Source of the DNA: a virus
Length of the DNA: 64,000 bases
Virus record (IMG/VR): IMGVR_UViG_3300044816_000098
Coordinates: 32,001-96,000 of that record
Strand: one strand, 5' to 3'
Shown: positions 1 through 64,000 of the stretch, in pieces
Layout of the letters: each line of letters begins with the position of its first letter
How positions within the stretch are numbered: position 1 is the stretch's first letter
Notes under the pieces: model-generated
What the model was told of the DNA's origin: nothing
Database searches by the model: none
Seen by the model: the letters and a program-made list of their open reading frames with translations, nothing else
Translations under genes and position numbers: made by a program

Positions 1-1
1 C

Positions 2-82
2 GAGGCCAAGGCTCAGGCCAAGGTCCGCAAGAACGACCGCGAGTGGGCGAAGGACTTCCGGAACCCGAACCGCAGCAAGTAG
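2..82 (+). CDS. 3' end of hypothetical protein (partial)
   Basis: Open frame from the window edge to TAG at 80-82, followed by a GC hairpin (88-112). Confidence 0.6.
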   Translation, partial: EAKAQAKVRKNDREWAKDFRNPNRSK

Positions 83-138
83 GACCCCGGAGGGGGCCAT
101 CCCGGCCCCCTCCTCCGTGTCTCCCCAGGAGGATCCCT

Positions 139-366
139 ATGGATCTGTTCGTCGCCCTGTGTGTCTTGTACCTCTCCGGCTCCATCCTGGTCACCCTCTG
201 GGTCTCAATCCAGGTGTTCGTCCTGGGCCGGGGAGACCAGTTCGTCGACAAGCACGGGAAGTACCGGGGGACCACCCTGGCAGTCCTGTTCTACGGAGCG
301 TGGATCACCGGCTACCCGGTCATGTTCCTCGCCCGCTACACCCGGGGCCTGATCAAGGGCGTATAG
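139..366 (+). CDS. small membrane protein
   Basis: AGGAGG RBS; two hydrophobic segments. Confidence 0.7.
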   Translation: MDLFVALCVLYLSGSILVTLWVSIQVFVLGRGDQFVDKHGKYRGTTLAVLFYGAWITGYPVMFLARYTRGLIKGV

Positions 367-402
367 CTCACCTCTTCCATCCCGACTCCCTCGGAGGTCC
401 AC

Positions 403-657
403 ATGAAGCTCATCGACTTGCAGACCGGCTACTTCGCTCACCCGGAGCGCCCGCAGGCGACGTTCCCCGAGATCCACGCGGTCACCCCGGACAAGACCCC
501 GGTGTGCGGCCTGGCCGTCCAGGGGGACTTCGAGTACCAGTGGTGCTCCCGCACGCTGGAGTGGTCGTACATCGACTGCACGGCCTGCGAGGACAAGCTC
601 CAGGCCATGGCTGACCACGAGAAGCTGGGCCAGCAGATGCTGGCGAAGTTCGTCTGA
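403..657 (+). CDS. hypothetical protein (Cys/His, CxxC)
   Basis: CCGACTCC..GGAGG leader; GC3-rich codons. Confidence 0.75.
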   Translation: MKLIDLQTGYFAHPERPQATFPEIHAVTPDKTPVCGLAVQGDFEYQWCSRTLEWSYIDCTACEDKLQAMADHEKLGQQMLAKFV

Positions 658-661
658 GGGG

Positions 662-690
662 TTGTACTCCTGCAATTGCGGGAGTAGAGT
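662..690 (+). promoter_or_regulatory. repeated promoter-operator
   Basis: TTGTAC-17bp-TAGAGT with palindrome TACTCCTGCAATTGCGGGAGTA. Confidence 0.85.
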
Positions 691-735
691 CTCACTCATC
701 AGCACAACGCATCACCGACTCCTCGGAGGCTCCAC

Positions 736-951
736 ATGGCGATCACCCTGAACCCGCAGTCCGTCCGGCTCGCGAACGCTCTTCGCCCCCGGACAGCGGT
801 CCAGACCATGGGAGCAGACCAGTTCACCGCCGAGGGCGAGTGCGAGGACTGCGGCTACGCGAACCCGATGGAGTTCGAGATGGTCGGCTTCGACGAGGCC
901 CGTGCCGAATGCCCCGGCTGCGGGGTTGAGGTCACCAAGATCGTCGAGTAG
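736..951 (+). CDS. zinc-ribbon protein
   Basis: CEDC and CPGC pairs; RBS. Confidence 0.75.
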   Translation: MAITLNPQSVRLANALRPRTAVQTMGADQFTAEGECEDCGYANPMEFEMVGFDEARAECPGCGVEVTKIVE

Positions 952-995
952 GTGCGGTTCACGATTTAAAAACCCACTAGGCCCTGGAGGCCCAC

Positions 996-1628
996 ATGAC
1001 CGACACCAACATGCTCAAGTACTTCACCGCCCTCGCCGAGGCCATCCGGGACGGTGGGGATGTGTCCCAGGCCGCCGACATGCTGGAGCGGGAGTTCGGC
1101 GACAAGCTCACCTACGACACCGACGATCTCCGCGAGTTCATCGCCAACAACGAGTATGAGGACCGCGAGATCCTCGCCGAGGGCATCGCCGACATCATGG
1201 CCGGTCAGGAGGGGTTCGGGGCGGAGATCTTCAAGAACTACGCCACCGGCGTCTACCCGCACCCGTACAGCCCCCGCCGGTCCTGGATCATGCTGGCCGA
1301 CGCCATCGGCAAGTACCTGGACCACAATGAGGACGCGGCCCGCTGGCTCAACCAGGTCGTCGACCTGCTTCCGATCGACGACTCGACCCGGCTCCTGCTG
1401 ATCGAGGGGTTCGGCACCCTGCGGAGCAACAAGACGGACAGCCGCACGAACATCGCCCGCATCTTCGCTCTCATCCTGAGCGGCCAGGAGAAGTTCGACA
1501 CCGGCCGCTTCATCTTCCACGCCACTTCGAACGACACGGACAACAAGTGGAAGTACAACGAGCTGTTCCCCGAGGCCGCGATGAAGACCACGATCGAGGG
1601 CGGCGGAGAGACCGTCATCGTCCTGTAG
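996..1628 (+). CDS. hypothetical protein
   Basis: GGAGG RBS; codon bias. Confidence 0.8.
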   Translation: MTDTNMLKYFTALAEAIRDGGDVSQAADMLEREFGDKLTYDTDDLREFIANNEYEDREILAEGIADIMAGQEGFGAEIFKNYATGVYPHPYSPRRSWIMLADAIGKYLDHNEDAARWLNQVVDLLPIDDSTRLLLIEGFGTLRSNKTDSRTNIARIFALILSGQEKFDTGRFIFHATSNDTDNKWKYNELFPEAAMKTTIEGGGETVIVL

Positions 1629-1645
1629 TACCCGGCACCAACAGT

Positions 1646-1671
1646 GGGCCCCGCTTCGGCGGGGCCCTTCT
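1646..1671 (+). terminator. intrinsic terminator
   Basis: GGGCCCCGC-TTCG-GCGGGGCCC-TTCT. Confidence 0.75.
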
Positions 1672-1707
1672 GTATGCAACGACCGAATCAAGCGGCACAC
1701 TGGGGAG

Positions 1708-1902
1708 ATGAAGATCCAGCCTGCCGTGTATCCGCAGCGCTCGTGCCGGGATCACGTCTGGGGTGTCCATCAGGCATATGCCTGCGAGATCCCCGAGATG
1801 CACAACGGTCCGTGTGTGTCCCTTTCGGTCCGGGCATCTATCCAGCGACGAGAGTCGTGGGAGGCTCAGCAGGACGCCCAGCGAGAGGAGCAGACCTCAT
1901 GA
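1708..1902 (+). CDS. small Cys/His protein
   Basis: CEIPEMHNGPC motif; ATGA overlap with next gene. Confidence 0.65.
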   Translation: MKIQPAVYPQRSCRDHVWGVHQAYACEIPEMHNGPCVSLSVRASIQRRESWEAQQDAQREEQTS

Positions 1903-2270
1903 CGACCACCGATCATCAGATCCCGGCCCAGGTAACTTCCGGTCAGACCGTGGACACCACCGAGGACGGCCTTCCGGCCATCGCCCCGTCCTTCATGCAG
2001 CACGGCGCCCCGATCTCGGATCCCGGTGAGGCCCTGCGCAACCCGTACGCGGCCGACCTGAACCGGCTGAACTCGTTCCTGATGGAGCGGTACCCCGAGC
2101 AGATGAACCGGACCAACCGTCCGGTCCAGGAGACTCCCGTGGATACCGCCATCCGGCTCCTGAGCGGCCTCTCCGCCACCGGCGTCTTCGCCAGGTGCTC
2201 CGAGTCCTACTGCAACCTGCCGGAGGCGCACGACGGCGACCACGGCTTCGTGCAGTACGCCCCTCGGTAG
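1899..2270 (+). CDS. hypothetical protein with C-terminal Cys/His motif
   Basis: GAGGAG RBS; CNLPEAHDGDH. Confidence 0.75.
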   Translation: MTTTDHQIPAQVTSGQTVDTTEDGLPAIAPSFMQHGAPISDPGEALRNPYAADLNRLNSFLMERYPEQMNRTNRPVQETPVDTAIRLLSGLSATGVFARCSESYCNLPEAHDGDHGFVQYAPR

Positions 2271-2336
2271 ACCCGATCCGGCAGGCCCCTCCTCCGGGAG
2301 GGGCCGCAGTCGTTTCAAGTGGTTCCGTGTCGGGGG

Positions 2337-2365
2337 TTGTACTACAAGGATTCCAGTAGTAGAGT
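2337..2365 (+). promoter_or_regulatory. repeated promoter-operator
   Basis: TTGTAC-TACAAGGATTCCAGTAG-TAGAGT. Confidence 0.85.
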
Positions 2366-2403
2366 CAGAGACGTCAAGCCAGACCGACTCCCTGGAGGAC
2401 ACC

Positions 2404-2751
2404 ATGACCTACAACATCCCGACCCACCTGCGGGGATCCGTCCGAACTGCCCTCAGTCACTTCACCGTCATCGACGAGGACCAGCGCTTCGAGGGCCTGA
2501 ACCTCGGGATGCTGGCGGAGGGCTGGTGGAACATCTCGTCCTCGGTCATCGGCTGGGCGAACGAGCTGGACGACCGGCAGGTCCGGGAGCTTCTCGCCGT
2601 GCTGTCCCCGATCGCCGAGTACGCCGCCGAGAACAACTACGGCGCGGAGTCGGACGAGCTGAGCTTCCCTGAGGACGTGAAGCTCGCCAACCAGTCCGAG
2701 GAGATCATCGCGTGGTTCACCGACGTCGCCCTGACATCGGCCCTGCGTTGA
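2404..2751 (+). CDS. hypothetical protein
   Basis: Leader motif and RBS. Confidence 0.8.
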   Translation: MTYNIPTHLRGSVRTALSHFTVIDEDQRFEGLNLGMLAEGWWNISSSVIGWANELDDRQVRELLAVLSPIAEYAAENNYGAESDELSFPEDVKLANQSEEIIAWFTDVALTSALR

Positions 2752-2867
2752 GGGGCAGGCGCCGCAAGGCGGGTCGCGGTGGTTCCGGAGAGAGTTGGGC
2801 CGGAGCGATCGGAGATCTCATCGGCGACATCATGGGGGCCATCGTCGAAGCCATCTTCCGTTGGTAG

Positions 2868-2896
2868 TTGTACTCCTGCAATTCCCGTAGTAGGGT
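2868..2896 (+). promoter_or_regulatory. repeated promoter-operator
   Basis: TTGTAC-17bp-TAGGGT. Confidence 0.8.
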
Positions 2897-2937
2897 CATC
2901 AGTACACCAGCGCATCACCGACTCCCCGGAGACTCAC

Positions 2938-3666
2938 ATGAAGACCAGTGAAATCGCCAGCGGTCTCGTCTACGCCCACAAGAAGACTCGGGTGTGGGGC
3001 CAGGCCGAGGCGGCCCTCGTACTGGACACCAAGCTCTGGACCAGGGGCGAGGTGTGGCGGTCGGACGCGGACAAGGGCAGCCGCCGGGTCTACGAGATCG
3101 GCCTCGCGTCGGAGGGTTCTCGGGCCCGTGCGTCCACCTACGGCCACGGCGAGGTGGGGATTCCGGTCCTGATCACCTCGGAGTTCTACTTCCAGCGGAC
3201 GGGCGACGACAAGATCCAGGAGACCGCCGAGGCCCTGCTGACGCAGGCCGCGATCCAGATGGACGTGGAGAATCTCCACGGTCGCTACGAGAAGGGCCAG
3301 TATCCGGACTCCGAGGCGAAGGTGACCGCCACCACGGCGGACGGAAGCAAGGTCACCGTGGTCGTCCGACTGGCCCTGGTGGCGCCCCAGACGATCCTGG
3401 CGCTCTGGAACGAGTACCTCCAGGCGGCGATCGACGAGAAGCAGCGCCGGATGGCGTACGAGGCCAGGCAGCGCGGCGAGGCCAATCGGGCCCGTGACGA
3501 GACCCTGGACGTCGCCAACCGGCTGAACGCCCTGCTGGGGGAGAACCCCGACCGCCACGAGACCGGTCACCGCAGCGACCTCAAGCGCAAGAACGACGGG
3601 GACTTCCAGATCAAGCCGGAGGCACTCCTCGCCCTCATCGAGCTGGCCGAAGCCGGTCGGCAGTGA
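2938..3666 (+). CDS. hypothetical protein
   Basis: Leader motif, ATG at 2938. Confidence 0.8.
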   Translation: MKTSEIASGLVYAHKKTRVWGQAEAALVLDTKLWTRGEVWRSDADKGSRRVYEIGLASEGSRARASTYGHGEVGIPVLITSEFYFQRTGDDKIQETAEALLTQAAIQMDVENLHGRYEKGQYPDSEAKVTATTADGSKVTVVVRLALVAPQTILALWNEYLQAAIDEKQRRMAYEARQRGEANRARDETLDVANRLNALLGENPDRHETGHRSDLKRKNDGDFQIKPEALLALIELAEAGRQ

Positions 3667-4283
3667 TCTTCCTTCCGGGTGAATACGTAGAGGTCGGGCA
3701 CGCCAAGCTGAACACCGGGGACGTCATCCTCTACGGCCGCGAGCCCCACCTGATCGTGCGCAAGGACCACCTCGGTGCCGGGCCCAAGCTGCGGATGCAG
3801 AACCTGTCCAGCCGCAAGGTCCTGGAGATCTTCCCCAAGTCGTACACGCGCCTCAAGCGCCTGCGCGCCCCCAGGAAGCACCAGGACGGCAAGGTCTGGA
3901 CGATGGCCTGCGGAGACGTGGTGCTGTACCCCGCCACGAGGAGCGCCCCGCCGGAGGTGGCGATCCGTCACATCCACGGCTGGTACTCCTCCGGGGGTTC
4001 GCCGGTGGTCCGGGCCGACGTCCACATCTTCAAGGCGCTGACCTCGAATACCGCCCTGGCGGTAAGGAATTCGCATCTGTTGAACGCTGTACCTATCCGC
4101 CGCCCGCACCGCATCGGTACGGTGGCGGCCGTCCGGAGCCTGAAAGTGCGGGAACCGACGGCCTGGGTCTGCGTGGGGCGGAACCTGTGGCGCTCGACCA
4201 GTGGGGTCGAAGCGTCGGACCTGATGATCGAGTTCGAATTGCAGCGCGGGATGTACGCGCTGCTCTACGAACCGGACGCGTAG
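3663..4283 (+). CDS. hypothetical protein
   Basis: GTGA overlap with upstream gene. Confidence 0.65.
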   Translation: MIFLPGEYVEVGHAKLNTGDVILYGREPHLIVRKDHLGAGPKLRMQNLSSRKVLEIFPKSYTRLKRLRAPRKHQDGKVWTMACGDVVLYPATRSAPPEVAIRHIHGWYSSGGSPVVRADVHIFKALTSNTALAVRNSHLLNAVPIRRPHRIGTVAAVRSLKVREPTAWVCVGRNLWRSTSGVEASDLMIEFELQRGMYALLYEPDA

Positions 4284-4294
4284 GAGGAGACCAG

Positions 4295-4753
4295 ATGATA
4301 GCCACCCCGATATACGACCAGATGCTCGCCGAGCGCGGGGGACGGCCGCCGGGCGGTCTGGCCGAGGAGGACTTCACCGCGCTGCTGTTGCCGCCGCCGG
4401 TCGAACTGCCGGTGGCGGACCCCGAGGACGAGACGGCCCTGATCACCGAGGCGTCGAGCCTCCTGCCCGCCGAGGTCGAGCGGGTGGTCCTGGTGAAGGC
4501 CCCCAAGGCGCCGGTGGACGATAACGCCGCGCCGGACGAATGCCTGGACTCGGAACTGTGCACCAAGGCGGACCCCTGCCCCGTCTGCGGCCCGGAGGAG
4601 TACGACCCGGACCCGGAGGAGACCCAGGAGATGAAAACCCCGGAGAACCCCCCTCAGGCCCCGCCGAAGGTGTCCGAGAAGAAGGTCTCCTCCCCGGCCG
4701 CCGGTCGTGTCCGCACCAGGACCCGCACCGGCGTCGTGAACGGCAAGAAGTAA
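4295..4753 (+). CDS. hypothetical protein
   Basis: AGGAGGAG RBS; MIATPIYDQMLAERG start. Confidence 0.75.
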   Translation: MIATPIYDQMLAERGGRPPGGLAEEDFTALLLPPPVELPVADPEDETALITEASSLLPAEVERVVLVKAPKAPVDDNAAPDECLDSELCTKADPCPVCGPEEYDPDPEETQEMKTPENPPQAPPKVSEKKVSSPAAGRVRTRTRTGVVNGKK

Positions 4754-4794
4754 CCCACCCGATCGTCTGAGCTTCACTCCCCGAGGAGCGCACC

Positions 4795-4926
4795 ATGATC
4801 ATGAACCTGATCGAGGCGATTATCGGCATAGGTGCCGTCGTGATGATCGCGAAGAACCCGGGCACCCGGCGCGGAGTCCAGGTCTTCTTCAAGCCGGACG
4901 GGCGGCACCGCCTTCCGCAGGACTGA
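4795..4926 (+). CDS. small membrane peptide (not in ORF track)
   Basis: GAGGAG RBS; MIMNLIEAIIGIGAVVMIAK. Confidence 0.55.
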   Translation: MIMNLIEAIIGIGAVVMIAKNPGTRRGVQVFFKPDGRHRLPQD

Positions 4927-4991
4927 CGTTCTGTAGGACGCCGCTGCTACGATCCGCATCCCCTTCCCGCCAGAGACACAAGGAGGCCCTG

Positions 4992-5807
4992 ATGGGCCGT
5001 GAAATTCACCGCGTACCACTCGACTTCGACTGGGAGATCGACAAGACCTGGAAGGGCTACCTCCCGCCCAAGGAACTGGAGGAAACGGTCTGTCCCGACT
5101 GCCATGGCCAGGGGGATACCTCGGCCCGTGCGTGGGTGCAGGGGATCGTCTACCTGCTGGGGATGCTCGCCCGGGATCTCGGTGACCAGAAGTACGGCCG
5201 ACGGATCCACCCCTACCTCAGCGAACTGCCCCGGTCTCCCGATGACGGCGGAGAACTCGACCATGAGACGAGGAAGTGGATCCGGCTCCCGCAGATCCGC
5301 CGTGTGAGCGAGGACATCGTTCCTCTGCTGGCCGGTCTCACCGGTCAGCCTGCGGAAGAGCTGACCAACCGCATGATGTCGGACCCGAGCTACCCGATCA
5401 ACGACGTCCTGATCAAGGCGGCTGGGCTGGATCCCAAGACCTGGGGCTGGTGCATCACCTGCAAGGCGCACGGCTCTCTGGAGAAGTACGAGGGCCAGCG
5501 GGCCGAGGCCGAGGCGTGGGAGCGCACCGACCCGCCGAAGGGCGAGGGGTGGCAGCTCTGGCAGACCGTGAGCGAAGGATCCCCGATCTCCCCGGTGTTC
5601 GCCACTGCCGAGGAACTGGCCCGGTGGATGACCACCCCGGCGTACCACTGGGGTGCCTCCCGTGGGGAGGAGATTTCCTATGAAGGCGCGCTGGCCTTCG
5701 TCAACGTGGGCTGGGCTCCCTCGGGGATGGTCACCCGCGAGCATGGCGTGGAGACCGGAGAGCAGTTCATCGGCCGTACCGAGCTGGAGAAGGGCGAGGA
5801 CGCATGA
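4992..5807 (+). CDS. hypothetical protein with DnaJ-like CxxCxGxG zinc motifs
   Basis: CPDCHGQG and CITCKAHG; AAGGAGG RBS. Confidence 0.8.
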   Translation: MGREIHRVPLDFDWEIDKTWKGYLPPKELEETVCPDCHGQGDTSARAWVQGIVYLLGMLARDLGDQKYGRRIHPYLSELPRSPDDGGELDHETRKWIRLPQIRRVSEDIVPLLAGLTGQPAEELTNRMMSDPSYPINDVLIKAAGLDPKTWGWCITCKAHGSLEKYEGQRAEAEAWERTDPPKGEGWQLWQTVSEGSPISPVFATAEELARWMTTPAYHWGASRGEEISYEGALAFVNVGWAPSGMVTREHGVETGEQFIGRTELEKGEDA

Positions 5808-6724
5808 GTTACGTCGCATTCCACTTTGCCGAGGGTGAAGTACTGCACCTGCGCGGCATGGAGCGGGGCTATCTGGGGCACCTGGCCGACTCGACAGCTG
5901 TCGGGGCGATCGGGCTGACCGCAGGCACGTTCGGCGGTGTCGGACGGGTCCTGGAGCAGATCTATCCGTTCCTGGACAAGGACTTCCATCAGGGCTGGCC
6001 GCCCTCGGACAAGAGCCTTCAGCAGAGGTTCGCCGACAACTTGCAGAACAGCTTCTTCGACCGGCCCCTCTTCTCCTGGAAGGGCAAGGCCATCGCGACG
6101 TGGCCGCTCATGCTGAACACGGCGCTGGCCGTGGGCTCTTCTCCCATCCGGATGGCCGCCAAGATCCACGCGACGTGTGAGATCCACGGCCGGATCGAGG
6201 GGCCGGACCGGGCCTGGGTGGCCGACGTCATCGAAGAAGGGCTGAGGTCCTGTCTCTACCGGCCGGGGTTCTTCACCACGAAGAACCCGATGGCGGAACT
6301 GATCATCGGTTCGAAGCAGGAAGGCACCCTGACCGAGGAGGACAAGGAGCAGGTCTTCGTCTCCATGGGCTGGACAGAGATCGTCGAGCAGCTCCGGAAG
6401 TCGGACCAGGGTGCGGTGGTGATGTCCTACTCCGTCACCGACGGCTTCCCAGATCCTCCGAAGGAATGGATGCCGACCGGTACCCCGCCGGAGGACTGGG
6501 ACCAGGTGTACGACTGGCGGTGGGAGGAGTGGGGCGACCTCTCGTACGAGGAGCAGTTCCGGCTGGCCCTGGACGAGATCAAGGCCACCTCGGGGAACGC
6601 GTCCATCTCCAAGTGGACCGAGCTGAACCTCTTCCAGCACGAGCTGAACCTCTTCGACCTGATCCGGGGAGACATCCCGAAGATCGAGAAGTGCCTGAAG
6701 ATCACCCCTGAGGTCGCGGAGTGA
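5804..6724 (+). CDS. hypothetical protein
   Basis: ATGA overlap; codon bias. Confidence 0.8.
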   Translation: MSYVAFHFAEGEVLHLRGMERGYLGHLADSTAVGAIGLTAGTFGGVGRVLEQIYPFLDKDFHQGWPPSDKSLQQRFADNLQNSFFDRPLFSWKGKAIATWPLMLNTALAVGSSPIRMAAKIHATCEIHGRIEGPDRAWVADVIEEGLRSCLYRPGFFTTKNPMAELIIGSKQEGTLTEEDKEQVFVSMGWTEIVEQLRKSDQGAVVMSYSVTDGFPDPPKEWMPTGTPPEDWDQVYDWRWEEWGDLSYEEQFRLALDEIKATSGNASISKWTELNLFQHELNLFDLIRGDIPKIEKCLKITPEVAE

Positions 6725-6999
6725 GCGCCCCGGTGCAGGAGATCCAGCAGTTCATCCTGGATCGGCTTGAGGAGAACGTCGAGGGGATCCCCGGGTGGCA
6801 GATCATCCTGGATCGCCGCCTGACGAAGTTGCACGGGATCGAGGCTGGGCTGTGCACCGAGTGCGCCCAGCCTGCGGTGGAGGGGTGCTCCTGCGGCCAG
6901 TCGGTGGAGCCCTCGTTGCGCCCCTGCAACACCCTGTGCTTCATGGCGCTCCGCTGGGCCGAGCACGCGAAATTCAACCCGAAGTGGAACATCCTGTGA
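6721..6999 (+). CDS. Cys-rich hypothetical protein
   Basis: CxxC and PCxTL motifs; GTGA overlap. Confidence 0.7.
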   Translation: MSAPVQEIQQFILDRLEENVEGIPGWQIILDRRLTKLHGIEAGLCTECAQPAVEGCSCGQSVEPSLRPCNTLCFMALRWAEHAKFNPKWNIL

Positions 7000-7400
7000 C
7001 AGAGCTTGACGATCTGGACGAGACCCCGGAGTTCGATCCGGGGAACCTCGCCATCAACATCACCCGGTACACCATCCCGTACTGGGTGACGCACTGCGAA
7101 GAGCGGGCCTTCACGCTGGAGAGCCGGGGGCACATCGGGGAAGACCGCTGGGCCCTTCTGGACGCGCCCCACTGCTTCAACAAGCGGACGGGGGAGTTCG
7201 AGTACGAACTCCGTCCCTCCTCTCGGGACGACGATTTTCTCCGTGACTGCCGGATGACGCTGGAAGAGGCCATCCCTCACGTCAAGGAGCAGGTTGCCCT
7301 CAAGCGTGTGGCCGTGCGGGAGCAGATGACCCGCATCCTCCAGCGCAATGCCGAGCGGGAGGCCGCCAAGGCCAAGACGAAGGAGGGGCCCAGTGGTTGA
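6996..7400 (+). CDS. hypothetical protein
   Basis: GTGA overlap; codon bias. Confidence 0.7.
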   Translation: MTELDDLDETPEFDPGNLAINITRYTIPYWVTHCEERAFTLESRGHIGEDRWALLDAPHCFNKRTGEFEYELRPSSRDDDFLRDCRMTLEEAIPHVKEQVALKRVAVREQMTRILQRNAEREAAKAKTKEGPSG

Positions 7401-8097
7401 GGACGACAACGAGATCTCCCGTCACATCCTGCTCTCCGGCGTGGTCGGCTCGACCGCGTACGGACTGGACCACCAGGGGTCGGACATCGACCGGATGGGC
7501 GTTTTCGCCTACCCGACGCAGAACGTGCTGGGGCTGCACGTCCCCAAGGACTCGATCGTCTCCACCAAGCCGGATATCACCCTCCACGAGGTCCGCAAGT
7601 TCTTGGGCCTCGCCCTGAACGGCAACCCGTCGATCATGGAGATGATGTGGCTGGAACAGTACGAGGTGGTCTCCGCCTGGGGTGCGGACCTGATCGAGAT
7701 CCGGCAGGCGTTTCTCACGGCGAGGTCCGTCCGGGACTCCTACTTCGGGTACGCCATGAGCCAGTTCAAGAGGCTCTCGACCCGGGGCAACGGCACCTTC
7801 TCCTCTGACCTCGGCAAGCGGACCGAGAAGCACGCGCGGCACCTCATGCGCCTGGTGGAGCAGGGGTTCTCCCTCTACACCACCGGCGAACTGTCGATCA
7901 AGGTCGACAACCCGGAGCAGTACCACGCCTTCGGCAAGACCGTGGCGGCCGGGAACCTGAACGCGGCTCAGACGTACCTGATGAAAGCGGAGGATCGCTT
8001 CAACCAGGCGACCACTGTGCTTCCTGACCGGCCGAACGAGCGCCGGGTGGAGAAGTGGCTGCTGGGTGTCCGGAAGGACTTCTTCTTCGAGGAGTGA
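7393..8097 (+). CDS. Pol-beta superfamily nucleotidyltransferase (YcgL/RlaP-like)
   Basis: GSTAYGLDHQGSDIDRMG, GNPSIME, KHARHLMRL motifs. Confidence 0.85.
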   Translation: MVEDDNEISRHILLSGVVGSTAYGLDHQGSDIDRMGVFAYPTQNVLGLHVPKDSIVSTKPDITLHEVRKFLGLALNGNPSIMEMMWLEQYEVVSAWGADLIEIRQAFLTARSVRDSYFGYAMSQFKRLSTRGNGTFSSDLGKRTEKHARHLMRLVEQGFSLYTTGELSIKVDNPEQYHAFGKTVAAGNLNAAQTYLMKAEDRFNQATTVLPDRPNERRVEKWLLGVRKDFFFEE

Positions 8098-8099
8098 TC

Positions 8100-8312
8100 A
8101 TGGCCCGCATTACCGCCGACTCGGTGATAGACGAGCAGCTCGATCGGATCTACGAAGAGATCATCTTCGTGATCGGCCTGCATTCCCCGGATGGGGAAGG
8201 GAGCTGCCGGACGTGTCTCGAAACGTCTCCCTGCTGGACGCTGGACGCCGTGGAGAGGGCGAAGGCGCAGTTCGTCCGTCAGGTGTTTGAGGAGGGCTCA
8301 TGTCGGATCTGA
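8100..8312 (+). CDS. small zinc-binding protein
   Basis: H..CRTC..PCWTL. Confidence 0.65.
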   Translation: MARITADSVIDEQLDRIYEEIIFVIGLHSPDGEGSCRTCLETSPCWTLDAVERAKAQFVRQVFEEGSCRI

Positions 8313-8629
8313 CGAACCTGGAGCGGCGCGTCCTGGGGGCGATGAAGAGGGATCCGGACTCCGATCAACTGCCCATCTCCTTCCTGGCCCGGCTGGCCAG
8401 GAGAGCTGTCCGGGAGATGTGCACGGGGGAGGCGGTCAATCGGCGGAAGAAGATCCCGTTGATCCCCCTCCCTCCTCCCCCGGGGAACGCGAAGAGGCTG
8501 AGGGCGCTGGCCCGCCAGATCGAGGACTCGTTCGACACGATGCCCGAGGGGTGGCGGCGCTGGAGCGAATTGACCGACGAGGAACGTGCCGAACTGCGGC
8601 AGAAGAGCAAGAGGGGGAAGAAGTCATGA
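8300..8629 (+). CDS. hypothetical protein
   Basis: GGAGG RBS. Confidence 0.65.
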   Translation: MSDLTNLERRVLGAMKRDPDSDQLPISFLARLARRAVREMCTGEAVNRRKKIPLIPLPPPPGNAKRLRALARQIEDSFDTMPEGWRRWSELTDEERAELRQKSKRGKKS

Positions 8630-8859
8630 GCGACGACGGCGGTGCGCTCGGTGCATGGCGGCTCAAGGAGCTGGCCGGGCCTGAGGCGTGGCAGCAGATC
8701 ATTCTGGAGAGCCTGCCCGGCCTGACCCTGACTCTGGAGGGTCAGCAGAGGGTGACCTGTGCTGCGGCCCATCTGGATCCGGAGTACCACCCGGAAGGGC
8801 ACCTGGAGGACTACTCCCTCGAACTCAAGATCACGAGAGCCCAGGTGACCGACGGATGA
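8626..8859 (+). CDS. hypothetical protein
   Basis: ATGA overlaps on both sides. Confidence 0.65.
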   Translation: MSDDGGALGAWRLKELAGPEAWQQIILESLPGLTLTLEGQQRVTCAAAHLDPEYHPEGHLEDYSLELKITRAQVTDG

Positions 8860-9428
8860 CCGCCAAGGACATCGAGCTTCCCGTGATCCCGTGCGACACC
8901 AAGCCGCAGGCGGGGAAGGGGTTCAGCTTCCTCCGGGAGTTCATGGAGAAGTACGACTACCAGGAGCTGTACAAGAAGCTCCAGGAACGGCGCGAGGAGG
9001 ACTGGACCAAGTGGGTCCAGCGCTTCGAGGAGGACCCGAGCTTCTTCAACGCTTGGCGCTACGTCGAGGGGCACCCTCTGTTCTGGCGCTTCGAGGCCCC
9101 GTCCAATGGTGACGCCTGGTTCCACGAGGAGTTCCTCGTCCACGACCAGGGGGTTGCCGAGGGGCTGGAGATCCAGGTCGTCCACGTCAACCCGGAGGAC
9201 GACAGGATCTCGGACGACGAGGCGAAGAACACCGCCGTCCGGATCTGGTACGAGGTGATGCCCTGCCTCCTGGGCCCGCAGAGCAAGCACCGCATCCACG
9301 CCTACGAGGCGGACGGCGGAGGGAAGACCTACGAGGCGGCCATAGTCATGGCCGCGCAGGAGATCCACCGGGTCTACGGCAACGACCGCCGGGTCCTGGA
9401 CGAGGAGTTCGGGGAGGACATGTTCTAG
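8856..9428 (+). CDS. hypothetical protein
   Basis: ATGA overlap; codon bias. Confidence 0.8.
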   Translation: MTAKDIELPVIPCDTKPQAGKGFSFLREFMEKYDYQELYKKLQERREEDWTKWVQRFEEDPSFFNAWRYVEGHPLFWRFEAPSNGDAWFHEEFLVHDQGVAEGLEIQVVHVNPEDDRISDDEAKNTAVRIWYEVMPCLLGPQSKHRIHAYEADGGGKTYEAAIVMAAQEIHRVYGNDRRVLDEEFGEDMF

Positions 9429-9745
9429 TGGTTGAGGGACTGCACACCTACGAGGACGGCTACGAAGAGGGCTCGTACGACGGGTACATGGAGGGCTGCA
9501 AGGACCAGGAGCAGTGCGTCCCGCCGTGGTTCCGCCGGTTCTTCTGGTGGGGCAAGGAGCAGTTGTCCTTCCCGAAGAAGCCCTTCTACATCGGGGGTAC
9601 CGACGAGTACTGCAACGCCACCTTCGGGATCCGGCTGATCAACGGGGTGCTGTTCGTCCGGTACGGGCGCAAGATCCACGACGAGATGAACATGAACTGC
9701 CCCGTTTGCGTAGCGGCCAGGGCTGAAGAAAAGGACACGACATGA
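9428..9745 (+). CDS. hypothetical protein
   Basis: Coupled to neighbours. Confidence 0.7.
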   Translation: MVEGLHTYEDGYEEGSYDGYMEGCKDQEQCVPPWFRRFFWWGKEQLSFPKKPFYIGGTDEYCNATFGIRLINGVLFVRYGRKIHDEMNMNCPVCVAARAEEKDTT

Positions 9746-10017
9746 GGGTAACGATCGACCCGGACGACTCCGAGGAACTGGCGGAGGACTTGGCCCGCTG
9801 GCGCCCGCACCAGATCGTGGAGCTGGTCGAGCAGATCGACAAGCACATGGGGGAGTGGGACCTCGTTCTCAAGCTCAAGGTGTGGGTCGAGACGGAGATG
9901 GTCGAGTACGTCGCGGAGCAGACCTCGTCCCACGCGGTCCTGGGCCTCTGCTTCCGCAATCCGATCTCCGGGGAGACGATCCACCAGGATCCACACAAGG
10001 AGTGCATCCTCCGGTGA
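9742..10017 (+). CDS. hypothetical protein
   Basis: ATGA overlap. Confidence 0.7.
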   Translation: MRVTIDPDDSEELAEDLARWRPHQIVELVEQIDKHMGEWDLVLKLKVWVETEMVEYVAEQTSSHAVLGLCFRNPISGETIHQDPHKECILR

Positions 10018-10322
10018 TGGGCTTCATGCTCGACTGGATCCGGGCCAGGAGGAAGCTGATCCAGCAGGACATGGAACAGCTTCCTCCGCCCCCTTTGTCG
10101 CCCCGGCTCGATGAGAACCATGACTGCTACAAGTCGCCGTTCCCCCGGGCAGTGGTCCTCGCCTCGCCCATGCTGCCGCTGGAACCGTGCCCGGCATGCG
10201 GCCACGCGATCCTGGCCCACACCTACACGGAGCCGTGCGCCCTGTGCACGCTGTTCATGCAGGGGCGCGTGTGGAACTCCCTGATCAAGAACCTGATGAA
10301 GAAGAATCGAGGACCCGCCTGA
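10017..10322 (+). CDS. Cys/His hypothetical protein
   Basis: TGATG coupling; CPACGH..H..CALC. Confidence 0.65.
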   Translation: MGFMLDWIRARRKLIQQDMEQLPPPPLSPRLDENHDCYKSPFPRAVVLASPMLPLEPCPACGHAILAHTYTEPCALCTLFMQGRVWNSLIKNLMKKNRGPA

Positions 10323-10843
10323 TGCCATCTCAGAACATCGTTTTCCGGACCACCGGCCTCCTGCTGAAGAGGATCTCCATCCGGGACCCGAAGGGCGTCA
10401 AGATGCCCGGGGCCACGGCCCGGCGTGACCTGGAGCGCTGGTACAGCGCGCTGGAGATCGCCCTGTCCAAGGTCAAGCTCGACCCGGCCGAGGCCGTCTT
10501 CCTCATCAAGGTCGTCGGGACGGAGCCGGAACACAACGATCACTTCGTGGAGTTCCTGGGCGCGGCGATTCAGGACTCCGACGAGGAGGGCTTCGAGCAC
10601 GTCCGGGCCCGGCTCATCCACAAGGTCTCGCAGTGGGACTTCATCACCCTGTGGGCCGTGGTGGACGCCTGCGAGCGGTACGTGGTCTACCAGGCCCGCA
10701 ACGCGGGGGACCCCAAGGTCACCCTGGGGATGGCCCTACACCAGGTGGGCCTGCACAGCTACATGGTGACCCCCGAGGAGCTGGCGGCCCTGGAGGCCGC
10801 TGAGGCTGCTCCGCCGGTCGAGCTGGAGGTTCCGGTCGCATGA
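10322..10843 (+). CDS. hypothetical protein
   Basis: TGATG coupling; codon bias. Confidence 0.75.
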   Translation: MPSQNIVFRTTGLLLKRISIRDPKGVKMPGATARRDLERWYSALEIALSKVKLDPAEAVFLIKVVGTEPEHNDHFVEFLGAAIQDSDEEGFEHVRARLIHKVSQWDFITLWAVVDACERYVVYQARNAGDPKVTLGMALHQVGLHSYMVTPEELAALEAAEAAPPVELEVPVA

Positions 10844-11037
10844 TGTCCGACGAGGAGGCCGAGGCTCTCCTGAGAGGCGACGAGCACGACGGCCCGAGAG
10901 TCGCCACCTTCGTCGCGGAGTACCAGAGCGACTGCTTCGAGTGCGGGGGCATGGTCGTGCCCGGTGACCTGGCCGGATACGTGAACGACGATACCGAGGC
11001 GACCTGTCCCGAGTGCCTGGACAAACTGACCCGATGA
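10840..11037 (+). CDS. small zinc-ribbon protein
   Basis: CFECG..CPEC. Confidence 0.7.
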   Translation: MMSDEEAEALLRGDEHDGPRVATFVAEYQSDCFECGGMVVPGDLAGYVNDDTEATCPECLDKLTR

Positions 11038-11043
11038 AGGGGC

Positions 11044-11072
11044 TTGTACTCCTGCAATCGCAGGAGTAGAGT
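11044..11072 (+). promoter_or_regulatory. repeated promoter-operator
   Basis: TTGTAC-TCCTGCAATCGCAGGAG-TAGAGT. Confidence 0.85.
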
Positions 11073-11108
11073 TCCACTCATCAGCACAACGACTCCCCGG
11101 AGGCTCAC

Positions 11109-12035
11109 ATGGAAACCACCTCGCGACCCATCGCCCACGCATCGGCCGTCTCCGGCATCCTGAACCGCGCCGGGTTCCGCAAGTGCATCGACGTCGTTGG
11201 CTTCGAGACCATCCAGATCGCTCACGTCACCCAGGTCTGGTACACCCCGGCTCGCACCGAGGTTATGAGCGACGTGCTCGACCAGATGGACGAGGTGCTC
11301 AAGGAGAAGGGCTACACCGTCCGGAAGACCACCTCGGAGACTTCGGGCAGCCTGATGCTGGAGGTCACCAAGGGCGAGGACACCCTGGCAACTGAGGAGC
11401 CGGTCAAGGTGACCGTCCGGGAGGTCCGTCAGGTCCTTCTCCAGACCTGTTACGAGGTCACCACTGGCACCTCCGGCTTCAACGTCCAGACGTTCTGGTC
11501 CGACAAGAGCCTCATCCGGGTTTCCTTCGAGCTGAAGCCGTGGACCACCTTCGAGGACGGTCCCGGGGCCGAGCGCAAGCACATCGAGTGCACTCTGGCC
11601 ATGTACGAGATCAACCTGAACGCTGCCGGATACGCCACCGAGCGACTCCGGGACTCGGAGGGCGGTCTCGTTGACGCCATCCTGGTCGGCCCTCCCGGGA
11701 CGGAGTTCTACACCGACGGACAGCGCAGCACCTGGGCTGTCATCAAGGAGGAGCGCGAGCACATGCAGCAGCAGACCCAGGAGGCCCAGACGCTGACGCT
11801 GGTCCGTGAGGCGATCGAGAACGACGACCTGGCCTACTCCACCCGCAAGGCGGGACCGTGGTCGATCTTCGTTCTCTACCTGGTGCCCTTCAAGAACAAG
11901 GTCCGGCGGGCGGAGGTCTCCTTCGACTTCGAACTCGGCGGCTACGTCGTCATCGGCCGTCTGGGATTCAGGTACGACCGGACGTTCGACCTCCAGAAGG
12001 TCCTGGAGCACCTGCGGGACGAGCTGAAGGACTGA
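11109..12035 (+). CDS. hypothetical protein
   Basis: Leader motif and RBS. Confidence 0.8.
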   Translation: METTSRPIAHASAVSGILNRAGFRKCIDVVGFETIQIAHVTQVWYTPARTEVMSDVLDQMDEVLKEKGYTVRKTTSETSGSLMLEVTKGEDTLATEEPVKVTVREVRQVLLQTCYEVTTGTSGFNVQTFWSDKSLIRVSFELKPWTTFEDGPGAERKHIECTLAMYEINLNAAGYATERLRDSEGGLVDAILVGPPGTEFYTDGQRSTWAVIKEEREHMQQQTQEAQTLTLVREAIENDDLAYSTRKAGPWSIFVLYLVPFKNKVRRAEVSFDFELGGYVVIGRLGFRYDRTFDLQKVLEHLRDELKD

Positions 12036-12099
12036 CACCCTTCCTGTGAGGGCGGTGGGGACTTCCCACCGCCCTCGGTCCTGCCCTCCGGAGGTTGCC

Positions 12100-12339
12100 A
12101 TGCACGCCGTGTACGAGATCCACAAGGTCGTCAACGAAGCGACCCATCAGCACGAGCCCATGCTGATCAGCCGGGACGCGGGGGAGACCTACGAGCCCAT
12201 GACGCTGTCCGGCAAGCAGGTCGACGAACTCTTCCGGATCGCCATCGCGAAGGAAGCCCGTCCCTGCGTCCGCTATGACGACGGTCGGGTCCAGACCGGC
12301 CACTACGTATTCGTCCCGCAGGAGACCAAGAAGGAGTAA
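12100..12339 (+). CDS. hypothetical protein
   Basis: GGAGG RBS. Confidence 0.7.
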   Translation: MHAVYEIHKVVNEATHQHEPMLISRDAGETYEPMTLSGKQVDELFRIAIAKEARPCVRYDDGRVQTGHYVFVPQETKKE

Positions 12340-12344
12340 CCCCC

Positions 12345-12605
12345 ATGACTACGAGGCTCAAGGACGACGAGAAGACCCTCTGGATGGCCTACGCGGACGG
12401 CGAGGTCCTCGGATGCGGTGAGAAGTCGGAGACGGTCGTACAGGCCCTGTTCCTGGCTTACCAGAAGGACCTGGGGCTGGATGACGCCCAGCGCGAGGAC
12501 CTGTTCCTGGATCTCAAGCTCGGAGACTGGTTCGTCGTCGACCCGGTCTTCTGCTCCAGCTACCGCCAGCGCGCCTACTTCGTCAGGAAGGTACCGAAAC
12601 TATGA
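12345..12605 (+). CDS. hypothetical protein
   Basis: AAGGAG RBS. Confidence 0.7.
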   Translation: MTTRLKDDEKTLWMAYADGEVLGCGEKSETVVQALFLAYQKDLGLDDAQREDLFLDLKLGDWFVVDPVFCSSYRQRAYFVRKVPKL

Positions 12606-12829
12606 GCGAGCAAGTGGGTTACCGCAAGATCGCGCCGCGTGACCTCGAAATCGGGGACATGATCTGGGTGAACGGCCGCCTGGAGATGATCGGGGGACTC
12701 GGCAGCTACGGCCCCGCTCCCGACCGGCCGTGGGACTGCCCCATCCGGCCGGACTGGCGGGCCTACAACATCCACACCCAGTCCGGGGATGTGTGGTGGG
12801 GAGAGCCGGTGTTCCCGGGTAAGAAGTAG
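12602..12829 (+). CDS. hypothetical protein
   Basis: ATGA overlap. Confidence 0.65.
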   Translation: MSEQVGYRKIAPRDLEIGDMIWVNGRLEMIGGLGSYGPAPDRPWDCPIRPDWRAYNIHTQSGDVWWGEPVFPGKK

Positions 12830-12832
12830 GGG

Positions 12833-12861
12833 TTGTACTCCCGTAATCCTTGTAGTACCGT
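12833..12861 (+). promoter_or_regulatory. repeated promoter-operator
   Basis: TTGTAC-17bp-TACCGT. Confidence 0.8.
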
Positions 12862-12899
12862 CCAACAGGCCAGAGAGACACGACTCCCAGGAGGTCACC

Positions 12900-13559
12900 A
12901 TGACGGACTCCGAACTGCCGGAACCCCACAAGGGCGCTGTCGCCAAGCGTTTCCGCGTCCAGCTCAAGAAGGCATTCCCGAAGACGACCTTCATGGTCAC
13001 GTCCAACCGGCACCGCTGGTCCTCGGAGATCCGGGTCCTGTGGATCGGCGGCCCCTCCCAGGAGGAGGTCCAGGCCGAATTGGGAACCGACTACGCGGGC
13101 CTGGTACTGGACCACAAGTCCTTGAGTTCCGTTGAGGAGCTGGAGGTTCACCCTCCGGACGAGATCTTCGTTCCGAAGCAGCGGTCCTCCAAGGGGCGCC
13201 TGATGCGGGACAACACCTTCGTCCTGGGGATGTACCCCGGAGAGAAGCCCCTCCTCCAGATCCGTCAGTCCAGCCCCTTCGAGGCTCTCCTGAGGGTTGT
13301 CCCCGACGACGAACACGAGGACGAGGAGGACCTCTCCCCGCGCATGGTGACCTCGCTCAGCCCCTCGGGCAGCAAGTTGCAGATCTACTCGGTCGCCGCC
13401 CTGGTCATGGCCGACAACAACGGCTTCAACGCCGGTGAGATCGTGTGGATCGGCCGGACCATCGCCACCGTGCTGGAGCAGACGGACCGCGTGCTGGCCT
13501 CCCGGGGTGACGGTCTGCCCCTGCTGCCGGTCACCTCGGCGTTGCTCAGTCTCTTCTGA
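12900..13559 (+). CDS. LPD29-like domain protein
   Basis: AKRFRVQLKKAFPKTTFMV..IRVLWIGGPS resembles large-polyvalent-protein domain 29. Confidence 0.65.
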   Translation: MTDSELPEPHKGAVAKRFRVQLKKAFPKTTFMVTSNRHRWSSEIRVLWIGGPSQEEVQAELGTDYAGLVLDHKSLSSVEELEVHPPDEIFVPKQRSSKGRLMRDNTFVLGMYPGEKPLLQIRQSSPFEALLRVVPDDEHEDEEDLSPRMVTSLSPSGSKLQIYSVAALVMADNNGFNAGEIVWIGRTIATVLEQTDRVLASRGDGLPLLPVTSALLSLF

Positions 13560-13583
13560 GATTTAAAAATCCTGCCAGAGGGC

Positions 13584-13613
13584 TTGCTACTACAAGGATG
13601 CCAGGAGTAATGT
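13584..13613 (+). promoter_or_regulatory. repeated promoter-operator (18-bp spacer)
   Basis: TTGCTA..TACAAGGATGCCAGGAG-TAATGT. Confidence 0.75.
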
Positions 13614-13653
13614 CTTCCTTGTCAGCAGCACCCGACTCCTTCAGGAGATGCAC

Positions 13654-14553
13654 ATGACCACTCAGCTCACCGGCTTCCAGAAGAACTTCATGGGAGATGT
13701 CGTCAGGGAGCACGCGGTTGCTACCGACCACAGCCCCTACTGCTGCGAGACGGCTCGCCGGTATGAGGAGCAGCTCGCCGACTGCACCCTGAAGCCCGAC
13801 GTGAAGGGTGCGGGAAACGCTGAGTGGAAGCGCAACAACGGAGGAGGCACCGGCCGAGCGACTGCTATGAAGGGCTCTCCCGCCAGTGACGCCCAGGTCA
13901 ACTACGTCAAGGGCCTGATGCTGGAGCGCGACTACTCCGCACTGGAGGGCAAGACCTGGAACGCGATGCTGGCCAACGGGATGTCCGTCCGGGAGGCGTC
14001 CACCATCATCCAGAAGCTGAAGGAGCGCAGCCGCCGCAACGACATCGTGTCCTCAGACGGCATCGTCGGCCGCCCGGCCAGCGACAAGCAGGTCTCGTTC
14101 ATCCTGAGCCTGGCCGACCAGAAGGACTGGTCGCAGGAAGCCCCTGAGGCCACCGCCATCCAGGCTGCGATCGACGACCGCGAGATCGGCATCAAGGACG
14201 CCTCGGCCGCCATCAACTACCTGATCGGCTGCCCCAAGCTCGTCGCCTCGGTCACCGCGAAGGAGACCGGGACCGAGGGGATCTACTTCTTCGAGGGCGA
14301 GTACTACAAGGTCCAGCGTGCGGTGCACGGCTCGGGTCGCCTCTACTCGAAGAAGTTCGACCGCGAAGAGGAGAGCTGGAGCCGGGGCGGTTCGCTCGGC
14401 AAGCTCACCCCCGAGTTCCTGGTCACCCAGGAGCAGGCCAAGCAGTTCGGTGACCTCTACGGGCAGTGCATCCGGTGTCACGCCACGCTGACCGACGAAG
14501 AGAGCATCGAGAGGGGAGTCGGACCCATCTGCTTCTCCAAGATGGGCTTCTGA
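13654..14553 (+). CDS. DUF6011-like zinc-ribbon protein
   Basis: C-terminal CIRCHATLTDEESIERGVGPIC; two ASDxQV repeats. Confidence 0.8.
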   Translation: MTTQLTGFQKNFMGDVVREHAVATDHSPYCCETARRYEEQLADCTLKPDVKGAGNAEWKRNNGGGTGRATAMKGSPASDAQVNYVKGLMLERDYSALEGKTWNAMLANGMSVREASTIIQKLKERSRRNDIVSSDGIVGRPASDKQVSFILSLADQKDWSQEAPEATAIQAAIDDREIGIKDASAAINYLIGCPKLVASVTAKETGTEGIYFFEGEYYKVQRAVHGSGRLYSKKFDREEESWSRGGSLGKLTPEFLVTQEQAKQFGDLYGQCIRCHATLTDEESIERGVGPICFSKMGF

Positions 14554-14615
14554 TCCGCCTGGGGCCGGGTGTCCGCCCGGCCCCTCCCGCCAGAGACACA
14601 AGAAGGAGCACCACC

Positions 14616-14804
14616 ATGAACCAGACCCTCAAGCAGCCCGAGACCCCCACCGAGTGGGCCGGTGCCGCGCTGCTGTGCCTGGGCGTTCTGTGCGCCCTGT
14701 CCGTCGCCTGGACCCTCGGGTTCTCAGGCTTCGTCGAGATCTTCGTGGCCATCATGGCCCTGTTCTTCGGCGCCCGGATGTACTTCGGTTCGGCCAAGAG
14801 CTGA
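14616..14804 (+). CDS. small two-TM membrane protein
   Basis: AAGGAG RBS; hydrophobic. Confidence 0.7.
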   Translation: MNQTLKQPETPTEWAGAALLCLGVLCALSVAWTLGFSGFVEIFVAIMALFFGARMYFGSAKS

Positions 14805-14842
14805 CCTACCCGCCAGACGACCCGACTCCCTAGGAGGCAGCC

Positions 14843-15559
14843 ATGCCCACTCAGCACAAGCGCAAGAACATCACTCCCAGCTCGGTCAGCCGTCAGCTCC
14901 GGGCCCACGCCGGTCACGAGCCCTACGTCCACAACGCGAACCACGGCGGGTTCGAGATCCGCGAGAAGAGCAAGGACCCGGCGGTCCTGACGATCACCTA
15001 CCGAGGTGTGGAGCGGGACCACCTGGCCCGCGAGGATCGGATCAAGGCGTTCCGCGAGGAGATGCGGCGCCTGCGGATGAGCCTGACCGACATCCTGGGT
15101 CTGGAGGTGTGCTGGGGCATGGACTCCACGGGGGAGGTCGACACCTCGCACCTGCTGATCTCCATGGACCCCATCGAGCGCCCTGGGGGCCACGAGAAGG
15201 TCCCGACCGTCGCGGAGGTCACCCAGGTCTCCACGGAGGTCGGGAAGGCTCCTGTGGCCCCTCCGGAGGGCATCCTGACCACCTTCGTCGAGGACGTCTT
15301 CCGGGGGAAGGAGCCCTATGACGAGGAGCGGCCCGAGGGCGGCAGTTTCCGGGACCTGTTCATCGGCCCGATGGAGATCCTCGGCACCAACAAGGCCATC
15401 GCCTTCGCGCACGCCATCTCGACCGATGACGGCAAGGCCGAGTCCCTGGAACGGGCCCTGCACCACAAGGTCCTGCTGGCCATCGCGGCCGGTGCCGAGG
15501 ACCCGGCCCACCTGGCCATGCTGGCGCTGGAGACACAGCACCTGCCGCTGGCGCGCTGA
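14843..15559 (+). CDS. hypothetical protein
   Basis: Leader motif and RBS. Confidence 0.8.
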   Translation: MPTQHKRKNITPSSVSRQLRAHAGHEPYVHNANHGGFEIREKSKDPAVLTITYRGVERDHLAREDRIKAFREEMRRLRMSLTDILGLEVCWGMDSTGEVDTSHLLISMDPIERPGGHEKVPTVAEVTQVSTEVGKAPVAPPEGILTTFVEDVFRGKEPYDEERPEGGSFRDLFIGPMEILGTNKAIAFAHAISTDDGKAESLERALHHKVLLAIAAGAEDPAHLAMLALETQHLPLAR

Positions 15560-15587
15560 GCACTGCGCTTGCCCGGAGTCCTTGGGG

Positions 15588-15616
15588 TTGTACTCCAAGG
15601 ATTGCGGGAGTAGCGT
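15588..15616 (+). promoter_or_regulatory. repeated promoter-operator
   Basis: TTGTAC-17bp-TAGCGT. Confidence 0.8.
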
Positions 15617-15648
15617 GAGCACTCGACACAGACTCCCAGGAGGTGCCT

Positions 15649-15993
15649 ATGGGCACGTACGAGCAGTTCATGGAAGACCGGGCGAAGGGCACCCGGAGGG
15701 GAAGCGGGCTCTCCATGGAAGACCGCATGGATGCCGCGATGAACGTGGACGAGGCATTCACGGACGCTCGGGGGAGGATTCAGACCTTCGTGGACGCCTA
15801 CCTCGTCCAGCGCCACCAGGAGATCAAGCACCTGAACGACCCGGGTGCCGCCATTCCCGGCGGGGAGTTCTACCAGATCGTGCACGACAGCGTTCAGCGG
15901 CTGAAGAGCGCCGGAACGAGCGACGCCGACGCCAAGCACCTCCTGCTGGACGACCTGCGGATTCTGCTGGACATGGTGGGTGGCTCCCGATGA
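15649..15993 (+). CDS. hypothetical protein
   Basis: AGGAGG RBS. Confidence 0.75.
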   Translation: MGTYEQFMEDRAKGTRRGSGLSMEDRMDAAMNVDEAFTDARGRIQTFVDAYLVQRHQEIKHLNDPGAAIPGGEFYQIVHDSVQRLKSAGTSDADAKHLLLDDLRILLDMVGGSR

Positions 15994-16370
15994 GCGACAC
16001 CGTGACCTGGACCCCGTTCGAGCTGGAATGCGGTACGGACATCCAGTGGAAGGAGGGGGAGGAGTCCTTCGGGGACTTCGTGATCCGCAAGAACGAGGTC
16101 TGTGCCCTCCGGCGGGACATGGCGGAGTCGCAGCGCCAGCACAACCGGGCGATGGAGACCCTGCCGTGGAGCGAGTACACCCACTTCGCCAGTACCGATG
16201 GCGACGAGGGGATGCTCTCCGAGCTGTACTGCATGCGGTGCGTCAAGGATCCGAAGATCTCCTCGGAGGGCAGCGTGGTCATCGAGACCTACCAGGAGGA
16301 CATGGACAAGGTCGTCGAGGCCATGCTCAAGCACGAGTACGAAAAGCACGGAGGGCGTCCCTGTGGCTGA
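15990..16370 (+). CDS. hypothetical protein
   Basis: ATGA overlap; CMRC..HEYEKH. Confidence 0.75.
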   Translation: MSDTVTWTPFELECGTDIQWKEGEESFGDFVIRKNEVCALRRDMAESQRQHNRAMETLPWSEYTHFASTDGDEGMLSELYCMRCVKDPKISSEGSVVIETYQEDMDKVVEAMLKHEYEKHGGRPCG

Positions 16371-16617
16371 GAGCGATCAGGACGAGCGCGAGGTCATGAT
16401 CCCCGATCTGAGCCGGTACGCCTTCGTGGTCCGTGAGCCCGATCCGTACAGCGCCACGACCCAGCGCTTCGTGGATATCACCTGTCGCCTGGAGCACCCG
16501 GAGCCTTGGATGAGGCTGGTGCGGAGCATCCCGGACATCTTCCGGCCGGACCACGACTACTCATTGCCCGAGGTCCTGGAGATGATCCAGAACCACCACG
16601 ACAGCTTCCACGCCTAG
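16363..16617 (+). CDS. hypothetical protein
   Basis: GGAGG RBS before GTG. Confidence 0.65.
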   Translation: MAESDQDEREVMIPDLSRYAFVVREPDPYSATTQRFVDITCRLEHPEPWMRLVRSIPDIFRPDHDYSLPEVLEMIQNHHDSFHA

Positions 16618-16625
16618 GAGGCACC

Positions 16626-17084
16626 ATGGAGCGACCGGAGGCGGTCATCTACGACATGGACGGCACGCTGACGGATGTCTCCTCGATCCGCCACCTGGTG
16701 ACCGGCCCCGACCGCAACTTCCATGCCTTCCACCGCGAGTCGATCAACTGCCCGCCGCACCGCTGGGTGGTCCGCAGGGCCCACGCGGACAAGGCGGCGG
16801 GCCGGGCGATCATCATCATGACGGCCCGGCAGCAGAAGTACGGCCGGATCACCGGAGTGTGGCTGGCCCTGAACGACGTCCCCTCGGATGCCATGTACAT
16901 GCGCAAGGACAACGACTGCCGACCGGACTACGAGGTCAAGAAGGACCTGTTCACCGCAGCGTCCCGACGCTTCCGGATACGGGGTGCAGTGGATGACAAC
17001 CCGAACGTGTTGAACCTCTGGATCGAGTTGGGGCTTGAGGTCACCGTGGTGCCAGGATGGCCGAGGGGGGATACCGCGCAATGA
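16626..17084 (+). CDS. HAD phosphatase, T4 PNK 3'-phosphatase-like
   Basis: DMDGTL, TAR, MRKDNDCRPDYEVK, VDDNP motifs. Confidence 0.85.
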   Translation: MERPEAVIYDMDGTLTDVSSIRHLVTGPDRNFHAFHRESINCPPHRWVVRRAHADKAAGRAIIIMTARQQKYGRITGVWLALNDVPSDAMYMRKDNDCRPDYEVKKDLFTAASRRFRIRGAVDDNPNVLNLWIELGLEVTVVPGWPRGDTAQ

Positions 17085-17129
17085 CTGCGTGGACGCAGGA
17101 AGGGCCTTCCCTGGGGAGGGCCCTTCCTG

Positions 17130-17158
17130 TTGTACTCCTGGGATCCTTGTAGTACTGT
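17130..17158 (+). promoter_or_regulatory. repeated promoter-operator
   Basis: TTGTAC-17bp-TACTGT, preceded by a terminator hairpin at about 17098-17127. Confidence 0.8.
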
Positions 17159-17192
17159 CAGAGACGTAATCCCGACTCCCCGGAGGTAGCCC

Positions 17193-17624
17193 ATGAAGAT
17201 GTACGTCGTCCAGGATGGTTCGAGGGCCCCGCAGCCCCGCTGGTCCATCGAGGAGGCTCGGCAGCTCGTGAAGAGCAATCACCACGGGCACGACCTCAAC
17301 TTCGAGTGGGACCGCTACGGCGAGAAGTGGATCGCCTACGACTGGTCCGCGATGGTCGATGACGTGGCTCCGCAGGTCAACGAGGCGATCTACGAGGTGG
17401 AGGTGCCCGGTGAGGCACCGGCCCGGTCGAATGTCCTCCCCGACTGCGCTGCCGTCCGGATGGAGATGCGAATCACCACCCGTAATCGGGTGTCCTCCTT
17501 CGAACACATGGACACGTCCGATATCTGGAACGCGGTCGATCTGGGTAAGGGTTACCTCATCCAGCAGTTCGCTGCCCGCGCAGGGCGTTCCCTGGCCGAG
17601 CACTTGACCGAGGAGTCCACATGA
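17193..17624 (+). CDS. hypothetical protein
   Basis: Leader motif and RBS. Confidence 0.75.
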   Translation: MKMYVVQDGSRAPQPRWSIEEARQLVKSNHHGHDLNFEWDRYGEKWIAYDWSAMVDDVAPQVNEAIYEVEVPGEAPARSNVLPDCAAVRMEMRITTRNRVSSFEHMDTSDIWNAVDLGKGYLIQQFAARAGRSLAEHLTEEST

Positions 17625-17998
17625 AGACCGCCGTCAGCACCAATGTCCTGGCCGACCAGCTCAAGAAGAAGGGGATCACGTCCGGCCGCAGGCTCGCGGA
17701 GCACACCGATGCCGAGGCCGTGATCTACTTCCTCGCCAAGGACGAAGAGGGCAACAACAACCCTCGGGCCGAGCTGCACGACCTCCTGGACAAGTCCCCG
17801 TTGCGGGTCTACCGCCCGGATGAGGACGTCCGCACCCTGTCCGTCGCCCGCCAGCAGACGCTGGCGAAGGCGGTTGCTGACGCCACGGAGCTGTGGGGCC
17901 TGAGCGACTGGCGCAAGACCCCCTTCAGCAACTGCTGGTTGCCGGTCGAGGCGATCAACATCATGCGCCACGAACTCGGCGTAGACCTGCTGACGTAG
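17621..17998 (+). CDS. hypothetical protein
   Basis: GAGGAG RBS. Confidence 0.75.
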   Translation: MKTAVSTNVLADQLKKKGITSGRRLAEHTDAEAVIYFLAKDEEGNNNPRAELHDLLDKSPLRVYRPDEDVRTLSVARQQTLAKAVADATELWGLSDWRKTPFSNCWLPVEAINIMRHELGVDLLT

Positions 17999-18002
17999 GG
18001 GG

Positions 18003-18031
18003 TTGTACTCCAGCAATTGCAGGAGTAACGT
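18003..18031 (+). promoter_or_regulatory. repeated promoter-operator
   Basis: TTGTAC-TCCAGCAATTGCAGGAG-TAACGT. Confidence 0.85.
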
Positions 18032-18070
18032 CTTCCTTGTCAGCAGCACGGCGACTCCCCGGAGGCCCAC

Positions 18071-18415
18071 ATGATCGAGTTCCAGAACAGCGAAGAGATT
18101 CGCTTGATGCTGGTCACCGAGATCCGGGAAGCGGCCTCCCGCCGTCACCTCGCTGGGATCAACTCCCTGGTCGCCTGGTTCGCCAACGGGGGCCAGGGGG
18201 ACCGGCCGGAGGTCAAGGGCATCGGCACCAAGCCCCTGGAGGCACTGGACGACGACCTGGAGTGGATCTACAGCCCGGAGCTGGCTGAGGGCTGGCGCCA
18301 GTGCAGTTACGAGCGCTCCTACGTCAAGAACCGCCGTGCCGCCCAGCGCAGCGCAGAGAACAACCACCGGGGCAATGGCCCCAAGGTCCTGAGGGACCTG
18401 CTCCCGAAGTTCTGA
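18071..18415 (+). CDS. hypothetical protein
   Basis: Leader motif and RBS. Confidence 0.75.
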   Translation: MIEFQNSEEIRLMLVTEIREAASRRHLAGINSLVAWFANGGQGDRPEVKGIGTKPLEALDDDLEWIYSPELAEGWRQCSYERSYVKNRRAAQRSAENNHRGNGPKVLRDLLPKF

Positions 18416-18450
18416 TTCCTGCCCAAGATCGCCAAGTCCCTGGAGGACGC

Positions 18451-19224
18451 ATGTCATTTCTCAAGCGCGGCACCAAGCTCGACCTCTCCAAGACCGGCCC
18501 GACGGGCATCAGCCTGGAGAAGCGGATCGAGACCGCTCACAAGGTCATCCTGACCAAGGGTCTCGGCGAGCAGAAGGCCGCCGTCTACCTGGTCATCGAC
18601 CGCTCCGGCTCGATGGAGATGTCCCCGACCTTCTTCTACACCGACCACACCGTCCAGAACCTCGCGGAGCAGGTCCTCGGCCTGGCCGCGCAGTTCGACG
18701 ACGACGGCAAGGTCCCGGTGGTCTACTTCGACACCAAGGTCCAGAAGGCCGCTGAGATCGAGATCGGCCAGCACGCGGGTGTCATCGACAAGCACCACAA
18801 GAAGATGGGCCGTATGGGCGGCACCGACTACTCCGTGGCCATGGACTGGGTGGTGGACGACTACCGCAAGAACTACCCGGCGTACGACGTCCCGGCCTTC
18901 GTCATCTTCCAGACCGACGGCCAGACCTCGCGTCAGCAGCACGTGGAGAACACCCTGTGCCTGGCGGCGGAACTGCCGATCTTCTGGCAGTTCGTGGGCT
19001 TCGGTCCCGAGGGCGACGAGGACGGCTACGACGTCTTCGCGTTCCTGAAGTCGCTCAACTCGGGCCTGCCGGTACCGGCGCGGCGCAAGGTCGACAACGC
19101 TGGGTTCTTCGCCCTGGGCGCCAACCCCAAGGACATGGCGGACGAGACCCTGTACGGCAAGCTCATGGAGGAGTTCCCGTCCTACCTGAACGACGCGCGG
19201 ATCGCGGGCGTCCTCAAGGGCTGA
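18451..19224 (+). CDS. vWA domain protein (TerF-associated vWA-like)
   Basis: MIDAS DRSGSM, GGTDY, FQTDG, LPIFWQFVGFG, VDNAGFF. Confidence 0.85.
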   Translation: MSFLKRGTKLDLSKTGPTGISLEKRIETAHKVILTKGLGEQKAAVYLVIDRSGSMEMSPTFFYTDHTVQNLAEQVLGLAAQFDDDGKVPVVYFDTKVQKAAEIEIGQHAGVIDKHHKKMGRMGGTDYSVAMDWVVDDYRKNYPAYDVPAFVIFQTDGQTSRQQHVENTLCLAAELPIFWQFVGFGPEGDEDGYDVFAFLKSLNSGLPVPARRKVDNAGFFALGANPKDMADETLYGKLMEEFPSYLNDARIAGVLKG

Positions 19225-19256
19225 CAACAACACCACCCGACTCCCTGGAGGTCCTC

Positions 19257-19427
19257 ATGACGGCACCACTCGCCCCCTCGAAGCCGTGTACCTCCTGCGG
19301 GTCCCCCAGGACCAAGCAGACCGAGTTCCGGCCGCCGGTGACCTCTCACGGCTCCTGTGACGCGAGCTGCACCAAGACCGGCACGTTCTGCCTGAACTGC
19401 CGGACGCTCAAGCAGGGAAGTGAATGA
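19257..19427 (+). CDS. small Cys-rich protein
   Basis: Leader motif; CTSC, CDASC, CLNC. Confidence 0.65.
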   Translation: MTAPLAPSKPCTSCGSPRTKQTEFRPPVTSHGSCDASCTKTGTFCLNCRTLKQGSE

Positions 19428-19919
19428 ATGGGTACTAGCTGGAACTCCGAGGGCCAGATCATCATCGACCCGCCGCTGAACCTCGCGCAGATCAAGGCGT
19501 TCCGTAAGGACTGCTTCGCGCAGCTCCGGCCGGTCGACCTCCAGCGGCTCAACCGGGTCTTCCCGAACGGGGAGGCGGAGGAGCGGTTCAACATCGCCGA
19601 CTTCTTCGCCCTGACCCTGGAGATCGAGCAGGACGAGCGCGAGACGGACGAGGGGGTCCTCCAGATCAGCCGGGCCGTCTCCCTCATCCCCGCCTGCGCC
19701 AACGGAGGGGGATCCTCCTACCGGATGGGCGACCAGGTGGAGCGGGCATTCAAGATCTTCCCTGACAACTCCTTCACCGGCGAGATCGTCGCGGTGCGGG
19801 AGCAGAACGGCGGCGCGATCAAGATCACCGCCAAGGGCCGCAAGGTCGAAGAGGTCGCAGGCACCGTCCATGTCGTCTGGGCTGACGGGTCGGAGAGCAC
19901 CGACATCACCGACTTGTAG
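19428..19919 (+). CDS. hypothetical protein
   Basis: Codon bias. Confidence 0.75.
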   Translation: MGTSWNSEGQIIIDPPLNLAQIKAFRKDCFAQLRPVDLQRLNRVFPNGEAEERFNIADFFALTLEIEQDERETDEGVLQISRAVSLIPACANGGGSSYRMGDQVERAFKIFPDNSFTGEIVAVREQNGGAIKITAKGRKVEEVAGTVHVVWADGSESTDITDL

Positions 19920-19942
19920 TACAAGGATCCCAGGAGTAAGTT
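19914..19942 (+). promoter_or_regulatory. repeated promoter-operator
   Basis: TTGTAG-TACAAGGATCCCAGGAG-TAAGTT. Confidence 0.7.
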
Positions 19943-19943
19943 C

Positions 19944-20612
19944 ATGTCCAGGACGTCATTGCCGATGTACAGCTTCGACTCGAATACCGGTGTCGTGACC
20001 GTAAACAGCGGTGTGGGCTACCACAGCAGCCACATCACGTACACGGCGGACACCAACATCAACGCGTTCCAGCCGTCGTACCCCAGTCCTGCCGAGCAGG
20101 CCCCGAAGAAAGAAGAGGTCTCTATGCGCACCTACCAGATCGAGTTCAACAGTTCGAAGCCCAACGAGGTCGTCGAGGGCGTTCACCAGGTCGTCACAGA
20201 CAACGGCATGATCGCCTTCTACGGTGAGGACCGCCGGGTCCTGCGCTCCTTCCTGGTGACCGGCATCTTCGCCTACGGCGTCGTGGCCGACCCGGAGAAG
20301 CTCGTCGTCGGGAAGTACCTCTTCACGCTGCACCTGATCGACAACGCCACCAAGACGGTCGCGGCGGACACCTACGTGATCACCAAGAGCGGCGACGAGG
20401 GCAGCTCGGTCTACGAGTTCTTCACCTCGCTCTCCGAGCAGGGAACCAAGACCCGCAGCGAGCTGGCCATCCCGTACGGTGCGGTCAAGTACGTCGAGCG
20501 CGTCGACCCGGAGAAGGCCCAGACCGCCGCCGTGGACTCGCCGAGGACCGGCGGTCGTCTCATGGACACCGAGGACTACGGCGACGCCGCCCGGCCCCCG
20601 GCCAAGCGCTAG
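19944..20612 (+). CDS. hypothetical protein (start uncertain; alternative 20124)
   Basis: ORF with codon bias. Confidence 0.7.
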   Translation: MSRTSLPMYSFDSNTGVVTVNSGVGYHSSHITYTADTNINAFQPSYPSPAEQAPKKEEVSMRTYQIEFNSSKPNEVVEGVHQVVTDNGMIAFYGEDRRVLRSFLVTGIFAYGVVADPEKLVVGKYLFTLHLIDNATKTVAADTYVITKSGDEGSSVYEFFTSLSEQGTKTRSELAIPYGAVKYVERVDPEKAQTAAVDSPRTGGRLMDTEDYGDAARPPAKR

Positions 20613-20686
20613 TCCCTACCCCCTGCACGATGCGGGCCGGTACCCATCCCGGGTACCGGCCCGCCGTGCGTCTGAGAGGAGCACAC

Positions 20687-21175
20687 ATGGCCGTGTTCAG
20701 CCGCAGAGAAGAGGTCTCCCGCAAGGTGATCTTCTTCGTTCTGTCGCCGACCAACTTCGCCGAGTTCGACAAGGCCATGACGGCCGCGACCCGGGAACTC
20801 TCCGAGAAGAGGAAGAGCCTCTTCGACGACTCGTTGGCGGTCGAGGCTCATGATGATGAGATCCACATCTCCTACACGGAGAAGGTGGATCTTCCGGCGC
20901 CCAAGTCGCAGGGCCAGATTATGAAGGAGGCGGAGGAGGCCGCTCAGCTCGACTCGGTGATCTTCCATATCTACTTCGCCAGCGGCAAGTGGAAGAAGCG
21001 GACCGAGAGCCTGAGCGACCGGGACAAGGAAGCTGCCGCGCAGGCGGTGGAGCGGCACATCGACACGATGCGCAACCACCTGTACGACAACGCCGGAAGG
21101 ATCCACCAGGACACCGTGCTGGACAACCCCGACGTCATGGAGCAGAACCTCCGCTGGTGGGAGCCGGAGGTATGA
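20687..21175 (+). CDS. hypothetical protein
   Basis: GAGGAG RBS. Confidence 0.75.
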   Translation: MAVFSRREEVSRKVIFFVLSPTNFAEFDKAMTAATRELSEKRKSLFDDSLAVEAHDDEIHISYTEKVDLPAPKSQGQIMKEAEEAAQLDSVIFHIYFASGKWKKRTESLSDRDKEAAAQAVERHIDTMRNHLYDNAGRIHQDTVLDNPDVMEQNLRWWEPEV

Positions 21176-21348
21176 GGCGCCTGATCGCCCGCTTCTGGTA
21201 CGAGCGCCGGAACCGCTGTCCCTGGGCGTGCAACGAGATGCACACCGAGACGGGCTTCTGTCTGATCGCCCAGCAGCGCGAGCGGGATAAGCGGGTCTCG
21301 GTCCTCGAAGGGGCCCTGGAGTACATCAAGCGCAACAAGCTGTCCTGA
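21172..21348 (+). CDS. small hypothetical protein
   Basis: GGAGG RBS, ATGA overlap. Confidence 0.6.
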   Translation: MRRLIARFWYERRNRCPWACNEMHTETGFCLIAQQRERDKRVSVLEGALEYIKRNKLS

Positions 21349-21350
21349 GC

Positions 21351-21379
21351 TTGTACTACTGCAATCGCAGGAGTAGAGT
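21351..21379 (+). promoter_or_regulatory. repeated promoter-operator
   Basis: TTGTAC-17bp-TAGAGT. Confidence 0.85.
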
Positions 21380-21411
21380 TCCCGCATCACCTGACTCCCC
21401 TGGAGGAAGAC

Positions 21412-21945
21412 ATGAAGAGAGCATTCGACTTCTGGGCCGCATCCGACCTTGCGGCCAAGGGCCATGAAGGCCAGATCGACAAGCTGGGGGTGCCGTACAT
21501 ACAGCACCCTCGTGAGGTCGCCCTCGGTGTCCTCCAGTTCGGGGAGGACCATGGCATCGTCGCCCTCCTGCATGACCTCGTGGAGGACACAGAGATCACC
21601 CTGGAGGATCTGCGCCAGATGGGCCTGTCGGCGCCCTGCACAGTGGCTGTGGGCCTCCTGACGAAGGAGAAGGGGGAGCGGTCCCAGGACTACCTGATGC
21701 GGATCGCGGCGTACCCCATGGCCTGCCGGGTGAAGATCGCGGACAACGCGCACAACACCCTGCCGGAGCGGACGGCCAAGCTGGCTGAGACGGCGGACCA
21801 GGCGACGATCGACCGGCTCGGGCGCAAGTACCGGCAGGCCCAGGACATCCTGTGGGCCGCGATGCCGTACACCGAGGTCAAGGCCATCCTGAAGGTCATG
21901 AACCCGGACCTGATCGAGCGCCTGCGTGAGGTGTCGTTCCGGTGA
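21412..21945 (+). CDS. HD-domain hydrolase, SpoT/Mesh1 small alarmone hydrolase-like
   Basis: HEGQIDKLGVPYIQHP, LLHDLVEDT, VKIADNAHN. Confidence 0.85.
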   Translation: MKRAFDFWAASDLAAKGHEGQIDKLGVPYIQHPREVALGVLQFGEDHGIVALLHDLVEDTEITLEDLRQMGLSAPCTVAVGLLTKEKGERSQDYLMRIAAYPMACRVKIADNAHNTLPERTAKLAETADQATIDRLGRKYRQAQDILWAAMPYTEVKAILKVMNPDLIERLREVSFR

Positions 21946-22064
21946 GCAGGCGGGCGTGGGCCTTTGCCCTGAGCTTCAGTCTGCTGATCTGGGGCAGCAT
22001 AGGGGCCCTGATCTGCGCGTTCGTGTGAGCCATGGAGCCCCCGGAGAAATCCGGGGGCTCCTGC

Positions 22065-22093
22065 TTGTACTCCGGCAATTGCAGGAGTAGAGT
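22065..22093 (+). promoter_or_regulatory. repeated promoter-operator
   Basis: TTGTAC-17bp-TAGAGT after hairpin 22034-22061. Confidence 0.85.
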
Positions 22094-22134
22094 CTCTCTT
22101 GTCACCAAGGAACACCGACTCTCCGGAGGTCCCC

Positions 22135-22446
22135 ATGGCTCTCAGCTCCTTGAACCGCACCCGCGTCATCGCCGCCATGAAGGCGAAGGTCCCCTTCGAG
22201 TACTCGTCCATCTCCGGATGGACGGCGAGGGGTGACGGAGACCTGCGGACCGGCGACCTGCCGGAGCCCTACCTCCAGATGCTGCTGAGCGCGGACAAGG
22301 CGGGAGAGGTGGAGTTCGTGGTCATGTCGTACCGCACGCCGATCGCCTGGATCCTGAAGAACGGCCTCGTCATGGTCCCGGAGGTCACCTACTCCTTCAC
22401 CACGAGCCAGCACCAGCGGATCGTGGAAGAGACCCTCTGCCGGTAG
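22135..22446 (+). CDS. hypothetical phage protein
   Basis: VMSYRTPIAW..YSFTTSQHQ; leader motif. Confidence 0.8.
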   Translation: MALSSLNRTRVIAAMKAKVPFEYSSISGWTARGDGDLRTGDLPEPYLQMLLSADKAGEVEFVVMSYRTPIAWILKNGLVMVPEVTYSFTTSQHQRIVEETLCR

Positions 22447-22449
22447 AGC

Positions 22450-22478
22450 TTGTACTCCTGCGATCCTTGTAGTAGCGT
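22450..22478 (+). promoter_or_regulatory. repeated promoter-operator
   Basis: TTGTAC-17bp-TAGCGT. Confidence 0.85.
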
Positions 22479-22514
22479 CTTCTCCAACAGCACAATGACT
22501 CCCCGGAGGCTCAC

Positions 22515-23129
22515 ATGACGAACATCAACGAATGCCGCGACCGGCTCCGCAATCTGGCCGCCCAGCTCATCGACGCGGACGGCACCTCCACCGCAGCCCT
22601 CGTCCAGGCGGCCGTTGCCCTGGAAGAGGCCATGGTCGAGCAGGAGGAGTCCACGGCCTACCGCCGGTTGCAGGAGTTCCTCCGCCAGCACCAGGTGGCC
22701 AAAGCCCAGTACCTGAACCGCAAGCGGGACTTCTCGCCGGGCGCCCAGGACGACCAGATCCACGTCCTGCACCATGACAAGTACGTCGGTGCCGTCTCGC
22801 TGCGTTACTCCGACCTGGAAGAAGTGGTCGGCATCTCGCAGCGGGACACCAAGGCCGAGTACTACGGCCTCCAGCGGCAGCGGCTGGCGAAGGTCCTGGC
22901 GGCCAACCCCAGGCTGACGGACAAGCAGAAGCTCGCGCTGGAGATGGTGGCCGAGGGCAAGGTCACGTACATGTACGGCGTCCGGGACCACCGCCGGTCC
23001 TTCAACGGGCTGGACCAGAGCGGAGTCTCCGCCCAGACCATCACGGGCCTGGAGACGCGAGGCATCCTGACCACGATGTCCGATCACTCCCACTCGGGCC
23101 ACATGAGCATCGCCCGGGTCAAGAGCTGA
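22515..23129 (+). CDS. hypothetical protein (possible C-terminal wHTH)
   Basis: LTDKQKLALEMV..TITGLETRGIL. Confidence 0.75.
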   Translation: MTNINECRDRLRNLAAQLIDADGTSTAALVQAAVALEEAMVEQEESTAYRRLQEFLRQHQVAKAQYLNRKRDFSPGAQDDQIHVLHHDKYVGAVSLRYSDLEEVVGISQRDTKAEYYGLQRQRLAKVLAANPRLTDKQKLALEMVAEGKVTYMYGVRDHRRSFNGLDQSGVSAQTITGLETRGILTTMSDHSHSGHMSIARVKS

Positions 23130-23277
23130 TGGCCAACCTCTCCGAGGTCGACAGGGCGGCGCAGGTCCACCAAGAGGAACTGCGCCGTCTTGTCCAGGAC
23201 CCCACACCCGAAGCCGCCGCTGATCTGTTGGAGCAGTGGGACGGCTACTACAACCGCGAAGACGCCTGGAGGGCGAA

Positions 23278-23796
23278 ATGACGATGACCCGTGAGCAGTT
23301 CATGGCGGACATGCGGCACCAGTGGATGAACCGGATGGATCCGCACAAGTTCCAGGGCTTCGAGGGGGACGAGTACAACGCGTGGCTGGAGCACCGGCAC
23401 GCCTGGCCGATCGACGAGGACGGGCGCTGTGCCCCCTCGGTGGTCCTGTCGATGCAGGACGGGGGAGGGGACTTCTCGGCCGAGGAGTGCACGGTCTGCA
23501 TGCGCCTGGCGGACCTGTACCGCATCTACACCAGCGGCCACAAGGAGGAGTGTCTCGACCAGCAGGCGGGGGAGATCACGATCACGCGGCTGGGAGACGA
23601 CTCGGTCGCCTTTCACTTCCCCAACGGCGTGGGGGACCTCGCGCCCCCGGTGGACCTGGTGCTGAGCAAGACCGAGTACGACGTGTTCAACCGCGCCCAC
23701 ACCCGCTTCCTGCGCACGGACGCGCTGATGCTGACCAAGGCACTCGTGGGCGAGGTCCGCAAGGGCTTCAAGCAGTTGTGGGCGGAGGGCAAGTGA
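23278..23796 (+). CDS. hypothetical protein
   Basis: GGAGG RBS. Confidence 0.75.
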   Translation: MTMTREQFMADMRHQWMNRMDPHKFQGFEGDEYNAWLEHRHAWPIDEDGRCAPSVVLSMQDGGGDFSAEECTVCMRLADLYRIYTSGHKEECLDQQAGEITITRLGDDSVAFHFPNGVGDLAPPVDLVLSKTEYDVFNRAHTRFLRTDALMLTKALVGEVRKGFKQLWAEGK

Positions 23797-23972
23797 CCGA
23801 CGTGCCCCAGGACGGCGACGTTCTCTCGCTCACCCTCACCTACGACATCTTCGATGAGGTGGACGGCGAGTTCCGCGAGGTCGAGTACAGCGTCGAGGCC
23901 ACCCGCCAGGGCCTCGTCAGGGTCCTCCAGGCCATGGACGAGGCCAATGACGAGGAGGGGGCTGATGCCTGA
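23793..23972 (+). CDS. small acidic protein
   Basis: GTGA overlap. Confidence 0.65.
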   Translation: MTDVPQDGDVLSLTLTYDIFDEVDGEFREVEYSVEATRQGLVRVLQAMDEANDEEGADA

Positions 23973-24192
23973 GCCCATGAGGCCCTTCGGGGTCATCCTG
24001 ACGGAGCTGGTCGACGTGACCGAGCAGCTCAACGAGCTGAAGGCCCGGCACAGGGCGCTGGTCATCGAGGCGGACGAGCACGTGGTGGCCTTCGCGCCCG
24101 GGGCGACCCGGGCGAAGATCGCTGTCTTCGCAGATCTGTACCCCAGCACGATGTACCGCTGGTTGAAGAGTGCGGGGCACCCCGTCACCTAG
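23965..24192 (+). CDS. small HTH protein
   Basis: GATRAKIAVFADLYPSTMYRWLK. Confidence 0.7.
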   Translation: MPEPMRPFGVILTELVDVTEQLNELKARHRALVIEADEHVVAFAPGATRAKIAVFADLYPSTMYRWLKSAGHPVT

Positions 24193-24195
24193 GGG

Positions 24196-24224
24196 TTGTA
24201 CTCCAGGAATTCCCGTAGTAGCGT
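24196..24224 (+). promoter_or_regulatory. repeated promoter-operator driving the RAMP/array operon
   Basis: TTGTAC-TCCAGGAATTCCCGTAG-TAGCGT. Confidence 0.85.
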
Positions 24225-24263
24225 TCCACCTGCCAGAGAAACACCGACTCCAAGGAGGCCCAC

Positions 24264-24848
24264 ATGGGTAATCAGCTCAAGGTCCAGCTCACCCTCACCG
24301 GCACCGCACCGATCCTCATGCACAACGCGCGGCTGGCGGACCCGCTGGACAGCTACACCAAAATGCTCAAGGTGGTGTCATCCAAGCGGACCAAGACCGA
24401 CGACGACCACGAGGAGATGGCCCGCGTCGAGTTCCTTGGGGGCCTGTACTGCGACGACGTCATGGGTCCGTACATCCCGGGCGTCAACCTCCACCAGTGC
24501 CTGATCGAGGGAGCCAAGCTCACCCGGCGCGGTCGGCACGTGGAGCGCGGCGTGGTGGTCATGGAGGAACAGCTCCTCCTCGCATACAGCGGCCCCCGCA
24601 CGCCGGACGAGCTGTACGCGGACAAAAACTTCCGCTCGCGGCTCTCGGTGGGTGTCACCACCTCCCGCGTCATGCGGACCCGCCCGAAGTTCTCCTCGTG
24701 GGCCCTGGAGGCCAACCTCGTCGTGGACACCGGGCAGCTCGACCTCAACGACATCAACGAGATCAGCGAGACGGCCGGGATGATGATCGGCCTGGGCGAC
24801 TACCGCCCGCGCTACGGCCGGTTCGATGTCGTGGTGACGGAACTCTGA
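24264..24848 (+). CDS. minimal Cas7/RAMP-like RNA-binding protein (Vipr-like effector)
   Basis: LTLTGTAPILMH, PYIPGVNLHQCL and Gly-loop GLGDYRPRYGRF match RAMP hallmarks; immediately followed by GGY-NN arrays. Confidence 0.8.
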   Translation: MGNQLKVQLTLTGTAPILMHNARLADPLDSYTKMLKVVSSKRTKTDDDHEEMARVEFLGGLYCDDVMGPYIPGVNLHQCLIEGAKLTRRGRHVERGVVVMEEQLLLAYSGPRTPDELYADKNFRSRLSVGVTTSRVMRTRPKFSSWALEANLVVDTGQLDLNDINEISETAGMMIGLGDYRPRYGRFDVVVTEL

Positions 24849-25279
24849 CGTTCAGGGCAAGGCATGGCAAGGCTCGGTAGAGCTGGGCCAGGCTGGTCAA
24901 GGCAGGGTTCCCCATCAGGGCTTCACGGCGCTAGTGGGGGCGTTCAAGGCGGGGCGTGGCAAGGCACGGTACGGCACGGCGGGGCAAGGCAGGGTTCCCC
25001 TTCAGGATTTAAAAGTCCTGGAGGGGGCGCTCTGGGCGAGGCTTGACGGGGCTGGGTATGGCCAGGTCTGGCGGGGAAAGGCAAGGCAGGGTTCCCCTCC
25101 TCAGGATCACACCTGAGGAGGGGGCTTTGAGGCGGGGCATGGGCAGGACCAGGCGGGGCGCGGTGTGGCCGTGTAGGGCACGGCGTGGCAGGGTTCTTCT
25201 CCCTCTGGGTCAGACCAGGGGAGAGGGCAATCAAGGCGCGGCACGGCGCGGTTAGGCAAGGCAAGGCATGGCAGGGATC
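24849..25279 (+). ncRNA. guide-like array A: five GGY-NN pentamer tracts separated by hairpins
   Basis: Tracts start at 24856, 24948, 25035, 25131, 25235; the first four end GGCAG-GGTTC plus a GC hairpin, the fifth ends GGCAG-GGATC. Confidence 0.85.
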
Positions 25280-25302
25280 ACCACCGACTCACAGGAGGAA
25301 CG

Positions 25303-25881
25303 ATGAAGAAGTTCGAGGCCGAGGACCAACAGCCTCGGTGGGCACGGGTCTACAACGGCATCCGCGCCCTGAAGACCGGTGAGGCGGCCACCTATCACCA
25401 GCTCAGCGAGTGGGCAGGGGTGGATGTCACCGGGACCAACAGGGCCTGCGTCTACGAGGCGATCCGGTTCTTGCAGCGCAAGGACCACCGGACGCTCGCC
25501 TGTATCCCCACGGTGGGCTACATGGTGGTTCCGGCCAGTGCTCACGAGGATCTCGCCAAGAAGCACAACAAGAAGGCGGGTCGTCAGCTCCGCGAGGCCA
25601 TCGGCAAGGTCCAGTCGGCTGACCGGAACTACCTGACCCCGGCCGAGGCCCGGCGGATGGATTCCATGGAGGTGGACCTCTCCCGGCAGAGGCACATGAT
25701 CATCGGCCTGAGTCGGCGACTCGACAGGACCGAGACCGCCATCAAGGAGGCCCGCCAGCGCGACCGCGAGGCCAAGGGCACCATCGCTCAGCTCTCCGAG
25801 GAGAAGGACGCTCTGGCCACCGAGGTGCGCGAGCGCCTGGCGCGCCTGGAGCAGGTCCTCCTGGACCGCACGGCGGCCTGA
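25303..25881 (+). CDS. accessory protein: wHTH-like N-terminus plus coiled coil
   Basis: ATYHQLSEWAG..VYEAIRFL..PTVGYMVV then heptad-rich C-terminus; AGGAGG RBS; lies between the arrays. Confidence 0.75.
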   Translation: MKKFEAEDQQPRWARVYNGIRALKTGEAATYHQLSEWAGVDVTGTNRACVYEAIRFLQRKDHRTLACIPTVGYMVVPASAHEDLAKKHNKKAGRQLREAIGKVQSADRNYLTPAEARRMDSMEVDLSRQRHMIIGLSRRLDRTETAIKEARQRDREAKGTIAQLSEEKDALATEVRERLARLEQVLLDRTAA

Positions 25882-25889
25882 TCCCCAGA

Positions 25890-26136
25890 CTTCTTGGGCA
25901 CGGCTCGGCTCGGTAGGGCCAGGCGTGGCACGGCAAGGCGCGGCAGGGTTCCCGCCCTGGGGATCACACCTCAGGGCGGGGCGTTCCGTGGCAAGGCAAC
26001 GCAAGGCGGGCCGGGGCGCGGTGGGGCAAGGTACGGCTTGGCATGGCGAGGTTCCCCACCAGCACTTCACGGTGCTGGTGGGGGCGTTCAGGGTTAGGCA
26101 GGGCTGGGCTGGACAAGGTAAGGCAGGACATGGGAG
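25890..26136 (+). ncRNA. guide-like array B: three GGY-NN pentamer tracts
   Basis: Tracts start at 25897, 25990, 26092; hairpins at 25951-25980 and 26054-26083. Confidence 0.85.
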
Positions 26137-26173
26137 GAGACCCCGCAGGTCAGATGACTTGCGGGGTCTCTTC
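26137..26173 (+). terminator. terminator hairpin closing the array operon
   Basis: GAGACCCCGCAGGTCA-GA-TGACTTGCGGGGTCTC-TTC. Confidence 0.7.
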
Positions 26174-26184
26174 ATGCAGCGGGG

Positions 26185-26213
26185 TTGTACTCCTGCAATC
26201 CTTGTAGTAGCTT
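26185..26213 (+). promoter_or_regulatory. repeated promoter-operator
   Basis: TTGTAC-17bp-TAGCTT. Confidence 0.85.
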
Positions 26214-26254
26214 TCTCTTATCACCATGAACCACTGACTCCCCTGGAGGGTCAT

Positions 26255-26914
26255 ATGCAGGACGAGAACCCCATCGAGGCGGAGCAGCGCAGGCGCCAGG
26301 AGGCCCTGGACCAGGCGTGTGCTGACCGGTACCTCGCCATGCTGGAGGTCGAGCACGGGGACACCTTCCGGGAGGCCGTCAAAGAGGGTGAGGAGTACGA
26401 GCGCCGGAAGGAGGAGCTTCGCGCCCACATCCTGAAGACGTACGACGTGGGCGATTTCAACCAGGAGAACCTGCATGGTGATCCGCCTGCGCTCACTCCG
26501 GAACAGGCCGAGAAGCTCCAGAAGGCGGCCAAGCGGGTGGCGGATACAGCCCGCAAGCACCTGTATGAGCAGACGCTCTCTCCGGAGGAAATCCGGGAGG
26601 ACTTCGTTCCCCGCATCGGTGGCTGGACGCCCGGCAGGCACAAGCCGGAGACCCACGAGGGCCTGCTCTTCGAGCTGGAGGCGGAGCGGGCCATGTTCCT
26701 CGGCAAGGGCGCGCCCAAGGATCCGGACCCCGACCTCCAGGCCCTGCACCAGGAGCTGCATCAGCTCCACGTGACCTACCAGCGCACGGGGGACCGCTCC
26801 CTGTTGCTCCCGATCGCAGACCTGACCGCGCGGTACAACGCGCTGATCAAGCCGAAGCCCCGGATGGACAAGCCGAAGAACCCCAACCCCTTCCCCCGCT
26901 TCACCGTCGACTAG
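26255..26914 (+). CDS. hypothetical protein
   Basis: Leader motif and RBS. Confidence 0.75.
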   Translation: MQDENPIEAEQRRRQEALDQACADRYLAMLEVEHGDTFREAVKEGEEYERRKEELRAHILKTYDVGDFNQENLHGDPPALTPEQAEKLQKAAKRVADTARKHLYEQTLSPEEIREDFVPRIGGWTPGRHKPETHEGLLFELEAERAMFLGKGAPKDPDPDLQALHQELHQLHVTYQRTGDRSLLLPIADLTARYNALIKPKPRMDKPKNPNPFPRFTVD

Positions 26915-26949
26915 ACCCCATCACGCTCAACGACTCCCTGGAGGTCTCC

Positions 26950-27417
26950 ATGGACCCTCTCGTCCTCCCCGTCGCCCTCGGTGCCGGGATCCCGTCCTAC
27001 CTCGTCGTAGGCGCCCTCACAGCTCGCCGCGCCTACCGCCAGATGTCCGCCGAGTGGTACGAGGAAATGATCCAGAAGTGCCTGACGAAGTGGCGCTGCA
27101 CGGAGATCTCCGCAGAGGGCATGCAGAAGATCGACGACACCTTCCGGGACGACGGATCCACGGAGGCGGTCTTCGGAGCCCTGCTCTCGGGAGCCCTGTG
27201 GCCGATCACCTGGGTGTGGGGCTTCATCTTCGGCACCCGCATCCCGACCGGCCTGGAGGCGGACACCCGCAAGGCGGTGGAGAACGCCGAACTGCGCAGG
27301 AAGATCCAGCGCCTGGAGCGGGAGGTGGACGACGACCTCCAGGACCAGCTCTCCACGGCGGAGGCTGCCCGTCAGGCCGCCCGCAAGGCCCAGCGCAAGG
27401 CCCTTCGCGACAACTGA
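26950..27417 (+). CDS. membrane protein with coiled coil (paralog 1)
   Basis: Two TM segments, LWP, EADTRKAVENAELRRKI. Confidence 0.8.
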   Translation: MDPLVLPVALGAGIPSYLVVGALTARRAYRQMSAEWYEEMIQKCLTKWRCTEISAEGMQKIDDTFRDDGSTEAVFGALLSGALWPITWVWGFIFGTRIPTGLEADTRKAVENAELRRKIQRLEREVDDDLQDQLSTAEAARQAARKAQRKALRDN

Positions 27418-27455
27418 CCACATCCCGCATACCCATGACTCCCCAGGAGGCATCC

Positions 27456-27905
27456 ATGTTCATCCATCTCGACCTGTTCACCCTGACGACCGTGCTACCG
27501 GCCTATGCCGCTGTCGGCACGGTCTACGCCCGGATCCACTACCGGGCCCAGGTCCGCAAGTACTACGCCGCCGCCGTCCAGGCGTGGAAGGACAAGAACG
27601 GCGGCCAGGACATGACCCCCGCCGGGATGCAGCAGATCGACACGGGCTTCCACAGCGTGGGCCAGAAGAAGCTTTCCGGCATCGCCTTCGACAAGGGCAT
27701 CTTCTGGCCGGTCGCCCTGGTGGGCTCCTTCATCTACTCCACCCCCAAGGCGGAGGGGGCCGAGGCCGACGCCCGCAAGGAGGTCGAGAACGCCCGGCTC
27801 CGCAAGAAGATCGAGCACATGGAGGCGGTCATGGAGAAGGAGGCCCAGGATCGCTTGGCCATCCTGGAGGCCGACGACGGCAAGAAGGGCTGGGACATTG
27901 TTTGA
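27456..27905 (+). CDS. membrane protein with coiled coil (paralog 2)
   Basis: Two TM segments, FWP, EADARKEVENARLRKKI. Confidence 0.8.
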   Translation: MFIHLDLFTLTTVLPAYAAVGTVYARIHYRAQVRKYYAAAVQAWKDKNGGQDMTPAGMQQIDTGFHSVGQKKLSGIAFDKGIFWPVALVGSFIYSTPKAEGAEADARKEVENARLRKKIEHMEAVMEKEAQDRLAILEADDGKKGWDIV

Positions 27906-28227
27906 GCGCCCTGCCCCCGAGGGGGAGCCCGGCTACTGGGACCAGCCCGATCCCCTGCTCCCGGCGCACCTGGATACGTTCTCCCTGTTCGCCATGAACG
28001 AGACCACGATCTCCCAGATGCAGCGCATGGGCTGGGAGGAGGAGCACGTGGACCAGGTGCGGGCCTCGATGGACTCCGTGTACGTCCGGTACCGCGAGGA
28101 GCTGGCGGAGCAGTACATGAGCTACCCGGCGCACCTGAGGGCCCACCAGTGGTTCATGAGGGACTACCTCCCGGCCATCCAGTTCTGGCCCGACGGAGGG
28201 GTCCTGGACAGCTCCCACCCCCGGTAG
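27898..28227 (+). CDS. hypothetical protein
   Basis: Codon bias; start uncertain. Confidence 0.65.
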   Translation: MFERPAPEGEPGYWDQPDPLLPAHLDTFSLFAMNETTISQMQRMGWEEEHVDQVRASMDSVYVRYREELAEQYMSYPAHLRAHQWFMRDYLPAIQFWPDGGVLDSSHPR

Positions 28228-28294
28228 AGCCCCTGCATGACCCCGAGGGCCCGTCTGCGTAGTGAACGTCAGACGGGCCCTCGAACATGTCTTA

Positions 28295-28323
28295 GGTTAC
28301 TACAAGGATTCTTGTGGTAGGCT
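28295..28323 (+). promoter_or_regulatory. degenerate promoter-operator copy
   Basis: TACTACAAGGATTCTTGTGGTAGGCT; weak -35. Confidence 0.6.
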
Positions 28324-28392
28324 CTACCAAGAATTGTACGAGGGAGGTATTCATCCTCATCTCGTTCCCCGTAATCCCCTGAGGAGACTCAC

Positions 28393-28557
28393 ATGAACCA
28401 CTACGGATCTCTGGCACACACCGGTGTGGGCCTGACCATCGCTGGGGTGGTGCTCGACCAGACCTGGCTGATCACCGCTTCTGTGGCCCTGGTCGTGCTC
28501 GGTGCCCTGGTCGTGCGCGTCACCTTCCGCCGCAACCGCACCGTGGACAGCATCTGA
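28393..28557 (+). CDS. 54-aa peptide with LAxTG-like motif, hydrophobic segment and basic tail (not in ORF track)
   Basis: MNHYGSLAHTGVGLTIAG..VRVTFRRNR; GAGGAG RBS; TGATG coupling to the GT2 gene. Confidence 0.7.
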   Translation: MNHYGSLAHTGVGLTIAGVVLDQTWLITASVALVVLGALVVRVTFRRNRTVDSI

Positions 28558-29975
28558 TGGCCGCTGTACCCACTGCGACGTTCGCGGGACCTGGACGGGT
28601 CGCAGCACTGACGCTCATACCTCTGGTGGGCTTCATCGCCTGGGGGATCTACCACGCGCTGGCCGTGACCCAGGCGTTCGAGGGACACGGCAACAAACTC
28701 GCCACCGCGTGGGCTGTGTCCTTCCTGCTGCTGTGGTGGGTACCGGTCGCGTGGAGAGAGAAGCCCCTCACCGCGACACCTCGCCAGCAGAAGGCGCTGG
28801 ACCGACTCTTCGTCACCGTGCAGATCCCGGCCTACAACGAGGAGGAGAACGCTCTTCGCCAGTGCATCCAGTCGCTCTTCGACCAGACCCGGCTTCCGAA
28901 CCGGATCCACGTGGTGGACGACGGCTCGGTGGACAAGGCCCAGGGCGTCCCGATCACCTACGACGCGGTGAAGGACTGGTTCCTGACCACGGCGTGGGAC
29001 CTGGGGATCGAGGCCACCTGGGTGCGTACGGTGAACCGGGGCAAGCGGCACGCCCAGATGGAGGTCCTGACGGACGATGACGGGGACATCTTCGTCACCC
29101 TGGACAGTGACTCCGTTCTGGACCGCCAGGCGCTCAGAGAGGGCCTCAAGCCCTTTGCCGACCCCAAGGTGATGTCGGTCGCGGGCATGGTCGTGGTGCT
29201 CAACAGCCGGGACAACCTGCTGACGTTCATGACGAGCATGCTGTACCTGCCCTTCACCCGGGGATTCCGCTCCGCACAGTCGGTGCTGAAGCGGGTCATG
29301 GTGAACTCGGGGACGCTGGCGTTCTACCGGGGAGACGTGGTGCGCAAGCACGCGGGCTCGTACGAGAACGAGAGCTTCCGTGGCAAGCCCATGCAGATGA
29401 ACGACGACTCCATGCTGACCTTCTACGCGATGCTGGAGGGGGACACCGTCCACCAGCCGTCGGCTATCTGCTTCACGCTGGCGCCGGTGAAGGTCAAGCA
29501 CTACCTGAACCAGCAGTTCCGCTGGATGCGGGGGACCTTCGTCCGCACCTTCTGGTGGTTCCGGTACCTGTCGCCCACGAGCATCGCGTGGTGGATGCCG
29601 GTTATGGAGATGGCGCAGCTCCTGCTGTCGCTGATCATCCCGATCGCGCTCATCACGGATCCGGCCCAGGCCGGGAACATGTGGAACCTGGTCCAGTCGA
29701 CCATCTGGGTGGGGCTCGGGGTCAACTACGTGATCGCCCTGAGGTTCTTCTCCATCGACCGGACGGACGAGTCCTTCTGGTTCCGCATGGCGCTGTTCCT
29801 CACCTCGCCCCTGACGGGCATCTGGCGCCTGCTGGTGCTGCGTCCCATGTACTTCTACGCTCTCGCCACCTGCTGGAAGGTCGGCAAGTGGGGGACGCGG
29901 GAGACCGTCGAGGTCGGTATGGCCCCGGTGGATCAGCCCGTCGTACCGCTCGACAAGATCAACACCAACGCCTGA
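28557..29975 (+). CDS. processive GT2 glycosyltransferase (hyaluronan synthase/NodC-like)
   Basis: PAYNE, DDGS, NRGKRHAQ, DSD, NDD, QQFRW; TM helices at both ends. Confidence 0.9.
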   Translation: MAAVPTATFAGPGRVAALTLIPLVGFIAWGIYHALAVTQAFEGHGNKLATAWAVSFLLLWWVPVAWREKPLTATPRQQKALDRLFVTVQIPAYNEEENALRQCIQSLFDQTRLPNRIHVVDDGSVDKAQGVPITYDAVKDWFLTTAWDLGIEATWVRTVNRGKRHAQMEVLTDDDGDIFVTLDSDSVLDRQALREGLKPFADPKVMSVAGMVVVLNSRDNLLTFMTSMLYLPFTRGFRSAQSVLKRVMVNSGTLAFYRGDVVRKHAGSYENESFRGKPMQMNDDSMLTFYAMLEGDTVHQPSAICFTLAPVKVKHYLNQQFRWMRGTFVRTFWWFRYLSPTSIAWWMPVMEMAQLLLSLIIPIALITDPAQAGNMWNLVQSTIWVGLGVNYVIALRFFSIDRTDESFWFRMALFLTSPLTGIWRLLVLRPMYFYALATCWKVGKWGTRETVEVGMAPVDQPVVPLDKINTNA

Positions 29976-29983
29976 GGAGAACC

Positions 29984-30232
29984 ATGCCGAACAGTGAAGA
30001 GCACCGGGCAGACCTGTGGGACGCGCTCGCAGATCTGGGGTCCGAACGGAAGACCACCCTGTTCAAGAAGCGGCTGTGTTTCGAGGACAACAACGAAGCA
30101 CTCGACCTGGACCCTGTGGTTCTCGCGGCATTGGAGGAGACCCTCACGGTTCTGATGAGCCGCGCGGACGCTCAGTCCTATCTCCATGAGCGAGTGCTCC
30201 TAGCCAAGCGCTTCGTGCCCAAGGTCGACTAA
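29984..30232 (+). CDS. hypothetical protein
   Basis: GAGGAG RBS. Confidence 0.65.
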   Translation: MPNSEEHRADLWDALADLGSERKTTLFKKRLCFEDNNEALDLDPVVLAALEETLTVLMSRADAQSYLHERVLLAKRFVPKVD

Positions 30233-30432
30233 TGGGGGAGAGGCCCCCTGAGGACTTCTCTGACCCCATCGCGGTGTGGAACGACTCCCAGAGGACCCCG
30301 GGGACTCCCTGGGGCGTCTCAGGGGCCATGTGGGGCCGTCTGTGGGAGTATCCCGGGGCCTTCTACCTCTTCGGCAGGGTCTACCGCTGGGACACGGTGG
30401 ACGGACGGCTGAGCCTGACGAAGAGAAGGTGA
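30232..30432 (+). CDS. hypothetical protein
   Basis: TAATG coupling. Confidence 0.55.
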   Translation: MGERPPEDFSDPIAVWNDSQRTPGTPWGVSGAMWGRLWEYPGAFYLFGRVYRWDTVDGRLSLTKRR

Positions 30433-30441
30433 GGAAGGGGC

Positions 30442-30470
30442 TTGTACTCCTGCAATCGCAGGAGTAGAGT
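30442..30470 (+). promoter_or_regulatory. repeated promoter-operator
   Basis: TTGTAC-17bp-TAGAGT. Confidence 0.85.
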
Positions 30471-30512
30471 CTTACTCAGCAGCACAGCACACCGACTCTC
30501 CGGAGGATCACC

Positions 30513-30824
30513 ATGGCGAAGAAGATCACTCGCAAGCAGGCCGAAGCCGTTCTCCAGTCCGTCGAGGCCCAGTTCGCCCGGTACATCGAGCCCGGCTACG
30601 GCCCCAAGCTCATGGACGAGGACTGGGACGAGGGCTTCTGGGCGATCGTCTGGGAAGAGGGCGCTCCGTACGAGTGGACCCTTGCCGCCGAGGTCGGTGG
30701 GACCGACGAGGAGCTGAGCGTTCTGCGGGGAGAGCGCGTGGACATCCCCGCTGCGGCCTCCTGGCCCAAGGGCGTCTTCGCGGAGCCGGTGAACAACTGC
30801 GTGCTGGGCCTGTACCCGGCCTAG
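30513..30824 (+). CDS. hypothetical protein
   Basis: Leader motif and RBS. Confidence 0.8.
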   Translation: MAKKITRKQAEAVLQSVEAQFARYIEPGYGPKLMDEDWDEGFWAIVWEEGAPYEWTLAAEVGGTDEELSVLRGERVDIPAAASWPKGVFAEPVNNCVLGLYPA

Positions 30825-30862
30825 AGCCCGACAGCCCGGCGGGAGCTGTGATCCCGCCCCTC

Positions 30863-30980
30863 GTCCCCATAGCTCAAGAGCCCCCAGCACATGCGGCCCT
30901 GTAAGGGTGGCTGTGGGCTCTGGCAGAGCAGACGCCTCCCCAGGCGCCACAGATGCAGGTTCGAAGCCTGCTGGGGGCTC
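30863..30980 (+). ncRNA. tRNA-like element with a large D-loop insertion
   Basis: Acceptor GTCCCCA/TGGGGGC, TAGCTCAA..TGGCAGAGC D arm, T arm GCAGGTTCGAAGCCTGC. Confidence 0.6.
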
Positions 30981-31013
30981 TCAGAGCCTTTCTCGGACTC
31001 CCTGGAGGATCCC

Positions 31014-31742
31014 GTGACCGTCAAGAACCTGCCTCTGCACGCCAACAGCCATCAGGTCACGCAGGAGGGGACGACCGAGGTGACCGTTTTCTTCACCAAG
31101 CCCATCCCCGGGATCGACCCGAACTTGTTGAGCGGCATCTACAACACCTTTGGATGCCACTGGTGTGGGAGGCGCCCTCCGATGCGGGTGGAGGACGACG
31201 GGGTGTACATCGACGAGGCGTGCACCGTGCCCGAGGGCATCACCACGGTGATCCACCTGGAGGTCCCCTCCGGCACGATCATCGTGAGGGACGACCTGCG
31301 GGCCGTGTACGACGTGGACCGCGACGACCTGGCCGACTACAACTCCGTCCTGGGGCAGGCTCAGTACGTCGAGGCCATGGCCCAGCTCGGTTGCGCGTAC
31401 GGCCCGGTGGGCAACTCCTGCCCCGACCTGTGGAAGACCGGCAAGGACACGTACGTCATCGGCAAGATGCCGTACGACGAGGAGACCGACGAGCAGATCG
31501 TCACCCCGCCCGGCTCCGTCAAGCTGGCGGGCGTCTGTACCGGCCTGTGGGCCTACTCCATCGCTGACTACCAGGATTGGCTGTCCAAGGGCGGCGAGAC
31601 GGTCGAGGAGCTGGGCTGGACTTCCACGCTGGTGGAGGTGCCCCCGGGCACGTACCAGTTCACCCTCCACTCGGGGGAGAAGGGCTTCGACCACTGGGGC
31701 GAGAACGGAGTGATCTTCGCCGACGTGAAGAAGGTCGCCTGA
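31014..31742 (+). CDS. hypothetical protein
   Basis: Leader motif before GTG; codon bias. Confidence 0.75.
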   Translation: MTVKNLPLHANSHQVTQEGTTEVTVFFTKPIPGIDPNLLSGIYNTFGCHWCGRRPPMRVEDDGVYIDEACTVPEGITTVIHLEVPSGTIIVRDDLRAVYDVDRDDLADYNSVLGQAQYVEAMAQLGCAYGPVGNSCPDLWKTGKDTYVIGKMPYDEETDEQIVTPPGSVKLAGVCTGLWAYSIADYQDWLSKGGETVEELGWTSTLVEVPPGTYQFTLHSGEKGFDHWGENGVIFADVKKVA

Positions 31743-31745
31743 GGG

Positions 31746-31775
31746 TTGACACTACAAGAATCCTTGTAGTAGCGT
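31746..31775 (+). promoter_or_regulatory. repeated promoter-operator (consensus TTGACA -35)
   Basis: TTGACA-18bp-TAGCGT. Confidence 0.85.
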
Positions 31776-31816
31776 TCCTCTTGTCACCACGCAGCACCGA
31801 CTCCCCGGAGGCCACC

Positions 31817-32020
31817 ATGGCAACCATTACCCAGCTTCGTTCCGCCGCCAAGCAGGGCGCGACTCTCATCGTCACCAGCGGCGTGTACGAGGGCGAAGAG
31901 GTCTACTACAGCCCCGATGGTGACGAGCTGCCGTGGCGTGTGACCGGGAAGACCTGGCTGGACCGGGTGCACTCCAGCCAGGTCGAGATCGTGTTGGAGC
32001 AGGACTGCCCCAGCGCTTGA
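31817..32020 (+). CDS. hypothetical protein
   Basis: Leader motif and RBS. Confidence 0.7.
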   Translation: MATITQLRSAAKQGATLIVTSGVYEGEEVYYSPDGDELPWRVTGKTWLDRVHSSQVEIVLEQDCPSA

Positions 32021-32057
32021 CCCCTACGGCCTGCCGGGAGCCGTGATCCCGGCGCCA

Positions 32058-32132
32058 CCCCTCGTGGCGCAACTGGCAGACGCACCGGCTTCAAGTACCG
32101 GACAAGTGTGGGTTCGACTCCCACCGAGGGGA
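32058..32132 (+). tRNA. tRNA-Leu(CAA), short variable loop
   Basis: CCCCTCG/CGAGGGG acceptor, TGGCGCAACTGGCAGACGC D arm, loop TTCAAGT, GGTTCGACTCC T arm. Confidence 0.8.
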
Positions 32133-32161
32133 CGCCAGACACCGACTCTCAGGAGGCACCT

Positions 32162-32485
32162 ATGCCCACCTTCATGATCCAGCCCTCCGCGTACGTCGAC
32201 CAGATCGTGGACGGCATGGAGCTGACCAAGCTCCCGTACCCGTACTACGCCGACACCGAGGGCAACGTGGCCAACCAGGAGTTCTGGAGCGGCACCGTGG
32301 CCAAGGTCGTGGGCTTCCAGAAGGACCTGGCCAAGCAGCAGATCAACCTGTCGTGGTACCAGGCCACCAAGGACCCGAGCAAGGCCACGGGGATGTACCT
32401 GATCACCAAGGACGACAAGGGCCAGTACAGCGTCCACAACACCGCCATGGAGTTCGTGCGGGACATGGAGGCCGCCGAACTCTAG
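32162..32485 (+). CDS. hypothetical protein
   Basis: AGGAGG RBS. Confidence 0.75.
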   Translation: MPTFMIQPSAYVDQIVDGMELTKLPYPYYADTEGNVANQEFWSGTVAKVVGFQKDLAKQQINLSWYQATKDPSKATGMYLITKDDKGQYSVHNTAMEFVRDMEAAEL

Positions 32486-32492
32486 GCACACC

Positions 32493-32655
32493 GGGACCGA
32501 GTGGTGAGCGTAGGCCGGTTCGATTCCGGTCGTCCCCCAGGTGGGGGTGTGGGGTTTGACTCCCCTTGACCATGATGGCGAAAAGGATTGCCCGCAGACG
32601 TGATGACGCGATGAGTGCGGGAACCGCGCAGAGGGGTTCGACTCCCCTCCGGCCC
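32493..32655 (+). ncRNA. cluster of three T-arm-like hairpins / truncated tRNA-like RNAs
   Basis: GCCGGTTCGATTCCGGT-CGTCCC-CCA; GGGGTTTGACTCCCC; GAGGGGTTCGACTCCCCTC. Confidence 0.5.
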
Positions 32656-32685
32656 ACGACAGACACCGACTCCAAGGAGGCCCAC

Positions 32686-33468
32686 GTGGATCTTTCCTCA
32701 GCTCGACTCGCGGCACTGAACTCCGCGACCAAGTACCCCTCGATCGAGACCTTCCACGTCCTGGGGGAGCGCGGCGCCCTCACCGAGCAGGTCGGCCCCT
32801 TCTGGGGCGCGGAGCCCAAGGAGCGGGTGTTCCTCACCGAGAAGGTGGACGGCACCAACGGCCGGATCATCCTGCTTCCGGGCGGCGACTACTTCATCGG
32901 CTCCCGCGAGGAGCTGCTCTATGCCGAGGGCGACCGGGTGGAGAACCCCGCCTTGAGCATCGTGGAGGTGCTCAAGCCCCTCGCGGAAGAGCTGATCGGC
33001 CTGATGGATCAGAACGACGACCTGGCCCACGTGGTGTACCTGGAGGTCTACGGCGGCAAGGTCGGCGCCCAGGCGAAGCAGTACTCCGGCCTGGGCGGCA
33101 AGAGCGCCCGGATGTTCGATGTGGCGGCCGTGGACCTGGAGTGGCTGGACGAGTCCCGCGAGAGGATCTCCACCTGGCGGGAGAACGGCGGACAGGACTT
33201 CTACGACGAGAAGCGGCTCAACGCCTTCTCCCAGGCCGCTGGGCTGCCCCGTGTGCCGCTCCTGGGCTCCACGTTCGCCGACCTCCTCCCGACGTCTGTG
33301 GAGGGCATGTCCTCCTTCCTGAGGGACTACCTGCCCAACACCCGCGTCGCCCTGGACGCGGAGGCGGGTAACAAGGCCGAGGGCATCGTGTTCCGCACCG
33401 AGAACCGGAACCGGATCGCCAAGGCCCGCTTCCAGGACTACGAGCGCACGCTCAAGCGCAGGAAGTAG
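32686..33468 (+). CDS. ATP-dependent RNA ligase (Rnl2-like)
   Basis: KYPSI, TEKVDGTN (motif I), EVYG, FDV, EGIVFR, AK. Confidence 0.85.
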   Translation: MDLSSARLAALNSATKYPSIETFHVLGERGALTEQVGPFWGAEPKERVFLTEKVDGTNGRIILLPGGDYFIGSREELLYAEGDRVENPALSIVEVLKPLAEELIGLMDQNDDLAHVVYLEVYGGKVGAQAKQYSGLGGKSARMFDVAAVDLEWLDESRERISTWRENGGQDFYDEKRLNAFSQAAGLPRVPLLGSTFADLLPTSVEGMSSFLRDYLPNTRVALDAEAGNKAEGIVFRTENRNRIAKARFQDYERTLKRRK

Positions 33469-33472
33469 ACCC

Positions 33473-33739
33473 ATGGGGCAACAGATCATCCAGCAGCCGG
33501 ACGGGCTCTTCGCGGTCTTTTCCACCGTGACCGACTCGCTCATCATCACCGACGCCACTCCGGAGGAACTGGTGGAGTGGCGGGCCGAGCAGGCGGCGGA
33601 GAGGGCCCGGGAGAGTGCCCGGACCGAGCTGAAGAACGTGATGGCCGGGGAGCCCTGGAAGAGCTACTACTTCCGGGTGCTGACCTGGGACGAGGTCCAG
33701 GAGATGGAGAAGCAGCGGAAGGAGGGGTACGGCTGGTGA
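33473..33739 (+). CDS. hypothetical protein
   Basis: Codon bias. Confidence 0.75.
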   Translation: MGQQIIQQPDGLFAVFSTVTDSLIITDATPEELVEWRAEQAAERARESARTELKNVMAGEPWKSYYFRVLTWDEVQEMEKQRKEGYGW

Positions 33740-33936
33740 ACACGATCCTGATCGGCTTCGGGGCGGCGGAGGCGCTGTTGCTCCTGGGCTGTGTGGCCTA
33801 CTGCATCCCGCAGGCGATCGAGTTCGGGGTGGGGGCAGTCCTCTTCCCGACCAGGGAGTTCTGGACGGGCACTGCGGTGCTGTGGGAGGCCCTGCTGGTC
33901 ACCATCGTGGTCCACGATCATGTGCGGCTCTGGTGA
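33736..33936 (+). CDS. small two-TM membrane protein
   Basis: Hydrophobic; ends IVVHDHVRLW. Confidence 0.65.
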   Translation: MNTILIGFGAAEALLLLGCVAYCIPQAIEFGVGAVLFPTREFWTGTAVLWEALLVTIVVHDHVRLW

Positions 33937-34205
33937 AGCGGGGAGCGGAGATCCCGGAGGCGGAGTTCGACGTCCTGGATCGGATCCGGATCTTGCGGGA
34001 GCAGTTGAAGGAGACGGAGTTCATGACCATCCAGTCACTCCTTCAGCAGGGGTACTCGATGTCCATGATCGCCATCCCCATGCGGATGACCAAGCAGGCC
34101 CTGCGGGGACGGCTGGTGAAGGGCTACTACGGCGAAGTGGTGGACGTGGCTCCCCAGGAGAGCTTCGAGGATGTCCTCGCGTCCGTCATGGAGGAGCGCA
34201 CATGA
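33933..34205 (+). CDS. small HTH-like protein
   Basis: QGYSMSMIAIPMRMTKQALRGR. Confidence 0.65.
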   Translation: MKRGAEIPEAEFDVLDRIRILREQLKETEFMTIQSLLQQGYSMSMIAIPMRMTKQALRGRLVKGYYGEVVDVAPQESFEDVLASVMEERT

Positions 34206-34408
34206 GCGATATCACGATCGTCTTCGGCTTCTTGGAGTCGCTGTTGATGCTGGTGAGCGGCCTGACCTTCCTCTGGGGGATCAAGCGGGGGTGGGAGATG
34301 GAGATGTTCCTGCCCGTGGCCATGGCGGCGATCGGTACGGTCGTCCTGGTCGTGTCATGGATGGTCGTGGTGATCGTTCACGACCATCTCCACATCGCCT
34401 TCACCTGA
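34202..34408 (+). CDS. small two-TM membrane protein
   Basis: Hydrophobic; ends VIVHDHLHIAFT. Confidence 0.65.
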   Translation: MSDITIVFGFLESLLMLVSGLTFLWGIKRGWEMEMFLPVAMAAIGTVVLVVSWMVVVIVHDHLHIAFT

Positions 34409-34411
34409 GGC

Positions 34412-34440
34412 TTGTACTCCTGCAATTGCAGGAGTAGAGT
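34412..34440 (+). promoter_or_regulatory. repeated promoter-operator (perfect palindrome)
   Basis: TACTCCTGCAA-TTGCAGGAGTA spanning TTGTAC..TAGAGT. Confidence 0.9.
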
Positions 34441-34478
34441 CTTACTCAGCAGGACACACCGACTCCCCGGAGGTTCAC

Positions 34479-34793
34479 ATGGTCCAGATTCGCGCCAACG
34501 TCGTCAGCCGCTTCCTCTCCGCGAACGGCTTCTCCCGCTCGGTGACCAGCGCGACCCGCATCCGGGGCTGGAACACCTGGACCACCGGCTACGAGGCCAC
34601 GCTCCAGAGCGACGGCAAGGTCCGGGTCATGTGGACGATGGGTTCCCGCAGCGGACAGGCCAGCTCGCGGGAGATCGCGGACAAGCAGGCCGCCATGAGG
34701 ACCGTGCTGGAGCGGCGCTACACCGTCGAGATCGGCGTGGACGGATTCTTCAACGACCGCGAGCACCTGTTGGTGAGCGCCAAGCAGTCCTGA
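34479..34793 (+). CDS. hypothetical protein
   Basis: Leader motif and RBS. Confidence 0.75.
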   Translation: MVQIRANVVSRFLSANGFSRSVTSATRIRGWNTWTTGYEATLQSDGKVRVMWTMGSRSGQASSREIADKQAAMRTVLERRYTVEIGVDGFFNDREHLLVSAKQS

Positions 34794-34874
34794 CCCCACA
34801 CAGCCCCTGGCGACCCGTTCGCCAGGGGCTGTGGCCTGTCATGCCCAACCACATCCGAACCGAGGAGATACCCC

Positions 34875-35120
34875 ATGGCCGAGCTGAGTGAACTGAGCCT
34901 GCTGATCATCGAGCGGGACCGGCTGCTGCACAAGGCCCGTTCCAAGACCAACCTGACGATCATCGGCGCTCTCCTCCCGACCGGGGACGACGCCGCCGAC
35001 ATCGAGATTCTGCGTACGGAGATCGATGACCTGAGTGAGTTCATCGGCCGTCCGACCCCGGGACTGCACACCGACACGGTCGACACCACCGAGGAGGATG
35101 ACGACCCGACGAACACCTGA
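34875..35120 (+). CDS. hypothetical protein
   Basis: GAGGAG RBS. Confidence 0.7.
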   Translation: MAELSELSLLIIERDRLLHKARSKTNLTIIGALLPTGDDAADIEILRTEIDDLSEFIGRPTPGLHTDTVDTTEEDDDPTNT

Positions 35121-35126
35121 CCGAGG

Positions 35127-35155
35127 TTGTACTCCCGAGATTCTTGTACTACCTT
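35127..35155 (+). promoter_or_regulatory. repeated promoter-operator (degenerate)
   Basis: TTGTAC-17bp-TACCTT. Confidence 0.7.
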
Positions 35156-35185
35156 CCGGCAGTCCGCCTATACGAGGAGATGCCC

Positions 35186-35626
35186 GTGAACAAGAAGTCG
35201 ATCAGCACAACGCTCGCTCTGACTCTCGTAGCGGTCGGGTGGGGAGTTACCACCGCCCAGACCTCCGAGGCCGCCACAACCGGCGTCAGGGCCCTCAGCG
35301 TGGCCGCGTCGAAGAAGGGCTCGCCCTACCAGTGGGGCGCGGTGGGCCCGTACCGCTTCGACTGCTCCGGCCTGACGCTCTACGCGTTCAAGCGCGTGGG
35401 CAAGACCCTGCCGCGTACCGCGCAGTCCCAGTACAACAAGTCGCACCACATCTCGAAGGCGTCCCTGCGCCCGGGTGACCTGGTGTTCTTCTACTCCGGC
35501 AGCAGCGTCTACCACGTCGGCATCTACGCCGGTGGGGGCAAGATCTGGCACGCGCCCAAGTCGGGCACCCGCGTGCGCCTGGAGAAGATCTGGACCAGCC
35601 ACGTCAAGTACGGCCGCATCAGCTAA
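35186..35626 (+). CDS. secreted NlpC/P60 (C40) peptidoglycan peptidase
   Basis: Signal peptide; PYQWG, FDCSGLT, LPRTA, PGDLVFF, HVGIY. Confidence 0.9.
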   Translation: MNKKSISTTLALTLVAVGWGVTTAQTSEAATTGVRALSVAASKKGSPYQWGAVGPYRFDCSGLTLYAFKRVGKTLPRTAQSQYNKSHHISKASLRPGDLVFFYSGSSVYHVGIYAGGGKIWHAPKSGTRVRLEKIWTSHVKYGRIS

Positions 35627-35632
35627 GGGGAC

Positions 35633-35661
35633 TTGTACTCCTGCGATCCTTGTAGTAGCGT
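35633..35661 (+). promoter_or_regulatory. repeated promoter-operator
   Basis: TTGTAC-17bp-TAGCGT. Confidence 0.85.
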
Positions 35662-35698
35662 TCCTCTTGTCAGCACGACGACTCCTCTGGAGGCCACC

Positions 35699-35953
35699 AT
35701 GGCGACTCTCGCGTTCCGCACCAGCAAGTCCGGCGCCCACACCATGCGCGTGTCGTACGACATCGGTAGCGGTGAGCAGGGCGAGGAGCTGTTCCGCCTG
35801 TTCCGGGGTCGCCCGTCGAGTCTCCTGAAGGTGACCCGGGCCTACGCGGCCAAGAACGGCCAGCGCTTCCAGACCGGCATCGTGCTCTCGGACGACGGCA
35901 ACGGGTCGGCTGTGGCGTGGCCCATCGGGACCGCGTCCAACCTCGGCAACTGA
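35699..35953 (+). CDS. hypothetical protein
   Basis: Leader motif and RBS. Confidence 0.7.
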   Translation: MATLAFRTSKSGAHTMRVSYDIGSGEQGEELFRLFRGRPSSLLKVTRAYAAKNGQRFQTGIVLSDDGNGSAVAWPIGTASNLGN

Positions 35954-36018
35954 TCGTTGAGCAGTACCCGGCCGTCCACCTCTGGGCGGCCGGGCCCCGT
36001 CTTTTGGGAGGAGTGCCC

Positions 36019-36363
36019 ATGGGCAAGCGCAGCAGGATGAACCGGGCCAACAAGGCCGCCGAGGCCGGTGCGGAAGAGGCAGCCAAGATCCACGAGCTGT
36101 ACGCGGAGATGCGGAAGGTCGCCGAGGACGCCTTGGAGGGGGCGCTGGCCCGTCTGCGGGAGGGCGGCGCGGACGAGAAGGACCTCATCACCGTCCACAA
36201 CACCTCCCGCCTGCTGTGCATCTCGGACATCTGGGAGATGGACCTCGGGAGGGTCGCACTCGAACTGGCCCGCTCCGGGAGCGAGGACACCGTCGTCGAC
36301 AAGATCGTGGAGGTCCTCATGGAGGGCGTCATTCTCAACGAGGCCGCCAAGGAGGGTTCATGA
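36019..36363 (+). CDS. hypothetical protein
   Basis: GGAGGAG RBS. Confidence 0.75.
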   Translation: MGKRSRMNRANKAAEAGAEEAAKIHELYAEMRKVAEDALEGALARLREGGADEKDLITVHNTSRLLCISDIWEMDLGRVALELARSGSEDTVVDKIVEVLMEGVILNEAAKEGS

Positions 36364-36614
36364 CCAAGGGCAAGCCGACTGACAACCCCGTCAATGTTGT
36401 GGTGGATACCGACAACCCTGGCAACGTCGTGGTGGATCTGACCAACTCGGTCCTGAAGGACGTGGAGGGCATCCTCGCCCGCTTCGTCGGGCCGCTGGGG
36501 TCTCAGATCGGCGTCGCCGAGGTCACCGGGCTGTTGGCGGTCAAGGCCCAGCTCGCCCAGGCCGCAGGATTGCTGGCCGTGGCCGACGCCATCCGGGAGA
36601 GCAACCGTGGCTGA
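36360..36614 (+). CDS. hypothetical protein
   Basis: ATGA overlap. Confidence 0.7.
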   Translation: MTKGKPTDNPVNVVVDTDNPGNVVVDLTNSVLKDVEGILARFVGPLGSQIGVAEVTGLLAVKAQLAQAAGLLAVADAIRESNRG

Positions 36615-36757
36615 CGAGCCCCTGAGCATGGACATCCTCAAGACCCGGCTGGAGCACGCAGAGGCCGTCCAGAGGACCCTGGCGGCCGGTCTGGCCTTCT
36701 ACACGCGTCACAGCATCCAGGAGGTCATCCAGGCCGCCGAGGACGCTGTGAGCGCCG

Positions 36758-37087
36758 GTGAGGCCCACCGTGGCTGAGGACGAGATGGAGGGGTGCTCCC
36801 TCGCGTGCCGCAAGGCCAAGGTGCACACGTTCGAGTACGGGGGCTGCGAGCACGGCATCGCGCCGGAGCCGCACGTGAGCATGACGTACGTGTACCAGGC
36901 GGACGACGGCTACCCGGCCATCGGCATGAAGACGTACACCGCGCAGGAGCTGGCCGACCTGATCTTCCCGGAGATCTACCCCGAGGGTGGCTGGCCGGAG
37001 GAGCTGTTCAACGAGGCGTTCGGCAAGGCTCTGGCCCTTCGGGTGGCGCGGGCCATCATCGTGCACAACAAGGACGAGGTCACCTGA
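36758..37087 (+). CDS. hypothetical protein
   Basis: Codon bias; start uncertain. Confidence 0.7.
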   Translation: MRPTVAEDEMEGCSLACRKAKVHTFEYGGCEHGIAPEPHVSMTYVYQADDGYPAIGMKTYTAQELADLIFPEIYPEGGWPEELFNEAFGKALALRVARAIIVHNKDEVT

Positions 37088-37097
37088 GGTGCCCCGC

Positions 37098-37742
37098 ATG
37101 ATCGGCGCCTGCACGAAGCCATGGTGTCCCTCATGCCATGCGCCTGGCGGGCTCGACTGTCCAGACGCGAGCAGGAGCCGGAAAGCCCAGAAGGTCTACG
37201 AGGAGCGCCAGTGGCGCAGAGAAGCGGAGGACGAAATGGGAGACCTGGAGCGGGCCCGCCTGTTCGCGGAGACGCCCAACGTGCTGTTGAGGACGGTCGA
37301 TCTCGGGGAGGGACACCAGATCCCGATCCCCGTACATGTGATCGAGTTCTGGAGCGAGCACAACTGCTGGCCCCCGTTGAAGGACCTCCTCGCGGCCGTG
37401 TGGCCGGACGGGAAGCTGCGGTTCATCCCGCACCAGACCGAGGCCGGGGACTGCCCGTGCCCCGGCTCGCTGCGTCCTTACGAGGAGTCCAGCGAGGAGA
37501 AGCTCCGGGCCGAGCACGTGGCCTCTTTGGACCAGTCCGCCGAGGACGAGGTCGTCATGGGCGTCGACACCGAGAGCGAGTGGCACCAGCGCCAGCTCCG
37601 CATGAAGGCCCTGGAGGCTGCGTCCCGGGTGCTGGACCTTTCGATGACGAACTCCCTGGACCGGATCCAGATCGAGAGTCGGGGAGCTGCCGTCGTCGGC
37701 ATGGCCAAGATCTTCGAGCAGTACCTCCGCGACGGGAACTGA
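37098..37742 (+). CDS. hypothetical protein
   Basis: GAGG RBS; Cys-rich N-terminus. Confidence 0.7.
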   Translation: MIGACTKPWCPSCHAPGGLDCPDASRSRKAQKVYEERQWRREAEDEMGDLERARLFAETPNVLLRTVDLGEGHQIPIPVHVIEFWSEHNCWPPLKDLLAAVWPDGKLRFIPHQTEAGDCPCPGSLRPYEESSEEKLRAEHVASLDQSAEDEVVMGVDTESEWHQRQLRMKALEAASRVLDLSMTNSLDRIQIESRGAAVVGMAKIFEQYLRDGN

Positions 37743-38158
37743 TGGCCAAGGACGACGACGCGAAGATCATTCCGTTCCGCCATCCCAAGCCCCCACCACC
37801 ACCGACCGATCCCCAGCAGTGCACCTGTGCGAACGGCGATGTCCATCGCTGTCCCAAGCACGGGAGCTGAAAGAAGAACACGTGGCACGCAACGACGATG
37901 ACGACAAGATCTGCCCCAACGACTTACCGGAGCAGCCCCCGAACCGCGAGTACCCGCCGGTGACGATCACGGTCGACACCGAGACCGGGACGACGATAGT
38001 GGCCGGGGGCAGGCCCAGGTGAGCAAGGAACACGAGCCGGTCGAGGACAACCAGGAGACCGAAGAGGACCAGGCCGAGCGCACGCTCCCCGATCACACCG
38101 AACCCGCGCCGGAAACCGGCGACATGCCCAAGCGGCACTGAACCACCTGGAGATCACC

Positions 38159-38554
38159 ATGTCCTTCTCGGACAAGCTCGACTGGGCCAGCATGGCCTTC
38201 GCGACCCTGGGCATCGGCTTCTTCGTCGCCTGGATCATCATGGAGCGCACGAAGGGCAAAACGACCCGCGAGACGGGGCTGAACCTGTCGGTGGCGGCCC
38301 ACATCCTGTTCCAGGTCTTCATGATGTGCGCCCTGACGCTCGGACTCGCGAGGGGTATCCACGCGGACGATACGGCGGAGATCGCCGTCTCCGGCTTTGG
38401 GCTCGGAGTGTTCGCGGCCACTGTGCTCGTCATGGCTGTGTCCCGGGCCAAGCAGCGACACAACGACGTGGCCGAGGCGAAGGCCCGTGCCCTGGGGCAG
38501 CTTGCTGCCGAACAGATCATCGTGGACGCAGCGAAGGATCAGCCCAAGGCTTGA
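38159..38554 (+). CDS. membrane protein (3 TM)
   Basis: GGAG RBS; hydrophobic segments. Confidence 0.75.
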   Translation: MSFSDKLDWASMAFATLGIGFFVAWIIMERTKGKTTRETGLNLSVAAHILFQVFMMCALTLGLARGIHADDTAEIAVSGFGLGVFAATVLVMAVSRAKQRHNDVAEAKARALGQLAAEQIIVDAAKDQPKA

Positions 38555-38580
38555 TGCTCCTGCGATTCCCGTAGTAAGGT
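38551..38580 (+). promoter_or_regulatory. repeated promoter-operator (18-bp spacer)
   Basis: TTGATG-CTCCTGCGATTCCCGTAG-TAAGGT. Confidence 0.75.
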
Positions 38581-38643
38581 CAGTACTCCGCAGCCCCGGC
38601 AGGCTCAAGGTGCCGGGGCTGCGGCCATGAGAGGAGAGAACGC

Positions 38644-38994
38644 ATGGAACACACACACGTCATCCAGCGGCGCAGGGAGCACGTGACCCTGGAGTGGCTG
38701 GAGCAGTTCGGCTACGCGGGCGTCTTCGCCCCGGTGATGCCGACGCTGCCCTACATGCCCACGTTCGGTGTCTCGAACGTCCTGCTCTTCGCCAGGCCCG
38801 GCGGGGTGCTCCTGCTGGCGCTGGAGGGCAACACGCTGGTCTGGGACGAGCGGGGAGATCACGTCGGGGTGGAGGTCGAACCCAAGCCGCCCACCGAGGA
38901 GGAGCTGGGTGCCCGGATCGAGGACGGGCTCCTTCCGGCCGAGGAGATTTCGAGGCACGCCAAGGAGTTCCTCGCCAACGACCCCGACAACTGA
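38644..38994 (+). CDS. hypothetical protein
   Basis: GAGGAG RBS. Confidence 0.7.
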   Translation: MEHTHVIQRRREHVTLEWLEQFGYAGVFAPVMPTLPYMPTFGVSNVLLFARPGGVLLLALEGNTLVWDERGDHVGVEVEPKPPTEEELGARIEDGLLPAEEISRHAKEFLANDPDN

Positions 38995-38996
38995 TC

Positions 38997-39248
38997 ATGT
39001 GCAACCGCTGCAACGCAGCTCAGAACAGCCTGATGACGGCCCAGCAGATGGTGCGGCGCAAGCTGCGGGAGAAGGACGAGAGCCAGCGCACCCGCGCCCC
39101 CAGGACGCTGCTCTACGGGATCTTCTCGGACCAGTTCGTCCTGCTGGGCAAGCGCTACTGCTGGGTCAACGAGAACGGCGTGCTGTCCCTCGTTCGGGTG
39201 ACCTGGAGTGAAGACGACGAGGAGGAGAGCGTCCATGTTGATGACTGA
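38997..39248 (+). CDS. hypothetical protein
   Basis: Codon bias. Confidence 0.65.
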   Translation: MCNRCNAAQNSLMTAQQMVRRKLREKDESQRTRAPRTLLYGIFSDQFVLLGKRYCWVNENGVLSLVRVTWSEDDEEESVHVDD

Positions 39249-39594
39249 CCGCTCGATCGCGAGCATCATCCACGAGGCCAACCGGCAGCACCGCATCGTG
39301 CTGGGGGAGTCGCCGGGTCCGCACTGGAACGAGACCGACGAGGACTTCAAGAAGGTCGTCGTCGATGGTGTTGCGCACGTACGCAACGGGGTCACCACCG
39401 AGGAGCTGCACCAGACCTGGATGGAGGCCAAGGGCGCCCAGGGGTGGACGTGGGGGCCGTACAAGGACACGGTCCACCTGCGCCACCCGTGCATGGTCCC
39501 GTACGGGGACCTGCCCGAGGCCCAGCGAGCGAAGGACCAGCTCTTCGCGGCCATCGCGGCCGTGCTGCTCAGTACCGAGGAAGTGACTACATGA
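39235..39594 (+). CDS. RyR-domain protein
   Basis: HQTWMEAKGAQGWTWG..HPCMVPYGDLPEAQRAKD. Confidence 0.85.
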   Translation: MLMTDRSIASIIHEANRQHRIVLGESPGPHWNETDEDFKKVVVDGVAHVRNGVTTEELHQTWMEAKGAQGWTWGPYKDTVHLRHPCMVPYGDLPEAQRAKDQLFAAIAAVLLSTEEVTT

Positions 39595-39908
39595 TCGAAC
39601 AGGACCCGGCTTTGCGGACGGTCTACGTGACCATCGGCAACAGTGACAACAAGCTGACCCAGGAGGAATGGGCGTTCTTCTGTGCCGAGGTGTACCAGCG
39701 GGTGAGCACCCTCTCCACCAAGATCTTGGGTGCTTGGTACTCCCTGCCGCACCTGGCGCATCAGAACGCCTGTTGGGGGATGCACCTGGAAGAGCCCATG
39801 TACGAGAAGCTCCGGCTTGACCTGGCCAGGTGCTGTCGGAATTGGAATCAGGACGCCATCGCCTTCGCCACGGCGCAGGTCGAACTCATCAGGCCGGAGG
39901 GGTCATGA
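39591..39908 (+). CDS. hypothetical protein
   Basis: ATGA overlap; IGNSDNKLTQEEW. Confidence 0.75.
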   Translation: MIEQDPALRTVYVTIGNSDNKLTQEEWAFFCAEVYQRVSTLSTKILGAWYSLPHLAHQNACWGMHLEEPMYEKLRLDLARCCRNWNQDAIAFATAQVELIRPEGS

Positions 39909-40315
39909 CCACTGCTCAGCAGGGATACGGGCTGGAGGAGGTGTCCACGGCCTTCCGTCTGATGAACGAAAGGATCATGGTCCCGAACCAGCTCGACGTG
40001 CTCTACCAGGTACTGCCCCGGCAGGCTCAGGAGTGCACCGAGGAAATTAAAATCCTCTTCGATGACGGTACTGCCGTCTGCATCCTCCGGTGCCGCCACG
40101 GTGAATGGCGGGCCAGGAGTGACCTCTTCAACCTCACGGAGGCCCTGCTGCGGGCCGGTCATGAGTTCGAGCAACACGCGCACCCCGCACTGTGCCGCAA
40201 GACCTACCGCGACCGCAACGTCTACGAGATGTCGGCAACGGACAGCCCGGTCTCGCTGGACCTCCAGTGCACCCAGTTCGAGGGCCACCGAGGGTGGTGT
40301 GGCGAGGATGGTTGA
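39905..40315 (+). CDS. hypothetical protein with C-terminal Cys/His motif
   Basis: CTQFEGHRGWC. Confidence 0.7.
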   Translation: MTTAQQGYGLEEVSTAFRLMNERIMVPNQLDVLYQVLPRQAQECTEEIKILFDDGTAVCILRCRHGEWRARSDLFNLTEALLRAGHEFEQHAHPALCRKTYRDRNVYEMSATDSPVSLDLQCTQFEGHRGWCGEDG

Positions 40316-40745
40316 GATCCACCGCCGTACCCCCTCGTCGATGATGCGGTACTTCGCCAACCAGGTGGTGGAGATCGCCAACCGCTCCGGAGACGTGGAG
40401 CTGGGAGGGCTGGGCATGGCCATGAACATGAGCGCGGACAGCTTGGGCGCGGAGCAGGTCGACGACCGTATCGGCCGCCCCCTGGGCGAGAAGACCAGCA
40501 AGGAGTTGTTCGCCAAGCTCAAGAGCGAGGTCCCCCTGACGGCCATTCCGGGCAAGCCCCTGGCCCTGGTGCTGGACGTGGTGGAGACGGAGGACGACTA
40601 CCGGGTCTACCTGGTCGGCATATTCCCTCCGGACGTCCCGGAGCCCGCTCTTCTGCCGAATGCCGTACGGCACCGGATCGAGACCTTCTACGGCGCCAAG
40701 ATGGACCAACAGGTCCTGGGACTGGGTAAGGAGGGTATGCAGTGA
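40308..40745 (+). CDS. hypothetical protein
   Basis: Codon bias. Confidence 0.7.
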   Translation: MVEIHRRTPSSMMRYFANQVVEIANRSGDVELGGLGMAMNMSADSLGAEQVDDRIGRPLGEKTSKELFAKLKSEVPLTAIPGKPLALVLDVVETEDDYRVYLVGIFPPDVPEPALLPNAVRHRIETFYGAKMDQQVLGLGKEGMQ

Positions 40746-40845
40746 GCAGCCCGAAGGACGATCCCGAGCGGGATCCGAACTGGTGTCAGAACCACGGCAA
40801 AACCCGCGAGCAGGAAGAGCGGGAGAAGAAGGAGAACGACAAGAA

Positions 40846-41193
40846 ATGATGGTCAGTTACAGCGAGGCCCTGGTGGCCTGCAAGCGTGGCGCGAAGATCA
40901 GCCGCATGGGCTGGAACGGCGCCAACATGTTCGTGGTCTACCAGGCCGGGTATCCCGAGGGGATCCCGATCAACGCGAACACCGCCCAGGCCACCGGCCT
41001 GCCCGAGGGCACGGTCTGCGCCTTCCGGCCGTACCTGATGATGCGTGTCGCCAGCAGTTCCCTCATGCCGACCTTCGTCCCGTGGACGGTGAGCCAGTCC
41101 GACCAGATCGAGGAGGACTGGGTGATCACCGACGAGACCGAGGTCACCCGTGAGGACGAGGTGCGCCAGGAGAGCGAAGCTCCGCCGTACTAA
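40846..41193 (+). CDS. DUF2829 family (Tad2-like anti-defence sponge candidate)
   Basis: YSEALVACKRGAKISRMGWNG..PYLMM..VPW..SQSDQIEEDW. Confidence 0.8.
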   Translation: MMVSYSEALVACKRGAKISRMGWNGANMFVVYQAGYPEGIPINANTAQATGLPEGTVCAFRPYLMMRVASSSLMPTFVPWTVSQSDQIEEDWVITDETEVTREDEVRQESEAPPY

Positions 41194-41279
41194 GACCCGC
41201 CCGATTGGTCGGCCCCTGGACAGCTCAAGAGTCCAGGGGCCGCTCCATTCTGATACCCCGACTCGTCACGAGGAGAGCT

Positions 41280-41894
41280 ATGACCTTCGACACCGAATCC
41301 CCGACGGTGGAGACACCGATCGTCCGTCTGGACGACGACACCCAGGAACTGCCTGTGGTGCCCGTGGAAGAGCCCGTATCGCCTCCGTGGCCCCCGGCGC
41401 CGGTGAAGCCCTCCCGGCACGCCAGGAGGCGCCTGCACGGCCGTGACGTCCTCCTGCTGGCCGGAGGCATTCTCGTCATCGGCGGCCTGGTGGCCATCCA
41501 GCAGGTCGTCACCTCGAAGGACCCCGGGCCGGTCTCCCGCCCGCAGGTGCAGGAGCTGATGGTGATCACCTCGCCGCCGCCTTCGCTCACGAGCCTTCTG
41601 CCGAAGCATCTGCCCCGGCCGAGGAAGACCGCCCCGCGCACGATCGCTCCCACAGAAGCCCCCAGGACGGTCAAGGCCACGCCCAAGCCCTCGCCGACGG
41701 CGCTCACCATCAAGCCCTCGCCGAAGCCCAGTCACTCTGTGCGACCGTCTCCCACGCCCCCTCCCGTGGTCGAGACGACCCTCCCCAGCCCTTCGCCGGA
41801 CCCGGTGAGCACCTCGCCGAGCCCCTCGATCTCCCTCCCGGACCTGCCGCTCCCGACAGGCACGAAAAAGGAGTCATCTCCCCCGGGAGCATGA
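41280..41894 (+). CDS. Pro/Ser/Thr-rich single-TM protein
   Basis: RHARRR followed by a TM helix and a PSPT-rich stalk. Confidence 0.75.
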   Translation: MTFDTESPTVETPIVRLDDDTQELPVVPVEEPVSPPWPPAPVKPSRHARRRLHGRDVLLLAGGILVIGGLVAIQQVVTSKDPGPVSRPQVQELMVITSPPPSLTSLLPKHLPRPRKTAPRTIAPTEAPRTVKATPKPSPTALTIKPSPKPSHSVRPSPTPPPVVETTLPSPSPDPVSTSPSPSISLPDLPLPTGTKKESSPPGA

Positions 41895-42023
41895 GCTTTC
41901 CACCAGCAGCTTTACCTGGTTTTTACTCAGAATCCGGAAAAACTGCCGGGAATACTGGGGCAAGCTGGATGGTAAGTGAAGAAAAAGGTGGCCGCATAAT
42001 GGCCCAGAACAGGACATCCTAAA

Positions 42024-42233
42024 GTGGTAGATCCCCGCGAGTACACCGACCGAATCACCAAGATCACGGGCCTGAGGAGCAAGCGGACGATCCTTCAGAC
42101 GGAGATCGACAACGAGATCGCGAAGGGATGGCGCCTGCGGCCCGGCGGCAAGACCAAGGCCGCCTTCGCCCTTCAGGTGGGACTCACCGTGACCGAACTC
42201 AACGCCCTCCTGCTGGCGATGGGGATCCACTGA
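42024..42233 (+). CDS. small HTH-like protein
   Basis: TKAAFALQVGLTVTELNALL. Confidence 0.55.
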   Translation: MVDPREYTDRITKITGLRSKRTILQTEIDNEIAKGWRLRPGGKTKAAFALQVGLTVTELNALLLAMGIH

Positions 42234-42271
42234 CCCCGGGTAGACAGCGTCTCAGCGGGTAGCAGAGCACC

Positions 42272-42439
42272 ATGGCCACCATCTATTTCGTTCTCCTGCT
42301 CCTCAGCGCGGTGAGCTTCTTCGCCGCTCTGTGGACGTGGCGTCGGGCCGAGCCGGTCCGGCCGTACCCGAACTTCATCGCGCTGGGCCTGCTGCTCTGG
42401 GTCCTCGTGCCTCTCATCCAGACGGCGAAGGCCATGTAG
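42272..42439 (+). CDS. small two-TM peptide (not in ORF track)
   Basis: MATIYFVLLLLSAVSFFAALW..FIALGLLLWVLVPLI. Confidence 0.6.
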   Translation: MATIYFVLLLLSAVSFFAALWTWRRAEPVRPYPNFIALGLLLWVLVPLIQTAKAM

Positions 42440-42516
42440 CTACTGCGGTCGGCGCCCCGAGAACCAGAGCCCCCGGATCATTCCCCCCAGCCGGGGGCTC
42501 TGCTCTGCCCTGGGGG

Positions 42517-42545
42517 TTGTACTCCTGCAATCCTTGTAGTAGAGT
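42517..42545 (+). promoter_or_regulatory. repeated promoter-operator
   Basis: TTGTAC-17bp-TAGAGT. Confidence 0.85.
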
Positions 42546-42580
42546 CTCTCTCAACAGCCCGACGACTCCCCGGAGGATTC

Positions 42581-42922
42581 ATGGACGTATCCATCACCCG
42601 CGCCGTAGTGCGCTTCCCCGTCGAAGGCCGTATCTCCGACGGGCCCATCGTCCCTGTCGGCAACAGCGAGACCCTGACGATGCGGGCGGAGAACTTCCAG
42701 TTGCACCTCTTCGTCATGGACGGCAGGTGGACGTGCAGCGAGGTCACCGTCCTGGGGCCCATGGGCGCCGCCATCGGCTGGCAGAAGCCCGCGCAGCACA
42801 CCTACCTGCTGCACCTGCCCGGCGTCCCGCAGTGGGTGCTGGACCTGGTGGAGCTGGTCACGCCCTTCCAGAGTGCCCCGCTGTTCTCCCCGGACATCTT
42901 CAAGCTGGACGGTGACGCATGA
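42581..42922 (+). CDS. hypothetical protein
   Basis: Leader motif and RBS. Confidence 0.75.
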   Translation: MDVSITRAVVRFPVEGRISDGPIVPVGNSETLTMRAENFQLHLFVMDGRWTCSEVTVLGPMGAAIGWQKPAQHTYLLHLPGVPQWVLDLVELVTPFQSAPLFSPDIFKLDGDA

Positions 42923-43176
42923 ACGAGATCGAGCAGTGGACCTTCACCCCGATCCGGGATGTCAAGGACATCACTCCTGCGATCGTCGACATGGTCGTGG
43001 AGATCCTGTCCGGCTGGTACCCCGAGGGCAAGATCGACTGGGACGACGTCTGGGATCGCATGGAGGACATGCCCATGGAGAACGGCTCGCACCTGGACCT
43101 CGGCTGCAACAAGCAATCCCTCGCGCTGAAGGCCCTCAAGGGCCGCGCGACGAAGCAGTTCAAGGAGGGTCTGTGA
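42919..43176 (+). CDS. hypothetical protein
   Basis: ATGA overlap. Confidence 0.75.
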   Translation: MNEIEQWTFTPIRDVKDITPAIVDMVVEILSGWYPEGKIDWDDVWDRMEDMPMENGSHLDLGCNKQSLALKALKGRATKQFKEGL

Positions 43177-43397
43177 CCGGCGCACACAGCAGGGGCCGTT
43201 GGGGCTGTCCCTACATCAACTGCGGTGTCATGCCCCTGGTGAACGGGGACGGATCTCTCCGCAAGCACCCCTACGAGGGCTTTCCGGTCTGTCCCGGCAG
43301 CGGATACAACATCGACCGCCCGGCCAAGGCCCAGGACGAAGCCCTGAGCAAGCGTGTGGACGAGATGTTCGTCCAGCGGAAGGACGTGGCGAGATGA
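43173..43397 (+). CDS. small zinc-binding protein
   Basis: CPYINC..LRKH..CPGSG. Confidence 0.7.
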   Translation: MTGAHSRGRWGCPYINCGVMPLVNGDGSLRKHPYEGFPVCPGSGYNIDRPAKAQDEALSKRVDEMFVQRKDVAR

Positions 43398-43825
43398 CCG
43401 ACAAGAAGCCCCTGACCCGGCACCGGCGGTGTGGAGGCAGCCTGCCCCATCCGGACGCAGATGACGGCTGGAGGCGCTGCATCCTGGAATCCGGGCACCC
43501 GAAGTCTCACCGGGACGCCTCCGGGTGGATGTGGTTGGACGAGCATGCGGTGACGGTGACGACTGTGGAGATCGTCCAGGCCGTCCCCGACCACCGGCAC
43601 GGCTTCGTGGGAGACGAGGACGAGTGCGTCGGTCTCTACGAGTGTCGGCTTCAGTGGATGGAGCACCGGGCGGAGAAGCCGTTCGTCCTCGCGCAGAAGG
43701 CTCCCGCCGAGGACGCCTGTGTGGACGGCAACGGCAACGAATACCCCGAGCACGACTGGGAGGACACCCCGACCTGCCGTCGGTGTGACGCCGAGCCTGA
43801 GGAGGTCGCCGATGAAGAGCACTGA
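43394..43825 (+). CDS. Cys/His-rich protein
   Basis: CILESGHPKSH; HDW..CRRC. Confidence 0.7.
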   Translation: MTDKKPLTRHRRCGGSLPHPDADDGWRRCILESGHPKSHRDASGWMWLDEHAVTVTTVEIVQAVPDHRHGFVGDEDECVGLYECRLQWMEHRAEKPFVLAQKAPAEDACVDGNGNEYPEHDWEDTPTCRRCDAEPEEVADEEH

Positions 43826-44522
43826 GTTCCCGTGGCTCCAGCACCTGCCCGAGGAGGACCTGGAGCCGTTCCTCAAGGAGCTGGCCGAGACGGCCGTCCA
43901 CGCGATCAGCGTCCGGGACATCAGGGCACTGGACGCGATCGTCGCGGCCTGGCGGAGCACCGCCGAGGTCCTGTCCGACCCCGAGGTGAAGGAGACTCTC
44001 CTCACCGCCACCGAGGGGGACTTCGGAGAGGTGTCTCCCCCGTTCGAGAAGCACTGGTTCGCGCTGGGGTACCAGACTTTCGACTCGGTCAAGCTGGTCT
44101 ACACCAACATCTGTAGCACCTGCGAGCAGACGCGGGAGGAGGGGAACCACTATCCGAAGGGTTCGCCGCCCCGCTACGAGGCGATGCAGGACCTGTCCCC
44201 GGACGCCCTGCGGGCGTTCGTCATCCGCATGAGCGACATGCTCGGGGAGATGAACCAGGTCCAGAAGGCCAACAGGGAGTTGCTCAAGGTGATCGAGGCC
44301 AAGAACCGGTCTCTGGAGACCGTGGACAAGTTCCTGGAGCGCCGGGACAGGACCATCGGGGAGCAGAAGGACGCGCTGCGGGAGCAGGAAGAGCAGCTCA
44401 ACCGCGTGCGGAAGGTGGCGAAGGAGGCCATCACCGACTGCTTCGACGATGTCTCGGTCGATGATCTCCGAGGACCTCTTGGGAGCTTCGAACAGACCAA
44501 CAAGCACGGGGGCGCGCTGTAG
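43812..44522 (+). CDS. protein with an actinobacterial Phd-family antitoxin-like N-terminal domain plus coiled coil
   Basis: FPWLQHLPEEDL..AWRSTAEVLSDP..EGDFGEVSPP. Confidence 0.6.
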   Translation: MKSTEFPWLQHLPEEDLEPFLKELAETAVHAISVRDIRALDAIVAAWRSTAEVLSDPEVKETLLTATEGDFGEVSPPFEKHWFALGYQTFDSVKLVYTNICSTCEQTREEGNHYPKGSPPRYEAMQDLSPDALRAFVIRMSDMLGEMNQVQKANRELLKVIEAKNRSLETVDKFLERRDRTIGEQKDALREQEEQLNRVRKVAKEAITDCFDDVSVDDLRGPLGSFEQTNKHGGAL

Positions 44523-44590
44523 TTCACCCCTGATCGACCAACACCCCCTGAGTCCCCGGACGTTGAACATGACGCCGGGGGCTCTTGCTG

Positions 44591-44619
44591 TTGTACTCCC
44601 GCAATCCTTGTAGTAGAGT
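44591..44619 (+). promoter_or_regulatory. repeated promoter-operator
   Basis: TTGTAC-17bp-TAGAGT. Confidence 0.85.
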
Positions 44620-44654
44620 CAGTGCTGCCAGAGAAGCCAATCCGAGGAGTCCCC

Positions 44655-45083
44655 ATGAACAAAGCTCTCTTCATCGAGCGGGTGCGCAAGAGCACAGGCA
44701 TGACCCAGAACGAGGCCGCCGAGGCGGTGGAAGCCGTGCTGGACACCATGGTCCGGGTGGTGGCGGAGGGCGGCAACGTCTCCATCACCGGCTTCGGCAC
44801 CCTCACCTCGAAGGAGTGGCCCGCGCGTTGGGCCCGTAACCCGCAGACCGGCGAGCGTGTCCGGGTCAAGAAGGTGGTCCGCCCGAAGTTCCTCCCTGGT
44901 GCGAACTTCTCGGAGCTGGTGGCGGGCAACAAGAAGCTCCCCAAGACGGGCTCTGCCATCACCAAGGCGGCCAAAGGCTCCGTCGCCGCGCAGAAGGCCA
45001 AGGAGGCCGAGCGTGCCGAGCGGCGGGAAGCCCTGAGGGCCGAGCGTGCCGCGCTCAAGGCCATCGTGGAGGGCACCAAGTGA
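44655..45083 (+). CDS. hup: HU family DNA-binding protein
   Basis: MNKALFI..VSITGFGT..ARNPQTGE..PKFLPG. Confidence 0.9.
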   Translation: MNKALFIERVRKSTGMTQNEAAEAVEAVLDTMVRVVAEGGNVSITGFGTLTSKEWPARWARNPQTGERVRVKKVVRPKFLPGANFSELVAGNKKLPKTGSAITKAAKGSVAAQKAKEAERAERREALRAERAALKAIVEGTK

Positions 45084-45433
45084 CCGACCTGAACGCCGAG
45101 GGGCGCATCCGGCTCTACATGGAGCTGAACGACTACCCCAACATCTCCGCCGAGATCGCCTACGACCCTCGCTTCAAGAGCGAGGAGTGGCCGCGCACCA
45201 TGTACGCGATCACCAGGGACGACATGCAGGCCGTGCTGGCCGAGTTGGAGCACCTGCGGGAGGTCCGCAACGGGTTCGCCGAGAAGCTGCTGGATCTGGA
45301 CTCGGCCAACGTCAAGATCATCGCTCTCGCTACTGAGGCGGCCACCGCCTTCGGGTCCACGACCGAGCAGTACAACCAGCTCAAGGCGGACTACGACAAG
45401 CTGGAATGGATGATGGAGGAGCTGCGCAAATGA
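45080..45433 (+). CDS. hypothetical coiled-coil protein
   Basis: GTGA overlap. Confidence 0.75.
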   Translation: MTDLNAEGRIRLYMELNDYPNISAEIAYDPRFKSEEWPRTMYAITRDDMQAVLAELEHLREVRNGFAEKLLDLDSANVKIIALATEAATAFGSTTEQYNQLKADYDKLEWMMEELRK

Positions 45434-45858
45434 ACCTCATGACCAAGGGGGATCGGGTCTGGCTCGCGGAGGACTACGAGCCGCCGGAGCGCCGGTTCGG
45501 CACCGTGGAAGAGGTCGCGGAGGATGGCCGCTTCGGCATCCGCTACGACGATGGTGTGCTCATCCCGTACGACTCTGCGGACAAGCACTTCTTCTCCCTC
45601 ATGAGCCCGGCGACCTCCCGCCCGCACCGCAGGGCCCTGTTCAACGCCGTGGTCGCCCCTGGGGCTGCCGGAAGCAAAGTCTCCCCGGGAGAGCTGACCA
45701 AGCTCATCGACCGGGCGCTGAACGAGCGTGTGGCGGAGGTTCTCGCGAGGGTCGAGGAGACCAGGGCCCGGCGGGTGTACCCCACCACGGCGGACCCTTT
45801 CGAGGCCATCGGCTGGGAATCCTCCATCGCGGTCATCAAGAGGGAGCTGGAGAAGTGA
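45430..45858 (+). CDS. hypothetical protein
   Basis: ATGA overlap; KGDRVWL..GIRYDDG (SH3-like). Confidence 0.75.
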   Translation: MNLMTKGDRVWLAEDYEPPERRFGTVEEVAEDGRFGIRYDDGVLIPYDSADKHFFSLMSPATSRPHRRALFNAVVAPGAAGSKVSPGELTKLIDRALNERVAEVLARVEETRARRVYPTTADPFEAIGWESSIAVIKRELEK

Positions 45859-46313
45859 TCGTCGTCGGCAAGGAATTCATCGAGAACGCCCAGCGTGACC
45901 TGATCGACGCTCTGGAGGGGGAGGATTCCTCAGACCAGGTGAAGGTCATGGTCGAGGAATTCGTCCGGCTGCACGAGCTGTACCGGGACCGGCTCATGGC
46001 CGAGCGGCTCGAACAGTGGATGAAGCACCACCCCGAGCACACGCACAGTCAGCGCGGGATGGGGGTAAAGATCGCCCTGGAGCTGATCGACCCGAAGATC
46101 CGGATGCTCCAGGAGCACGGTTTCGACGAACTGGTCTTCGGTGGGTTCATCTGCCTCCTGTGCTCGCCGGAGAACAGCGATGATCCATACGCCGACGTCA
46201 TGTGGCCCTGCTCTGCCCTGAGGGCTGTTGGGCTCACCGAGCAAGAAGCCATCGACCACATCACGGCTCAGCGGGAGCGCTGGGCCAAGGAGCGCGAGGA
46301 GAGGCATGCCTAA
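45855..46313 (+). CDS. hypothetical protein
   Basis: CLLC..WPC. Confidence 0.75.
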   Translation: MIVVGKEFIENAQRDLIDALEGEDSSDQVKVMVEEFVRLHELYRDRLMAERLEQWMKHHPEHTHSQRGMGVKIALELIDPKIRMLQEHGFDELVFGGFICLLCSPENSDDPYADVMWPCSALRAVGLTEQEAIDHITAQRERWAKEREERHA

Positions 46314-46461
46314 GCACACCAACGACAACCCGACCCCCGAAGAGCGGGGCCAGGAGCTGGCCAAGGACCTGGACGCGAGCTGGGCGGAGCACCACCGGGA
46401 CGAGCCGGAGGACTACCCGGCCATCCGCAACATGGAGGGCAAGAAGGGCGAAAAGTCGTGA
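46306..46461 (+). CDS. small hypothetical protein
   Basis: GAGGAG RBS; coupled to neighbours. Confidence 0.6.
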   Translation: MPKHTNDNPTPEERGQELAKDLDASWAEHHRDEPEDYPAIRNMEGKKGEKS

Positions 46462-46853
46462 AGTTCGCGAAGCACGACATCATCCTGGACGGCGCCGGGG
46501 TCGAGTACCTGATCCTCGCGGTGGGGGATGACAGCTACTTCATCCGCAGCCTCCAGCCGGGACAGCCCCACCGCGAGACCTGCTGGTCCTTCACCGGCCC
46601 GCAGAGCGCGGACGCCCAGTGCACGCTGGTGGAGCCCAAGACGGCGGTGGACGTCCTCCTGAGGGCCCTGGTGGCCCCCACGGCGCCCTTCCTGGCCGAG
46701 GCCAACCAGCTCATCAACGGCGCCCGGAGCGAGTGGTCCAGGGAGTTGGCGGGGGAGCTGGAGTTGATCCTCGCCGACCTCGCCCCGGACCGTACCACGC
46801 GGCCGGGCCTGGAGATGGCGGTCAACCGGTTGAAGAACGCTGCCGATCGGTGA
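46458..46853 (+). CDS. hypothetical protein
   Basis: GTGA overlap. Confidence 0.7.
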   Translation: MKFAKHDIILDGAGVEYLILAVGDDSYFIRSLQPGQPHRETCWSFTGPQSADAQCTLVEPKTAVDVLLRALVAPTAPFLAEANQLINGARSEWSRELAGELELILADLAPDRTTRPGLEMAVNRLKNAADR

Positions 46854-47473
46854 TGAAGATCTACGTTCCTTGGTCCGAGGAACAGGTGGCCGCCCTGAAT
46901 GCCGCACAGGCAGCAGGGCGGCACACGCCTGTGCTCTGTGCCGTTGACCATTTCGGTCCCGCGCCCAAGCTCGTCGCGTACTGGAACGGCTGGCGGTGCT
47001 GGGTGCCCGACTGCGGGTATTCCCAGACGTGGGCCTACGAGTGGATGGCCGACCCCGAGATACAGGCCCCGCCCAAGGAGACCATGCGGGAACGGATCAT
47101 GCGGGAGATGCCGGAGAGCATCCGTCTCGCGCTCGTGGCGTCCCTGGACGAGCCGAGTCCTCCGGGCCCGTCGGGCAATGCCGAGGACTGCCACATCTGC
47201 TGTGTGAAGAACCTGCCGTACCCGTTCATCTGCGAGTGCCCCGTACAGCCGCTCCGCCCCCGGTATGCCCTGCACGCGGGGACTGTCCGGTCGGAGAACG
47301 ACGGCCAGTTCCACCAGATCGGGGTAACCCGGCTGGCGGCTCTGTACCGGCTGGGTCCCCAGGAGTGGGTGGCCTGGAACAACAACGCGGACCACCTGCG
47401 CATAGGCCAGGACTACATCCACCTGTTCCCCCGCCACGACGGGGACTACCGGGTGCCCGGAAGGGACTTCTGA
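46853..47473 (+). CDS. Cys-rich hypothetical protein
   Basis: TGATG coupling. Confidence 0.7.
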   Translation: MKIYVPWSEEQVAALNAAQAAGRHTPVLCAVDHFGPAPKLVAYWNGWRCWVPDCGYSQTWAYEWMADPEIQAPPKETMRERIMREMPESIRLALVASLDEPSPPGPSGNAEDCHICCVKNLPYPFICECPVQPLRPRYALHAGTVRSENDGQFHQIGVTRLAALYRLGPQEWVAWNNNADHLRIGQDYIHLFPRHDGDYRVPGRDF

Positions 47474-47570
47474 TGTGGGATTCGACTGGGGTCAAGTGGT
47501 TCCTGATCTGGGTCGGGATCATGATCTTTATCGCCGCCGTCGGGATGTTCATGTCTCTCTGAGAAGGGGC

Positions 47571-47599
47571 TTGTACTCCTGCAATCCTTGTAGTAACTT
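47571..47599 (+). promoter_or_regulatory. repeated promoter-operator
   Basis: TTGTAC-17bp-TAACTT. Confidence 0.85.
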
Positions 47600-47638
47600 C
47601 GTCCTTGTCACCAAGACATCCCGCCAGAGGAGACCCAC

Positions 47639-48016
47639 ATGAAGCTGAACAAGAACGTCATCGCCTCCGCCCTGCTGGTCCCCACGGTCCTCGTCGGCCT
47701 CTCGGCCTGTAGCAGTGCCTCCAAGCCGAAGACCAACAAGATCAAGGGCTCCTTCCCCGTCTGCCAGACCACCAAGGTGCTGGACGGCGTGCGGGTCGAC
47801 CGCAGCGCGAAGACCCCGTGTCTCGTCCAGGACTCCAACGGCTATGGCGTGATCGCCCCGTCGAAGTCCTCCACGAAGTCCCCGTCGCCCTCCTCGTCGG
47901 GCCTGACGGTCAAGCCCACCAGCTCCGCCAAGGCCACCGCCACGGCGAAGGTCGATGCCAAGCCGACCGCCACGAAGAGCCTGAACAAGCCGAAGCCCTC
48001 TTCCACCAAGCACTGA
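47639..48016 (+). CDS. lipoprotein
   Basis: Signal peptide with lipobox LSAC; Ser/Thr/Lys tail. Confidence 0.8.
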   Translation: MKLNKNVIASALLVPTVLVGLSACSSASKPKTNKIKGSFPVCQTTKVLDGVRVDRSAKTPCLVQDSNGYGVIAPSKSSTKSPSPSSSGLTVKPTSSAKATATAKVDAKPTATKSLNKPKPSSTKH

Positions 48017-48082
48017 CCTCCCCGTTCGTCCCCGGGCCGCCGCCACTTCGGCGGCGGCCCGTCCCGTTGAGAGGAGAGCCTC

Positions 48083-48415
48083 ATGGCGATCGAGCCGATG
48101 AGCACCGAGAAGTACGCCGACCTGGTCAACCGGGTCCGGAAGGCTGCATTCGTCCACAACGTCACCACGATGGGCATCGGCCTCGCGGAAGAGATCGTGG
48201 ACGCCGTCATCACCGGTGCCGGTCTCGTGGGGCCCACGCCGGAACTGCGCCTGGAGACCGAGTGCTCCGCGCTCATGTGGGACGCGGAGGGCGGCAACTG
48301 GCAGGTGTGCGACGACGACCCTGGGCATGCCGGAGACCACGACAACTCCGAGTGGACCTGGGCCGACAGCGACCCCAACGCAGTTCTGGCGGAGGTGTCC
48401 CGGACATGGGAGTGA
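48083..48415 (+). CDS. hypothetical protein with Cys/His motif
   Basis: CDDDPGHAGDH. Confidence 0.75.
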   Translation: MAIEPMSTEKYADLVNRVRKAAFVHNVTTMGIGLAEEIVDAVITGAGLVGPTPELRLETECSALMWDAEGGNWQVCDDDPGHAGDHDNSEWTWADSDPNAVLAEVSRTWE

Positions 48416-48867
48416 TGATCCACGACACCGTGATTGTCCTGGTCAGCGGCTACGTCCTGAAGGATCCCCAGGAGAACGGCTACCCGGACCTGGCGAAGTT
48501 CCTGAAGGAGATGCCCCAGGGGCTGCGGCCCCTGGTCGTCGGCCCGATCCAGGCGGTAGAGGGCGGAGACGTCTCCTTCTTCTGGGCGCCGGACGGCTCC
48601 AAGGAGGGCTGGGACACCTCCAACCTCGCCGACGAGTGGCGGGAGAAGTTCATCCAGCTCTTCAGCTTCGCGTATGACGACGGCAGCAGCCCGTATGACG
48701 TGCTGCACGTCCGCTTCGGTCCCGACCTGCGCGGCAACTACCTGCCGTCGGAGCTGCATGAGCCGGTCCGGTGTACCTGCGGGAACGAGGCCCTGGAGAA
48801 CCTGGGCTACAGGGACCACCTCGAAGGGTGCCCGCAGAAGGGCCGGAACAAGGAGCTGACGGCATGA
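48406..48867 (+). CDS. hypothetical protein
   Basis: GGAGG RBS; PDGSKEGWDTS. Confidence 0.75.
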   Translation: MGVMIHDTVIVLVSGYVLKDPQENGYPDLAKFLKEMPQGLRPLVVGPIQAVEGGDVSFFWAPDGSKEGWDTSNLADEWREKFIQLFSFAYDDGSSPYDVLHVRFGPDLRGNYLPSELHEPVRCTCGNEALENLGYRDHLEGCPQKGRNKELTA

Positions 48868-49511
48868 AGAGCGGTGACAACGGACGGAGCTTTTACGGCG
48901 ATGGGCCCATCACTACGAGCTACGGCAACGTGGTCGAGGTGTATCCCTCCTCGGCTGCCACCCGCGCGTGCGTGTGGCTCAGTGTGAGCGTGAGCCCCCA
49001 CCTCCGGCAGCCCATCGCCCACATGGACCTGGAGCAGGCCACGGCTGTCCGGGACGCGCTGACCGAGTTCATCGACAGCGAGAGCAAGGAGGAGGCGGAG
49101 CCCTCTTTCCTCCCCTGCAACAGCACACGCTTCTGCGTCTCGCATGGCTACTGCTGGCGATGCAACAAGACGAAGTACATCGGGTGCTGGGGCCAGAACG
49201 GGGTCTCCACCCCGGGCTGCGACTGTGCCCACGAGGACATGGGCGCGCAGTGGCACGCGAATAACTGCGCGTGGATCATCGCCCAGCAGACGCGTCCTGA
49301 CGAGGTGTTCCGCGAGCGGTGCGGGGCCGAGATCGTCAAGGCCCTGGAGAGCCTCACCCCGGGTCTGACCCTGGGGCGCATCTGGGGCAGGCGGTCCGGG
49401 ACCTCCCATCAGGACGGCTGGGAGTCCAACCTCTGGGCGATGGACCCGAAGGACCTCGCCGAACTCGTGATGAAGGTGCTCGACCCGCTGATCCGACCGG
49501 AGGACAAATGA
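48864..49511 (+). CDS. Cys-rich hypothetical protein
   Basis: ATGA overlap. Confidence 0.75.
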   Translation: MKSGDNGRSFYGDGPITTSYGNVVEVYPSSAATRACVWLSVSVSPHLRQPIAHMDLEQATAVRDALTEFIDSESKEEAEPSFLPCNSTRFCVSHGYCWRCNKTKYIGCWGQNGVSTPGCDCAHEDMGAQWHANNCAWIIAQQTRPDEVFRERCGAEIVKALESLTPGLTLGRIWGRRSGTSHQDGWESNLWAMDPKDLAELVMKVLDPLIRPEDK

Positions 49512-50110
49512 GCGACAAGTACACCGGCTTCCAGCGCCGGGTGATGGAGATCTTCTACCTGGCGGACGTCAGGGACGATCTCCTGTGGCACGTCAAGGAC
49601 GATCAGCTCCACCTCTCCGCCGACGTCAGCGACATCTTCGACTGGGCCAGTGCGGACTCCGAGGCCATCACGCCGGAGACCCTGCCGGTCCTGGAGAAGG
49701 CGTACGAGGACCTCGAAGCGGTCGATGGGCTCGGGTACCTCGCCGACCTCTACGGCGCCCGTATGCGGCGTCAGAGGCCCCAGGGTGCCGCCTATCCGGA
49801 CGACCCGAAGGTCATCGAGCTGCTTCACGCCTGCGGCCCGCCGCGCGGGAGAGACCTGTCCAACCCCCGGCACCCTCCGGAGCCGATTCCCCCGATGGAC
49901 CCTAAGGACGTCGTGGACCCGCAGGAGTACCCGTACTCCGACGGAGAGTTCATCGTCCTCGGCCCGGAGATCTTCGTGACCAACGACGGGGGCGTCATCT
50001 GCTGGAAGGGCGTGAACTACGTCCTCCAGAACGAGGGTCCGTGGGAGGTCATCGCCGAGCGTGCAGCCCACCCGCTGATCGAGATCAACATCCCGCTGGA
50101 GGACGCATGA
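49508..50110 (+). CDS. hypothetical protein
   Basis: GGAGG RBS; RPQGAAYP. Confidence 0.75.
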   Translation: MSDKYTGFQRRVMEIFYLADVRDDLLWHVKDDQLHLSADVSDIFDWASADSEAITPETLPVLEKAYEDLEAVDGLGYLADLYGARMRRQRPQGAAYPDDPKVIELLHACGPPRGRDLSNPRHPPEPIPPMDPKDVVDPQEYPYSDGEFIVLGPEIFVTNDGGVICWKGVNYVLQNEGPWEVIAERAAHPLIEINIPLEDA

Positions 50111-51069
50111 CCAATGAAGCCCTGGGCACCCGCATGAAGGTCTACGAGGCCCCGTACCAGTACCTGCTGCCTCGCCGGACGTACACGATCGTCAGGGTGG
50201 ACGGCAGGGCCTTCCACACGTACCTGAAGGACGCCAACCGCCCCTTCGACGTCGGGGTGGCCGACGCGATGGACGAGGTGGCCACCGCGCTGTGCAAGGA
50301 GATGGCGGGGTCTGTCTTCGCCTACACCCAGTCCGACGAGGTCTCGGTGCTCCTCACGGACTTCGCCCGGCTGACCACCTCGCCGTGGTTCAACGGAGAG
50401 GTCCAGAAGATCTCCTCGGTCGCGGCCAGCATCGCCACCTCGATCTTCAACCTCAGCTACTCGCCCAAGACCGGGGAGACGGCCTTCCCCGGCCGGGCCA
50501 CCTTCGACGCGCGGGTCTACACGATCCCGCAGACGATCGAGGTCGCCAACTACTTCGTCTGGCGCCAGCAGGACGCGGTGCGCAACGCAGTGAGCATGGC
50601 GGCCCGTGCGTACTTCACCCACAGCGAGTGCAGGAACAAGACCGGCGCGCAGCTCCAGGAGATGCTCTTCCTGGAGAAGAGGATCAACTTCAACGACTAT
50701 CCGGCGCGCTTCAAGCGCGGAGGAGTGGTGACCAAGGAGACCGAGGTCTCCGGCGGCTCCTACACCGACAAGCGCACCGGCCTGGTGATGCCGATCCTCC
50801 CCGTCCCGCGCAAGCTGTGGGTCATGGGGGACGCTCCGCACTTCACCGCCGCACCGAACACGTTCCTCTCCCAGCAGATCCCCGGGTACAACCGCAGCGA
50901 GACCCTGACTCCCTCGCTGGAGGTCGGAGATCTGCTGGCGGACCTGGAGACGACCGAGGCCGAGATGGAGAGGCGCGGCCGGACCATCACCGCGCTCCAG
51001 GGTCAGATCCAGCAGATGGAGAGGGTCCTCGCGGAGACTCCCCAGGAGCAGGCCGAGCCGGTAATCTGA
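50107..51069 (+). CDS. thg1: tRNA(His) guanylyltransferase Thg1 / Thg1-like protein
   Basis: RMKVYE, RVDGRAFH, YTQSDEVS, FDAR, WRQQDAVRN. Confidence 0.9.
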   Translation: MTNEALGTRMKVYEAPYQYLLPRRTYTIVRVDGRAFHTYLKDANRPFDVGVADAMDEVATALCKEMAGSVFAYTQSDEVSVLLTDFARLTTSPWFNGEVQKISSVAASIATSIFNLSYSPKTGETAFPGRATFDARVYTIPQTIEVANYFVWRQQDAVRNAVSMAARAYFTHSECRNKTGAQLQEMLFLEKRINFNDYPARFKRGGVVTKETEVSGGSYTDKRTGLVMPILPVPRKLWVMGDAPHFTAAPNTFLSQQIPGYNRSETLTPSLEVGDLLADLETTEAEMERRGRTITALQGQIQQMERVLAETPQEQAEPVI

Positions 51070-51092
51070 CCGCGAGGCGTGCCACGTACTCT

Positions 51093-51129
51093 GACGAAGC
51101 CCCGGCCTGACACAGCCGGGGCTTCGTCA
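51093..51129 (+). terminator. terminator hairpin
   Basis: TGACGAAGCCCCGGC/GCCGGGGCTTCGTCA. Confidence 0.7.
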
Positions 51130-51174
51130 CGTCTACGTATCGGTTCTCGCGGGAACCCGGTAATCTCCAGTGAT

Positions 51175-51696
51175 ATGGAGCTGAGCGACGAGTCTCGTCT
51201 GTTGTCTGCGGAAGTGGGCCTGAGCGATGAGTCCATCCTGCGGATAGCCGCTCTTGAGAGCGCCGTGCAGGCGGGTGAAGGATCAGGGTGTCGTCACGAC
51301 ATCCTGGGGACGGCCCAGTCGTTCTACGAGTGGGTGTCGAAGCGCACCGGAGTACATATGACCGTCACCGCCGGTGAGGTCACCAAGCAGGAGGAGAAGC
51401 ACCCCATGCAGATTCACGACGACGAGCAGTTCACCCTCTCCGTGACCGAGACCGACGCGAAGGGCTTCCCGGTCGTCGAGGACCTCACCTGGACCGTCGA
51501 CAACACCGACGTGGTCACCCTCACGGTCGCCGACGACAAGCAGTCCGCCACGGTCGTCGCGGGCAACCCGGGCTCCGCCGTCGTCACCCTCACGGACGGC
51601 ACCCTGACCGTCACCGAGGCGGTCGACGTCGTCGCCGGTGACGGCGCGCTCATCACCCTCTCCGAGGGCGTCCCGGAGAAGCAGCCGACCGCCTGA
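51175..51696 (+). CDS. Ig-like domain protein (possible internal start at 51406)
   Basis: Thr/Val-rich beta pattern TWTVDNTDVVTL..GSAVVTLT. Confidence 0.65.
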   Translation: MELSDESRLLSAEVGLSDESILRIAALESAVQAGEGSGCRHDILGTAQSFYEWVSKRTGVHMTVTAGEVTKQEEKHPMQIHDDEQFTLSVTETDAKGFPVVEDLTWTVDNTDVVTLTVADDKQSATVVAGNPGSAVVTLTDGTLTVTEAVDVVAGDGALITLSEGVPEKQPTA

Positions 51697-51744
51697 TCCG
51701 CCGGAGGGCGTACCGGTTGAACTGGTAAGCTCTCCACAGCATTG

Positions 51745-51835
51745 AGCCCTGTCTCCTCGGGGGAACCACGGAGACGGGGCTTTCTGCTGCGCATGACGAA
51801 GCCCCTCTCGGCTTGATCCCGGGAGGGGCTTCGTT
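51745..51835. terminator. two hairpins between convergent genes
   Basis: AGCCCTGTCTCC../GGAGACGGGGCTTT and ACGAAGCCCCTC../GAGGGGCTTCGT. Confidence 0.7.
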
Positions 51836-51841
51836 GTCGGA

Positions 51842-53527
51842 TCAGAAGGGCCAGTCTCCGCTCTTGCCTGCGTCCAGCAGACCCACCATGCGGAAGACCT
51901 GGTCACTGAACCCGCTGATCTCGTAGCGGTTGGGCTTCGAGACGTCCGGCGAGGTGGTGGCGTACCCGGCGGTGTTGATGCCGATCAGGGGGATCCCCGC
52001 CGGGATGGAGTCGGTGACCGTGTTGTTCGCCTTCGGCTGCTCCCAGTAGCCGTAGCTGTGGTTCACGAAGGGCTGCATGTCACTGATCAGGATGACCCGG
52101 TCGTGGCCCTTGTAGCTGCTGCGCAGGGCCGCAATGGTCTCGGTGCCGTGGCCGACCTCGCCGGTCCGGCTGGTGAACGCCTCGATCTGACGCAGCGTCG
52201 AGGAGCCCTTGGGGATCTCGTGCTTGAACAGGCCGTTGGCGAAGCCGTACAGGTCCACCTCGTTGCCCGCGCGGGCCAGTGCGACCGCGAACAGGCCCGC
52301 GATCTGCACGTGGGTGACGTCGGACTTGGCGCTGACGTGGCTGTTCATCGAGTCGGAGGTGTCCGACAGGATGAGCGTGTGCCCCTTGAACTCCGGCAGG
52401 TTGCCCACCGAGGCGTCCAGGGCCTTCGACAGCGGGTGGGCCCAGCGGTCGTTCTGCACCGCCTTGTAGGCGCTCAGGAAGCGGTAGGGGAACTGGCGGC
52501 TCTTGGCCACCTGCTCCGGGTCGGACAGCCGCTTGGCGACCGTCTCGGCCACCGCGTCGGAGACCCCGGCCTGGTCGAAGTTGCGGAGGTTCCTGAGGAG
52601 AGCCATGTACCCCATGTTCGGGATCATGGCCTCCCAGAACGATGCGTCCAGCGAGCCGCCCAGCCATCCCGAGAGGGACTCCCAGGTCATGCCCGCACTG
52701 CGGAACCGGTTCTGAGACGCGGGGTCGCCCAGGAGGGCACGACGCTCCTCCTGGGGGACGGCCATGACCTCGGCCCGCGCCTGGAGCATGACCAGGCTCG
52801 CGGGGATCGCCTCGTCGCGCTTGTGACGCTCATTGAGCGAGTGGCGGAACAGGTCGCCGCGCCAGGCCACCTTCGGAGTCGGGTGGACCATCTCGATCAG
52901 GTCCGCGAGCTGCCACCCCTCGGACCGGCCGTACTTGGCGTAGGCGTACTCGTCGAACAGGTTGCGGATGGCGATGGCCAGGCCGCGCTTGACCGGCTGG
53001 GGGAGCTTCTTCCCATACCGGCTGACCCAGTACGCCATGAACTCACCGGGCTCGTCCGCACGCTGGAGGGCGACCGGGATGAAGTCCTTGGTATTGGCCT
53101 CCTGGCCGTCCAGGTGGCTGATCATGTTCTCGACCGGCACCCGCTTGCCGTGGACCAGGTAGCTGTTGGTGGGGAAGGGCATGGACTCCGTGCTGTGGAG
53201 CCGGGCCCACACGGCCTCCGCAGCGAAGACCACGGCGGCCGAACGCATGTTGGCCTTGCCCCGGAGCCACTGGACGAACCGCAGGGCCCAGGAGGGGTCC
53301 TCCAGGGTCACCTGACGGACCAGCGCGGCGTACCGGCTGTCCCGGTCGGCGGCGGTCTCGTAGAAGGTGCCCTCGCCGACCATGTTGGTCACCGCGAGGG
53401 AGAACAGCTCACCCTTCGCGTCGCGGGTGAAGTTGGCGCCGCCCTCGTAGCTGAGCGCGGGACCGGTGGTGGTGAACGGGGAGACCGGCTGTGCGGTCTT
53501 CGCCCCGGCGGTGTTGAACTTCGCCAT
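51842..53527 (-). CDS. rsr: Ro60/Rsr TROVE-domain Y-RNA-binding protein
   Basis: TROVE motifs RADEPGE, MTWE, MGYMALLRNLRNF, SRQFPYRF; vWA DTSDSM, SDMQ. Confidence 0.92.
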   Translation of the reverse strand: MAKFNTAGAKTAQPVSPFTTTGPALSYEGGANFTRDAKGELFSLAVTNMVGEGTFYETAADRDSRYAALVRQVTLEDPSWALRFVQWLRGKANMRSAAVVFAAEAVWARLHSTESMPFPTNSYLVHGKRVPVENMISHLDGQEANTKDFIPVALQRADEPGEFMAYWVSRYGKKLPQPVKRGLAIAIRNLFDEYAYAKYGRSEGWQLADLIEMVHPTPKVAWRGDLFRHSLNERHKRDEAIPASLVMLQARAEVMAVPQEERRALLGDPASQNRFRSAGMTWESLSGWLGGSLDASFWEAMIPNMGYMALLRNLRNFDQAGVSDAVAETVAKRLSDPEQVAKSRQFPYRFLSAYKAVQNDRWAHPLSKALDASVGNLPEFKGHTLILSDTSDSMNSHVSAKSDVTHVQIAGLFAVALARAGNEVDLYGFANGLFKHEIPKGSSTLRQIEAFTSRTGEVGHGTETIAALRSSYKGHDRVILISDMQPFVNHSYGYWEQPKANNTVTDSIPAGIPLIGINTAGYATTSPDVSKPNRYEISGFSDQVFRMVGLLDAGKSGDWPF

Positions 53528-53580
53528 ATCAATCCTCCGTGAACTTGGTGTAACTGGCAGGATCGGTGAGAGAACGCAAA

Positions 53581-53617
53581 AGAGCCCCTCTCTGTTCTTA
53601 CTAGAGAGGGGCTCTTT
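53581..53617 (-). terminator. strong hairpin between the Y-RNA cluster and rsr
   Basis: AAGAGCCCCTCTCT/AGAGAGGGGCTCTT; U-tract on the - strand. Confidence 0.65.
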
Positions 53618-53621
53618 CTCA

Positions 53622-53765
53622 CGGCTGAGAACAAAGACGTCTGTGGGCTTAGGTGACCGGCGCTCTAGCCAGACTGAGCTATCCCCCGATGAGTCGGGGG
53701 AGAAGGATTCGAACCAACGACATCCGGTTCCAGGGTTGAAGTATCCACAAACTACGCATCAGCCG
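53622..53765 (-). ncRNA. yrlA: Y RNA, YrlA-like (T arm, closed acceptor, D arm)
   Basis: GAUGCGUAG..AUACUUC..GGUUCGAAUCC..UCCCCCGA/UCGGGGGA..UAGCUCAGUCUGGCUAGAGC..UUGUUCUC. Confidence 0.85.
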
Positions 53766-53779
53766 CGAAGCTGAAGCCC

Positions 53780-53903
53780 TCCCGTGAACAAGTCGGCTGC
53801 GGGACTAGGTGGTGCCTTGTGGGTCTCGAACCCACTCATGCAAGAAGGTATGAGCCGACCAGCACTTTTCCTGTAGGAAGTATCCGCCGCCTACGCATCG
53901 GGA
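53780..53903 (-). ncRNA. Y-RNA-like element with T arm and acceptor ending CCA
   Basis: Same outer motifs; GUGGGUUCGAGACCCAC-AAGGCACCA. Confidence 0.75.
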
Positions 53904-53917
53904 AGACGCGTGTGCAC

Positions 53918-54067
53918 CATCAAGATGCTGAAGGACCTCACGAGAACAAGGCACATCAGGAAACAGACTAGGCGCCCGCCCGAGCCCGGAGTTGAACCGG
54001 AATCGTCTACTTATCAGGTAGAAGTAACCCGACGCTACGCATCGAGACGCCCTTCAGCATGTTGATG
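53918..54067 (-). ncRNA. Y-RNA-like element with anticodon-like loop (GAU) and T arm
   Basis: UCUAC-CUGAUAA-GUAGA; CCGGUUCAACUCCGG; long closing stem. Confidence 0.75.
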
Positions 54068-54071
54068 ACGA

Positions 54072-54240
54072 TCCACAGCGGTGAAGCACGCCCGAGGACA
54101 AGGCGACTCGGGAACGTAGGTGCTCTATCCAAACTGAGCTACGGGAGCCGAAGCACCCGGTGGGAGTTGAACCCACGACCACCCGCTTAAGAGGCGAAGT
54201 AACCCGCGTCTGCGCATCAGGCGCACATCGCCGCTGTGGA
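54072..54240 (-). ncRNA. yrlA: Y RNA, YrlA-like, with anticodon-like loop (CUU)
   Basis: CGC-CUCUUAA-GCG; GUGGGUUCAACUCCCAC; UUCG-closed acceptor; UAGCUCAGUUUGGAUAGAGC. Confidence 0.85.
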
Positions 54241-54274
54241 GCAAGATTTTAAATTGTCAAGCTGCCGGTTGAGA

Positions 54275-54345
54275 GACGACGAGAACAGAGGTAGCCGAGG
54301 TGTGTTTTCCAAGAGAGAAGTAACCCCGACCTTCGCAGCGCCGCC
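54275..54345 (-). ncRNA. minimal Y-RNA-like element (Ro-binding stem only)
   Basis: GCUGCGAAG..GGUUACUUC..CUGUUCUC with no tRNA module. Confidence 0.65.
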
Positions 54346-54357
54346 TTCGCGATCCCC

Positions 54358-54388
54358 ACTATGCACTACCAAGGATGTCAGGAGCAAG
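54358..54388 (-). promoter_or_regulatory. probable promoter/operator of the Y RNA-rsr operon
   Basis: - strand TTGCTC-18bp-CATAGT overlapping operator-like CTACCAAGGATGTCAGGAG. Confidence 0.55.
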
Positions 54389-54441
54389 TCCTTTGTCCCC
54401 TGGATGTCGGTGACCGTCTGGGGTCGGCAGGTAACCAACTA

Positions 54442-54470
54442 TTGCCTACCAAGGATCCTTGGAGTAGCGT
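54442..54470 (+). promoter_or_regulatory. repeated promoter-operator (divergent partner)
   Basis: TTGCCT-ACCAAGGATCCTTGGAG-TAGCGT. Confidence 0.75.
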
Positions 54471-54501
54471 CGGTTGTCCCACCCCCGACCTGGGAGGTCA
54501 T

Positions 54502-54783
54502 GTGGACAACCTTGAGCAGACCGCGTTACTTCATACCGTAGACCGTGTGCTCGTGGAGCGCGGCCAAGACCCGGACATCATCACCGAGGGCGACAAGTTC
54601 AGCATCGCGGCCCAGTGCGTACAGCTCTGCGCCCTCCAGCAGCACTTGCTGAAGAAGGCCGTCGAACGGCTGGCGGAGGCGCTGGGGGCAGACCCGGGCC
54701 TGCCGCTGGAGGAACTGGTCGTGGATGTCGCGATCATCGTCAAGGAGAGGAGGATGCCGCGTGAGCGAGGTATGGATCACTGA
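54502..54783 (+). CDS. hypothetical protein
   Basis: GGAGG RBS before GTG. Confidence 0.65.
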   Translation: MDNLEQTALLHTVDRVLVERGQDPDIITEGDKFSIAAQCVQLCALQQHLLKKAVERLAEALGADPGLPLEELVVDVAIIVKERRMPRERGMDH

Positions 54784-55018
54784 CATCGGGGACAACGACC
54801 GCACCGTGGCCCCTCCTCTGCGGGGGCACACCGTGGCGGGGACCATCATCGGGGAGCCCGACACCGAGTGGACCAAGCTGTCGCTGATCGGCATCGACTA
54901 CGAGGCCAGGAACGGCGAGACCGCGCCTGTGCACGTCTGGGTGCGGACCGACAAGATCCGCCCGGCCCGGGATCAGCGTGAGGTCGACCGGCTGGTACGG
55001 GAGTGGCGTGATGGATGA
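54761..55018 (+). CDS. hypothetical protein
   Basis: GGAGG RBS. Confidence 0.65.
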   Translation: MSEVWITDIGDNDRTVAPPLRGHTVAGTIIGEPDTEWTKLSLIGIDYEARNGETAPVHVWVRTDKIRPARDQREVDRLVREWRDG

Positions 55019-55214
55019 GCTGTGTGGGGACACGCACCCCGAGGACGTCACGGTCCTGTGCGACAAGCCCGCGCCGTGCTGGGAGTATCACGCGAACGCT
55101 CTTGCCCATATGACGTGGCCGGGCACACCGCTGCCCCCTACGCCTGTGTCCGCTCGTTCCACGGGGTCGGTGAAGGGTCAGCTCGCCCTCATGGCACAGC
55201 GCGCACAGAGGTAG
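55011..55214 (+). CDS. small Cys/His protein
   Basis: CGDTH..CDKPAPCWEYH. Confidence 0.55.
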   Translation: MDELCGDTHPEDVTVLCDKPAPCWEYHANALAHMTWPGTPLPPTPVSARSTGSVKGQLALMAQRAQR

Positions 55215-55321
55215 ATTCGTCCCTGAGCGAGGGCGGATCCGAGATGGACGGCAACAGTCCGGCGACTGTGTGCATCTTGGACCGCCCTCGCTTGCTGTTT
55301 CCCGCCAGAGAGGATTTTAAA

Positions 55322-55864
55322 ATGCCATTGGTCGATCACGAGATCAGCACAGAGATCCGGCTGAACAACCTGGGGATCACCCCGTTCCGTTCCGAGCAGC
55401 TCCAGCCCGCTTCGTACGACCTGAGGTTGGGGGCAGAGGTACGGGTGCCCCGCAAGACCGTCCAGAAGATCAACTTCTTCGACGGGAGCTGGCCGCACGA
55501 ATACACCGACAAGCAGCCGACGGACGACACCATGATCGCTCCCGGAGGATTCCTCCTGGGCACCACGATGGAGTACATCGAACTGCCGAGCGACATGGTT
55601 GCCCGGGTGGAGGGGAAGTCCTCCCTCGGCCGCGTGGGTCTGGCCGTGCACGTCACCGCCGGGTTCGTCGACCCCGGCTTCCGGGGAGAGATCACCTTGG
55701 AGATCGCCAACCTGGCTCCGTGGTCCATCGAGCTGGCCGAGGGGATGAAGATCGGTCAGATCGTCTTCGAGCGGACGAACACCCCGCTTCGCGACTACTC
55801 GGAGACCGGCCGGTATCAGGGACAGGTCGGCGTCACGGAGTCGCTCTACAGCCCCTGGGGTTGA
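55322..55864 (+). CDS. dcd: dCTP deaminase
   Basis: QPASYDLRL, EGKSSLGRVGL, TAGFVDPGFRGEITLE, YQGQ. Confidence 0.92.
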   Translation: MPLVDHEISTEIRLNNLGITPFRSEQLQPASYDLRLGAEVRVPRKTVQKINFFDGSWPHEYTDKQPTDDTMIAPGGFLLGTTMEYIELPSDMVARVEGKSSLGRVGLAVHVTAGFVDPGFRGEITLEIANLAPWSIELAEGMKIGQIVFERTNTPLRDYSETGRYQGQVGVTESLYSPWG

Positions 55865-56024
55865 CAGGACCGTTTTCAACTATCACCCTGACGCAATCAC
55901 GGATCCCCTCTGTGCCCCCACTCCAGCCCCCTCCTGTGACCCCCAGGAGGGGGCTGGAGTGCGTTTCGGGCCCGATGTTGCTGTCCCTGCCCAGACAGCG
56001 CCCGAGAAGAGGTGAGGAGGACGG

Positions 56025-58493
56025 ATGGACTTCGACGACGACGACTACCGCGAGCTGTTGGCCTTGTGGGGACAGCAGCCTGGTGCTCCGACTCAGGAGT
56101 CCATGCGGAATCGGCACACCAAGGTGCGGGTCAATCCTTCGCGAGACGATTTGAAGGTGCGGCGGAGGAACAACCGTCGTACCGCCACCGACACCTTCAA
56201 CGCAGGAGGAGATGTGCAGACCCGCGCCGAACTCCGTGCCTCGCTCACCAAGGCTTCGAGCCTGGCTGAGCAGGCGCGACTTCTGGACGAGATCGCCAAG
56301 CTCGACAGCACCAAGCTGGTCACGACCGCGCAGTCCCGGGAACTGGACTTCGCGAACACCGTGGTCAACGAGACCATGGCGCCCGTCCGGGTACACGAGC
56401 ACCACACCGCCGCCACGGACTGGATGGGCTACGACGAGCCTCAGCACACCGACTGGCAGAACCGTGTGGTCGCCGAGGCCGCCATGTGGCACTCCCGGGT
56501 GCCGGAGATGGTCAAGGCCGACGCCACCGAGTACACGATCCAGGCCGAGGGCAAGGCCCAGCAGTTCGCGGGCCAGTTCGGGATCCAGGCGCACGCGGCG
56601 AAGCTCACCTTCGTCCAGTACGCCACGTTCCTGCGCACCCAGGCCGCGTCCGGACTGGACCAGATCCAGCAGACCGTGGACCCGCACGACAACCCGAAGA
56701 CCACTCCGCTCAACCCCGAGGTCTTCGACAACTTCGCTCCGGACGTCGACCCGGTCAACGCGGGCGTCTCCGGTACCGAGGACTCGAACCGCAACCCGCT
56801 CCTCCAGGAGATCATGTCCGGCGGCTCGGGAGCGGACTCCGGTGCCCCGGAGAAGCCCTCCGAGCACGACGAGCAGGACAACCTGTCCTGGAACCCTCCG
56901 GAGGGCATGCAGGGCGATTCCACGCCCCCGCGTACGGCGTCGCTGATGCCGCACCGCTCCATGGCGATCGGCGGCAGCGCCTTCACCATGGACGACTTCC
57001 GTCGCCAGGCTGCGGCCCAGGCGGGTGGTCAGGGAAAAGCTGAAGGCGGTGCTTCGCCCGTCGTGGTGAAGACGGCCGCCAAGTGCAAGGACTGCAAGTG
57101 CGAGCTGTCTTCCCAGAACAAGGGGTCGACCGGCAAGGGCCTGTGCTCGAACTGTGAAGGGCGCAAGGGCGGTACCACTGCGGCGAAGGAAGCGGCCTCC
57201 GGGCTCGACCAGATCCAGCAGACGGTGGATCCCCACGACAACCCGAAGCCGACCGGCCTCCCGCCGGAGGTGGCCTTCCCCCTGGACGACGAGTTCCAGC
57301 AGGAATGGAACACCAACGGCTCCGGTGACGCCCAGCCGACCGGCAAGTCCGCCGGTCGCAAGGAGGACGCGGCGGCTGCGGCCAAGGCGAAGTCCGATGC
57401 TGCGGCGAAGAACATGAACGACAAGGTCGATCGGCTCATCGGTCCCGACCGGTCCCGTCCGGCCCAGACGGTCTGCCAGTCGTGCCAGAGGAACGCAGTG
57501 GAGGACCCCACCTCCAAGATCTGCAACTCCTGCCAGTCCCGGACCCGGCCGTACTACGCCTCGGTGCCGAAGCAGGCGGACATGTTCGGGGCCAGCGACG
57601 ACCCGCACGCCGTTCCTCAGCCGAACGTGGCCAACACCCCGGCCACCACGCCCCCGAACGCCACCGGCAGCTCTGCCGAGGGCCGTGCCGCCGGTGCTGC
57701 CGACGCACGCGCGGGGGAGCGTCCGAGTTTTGCCGACGGCTCCGGCGCCAACCCGTACGCGCAGGGTTACTCCGAGGGCTATTCGAGCGTGGACCAGAGC
57801 GCCGGGCTCCCGCAGAACGAGCCGGGCTCCATGGCCGGTCCGGGCAACGGTGTGACGCACGCGGCGAGCAAGACCTCGTCGATGATCGTCACCGCCGCCG
57901 AGCGGGAGGACCCCGACTTCAAGAAGGGGTACGGCTACGCGTCCCGGTGGAAGCCGGGCACCGTGCTGGTCTCCACCGGCTCCGCGTCCTTCGAGGCGGG
58001 CCTGTACGCGGGGATCTCCGACAACCCGGAGCACCAGCGGGCCTTCGTCACCGCTCACCGTGGCCTGGCCGCCGAGCACCCGAAGCTGGGCACCCGGGTA
58101 AACCGCCACAAGCAGCTCACCCAGCGGATCGCCATCAAGAACGAGGTGCCGACCAATGGTCTGTACCTTTCGGCATCCACCAGCGTTGACATGAACACCA
58201 TGGCGCCGAACACCACCCCGGCGGCGGATGGCTCCACCCCGATCAACGGACCCGGCCGCCCCGGACCCCTGGACGGCCAGCAGGACGCCGCCACTGCGGG
58301 AGGACCGGCTCCGTACAACGGCGCCGAGCCCTTCGGTACGCCGGTGGTCCCCACGGCCGGACAGACACCGCCCAGCCCGGCGGACGCACTGATCGGCGGT
58401 GGTGGCATGTCGACCACTCAGCAGGTCCAGGCATTCCGCAGGATCGTCCAGGCGAATCTTCTCGCCGAGCGCAAGCAGGGGAGTGAGATTTAA
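56025..58493 (+). CDS. large modular protein, probably virion-associated
   Basis: 822 aa; GAGGAGG RBS; internal 19-aa repeat; two CxxC modules. Confidence 0.8.
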   Translation: MDFDDDDYRELLALWGQQPGAPTQESMRNRHTKVRVNPSRDDLKVRRRNNRRTATDTFNAGGDVQTRAELRASLTKASSLAEQARLLDEIAKLDSTKLVTTAQSRELDFANTVVNETMAPVRVHEHHTAATDWMGYDEPQHTDWQNRVVAEAAMWHSRVPEMVKADATEYTIQAEGKAQQFAGQFGIQAHAAKLTFVQYATFLRTQAASGLDQIQQTVDPHDNPKTTPLNPEVFDNFAPDVDPVNAGVSGTEDSNRNPLLQEIMSGGSGADSGAPEKPSEHDEQDNLSWNPPEGMQGDSTPPRTASLMPHRSMAIGGSAFTMDDFRRQAAAQAGGQGKAEGGASPVVVKTAAKCKDCKCELSSQNKGSTGKGLCSNCEGRKGGTTAAKEAASGLDQIQQTVDPHDNPKPTGLPPEVAFPLDDEFQQEWNTNGSGDAQPTGKSAGRKEDAAAAAKAKSDAAAKNMNDKVDRLIGPDRSRPAQTVCQSCQRNAVEDPTSKICNSCQSRTRPYYASVPKQADMFGASDDPHAVPQPNVANTPATTPPNATGSSAEGRAAGAADARAGERPSFADGSGANPYAQGYSEGYSSVDQSAGLPQNEPGSMAGPGNGVTHAASKTSSMIVTAAEREDPDFKKGYGYASRWKPGTVLVSTGSASFEAGLYAGISDNPEHQRAFVTAHRGLAAEHPKLGTRVNRHKQLTQRIAIKNEVPTNGLYLSASTSVDMNTMAPNTTPAADGSTPINGPGRPGPLDGQQDAATAGGPAPYNGAEPFGTPVVPTAGQTPPSPADALIGGGGMSTTQQVQAFRRIVQANLLAERKQGSEI

Positions 58494-58495
58494 AA

Positions 58496-59782
58496 ATGAC
58501 GGATCTGTGGACCGAGGCATCTCGGGACCTGGAGAGCGAGGGGCGTCAGCACGCCCTGGAGATGGCCAAGCATGCGTCCAGCGGCATCTGGGGGTTCCTC
58601 GCGCAGGCGCAGAGCCCGGTGGAGTACGCGGACCGGCTCGACCTCGCTCAGAACCAGATCGCGGCGGTGGCGTCTTCGACCGGCGCCCCGCTGGAGGACA
58701 TCCTCGCCGTCTTCGAGCAGCGGTTCGCCCTGCTCCACGAGGCCGACAAGAACCCCTTCGGTGACGATGACTCCGACAAGGACGACTCGGACGACGACGG
58801 GGACGGCAACGACGACGATGACGGCGCCAATGCCGACAAGGGTGACGAGACGGACTCGGGTGGTGACACCGACGATTCCGATGACTCGGACACCAACGAC
58901 GACGACGACGACGACTCGGATGACGACGGGGATGACGACTCCGACGACAAGGGCGACAAGGGCGACAAGGACCAGGACGACCCTGGCGTGAGCGACGACG
59001 GAAGTGACGGCTCCGCGCCGTTCCCGCCGTTCAAGAGTTCGGCCCGGTACGCGAACCTCCTGAGCCGCATCGAGTCCGGCGAGAACCCCATGAGCTGGGG
59101 TGGGAGCGCCCCTTTCGTCAGCAGCCCTAGCCGCAAGACAGCGGCCGGGGCGATCGACGACACCGTGTCCGACTCCAACGTCCCTCAGGACACCGGAATG
59201 GACGAGGGGCCCTCTGCGGGCATGGGAATGCCTGCTGCACTGCCGGAGACCACCAAGCCCCGCCAGCTCCCTGCCGGGGGCACGGAGGGGCTGGACACCG
59301 GCGGGGGAGAGCCTTTGGATCCCGCGCTCAACGGCGGGGACATCGGTGCGGGTGCGGACAGCCCTCCGGACACCCAGCGGGAAGCGGCTCTGTCGCTGAT
59401 CGTCAAGGAGGTCCAGCGGTACAACCCGGGCCTGTCCAACCAGCAATGCGCCAAGGTCGCCTTCCAGGTGATGTCCCGTTACCTGAGTAAGCAGGCCGAG
59501 GACCTCTCCCCGCTGCTGTACGGCGACCGGGGCGCGGTGCCGGACGGACCGGTCACCGACGCGGTCAAGAAGTGGCAGCCGCCGGACCCGAAGGTTCCCG
59601 GCGCCCCCAAGGGCGGCGGTACGGGCACGGAAGCGCCTGGTGGTGGCGGAGGGATGCCGGGAGGCCCCAAGGCCCTCATGGGCGGCGGTGAGGCCGCCGG
59701 TGCCGCTGGCGCGGGAGAAGCGGCCGGTGCCGCCACGATGGGCGCCGAGGTCGCAGAACTCGCACCCCTGCTGCTGCTGTAG
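58496..59782 (+). CDS. protein with long Asp-rich tract, probably virion-associated
   Basis: 428 aa; about 80-aa D/G/S tract; Gly/Ala tail. Confidence 0.8.
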   Translation: MTDLWTEASRDLESEGRQHALEMAKHASSGIWGFLAQAQSPVEYADRLDLAQNQIAAVASSTGAPLEDILAVFEQRFALLHEADKNPFGDDDSDKDDSDDDGDGNDDDDGANADKGDETDSGGDTDDSDDSDTNDDDDDDSDDDGDDDSDDKGDKGDKDQDDPGVSDDGSDGSAPFPPFKSSARYANLLSRIESGENPMSWGGSAPFVSSPSRKTAAGAIDDTVSDSNVPQDTGMDEGPSAGMGMPAALPETTKPRQLPAGGTEGLDTGGGEPLDPALNGGDIGAGADSPPDTQREAALSLIVKEVQRYNPGLSNQQCAKVAFQVMSRYLSKQAEDLSPLLYGDRGAVPDGPVTDAVKKWQPPDPKVPGAPKGGGTGTEAPGGGGGMPGGPKALMGGGEAAGAAGAGEAAGAATMGAEVAELAPLLLL

Positions 59783-59789
59783 GAGAAGC

Positions 59790-60275
59790 ATGATCCAGGA
59801 CGGCTGCCGGGTGACGTATACCGGCCTCGGGGAGCACCCGCTCGCCTTTGACGACCAGGGAACGGTCCTGGTCGTCTCCGGCACCGCCGCTCACGTCCAG
59901 TGGCGGACGGGTGCTCTCAAGGGCGGGGTATCCCTTGTGGATACCAGGGATCTCGATCCCGTCTCCGGCAGCCGTCCACAGGCTGTGGAAAACGCTCTGG
60001 ACGACTCTCTGGACATCGCGGGACTGGGTACCTTCACCGCCCGCCAGATCTACGACGAGGGTGGCTCCGAGGCCCTGCTTAACGCCATGGTGGAGTCCGG
60101 CCACCTGTCGTCCTTCGGCAGCATCGCCGAGGAGGCCCTGACGCTCGTCGAAGGGCGTATCAGGGCCTCTGCGGACTTCCATGCCGTGACCAGCCATCTG
60201 GACGAGACCGAAGCCGATGAGCTGGTGCGTATGGCATCAGCCGCGCTGATCCGGGACGCCTTCAGCCCGGACTGA
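59790..60275 (+). CDS. hypothetical protein
   Basis: AGGAG RBS. Confidence 0.75.
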   Translation: MIQDGCRVTYTGLGEHPLAFDDQGTVLVVSGTAAHVQWRTGALKGGVSLVDTRDLDPVSGSRPQAVENALDDSLDIAGLGTFTARQIYDEGGSEALLNAMVESGHLSSFGSIAEEALTLVEGRIRASADFHAVTSHLDETEADELVRMASAALIRDAFSPD

Positions 60276-60318
60276 TGTCCACCCCTTCACATCTCCCCGG
60301 AAGAGGTGGAGGTGGGTC

Positions 60319-63300
60319 GTGGCCAACAGGACATGCGAACGGTGCGGGGGAAAGGCATCCCCGTGGATCCCGCGCAAGCGGAGCACCCAGGGGCAGATGC
60401 TCTGTGACGGGTGCACCCAGGTCGTGGCCCGGGAGCGTGTGTCCGCGAGGACCGCGAGCACGGATCCGGTGGAGGACCGCCAGCCCGCCGGGAGTGCTAC
60501 CTCGGACTTCGGCTGGGACAACGACCTCGGGCCGGAGGGTGTCCATCCCCTCATGGCCCCGCTGCCGAACTCCATGTGGGAGCGCTTCTCCAAGAAGCAG
60601 GAGCTGCGCGGCAAGCCCCTGGTGCCCATGGCGAGCCAGATCAAGATCAACCAGAAGATGCGCGGCGAGAGCGGGGGTAAGACCGCCGCGCTCAAGACGG
60701 CGGACAAGGACCTCTCTCACAACGCGCATACGGTGACCCCGGGCAAGGTGATGACCAAGCACCTTGAGGAACACCACGATCTGCCTTACGCAGAGGCGTA
60801 TGTCCATGGTTACGGCGCGAGCAAGCACCTGGAGCTGCACAACTCCGGCGCCGATCACACCCATGACCCCTCTGGCGCCGTGGTGCCCAATGCTCCTCAT
60901 GCACACACGAAGATGTCCGAGAAGGAGTTGGACTCCCACCTCACGGAGCACCACGGTCTGCCCGCCGCCTCGGTGAAGACGCTGAAGAATTTCCTGAACC
61001 CGGGACAGACCATGCATGGCCTGCATGCCGGGTACCACGAGGACCCCAATTCACCTGCTGCCCCCACGATCTCTCACAAGCACTCTGGAGAGGACTTCAG
61101 CAGCTCTCCTGAGGTCAACGGGAAGAAGCAGTCTCCTCACCCCGGCTCGATGACGTCCGGCGGTCTGAAGGCCCACCTGCTGGCCGACCACGACATGCCC
61201 GGCGACCACATCGCCAACGCGATCGACGCCACCGCCAAGGGCGCGATGCCGATCGAGACCATGAAGGCCCTGCACGACAAGGCGCACTCCCAGGGCATTG
61301 GGGTCGACAGTCACGAGCACGCCGAGGGGTGGGACCACCAGAGCTTCGTTCACCAGGACCCGCACGGGGTGGACGAGCACCTCGGACACCTCAAGCACGC
61401 CCACGGCATCGGGGACGAGGAGCTGGCCCAGAAGGCCGAGGCGTCCGGCGGGGACCCGGAGCTGCACCACCAGAAGCTGAAGGAACTCCACTACGACCTG
61501 CACGACCATGACGCCGGGTCGTACATCAAGCACGGGGCCCCGAACCACACGCACAGCGGGCACTCGGATGTGGGCCAGGCTTTCCTCGGAAGCAAGGGTG
61601 GGGATAGCGAGTACGAAAGTGGGGCGCATCTTCAGCATTCGCATGGACTGTTGGTGAAGGACCTCACCGATATCACCAAGTCGGAGCCCGACTACATCTC
61701 CCCGCAGCAGGCGTACGAGACGGCCCACGCGGCCCTCCACGCCAAGATGGGGGAGAACGTCGATCACCAGCACGTGCCGACGATCAAGGAGGGGGTGAAG
61801 ACCCCCGAGAAGATCGCCAAGGAGAAGATGGTCCAGCACTTCAAGGACCATCACCCTGAGGTATCCGACCCCGACCACATGTCGGTGGGCAGTCATGCTT
61901 CTCTCCATGACCCAGAGGCGTGGGGCTACAAGGGCCACCCCGGTCACGAGCACGAGAACGGGTGGGCAGGGAAAGTCGTCAAGGCCCTTCCCACGGAGAA
62001 GTCAGGGAAGCCCCTCACGCACGCTCACGCGTCGGACATGAGCCACAAGCAGCTCAAGGGCCACTTGATCATCGCCCACAACAACACGGGCGACGATCTG
62101 CACCTGAAGTCGCACAGTGAGCTGTTGCAGCAGCACGCCACCGAGCACGCGACCGGCGCCGCCACGAACCCCTGGAACGAGGGAGAGAAGCTCCCCGCGC
62201 ACAACCACGGGATCTCGCAGAGCGGCCACGACGCCTTCGGGCGCAAGCTCTACGGTGGCGACGAGCCGGAGCCGAACGCCAAGATCCACCCGGCGGTCGA
62301 GGACGAATCCGGCGCGCTGGCGCACATCATTCAGCACCACCCCAACATCTCGGCAGAGACCTACGACACGTACAAGGGCGGGGACAACCCGCAGAAGTCG
62401 ATGCAGAACTTCCACGCGAAGCTGCATGCAGGGAACACGGGACTCCCTGCGGCCCCTGACGGGCACGAGCACGCCGAGAAGCAGGGTCCTTCGACGCACA
62501 TCCCCATCGGCTCCCACCTGGTCTCCCACCACGGGATGTCGCAGGAGCAGGTGGCCTCGATGTCGCCTGCGGAGTTCAAGGCCCACCACGAAGAGCTGCA
62601 CACCCGACATGAAGAGGCGGACCTCGGACACGGCCACATCACGCCGGGCGGCAAGGTCCGGGGACCCATCGACTCCGCAATCAACCCGCACCACGCGAAG
62701 ATGCGGGAGAACCCCGACCACCCTGCGGTCACCGAGTGGTACCACGGCACGAGCAACGACTTCGAGGGTCCGCCGAAGAACGCCACCGAGCTGATGGAAG
62801 ACCATTCTCAGTGGGGCAACTACGGCGGCGGTGACTGGAACAACCACGCCGGAACCCACTGGTCCTCGCTCCACGACATGGCGAGGAACTTCGGCAGCGG
62901 GGACAACCGGGTCGTCCACGCCAAGCTCCACATGAAGAACCCGATCACCTACAACTCGCTGAACCACATGTCCCACGACGCGTATGACCGTCTCCACGCG
63001 TCCGGCGACATGCAGGACGGCGGGGAGTTCCTGGGCAAGCACGACGACGACAACGGCTACAACGAGTGCTGCTCAAAGCCCCTGCTCCACTACGCCAAGG
63101 GCGGCCACCGCTCGGACGGCAAGTACGGCATGGAGCGGTACCGGGACTCCCTGCGGGCCTCCGGCCACGACGGGATCCTGGTCCGGAACCAGGCGGACGA
63201 CCCCTCTGGCCACTGGAACGCCATCCCGTTGCACGCGGACCAGGTGGAGATCACCCATGGGTCCTGCCATTTCGAGCACGGTGATGAGCGGGACAACGAC

Positions 63301-64000
63301 GTAGCCGAGTTCAACGCCAACAAGAAGAAGCTCACGGAGGGCTGGGAGCACCCCAAGCACTTCGACTCGATGGCCTACACCAAGGGCAAGCCGCTTCCGG
63401 ACGTTGACGACGTCACCGCCGCGCACGAGCGCAAGAAGCAGGCGCCGGAACCCACCCACATTCGGGAGGGCCGAGGAGAGCGCCGGGGTGACGCGAACCC
63501 TAATCTCAACGGCCGCGACCTCGGTGGTGGGGGTGGTGACGATGATGACGACTCCGACGAGGACGAAGAGCACTTCTGCTCGCACTGCGACGAGTACGGC
63601 GACCACACCTCTGACAACTGCGACAACAAGTGGTGCAAGGTCTGCGACACCCACACCTCCCACACGGCGGAGGAGGAGCACCCGTACTGCGATCACTGCG
63701 ACGACTACGCCGACCACGACTCCGATGACCACGAGGACGAGTGGGGAGAGCACCCCGACAAGATGAAGAACGAGGGCTACTGCCCTCATTGCGAGGAGTC
63801 GACCAAGCAGAACTACGGCGAGGACAAGTGCACCTCCTGCAACGAGAAGCTGCCCGACTGGGGCCACATGGCTTCGCACGGCACGCCGATCAAGAAGGGG
63901 CAGTACAACAAGTCCGGCCACTCCGCCATAAGCGGGACGAAGGTCGACGCCCTTGACGAGGACGAGGACCCCGAGGAGAACTCTCTCGGTTACGGGTCCG
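60319..64000 (+). CDS. giant His-rich polyvalent-type protein with ART-like domain (partial, runs off the window)
   Basis: GGAGG RBS, GTG start, frame 1 appears open to the end (>1200 aa); HLxxxHG repeats; WYHGT..HMKNPI..GHDGILVRN; CxxC/H modules. Confidence 0.8.
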   Translation, partial: MANRTCERCGGKASPWIPRKRSTQGQMLCDGCTQVVARERVSARTASTDPVEDRQPAGSATSDFGWDNDLGPEGVHPLMAPLPNSMWERFSKKQELRGKPLVPMASQIKINQKMRGESGGKTAALKTADKDLSHNAHTVTPGKVMTKHLEEHHDLPYAEAYVHGYGASKHLELHNSGADHTHDPSGAVVPNAPHAHTKMSEKELDSHLTEHHGLPAASVKTLKNFLNPGQTMHGLHAGYHEDPNSPAAPTISHKHSGEDFSSSPEVNGKKQSPHPGSMTSGGLKAHLLADHDMPGDHIANAIDATAKGAMPIETMKALHDKAHSQGIGVDSHEHAEGWDHQSFVHQDPHGVDEHLGHLKHAHGIGDEELAQKAEASGGDPELHHQKLKELHYDLHDHDAGSYIKHGAPNHTHSGHSDVGQAFLGSKGGDSEYESGAHLQHSHGLLVKDLTDITKSEPDYISPQQAYETAHAALHAKMGENVDHQHVPTIKEGVKTPEKIAKEKMVQHFKDHHPEVSDPDHMSVGSHASLHDPEAWGYKGHPGHEHENGWAGKVVKALPTEKSGKPLTHAHASDMSHKQLKGHLIIAHNNTGDDLHLKSHSELLQQHATEHATGAATNPWNEGEKLPAHNHGISQSGHDAFGRKLYGGDEPEPNAKIHPAVEDESGALAHIIQHHPNISAETYDTYKGGDNPQKSMQNFHAKLHAGNTGLPAAPDGHEHAEKQGPSTHIPIGSHLVSHHGMSQEQVASMSPAEFKAHHEELHTRHEEADLGHGHITPGGKVRGPIDSAINPHHAKMRENPDHPAVTEWYHGTSNDFEGPPKNATELMEDHSQWGNYGGGDWNNHAGTHWSSLHDMARNFGSGDNRVVHAKLHMKNPITYNSLNHMSHDAYDRLHASGDMQDGGEFLGKHDDDNGYNECCSKPLLHYAKGGHRSDGKYGMERYRDSLRASGHDGILVRNQADDPSGHWNAIPLHADQVEITHGSCHFEHGDERDNDVAEFNANKKKLTEGWEHPKHFDSMAYTKGKPLPDVDDVTAAHERKKQAPEPTHIREGRGERRGDANPNLNGRDLGGGGGDDDDDSDEDEEHFCSHCDEYGDHTSDNCDNKWCKVCDTHTSHTAEEEHPYCDHCDDYADHDSDDHEDEWGEHPDKMKNEGYCPHCEESTKQNYGEDKCTSCNEKLPDWGHMASHGTPIKKGQYNKSGHSAISGTKVDALDEDEDPEENSLGYGS

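Follow-up and report, generated by a model that had tools for sequence, protein, structure and literature searches.

A further example of VIPR, a small RNA-guided DNA silencer related to CRISPR, in a 154-kb phage genome

VIPR was first described in two preprints of 2026 (bioRxiv 10.64898/2026.04.26.720920 and 10.64898/2026.04.26.720927). Its type II representative, that of Escherichia phage SUSP1, comprises Vipr, vap1 and the guides vrRNA1-4. Experiments on it established that Vipr forms a complex with vrRNA, that pairing follows a 1-nt skip rule, that DNA is silenced and that targets lie in phages (2026.04.26.720920 and 2026.04.26.720927), and structures have been solved (10.64898/2026.04.26.720927; PDB 36pp). 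One Vipr protomer sits on each repeat of the guide, where the GGY triplet is held by the protein and the NN dinucleotide is presented for pairing; GGY is read by the residues H17, R138, D177, W178 and R179 (10.64898/2026.04.26.720927). The repeats are organised in YNNGG tracts 9–16 repeats long, for which the VIPR preprint used a detection threshold of at least 4.

The locus considered here belongs to a complete phage genome (154 kb, 65.6% GC, direct terminal repeats), from which a window of 64,000 nt was analysed. No match among cultured phages was obtained by megablast of 24 kb or by tblastn of one large ORF; the host is probably a high-GC, actinobacterial organism. The locus consists of two plus-strand genes, the only ones in the unit according to the ORF list, flanked by eight GGY-NN tracts, all enclosed between two copies of a promoter-like motif (Table 1). 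The coordinates of both genes (194 and 192 aa) agree with those in the preliminary description made from the same DNA. The locus is a genuine VIPR; it is a further clear example of a system already published and not a novel one. Overall, it is best explained, with a probability of roughly 0.9, as a type II-like VIPR in which eight vrRNA units accompany vipr and a vap1-like gene and which operates by the mechanism outlined below, where the type II assignment stems from Vap1 and from the similarity to the SUSP1 and Pseudomonas phage proteins, not from the Vipr tree of the preprint.

Table 1. Features of the VIPR locus, numbered from the first nucleotide of the window
Feature	Position	Strand	Remarks
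Promoter-like phage motif TTGTACTCC-N-G-N-AAT...GTAGTAGC	24196..24222	+	Upstream of vipr, exact copy
vipr, RAMP/Cas7-like, predicted guide-RNA binder	24264..24848	+	PDB 36pp, phrog_4652, AF2 model, contact residues
vrRNA unit A1	24856..24947	+	11 pentamers (24856-24910), tail hairpin, GCGTTCA linker
vrRNA unit A2	24948..25034	+	10 pentamers (24948-24997), tail hairpin
vrRNA unit A3	25035..25141	+	12 pentamers (25035-25094), tail hairpin
vrRNA unit A4	25142..25234	+	11 pentamers (25142-25196), tail hairpin
vrRNA unit A5	25235..25274	+	8 pentamers, no tail hairpin; runs into vap ribosome-binding site
vap, Vap1-like accessory	25303..25881	+	phrog_5926, hhalign, AF2 model
vrRNA unit B1	25897..25989	+	11 pentamers (25897-25951), tail hairpin
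vrRNA unit B2	25990..26091	+	13 pentamers (25990-26054), tail hairpin
vrRNA unit B3	26092..26126	+	7 pentamers, then directly the end-of-unit hairpin
GC-rich hairpin, 11-bp perfect stem	26137..26170	+	Read from sequence; closes the transcription unit
Next promoter-like motif copy	26185..26211	+	Marks the start of the following unit

In common with SUSP1, the locus is phage-borne and devoid of cas genes, and no self-targets were found. The two Vipr proteins are similar in length (about 195 aa), 35% identical, and alike in their PHROG and in the residues contacting GGY. A Vap1 homologue follows immediately downstream in the same orientation, and the co-oriented GGY-NN guides of about 100 nt bear a structured 3' tail, the latter predicted here from sequence. 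The two loci differ in the arrangement of the guides: five are located here between vipr and vap, three after vap and none upstream, and five distant guides are present, unlike in SUSP1. The GGY triplet is predominantly GGC vs. GGT in SUSP1; in place of a pseudoknot, the tail forms a covarying hairpin of 12 bp between GGTTC and GCGTTCA, and Vap comprises 192 aa with an additional long coiled coil vs. 146 aa.

The 194-aa protein is a Vipr homologue. The label "VIPR", which the preliminary description had offered, was borne out by the match of residues 8-191 to the entry "SUSP1 Vipr protein" (PDB 36pp_D, E 2.6e-34), by tblastn against the SUSP1 gene (35% identity, E 1.2e-36) and by the assignment to phrog_4652 (E 1.8e-57), to which the SUSP1 Vipr also belongs; a Pfam search yielded no match. 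Homologues from Pseudomonas phages are 41-44% identical to the local protein. Its AlphaFold2 model (pLDDT 93.2) matched Cas7-family RAMPs, i.e., type VII Cas7, Csm3, Cmr4 and Cas7-11, with a Foldseek probability of 1.0 and VIA Z-scores of 9.7-10.2 (10.2 for Csm3, 10.1 for type VII Cas7 and 10.1 for Cmr). Thus, Vipr is predicted to adopt the Cas7/Csm3-like RAMP fold that had been suggested earlier from sequence hallmarks; the minimal form of this fold (RRM core, G-loop and thumb) is present in the model, with a conserved G-loop, GLGDYRPRYGRF. The contact residues known from the SUSP1 protein have counterparts in the local one (H17/H20, K33/K36, R39/R42, R138/R140, D177/D179, W178/Y180 and R179/R181) and are invariant or conservatively replaced across 37 homologues. 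Among the GGY readers, H20, R140, D179 and R181 are invariant in these homologues, and the aromatic position 180 is taken by Y, W, F or H. The clamp for the non-target strand (K82 and R39 in SUSP1) is likewise conserved as K85 and R42.

The fold is shared with the class 1 Cas7 backbones (Csm3, Cmr4, type VII Cas7 and Cas7-11; Z 9.7-10.2), and both kinds of protein polymerise on guide RNA with a fixed period and flipped bases, for the local Vipr by homology. At the same time, their sequence identity to the local Vipr is just 6-16%, and VIPR has a period of 5 nt, in which three bases of the guide are sequestered; pairing with the target is gapped and involves two of every three bases vs. five of every six in class 1 Cas7. 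Neither the repeat–spacer array nor the Cas1 by which class 1 CRISPR-Cas is recognised was found in this phage: Cas1 was not detected in the 154-kb genome (the positive controls worked), and Tandem Repeats Finder revealed no repeat array at 20000-30000 of the window, in line with the initial reading that cas1 and CRISPR repeats are absent.

The guide arrays are evident from a chain scan, which found the same eight in-register GGY-NN tracts as reported initially, each of 7-13 units and with 83 units in total; the same detector applied to the SUSP1 locus recovered its published layout. In the rest of the 64-kb window, no chain on either strand exceeded five units, and those chains contained mismatches. 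The entropy per position over the 83 units (G 0.28, G 0.41, Y 0.84, N 1.75 and N 1.94 bits) reflects the combination of conserved GGY and hypervariable NN in adjacent co-oriented tracts that is typical of VIPR, and the longest perfect GGY run was 11, with no run above 5 in any of 2000 shuffled versions. The arrays had no match in Rfam and were not detected by Tandem Repeats Finder. The dinucleotide strings read earlier agree with the scan except for the first two dinucleotides of A4, which belong to units shifted by one base, and the last "AT" of B3, which comes from a degenerate GACAT. The linker of A3 is longer than the others and includes two out-of-register GGC units. Five more guides are situated elsewhere in the genome, outside the window; with these, one vipr gene would serve a total of 13, at three distant sites, which is unusual.

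As had been noted for most units, the tracts end in GGCAG-GGTTC followed by a GC hairpin and, as found here, by the GCGTTCA linker; this holds for six of the eight, A5 and B3 being without the 12-bp tail hairpin. Across the alignment, 96.1% of the cells are paired in this hairpin, compensatory changes affect 11 of its 12 pairs, and its pairing was matched in none of 500 shuffles. A structured 3' tail is thus predicted for these six guides, in the form of a hairpin and not of the SUSP1-type pseudoknot; this plain form of the tail and its absence from A5 and B3 count against the type II-like VIPR reading.

These features bear on the view that the tracts are not guides but DNA-level repeats (iterons or binding sites of a winged-helix protein) or translated Gly-rich repeats. 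In its favour, the arrays accommodate small ORFs, and a predicted DNA-binding protein is encoded between them; still, a 5-nt period is incompatible with keeping the reading frame, the G-U pairs of the covarying hairpins are valid only in the plus-strand transcript, and the SUSP1 equivalents are sequenced RNAs co-purifying with Vipr (2026 preprints). Furthermore, the expectation that homologues should be accompanied by 5-nt-periodic GGY arrays was confirmed: co-oriented GGY-NN tracts occur near 66 of 76 Vipr homologues from bacterial genomes, as compared with opposite-strand tracts in 4 of the 76 loci. Such an origin of the tracts is, hence, hardly credible, and they are best regarded as guides.

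The second gene, whose presence had been recorded in the preliminary description but whose identity had been missed, is a Vap1 homologue as judged by profile comparison. It matched SUSP1 vap1 in hhalign (probability 96.7%, E 3.7e-10) and phrog_5926 (E 4.5e-5), the family to which SUSP1 vap1 itself is assigned with E 1.1e-75. A near-length search of a large protein database returned only the protein itself and the copy from a sister phage; homologues were recovered solely via the ORFs adjoining vipr homologues, which revealed Vap next to vipr in 15 loci. The AF2 model (pLDDT 92.2) features an N-terminal winged helix, with weak structural matches to winged-helix domains of the GntR, MarR and OmpR types, and a long C-terminal coiled coil. 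A vap1-type gene for a predicted DNA binder thus adjoins vipr, as is characteristic of type II.

The borders of the locus are marked by a promoter-like motif and a hairpin. The motif at 24196, which can be read as TTGTAC-N17-TAGCGT, recurs in 17 plus-strand copies in the window vs. 0 expected by chance, and it likely represents a promoter; of the promoter proposed there initially, the recurrent phage motif stands, while the sigma-70 consensus scanner gave no call. Similarly, the GC hairpin suggested as a terminator is present at 26137-26170 but has no T-run, which is why the scanner made no terminator call. This hairpin is probably a terminator and/or the tail of B3, and a similar element occupies the equivalent place in the sister phage.

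The mechanism of the local system is carried over by homology from the SUSP1 work. The locus would probably be transcribed from the motif at 24196 through the hairpin at 26137-26170, and processing of the transcript would yield guides about 90-105 nt long, each containing a GGY-NN tract, the constant GGCAG-GGTTC units and the 12-bp hairpin tail. Vipr protomers would then polymerise, one per pentamer, holding GGY and exposing the NN pairs; the idea that each subunit grips one GGY and displays NN had been put forward in the preliminary description and coincides with the published SUSP1 mechanism. The resulting filament would recognise NN-x-NN-x sites in double-stranded DNA by pairing and keep genes of rival mobile elements from being transcribed, with the winged-helix Vap possibly assisting, and the targets would lie outside the phage's own genome.

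Alternatively, the filament could bind the transcripts of rivals and block their translation or stability, as type III/VII Cas7 does. The closest CRISPR folds are those of the RNA-targeting Csm3, Cmr4, Cas7-11 and type VII Cas7, and the filament can pair with ssRNA (10.64898/2026.04.26.720927). Against this, the filaments formed with ssRNA were for the most part incomplete, and a triplex was not obtained, in the SUSP1 work, where targets were on both strands, dsDNA was bound and silencing was achieved from either strand (2026 preprints), and the residues clamping the non-target strand (K85 and R42) are conserved here. Action on RNA is, therefore, improbable, and silencing of DNA is preferred.

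Natural targets of VIPR guides are defined by the 1-nt skip rule (NN-x-NN-x) and an NN match of at least 80%. Of the 12 guides compared with the phage's own 154-kb genome, none scored above the shuffled-guide null, and self-targeting was likewise not found in the VIPR preprint. These results weigh against the arrays being a timing switch for the phage's own genes instead of a weapon against competitors. Such a role could be entertained given that the locus lies among the 17 same-strand promoter-like motifs, in a block of early- or middle-looking genes, and that more arrays are dispersed in the genome; it is even less likely than action on RNA, considering also the turnover of guides between sister phages with 92% identical Vipr. 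In the sister, the layout of the locus is the same, but most guides are replaced and the NN strings mostly differ. Of those retained, A4 has its first seven units identical, and A5 has an identical NN string with three different GGY triplets (GGC/GGT twice and GGC to GCC once); B2 is kept with one change in the variable NN. Guide content, then, turns over between the sister phages, and targets outside the phage's genome remain the preferred reading.

Among the eight local guides, B2 alone has candidate targets; none was found for the remaining seven, which counts against the proposed explanation of the locus. The exact NN-x scan of IMG/VR returned no hits for A3 (20 fixed bases) or B1 (18 fixed bases), nor for the core of the distal guide D4 or that of the orphan guide. 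The two hits of A1 (in 35% GC contigs) and the 12 unrelated hits of the A4 core are consistent with chance. In B2, the 11 variable NN, read with every third base skipped, spell the ParA/MinD-type P-loop NNKGGAGKTFM, and matches of 20/22 in IMG/VR parA-like genes, 19/22 in a 69% GC provirus and 22/22 in marine contigs were recorded. In a convergence test, 26 guides (drawn from the phage, from its sister and from a 69% relative) were compared with all collected loci and with two complete viral records bearing parA; B2 was the only one to score above the shuffled null. One distal guide, compared over its full length with the helicase gene beside it, reached 17 of 26, no better than that null. Judging from sequence, B2 is probably aimed at the codons for the P-loop of an ATPase of the ParA/MinD type. 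Some of the matches were discarded as real targets: the best ones are in phage contigs of about 50% GC, and the 22/22 metagenome match resides in marine contigs of 49% GC with eukaryote-looking flanks. With 24 fixed bases and up to 3 mismatches, B2 matched none of the 401 Actinomycetes genomes sampled and none of 5 Vipr-carrying genomes. It is a tentative and rather doubtful proposition that B2, kept in two sister phages, hits the Walker A codons of ParA/MinD and that the phage thereby silences the segregation of rival plasmid-like prophages. If true, VIPR guides could be selected to spell invariant protein motifs, one guide covering a whole family of competitors despite codon usage.

The locus leaves the concept of VIPR unchanged but adds a well-resolved actinophage representative of a kind so far known only from the 2026 preprints, and it offers 8 local and 13 genome-wide guides, a coiled-coil Vap1, a covarying hairpin tail and a direct view of guide turnover. 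Cultured, tractable relatives with unannotated VIPR modules exist as well, i.e., Mycobacterium phage LittleE (gp34/gp33; Vipr 47% identical, Vap profile E 7e-45) and Gordonia phage MakoManhole (gp78/gp77; Vipr 55% identical, Vap profile E 1e-47), with genomes of 109 and 62 kb, smaller than that of the local phage. In both, GGC-rich tracts that end in GGCAG lie on either side of the genes and are co-oriented with them, as is the case here; unlike here, vipr and vap are adjacent, with guides up- and downstream (2+3 in LittleE and 1+2 in MakoManhole). In the records of these phages, the genes are annotated only as hypothetical or DNA-binding proteins.

VIPR, an RNA-guided DNA silencer described in two 2026 preprints (bioRxiv 10.64898/2026.04.26.720920 and 10.64898/2026.04.26.720927), combines Vipr, a minimal and mainly phage-encoded RAMP protein, with guide RNAs (vrRNAs) of ~100 nt, in which 9-16 YNNGG repeats precede a structured 3' tail. 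Each repeat binds one Vipr protomer, which holds GGY and leaves NN free for pairing; the complex pairs with dsDNA, skipping each third target base, and rival phages and satellites are transcriptionally silenced as a result. An accessory gene, vap, adjoins vipr (same preprints). Judging from its sequence, the locus considered here is a VIPR system, i.e., of a kind already known from these preprints. The preliminary description had given the VIPR label and proposed that each subunit grips GGY and displays NN; the name proved to be that of the published systems and the logic the same as theirs. Its interpretation is supported, the published recognition logic having been recovered without anything beyond the sequence.

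Coordinates of the VIPR locus and associated elements (window numbering unless marked as genome)
Feature	Position	Strand	Remark
Phage motif, exact copy	24196-24222	+	5' border of locus
vipr, 194 aa	24264-24848	+	gene
vap, 192 aa	25303-25881	+	gene
GC hairpin, no T-run	26137-26170		described earlier as a terminator
Phage motif, exact copy	26185-26211	+	3' border of locus
Motif copies	662, 2868, 11044, 12833, 17130, 18003, 22065, 22450, 24196, 26185, 30442, 34412, 35127, 35633, 42517, 44591, 47571	+	
Solitary tract, 12 units	genome 111498-111557 (region 111200-111900)	-	chain scan
Distal array, 4 guides	genome 151052-151382 (region 150800-151700)	-	chain scan

The two exact motif copies enclose a pair of plus-strand genes and short periodic tracts grouped in two arrays (A1-A5 between vipr and vap, B1-B3 after vap). 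A chain detector seeking GGY each 5 nt, with isolated one-base defects allowed, found eight tracts of 7-13 units each in the window, where the GGY-NN pentamers had been placed earlier; in the remainder of the 64-kb window, on both strands, the longest chain comprised 5 units and was defective. Over 83 units, positions 1-3 are almost invariant (entropy 0.28, 0.41 and 0.84 bits) and positions 4-5 near-random (1.75 and 1.94 bits); perfect runs reach 11 units in the tracts vs. 5 in 2000 shuffles, and the spacing of the guide units is 87-107 nt. The original observation of the tracts is thus confirmed, subject to two minor corrections: in A4, two of the dinucleotides originally read belong to units shifted by one base relative to the register, and the supposed terminator is a GC hairpin that lacks a T-run.

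The 194-aa protein is identified as Vipr by sequence comparison and structure modeling. It matched PDB 36pp ("SUSP1 Vipr protein") with E 2.6e-34 over residues 8-191 and shares 35% identity with Vipr of Escherichia phage SUSP1, whose gene was located independently; PHROGs places both proteins in phrog_4652. Residues for which GGY reading and DNA clamping have been reported are retained (SUSP1/this phage: H17/H20, K33/K36, R39/R42, K82/K85, R138/R140, D177/D179, W178/Y180, R179/R181), being invariant or conservatively substituted across 37 homologues. The top structural neighbours of its AlphaFold2 model (pLDDT 93.2) are type VII Cas7, Csm3, Cmr4 and Cas7-11 (Foldseek probability 1.0, VIA Z 9.7-10.2), in line with the Cas7/RAMP-like character originally assigned to it.

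The 192-aa protein is likewise recognized, from sequence and model, as Vap1-like. It matched phrog_5926 at E 4.5e-5, the family to which SUSP1 vap1 belongs (E 1.1e-75). A search of a large protein database returned a single relative besides the protein itself; 15 relatives were recovered from ORFs adjoining vipr homologues, and the profile built from them matched SUSP1 vap1 at E 8e-12 (hhalign against SUSP1 vap1: probability 96.7%, E 3.7e-10). The model (pLDDT 92.2) displays a winged helix that leads into ~110 residues of long helix, and its structural neighbours, all weak, are DNA-binding domains of the GntR/MarR/OmpR type. This agrees with the preprint, which predicts DNA binding for type II Vaps.

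In six of the eight units, the tract closes with a constant GGCAG-GGTTC end, followed by a hairpin and a GCGTTCA linker. An alignment of 17 tails, of which 6 belong to this locus, 2 to the distal array of this genome and 9 to a sister phage, yielded a 12-bp stem with 96.1% of cells paired and compensatory changes in 11 of 12 pairs; none of 500 shuffles matched it, and slid controls attained 43-66% pairing at most. Several of the pairs are G-U, a pairing valid in the plus-strand transcript only. In the sister phage, a 152-kb JGI contig with a 92% identical Vipr, the order is unchanged, an array of 6 units following vipr and one of 5 units following vap. The two phages have A5, B2 and part of A4 in common, the remaining guides being different. 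The NN string of A5 is the same in both, with three GGY triplets changed (GGC/GGT twice, GGC to GCC once), the pattern expected if NN carries information. Of 76 Vipr homologues in genomes of bacteria and archaea from many phyla, 66 have same-strand tracts of at least 6 units no more than 3 kb away, vs. 4 of 76 with tracts on the opposite strand. Overall, the arrays behave, on comparative evidence, as RNA guides.

A5 (25235-25302; 5069-5139 in the sister locus) carries no tail hairpin and, in both phages, runs directly up to the ribosome-binding site of vap; it might serve as a guide embedded in the leader or, alternatively, as a cis element within the vap mRNA. A relative of 160 kb (Vipr 69% identical; locus L005, 2717-3887 and 7107-7146) has six guides upstream of vipr, each with its own terminator-like hairpin, followed in some by TTGAC-like sequence, with small ORFs between guides. 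These guides may be transcribed singly, not cut from one precursor.

The whole phage, a complete IMG/VR record of 154,156 bp, has a GC content of 65.6% and direct terminal repeats; no DNA-level similarity to cultured phages was found for it. As stated in the preliminary description, cas1 is missing: the search of the entire genome revealed no Cas1. With up to 3 mismatches allowed, the window has 17 copies of the motif TTGTACTCC-N-G-N-AAT-N-C-NN-GTAGTAGC, all of them on the plus strand, vs. a chance expectation of 0; an inverted repeat (TACTCCTGCAATTGCAGGAGTA) is present in several. Readable as TTGTAC-N17-TAnnnT, the motif probably represents a class of early or middle promoters/operators specific to the phage. 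A chain scan of the genome added five guides outside the window, giving 13 per single vipr gene. Four form the distal array, ~94 kb from the sole vipr gene and preceded by a degenerate motif copy; their tails feature the same hairpins as the local units, one being identical to that of A1. The solitary tract, flanked by two ORF-like regions, ends with GGCAT-GGCAG and its own GC hairpin; it is possibly an orphan guide, for which no target was found.

These data establish which parts the locus comprises, their homology and the structure of the RNA. Its anatomy suggests that the whole locus would be a single transcription unit starting at 24196, with the transcript cut between each hairpin and the following tract. 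By analogy with SUSP1, polymerising Vipr would coat each tract, the NN pairs would engage in gapped pairing with DNA and the bound genes of competitors would be silenced, an effect that Vap may enhance.

Under the published rule, no guide beat shuffled guides against the phage's own genome, and the preprint likewise reports no self-targeting. The 11 variable NN of B2 spell N-N-K-G-G-A-G-K-T-F-M, which reads as a ParA/MinD-type P-loop. Its 18-base core, common to both sister phages, matched 26 IMG/VR contigs; 21 of these matches lie in frame on "SNNKGGAGKT", the skipped base being the wobble position. Over the 11 variable NN, this phage scored 19-20/22 and the sister's guide up to 21/22. Exact-match IMG/VR scans with five other guides gave nothing or chance-like matches, and no guide besides B2 converged on parA-bearing elements. 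For B2, a ParA-like gene carried by a rival element would be a reasonable candidate target. The most host-plausible candidate seen is a provirus of 126,865 bp and 69.1% GC in an isolate genome, carrying a ParA-like gene with "VLNNKGGAGKTTTVANFA" (site near 58247; 19/22 for this phage's B2, 20/22 for the sister's); B2 was the only guide to match it. Among 401 sampled Actinomycetes genomes, B2 had 0 matches with up to 3 mismatches.

Of the 44 metagenome contigs with the full 22-base B2 pattern, 43 represent a single gene family at 22/22, "...CFANNKGGAGKTFMAYQLACEAAR" (L125-L168, e.g., L127:2605-3885), which is widespread in marine metagenomes and encodes more than 416 aa with a ParA/MinD-like P-loop. 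These genes show no start codon between the upstream stop and the P-loop, with low-complexity sequence upstream, and the contigs, which may be picoeukaryotic, are marine, eukaryote-looking and 49% GC; despite the 22/22 score, the family is not a plausible natural target. With a motif-spelling guide and databases so large, perfect matches arise that mean little.

Tandem Repeats Finder at default score gave no report for the arrays (20000-30000) because two of five bases vary. Pfam has no model for the 194-aa Vipr and Rfam none for the guide RNA; therefore, standard annotation will miss such loci.

The chain detector recovered the published SUSP1 layout (one guide upstream, vipr, vap1, three guides downstream). 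In contrast to SUSP1, the present phage carries an array between vipr and vap, has no guide upstream of vipr and disperses additional arrays over the genome; GGC prevails instead of GGT, the tail is a plain hairpin and not a pseudoknot, A5 and B3 lack this hairpin, and Vap is longer, with a coiled coil. Unannotated VIPR modules were also encountered in cultured actinophages. In Mycobacterium phage LittleE (22798-28367), gp34 corresponds to vipr and gp33 to vap, with 2+3 tracts, the module lying among the tail genes but on the other strand; in Gordonia phage MakoManhole (56769-61592), gp78 corresponds to vipr and gp77 is a "DNA binding protein", with 1+2 tracts. These two phages offer a direct experimental route to VIPR modules.

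Follow-up and report, generated by a model that had tools for sequence, protein, structure and literature searches.

Intergenic DNA beside a pair of small genes in a virus genome contains runs of pentamers in which a fixed triplet is followed by two free bases. One of these runs, termed B2, raises the question of whether its free bases specify a target and, if so, which one. A first-pass annotation proposed that they do, and that the target is the ParA-type Walker A motif, read with every third base skipped. The sequence analyzed (the window) is a stretch of 64,000 nucleotides from a 154,156-bp virus record with 65.6% GC and direct terminal repeats. The carrier is a large GC-rich phage and probably an actinophage. 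No relative of the region around B2 (the vipr region), nor of three long open reading frames, was found in the phage collection. Among the sequencing runs listed as sharing sequence words there is no RNA run, and soil metagenome runs contain only small shares of these words.

The VIPR locus

VIPR, known from preprints of 2026 (bioRxiv 10.64898/2026.04.26.720920 and.720927; 10.64898/2026.10.15.759431), is a system similar to CRISPR that uses RNA guides to silence genes. In a VIPR locus, vrRNA genes of 9–16 tandem GGY-NN units flank vipr on its strand, GGY is constant and NN hypervariable among relatives, and each guide is capped by a structured, invariant 3′ tail. According to these, the Vipr protein polymerizes on RNAs (vrRNAs) made of GGY-NN repeats, and the NN pairs base-pair with double-stranded DNA, each third target base being skipped. 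Natural targets are mostly coding sequences, where the skip falls on the wobble base. The outcome is that competing mobile elements are transcriptionally silenced; no PAM is needed, and guides spare their own genome at a match of at least 80%. The worked examples are from enterobacterial and Pseudomonas phages (2026 VIPR preprints).

The features of the locus, in window positions, are as follows.

24264..24848, + strand: vipr gene, 194 aa, RAMP-type protein (PDB 36pp_D, phrog_4652)
24856..25274, + strand: vrRNA array A, five GGY-NN guide units, found by phase-locked pentamer scans and parsing (A1 24856-24910; A2 24948-24997; A3 25035-25094; A4 25142-25196; A5 25235-25274, all + strand)
25303..25881, + strand: candidate vap (vipr-accessory) gene, 192 aa, between arrays A and B (position, phrog_5926)
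25897..25951, + strand: vrRNA unit B1, 11 units with the GGTTC end counted, then a hairpin
25990..26054, + strand: vrRNA unit B2, 12 guide units and the conserved GGTTC unit
26053..26084, + strand: 3′ tail hairpin of B2, 14-bp stem and 4-nt loop (RNA fold)
26092..26136, + strand: vrRNA unit B3, 7–9 units, partly degenerate
26137..26173, + strand: hairpin of GC-rich sequence that closes array B, with a T-rich stretch after it; likely the terminator of the locus (read from the sequence)

The 194-aa protein matches PDB entry 36pp_D, “SUSP1 Vipr protein”, with an E-value of 2.6e-34 over 184 aligned residues (positions 8–191), and phrog_4652 with 1.8e-57; no Pfam family was found for it. Residues H17, K33, R39, K82, R138, D177 and R179 of SUSP1 are kept, and two positions are substituted (W178 to Y, K88 to R). 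In SUSP1 Vipr, H17, D177 and R138 recognize the two guanines, K33 contacts the backbone at the skipped base, and R39 and K82 clamp the non-target strand (2026 VIPR preprints). Because of the match to PDB 36pp and the conservation of residues that contact RNA and DNA, the locus is identified as a VIPR system. Three other candidate explanations of the pentamer arrays were dropped after this match: a TRAP-like ring-protein binding array or RNA sponge, G-quadruplex or R-loop tracts, and Rho-utilization sites on the antisense strand.

The Vipr sequence is ~36% identical to homologs in Felix O1-like phages (Felixounavirus). GGY-NN arrays flank the Vipr homologs of Gordonia, Mycobacterium, Pseudomonas and Felix O1-like phages as well. 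In phages LittleE (L014) and Medea1 (L015) the vipr and accessory pair is moron-like and lies within the tail-gene region, so that the whole module changes its place in the genome in one piece.

The position of the 192-aa open reading frame fits the published vipr-vap layout. Its sequence matches phrog_5926 (4.5e-5) and displays a weak similarity (E-value = 0.004) to a gene annotated “DNA binding protein” that follows vipr in Gordonia phage MakoManhole; no match was found in PDB or Pfam. Elsewhere in the window (positions 28557–29975) the phage encodes a 472-aa family 2 glycosyltransferase (Pfam Glycos_transf_2, E-value = 1.4e-17).

The two intergenic arrays (24856–25274 and 25897–26136) flank this 192-aa gene downstream of the 194-aa vipr and comprise eight units of 7–13 pentamers each, all on the + strand. 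GGTTC and a hairpin of 12–14 bp stand at the end of A1–A4, B1 and B2. A5 has no tail and continues directly into the ribosome binding site of the candidate accessory gene; thus it may act as a leader element and not be released as a guide. The whole genome has 13 GGY-NN units (8 local and 5 distant), all co-oriented with the local genes, and five first-order Markov shuffles of the genome have none, so that the arrays are beyond chance. The distant units, at genome positions 151052–151397 (− strand, four units, near the right genome end) and 111498–111557 (− strand, one unit), resemble the “solo vrRNAs” of a published study (bioRxiv 10.64898/2026.10.15.759431). Rfam shows no family matching these RNAs. 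None of the guides of at least 9 units has a self-target with ≥80% NN identity in the phage's own genome, where the best site for B2 is 16/24. The locus is a new VIPR example, with tails that are plain hairpins and with an array between vipr and the candidate accessory gene.

Guide B2 and its ortholog in a sister phage

Positions 25990–26049 consist of 12 in-phase pentamers, each a fixed triplet and then two free bases. The NN string is AA AA AA GG GG GC GG AA AC TT AT GA, exactly as read in the first-pass annotation. The triplets are GGC or GGT in 10 of the 12 units, the degenerate ones being unit 3 (CGC) and unit 5 (GCC). GGTTC follows at positions 26050–26054, and then the 14-bp hairpin (26053–26084); the fold of the segment 25983–26092 has a minimum free energy of −54.8 kcal/mol (z = −3.07).

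When the NN pairs are written as NNx codons, units 3–9 are compatible with K-G-G-A-G-K-T and the first nine units, termed the nine-unit core, with N-N-K-G-G-A-G-K-T. Both degenerate triplets fall within this core. The annotation had further proposed a gapped NN-x code with its gap on the wobble base, serving to silence competing mobile elements. The code is the same as the published 1-nt-skip rule, and the proposed use agrees with published VIPR biology. The mechanism is therefore confirmed, but it is already in print as VIPR; what is new relative to the published work is the ParA target of B2, which is partly supported.

A sister phage (locus L017, from which 11 guides were parsed) encodes a Vipr that is 92% identical. 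Its GGY triplets and tails are kept, and its NN pairs are different in most units. Of the eight guides it shares only A4, A5 and B2; the NN strings of the remaining ones are entirely different. In the B2 ortholog the first nine NN pairs are identical and give N-N-K-G-G-A-G-K-T, with differences in units 10 and 12; the stem of the tail hairpin shows compensatory changes. B2 in guide spacing was not found in other IMG/VR phages, where three matches are attributable to chance and have no GGY triplets.

Resemblance of B2 to the ParA Walker A motif

The six motif codons that had been reported to agree hold up against shuffled controls. Compatibility with KGGxGK[ST] in any of the 13 guides and in either orientation has a chance probability of 1.6e-4 when NN pairs are shuffled across guides, and 9e-4 when the shuffling is confined to B2. 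A null that takes duplication into account gives 4.1e-4. The same annotation had also “decoded” other guides into looser motifs, which imposes a look-elsewhere cost: with ~50 (a few dozen) candidate motifs allowed for, the chance value is estimated at ~1%–2%. No resemblance to Walker A was found among 73 other guides parsed from other VIPR loci.

The nine-unit core fixes 18 bases, for which ~17 matches are expected (an estimate) in random sequence of the size of the species genomes. At least 120 were found in the species genomes, and at least 50 of these are ParA-like by phmmer among the matches listed. At loci with a GC content of ≥0.60, 30 of 41 core matches are ParA-like among the matches listed. 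In IMG/VR there are 26 core matches (21 of them ParA-like) versus 5 viral contigs for a permuted control. The matched genes that were checked as examples are true AAA_31/CbiA proteins by Pfam. Codon position 3 varies in the core matches and positions 1 and 2 are fixed, among the matches listed. The Walker A reading is partly supported: the nine-unit core matches in-frame ParA-family genes above a permuted control, and the full guide has no near-perfect match in a plausible host element.

Actinobacterial contexts resembling plasmids and AICEs are among the matches. One matched gene (20/24 NN) is on a conjugative-plasmid-like Pseudonocardia contig that also encodes a Tn3 transposase and a TraG/VirD4 coupling protein. 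Another (20/24 NN) has GntR and FtsK/TraB-like genes as neighbors in a GC-rich provirus record of 127 kb. Two GC-rich genomes reach 21/24 NN to B2 among the matches listed. Among Nonomuraea genomes the core site is present in 6 of 61 (reversed control, 0), a patchy distribution as expected for an accessory gene. The phage's own genome has no ParA/CbiA gene, and this, together with the lack of a self-target, is consistent with an outward-directed guide.

The provirus record (G406, L225–L231) has at ~58–66 kb an AICE-like module consisting of ParA, a GntR-family regulator and an FtsK/TraB-like ATPase, adjoined by true phage genes (portal, prohead protease, RecT). The record may represent two adjacent mobile elements merged into one call. 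Guide A4 was considered as a reader of the GntR recognition helix and was rejected, its best fit on the GntR gene beside ParA in this record being 12–13/20.

Search for full-length targets

The search that had been suggested for the full pattern, in which a Streptomyces host was assumed, was carried out with 11 units (unit 10 being allowed as TC also, as in L017). It gave 0 matches in 185,579 species genomes and 0 in IMG/VR. In metagenomes it gave 44 matches, 43 of them copies of one in-frame gene on marine contigs of ~49% GC. The N-terminus of this gene is M-C-F-A-N-N-K-G-G-A-G-K-T-F-M, and these are the sole 23/24 matches to B2. They were rejected as a target: the contigs carry ubiquitin hydrolase and cyclophilin genes and are picoeukaryotic, and hence cannot be the target of this phage. 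They show only that some of nature's many ParA-like genes fit the flanks by chance. The gene on these contigs (L023–L066) encodes a ~430-aa ParA/CbiA-family ATPase with its Walker A motif at the extreme N-terminus; it is conserved in these contigs, which are abundant, and is found beside a UBP-type ubiquitin hydrolase gene.

For the full 12-unit B2, no site within 3 mismatches is present in 401 sampled Actinomycetes genomes. The best GC-rich matches, among the matches listed, are 20–21/24, and this is the chance level for the last three units when the nine-unit core is fixed. On 122 ParA-bearing loci taken from genomes, and on the 127-kb provirus over its whole length, no guide other than B2, from this phage or from L017, scores above shuffled controls. 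Exact NNx patterns of three other guides have 0 matches in IMG/VR.

These results bear on the explanation that B2 is a working guide whose resemblance to Walker A is coincidental, its real target being elsewhere (in another register or in non-coding DNA) in an element outside the collections searched. Such a coincidence would account for the lack of a near-perfect full-length match in a plausible host element (185,579 species genomes, IMG/VR and 401 Actinomycetes genomes), for the chance-level fit of the last three units to the ParA matches listed, and for the failure of the guides to converge on ParA-bearing loci; the looser decodings of other guides point the same way. Since three other guides are likewise without an exact IMG/VR match, the relevant competitor may be unsampled. 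Against it, the six fixed codons extend to nine units that correspond to a real actinobacterial ParA subfamily, the chance probability is 1.6e-4 to 9e-4 before correction, and L017 conserves exactly those nine units. A coincidental resemblance is considered rather unlikely.

A further explanation sees in B2 a unit that is in decay or has no activity, or a decoy; it would have been kept by descent and not as an active silencer, its degenerate GGY triplets preventing a complete Vipr filament. Units 3 (CGC) and 5 (GCC) do deviate from GGY, and changes to GGY abolished silencing in SUSP1 (2026 VIPR preprints); in addition, NN pairs among the final three units (the 10th and 12th) differ between the phage and L017. 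Internal degeneracy is, however, frequent in natural vrRNAs according to the VIPR authors (2026 VIPR preprints). The GGTTC end of B2 is also intact, as is its tail hairpin, in which L017 shows compensatory changes, and its nine NN pairs were conserved while neighboring guides turned over. This explanation is considered improbable.

The canonical actinobacterial Soj/ParA motif is N-Q-K-G-G-V-G-K-T-T-T, which by count agrees with B2 at ~18/24. That B2 targets a host chromosomal parA/soj gene and disturbs chromosome segregation during infection, an option left open in the first-pass annotation, is very improbable: although some matching ParA genes (Actinomycetospora) lie among metabolic genes and not in obvious mobile elements, the canonical motif is under the 80% rule, no site within 3 mismatches is found in the 401 Actinomycetes genomes, and the matching ParA does not belong to the core genes, as just 6 of 61 genomes of Nonomuraea have it.

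Proposed mechanism and significance

The best available reading, and one that on sequence grounds is judged somewhat probable, is that B2 is a VIPR guide aimed at the ParA-type P-loop. In this reading, B2 is a guide (vrRNA) belonging to the VIPR system that the phage encodes. By homology with SUSP1, Vipr subunits are predicted to polymerize on the RNA, one per pentamer, burying each GGY and presenting each NN pair. The filament would then pair with double-stranded DNA with every third target base skipped, and transcription would be blocked. In the codons for N-N-K-G-G-A-G-K-T, and in three less certain codons after them, B2 would read positions 1 and 2; this sequence would be the N-terminal deviant Walker A motif (P-loop) of a ParA/MinD-family ATPase. 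A partition or positioning ATPase gene is the most likely target, and its carrier would be a competing plasmid, AICE-like element or prophage of a presumably actinobacterial host.

Since the guide would read an invariant catalytic motif only at those positions that determine the amino acid, it alone could cover many synonymous variants, and escape by the target would damage the ATPase. Tentatively, B2 may even be broad-spectrum, silencing a whole family of partition ATPase genes in actinobacterial plasmids, AICEs or phage-plasmids. Nine perfect units are not too short for a target, because the natural functional footprint in SUSP1, which is experimentally supported, is six units with a match of ~89% (2026 VIPR preprints).

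With this locus, VIPR is extended to a carrier that is large, GC-rich and probably an actinophage, and to tails of a different form. If B2 is indeed broad-spectrum, no natural VIPR guide directed at a universal catalytic motif would precede it, and it would give a first indication that VIPR serves in conflicts between phages and plasmids and not just against phages and satellites. If the ParA reading holds, guides can be aimed at protein motifs common to many unrelated elements, which implies a wider ecological role (phage versus plasmid or AICE) and offers ideas for motif-level programmable silencing. Should it fail, what is left is a new and clean, though ordinary, instance of VIPR. A guide for the ParA P-loop is a concrete prediction that is cheap to test.

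tRNA-like tails in related phages

A third form of tail, neither hairpin nor pseudoknot, was observed in Gordonia phages Trine and MakoManhole and Mycobacterium phage LittleE (loci L013:3625-3870, L014:2659-2950 and 4145-4510, and L012:2597-2800). Each GGY-NN guide of these phages has a tail with a GGTTCGANTCC stem-loop that is similar to a tRNA T-arm, and an acceptor-like stem. ARAGORN calls one such tail an odd tRNA, and an Rfam search of the tails found nothing. The main VIPR preprint mentions hammerhead-interspersed arrays and not tRNA-like tails (2026). These tails could be processing signals for RNase P and RNase Z.

Comparison with known systems

The closest known system is the type II VIPR of SUSP1, consisting of Vipr, Vap1 and vrRNAs (bioRxiv 10.64898/2026.04.26.720920 and.720927; PDB 36pp). 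The two Vipr proteins are homologous, with conserved GGY-binding and DNA-clamping residues. In both loci the protein genes are flanked by vrRNAs of 9–13 GGY-NN units, each vrRNA has a structured 3′ tail, there is no self-targeting, and the NNx reading falls on codon positions 1 and 2 of a coding sequence, which for B2 is a predicted one. Next to vipr there is a small accessory gene in SUSP1 and a candidate for one here. The tails here, unlike the pseudoknot of SUSP1, are plain GC hairpins after GGTTC. A five-unit array between vipr and the candidate accessory gene, a candidate accessory protein with no detectable match to a solved structure, and a carrier of 154 kb with 65.6% GC and direct terminal repeats are further differences from SUSP1.

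SUSP1 vrRNA4, directed against the recombinase of the F5 satellite (bioRxiv 10.64898/2026.10.15.759431), offers a parallel to B2. It also reads the invariant, amino-acid-determining bases of a catalytic core; the skipped bases are on wobble positions, so that no synonymous escape is available to its target. Experiments established which element vrRNA4 targets, how infection is affected and what counter-measures exist, whereas the target class of B2 is deduced from sequence. The target of B2 would be the partition gene of a plasmid or AICE, and that of vrRNA4 is a satellite recombinase.

The backbone of Class 1 CRISPR, formed by Cas7 and crRNA, is likewise made of RAMP-fold subunits that polymerize on a guide RNA, with a thumb that breaks pairing periodically. 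The period in VIPR is 5 nt of guide versus 3 nt of target, and for Cas7 it is 6 versus 6. Unlike Class 1 CRISPR, the locus has no repeat-spacer arrays and no adaptation genes, and the guide is encoded directly as tandem pentamers.

Binding sites of TRAP, the trp RNA-binding attenuation protein, consist of 11 GAG/UAG triplets with spacers of 2–3 nt. The arrays here are similar in that 10–12 triplets, with two free bases between them, are present on one RNA strand. They differ from TRAP sites in that the protein is a Vipr homolog and that the free dinucleotides carry information and are not spacers.
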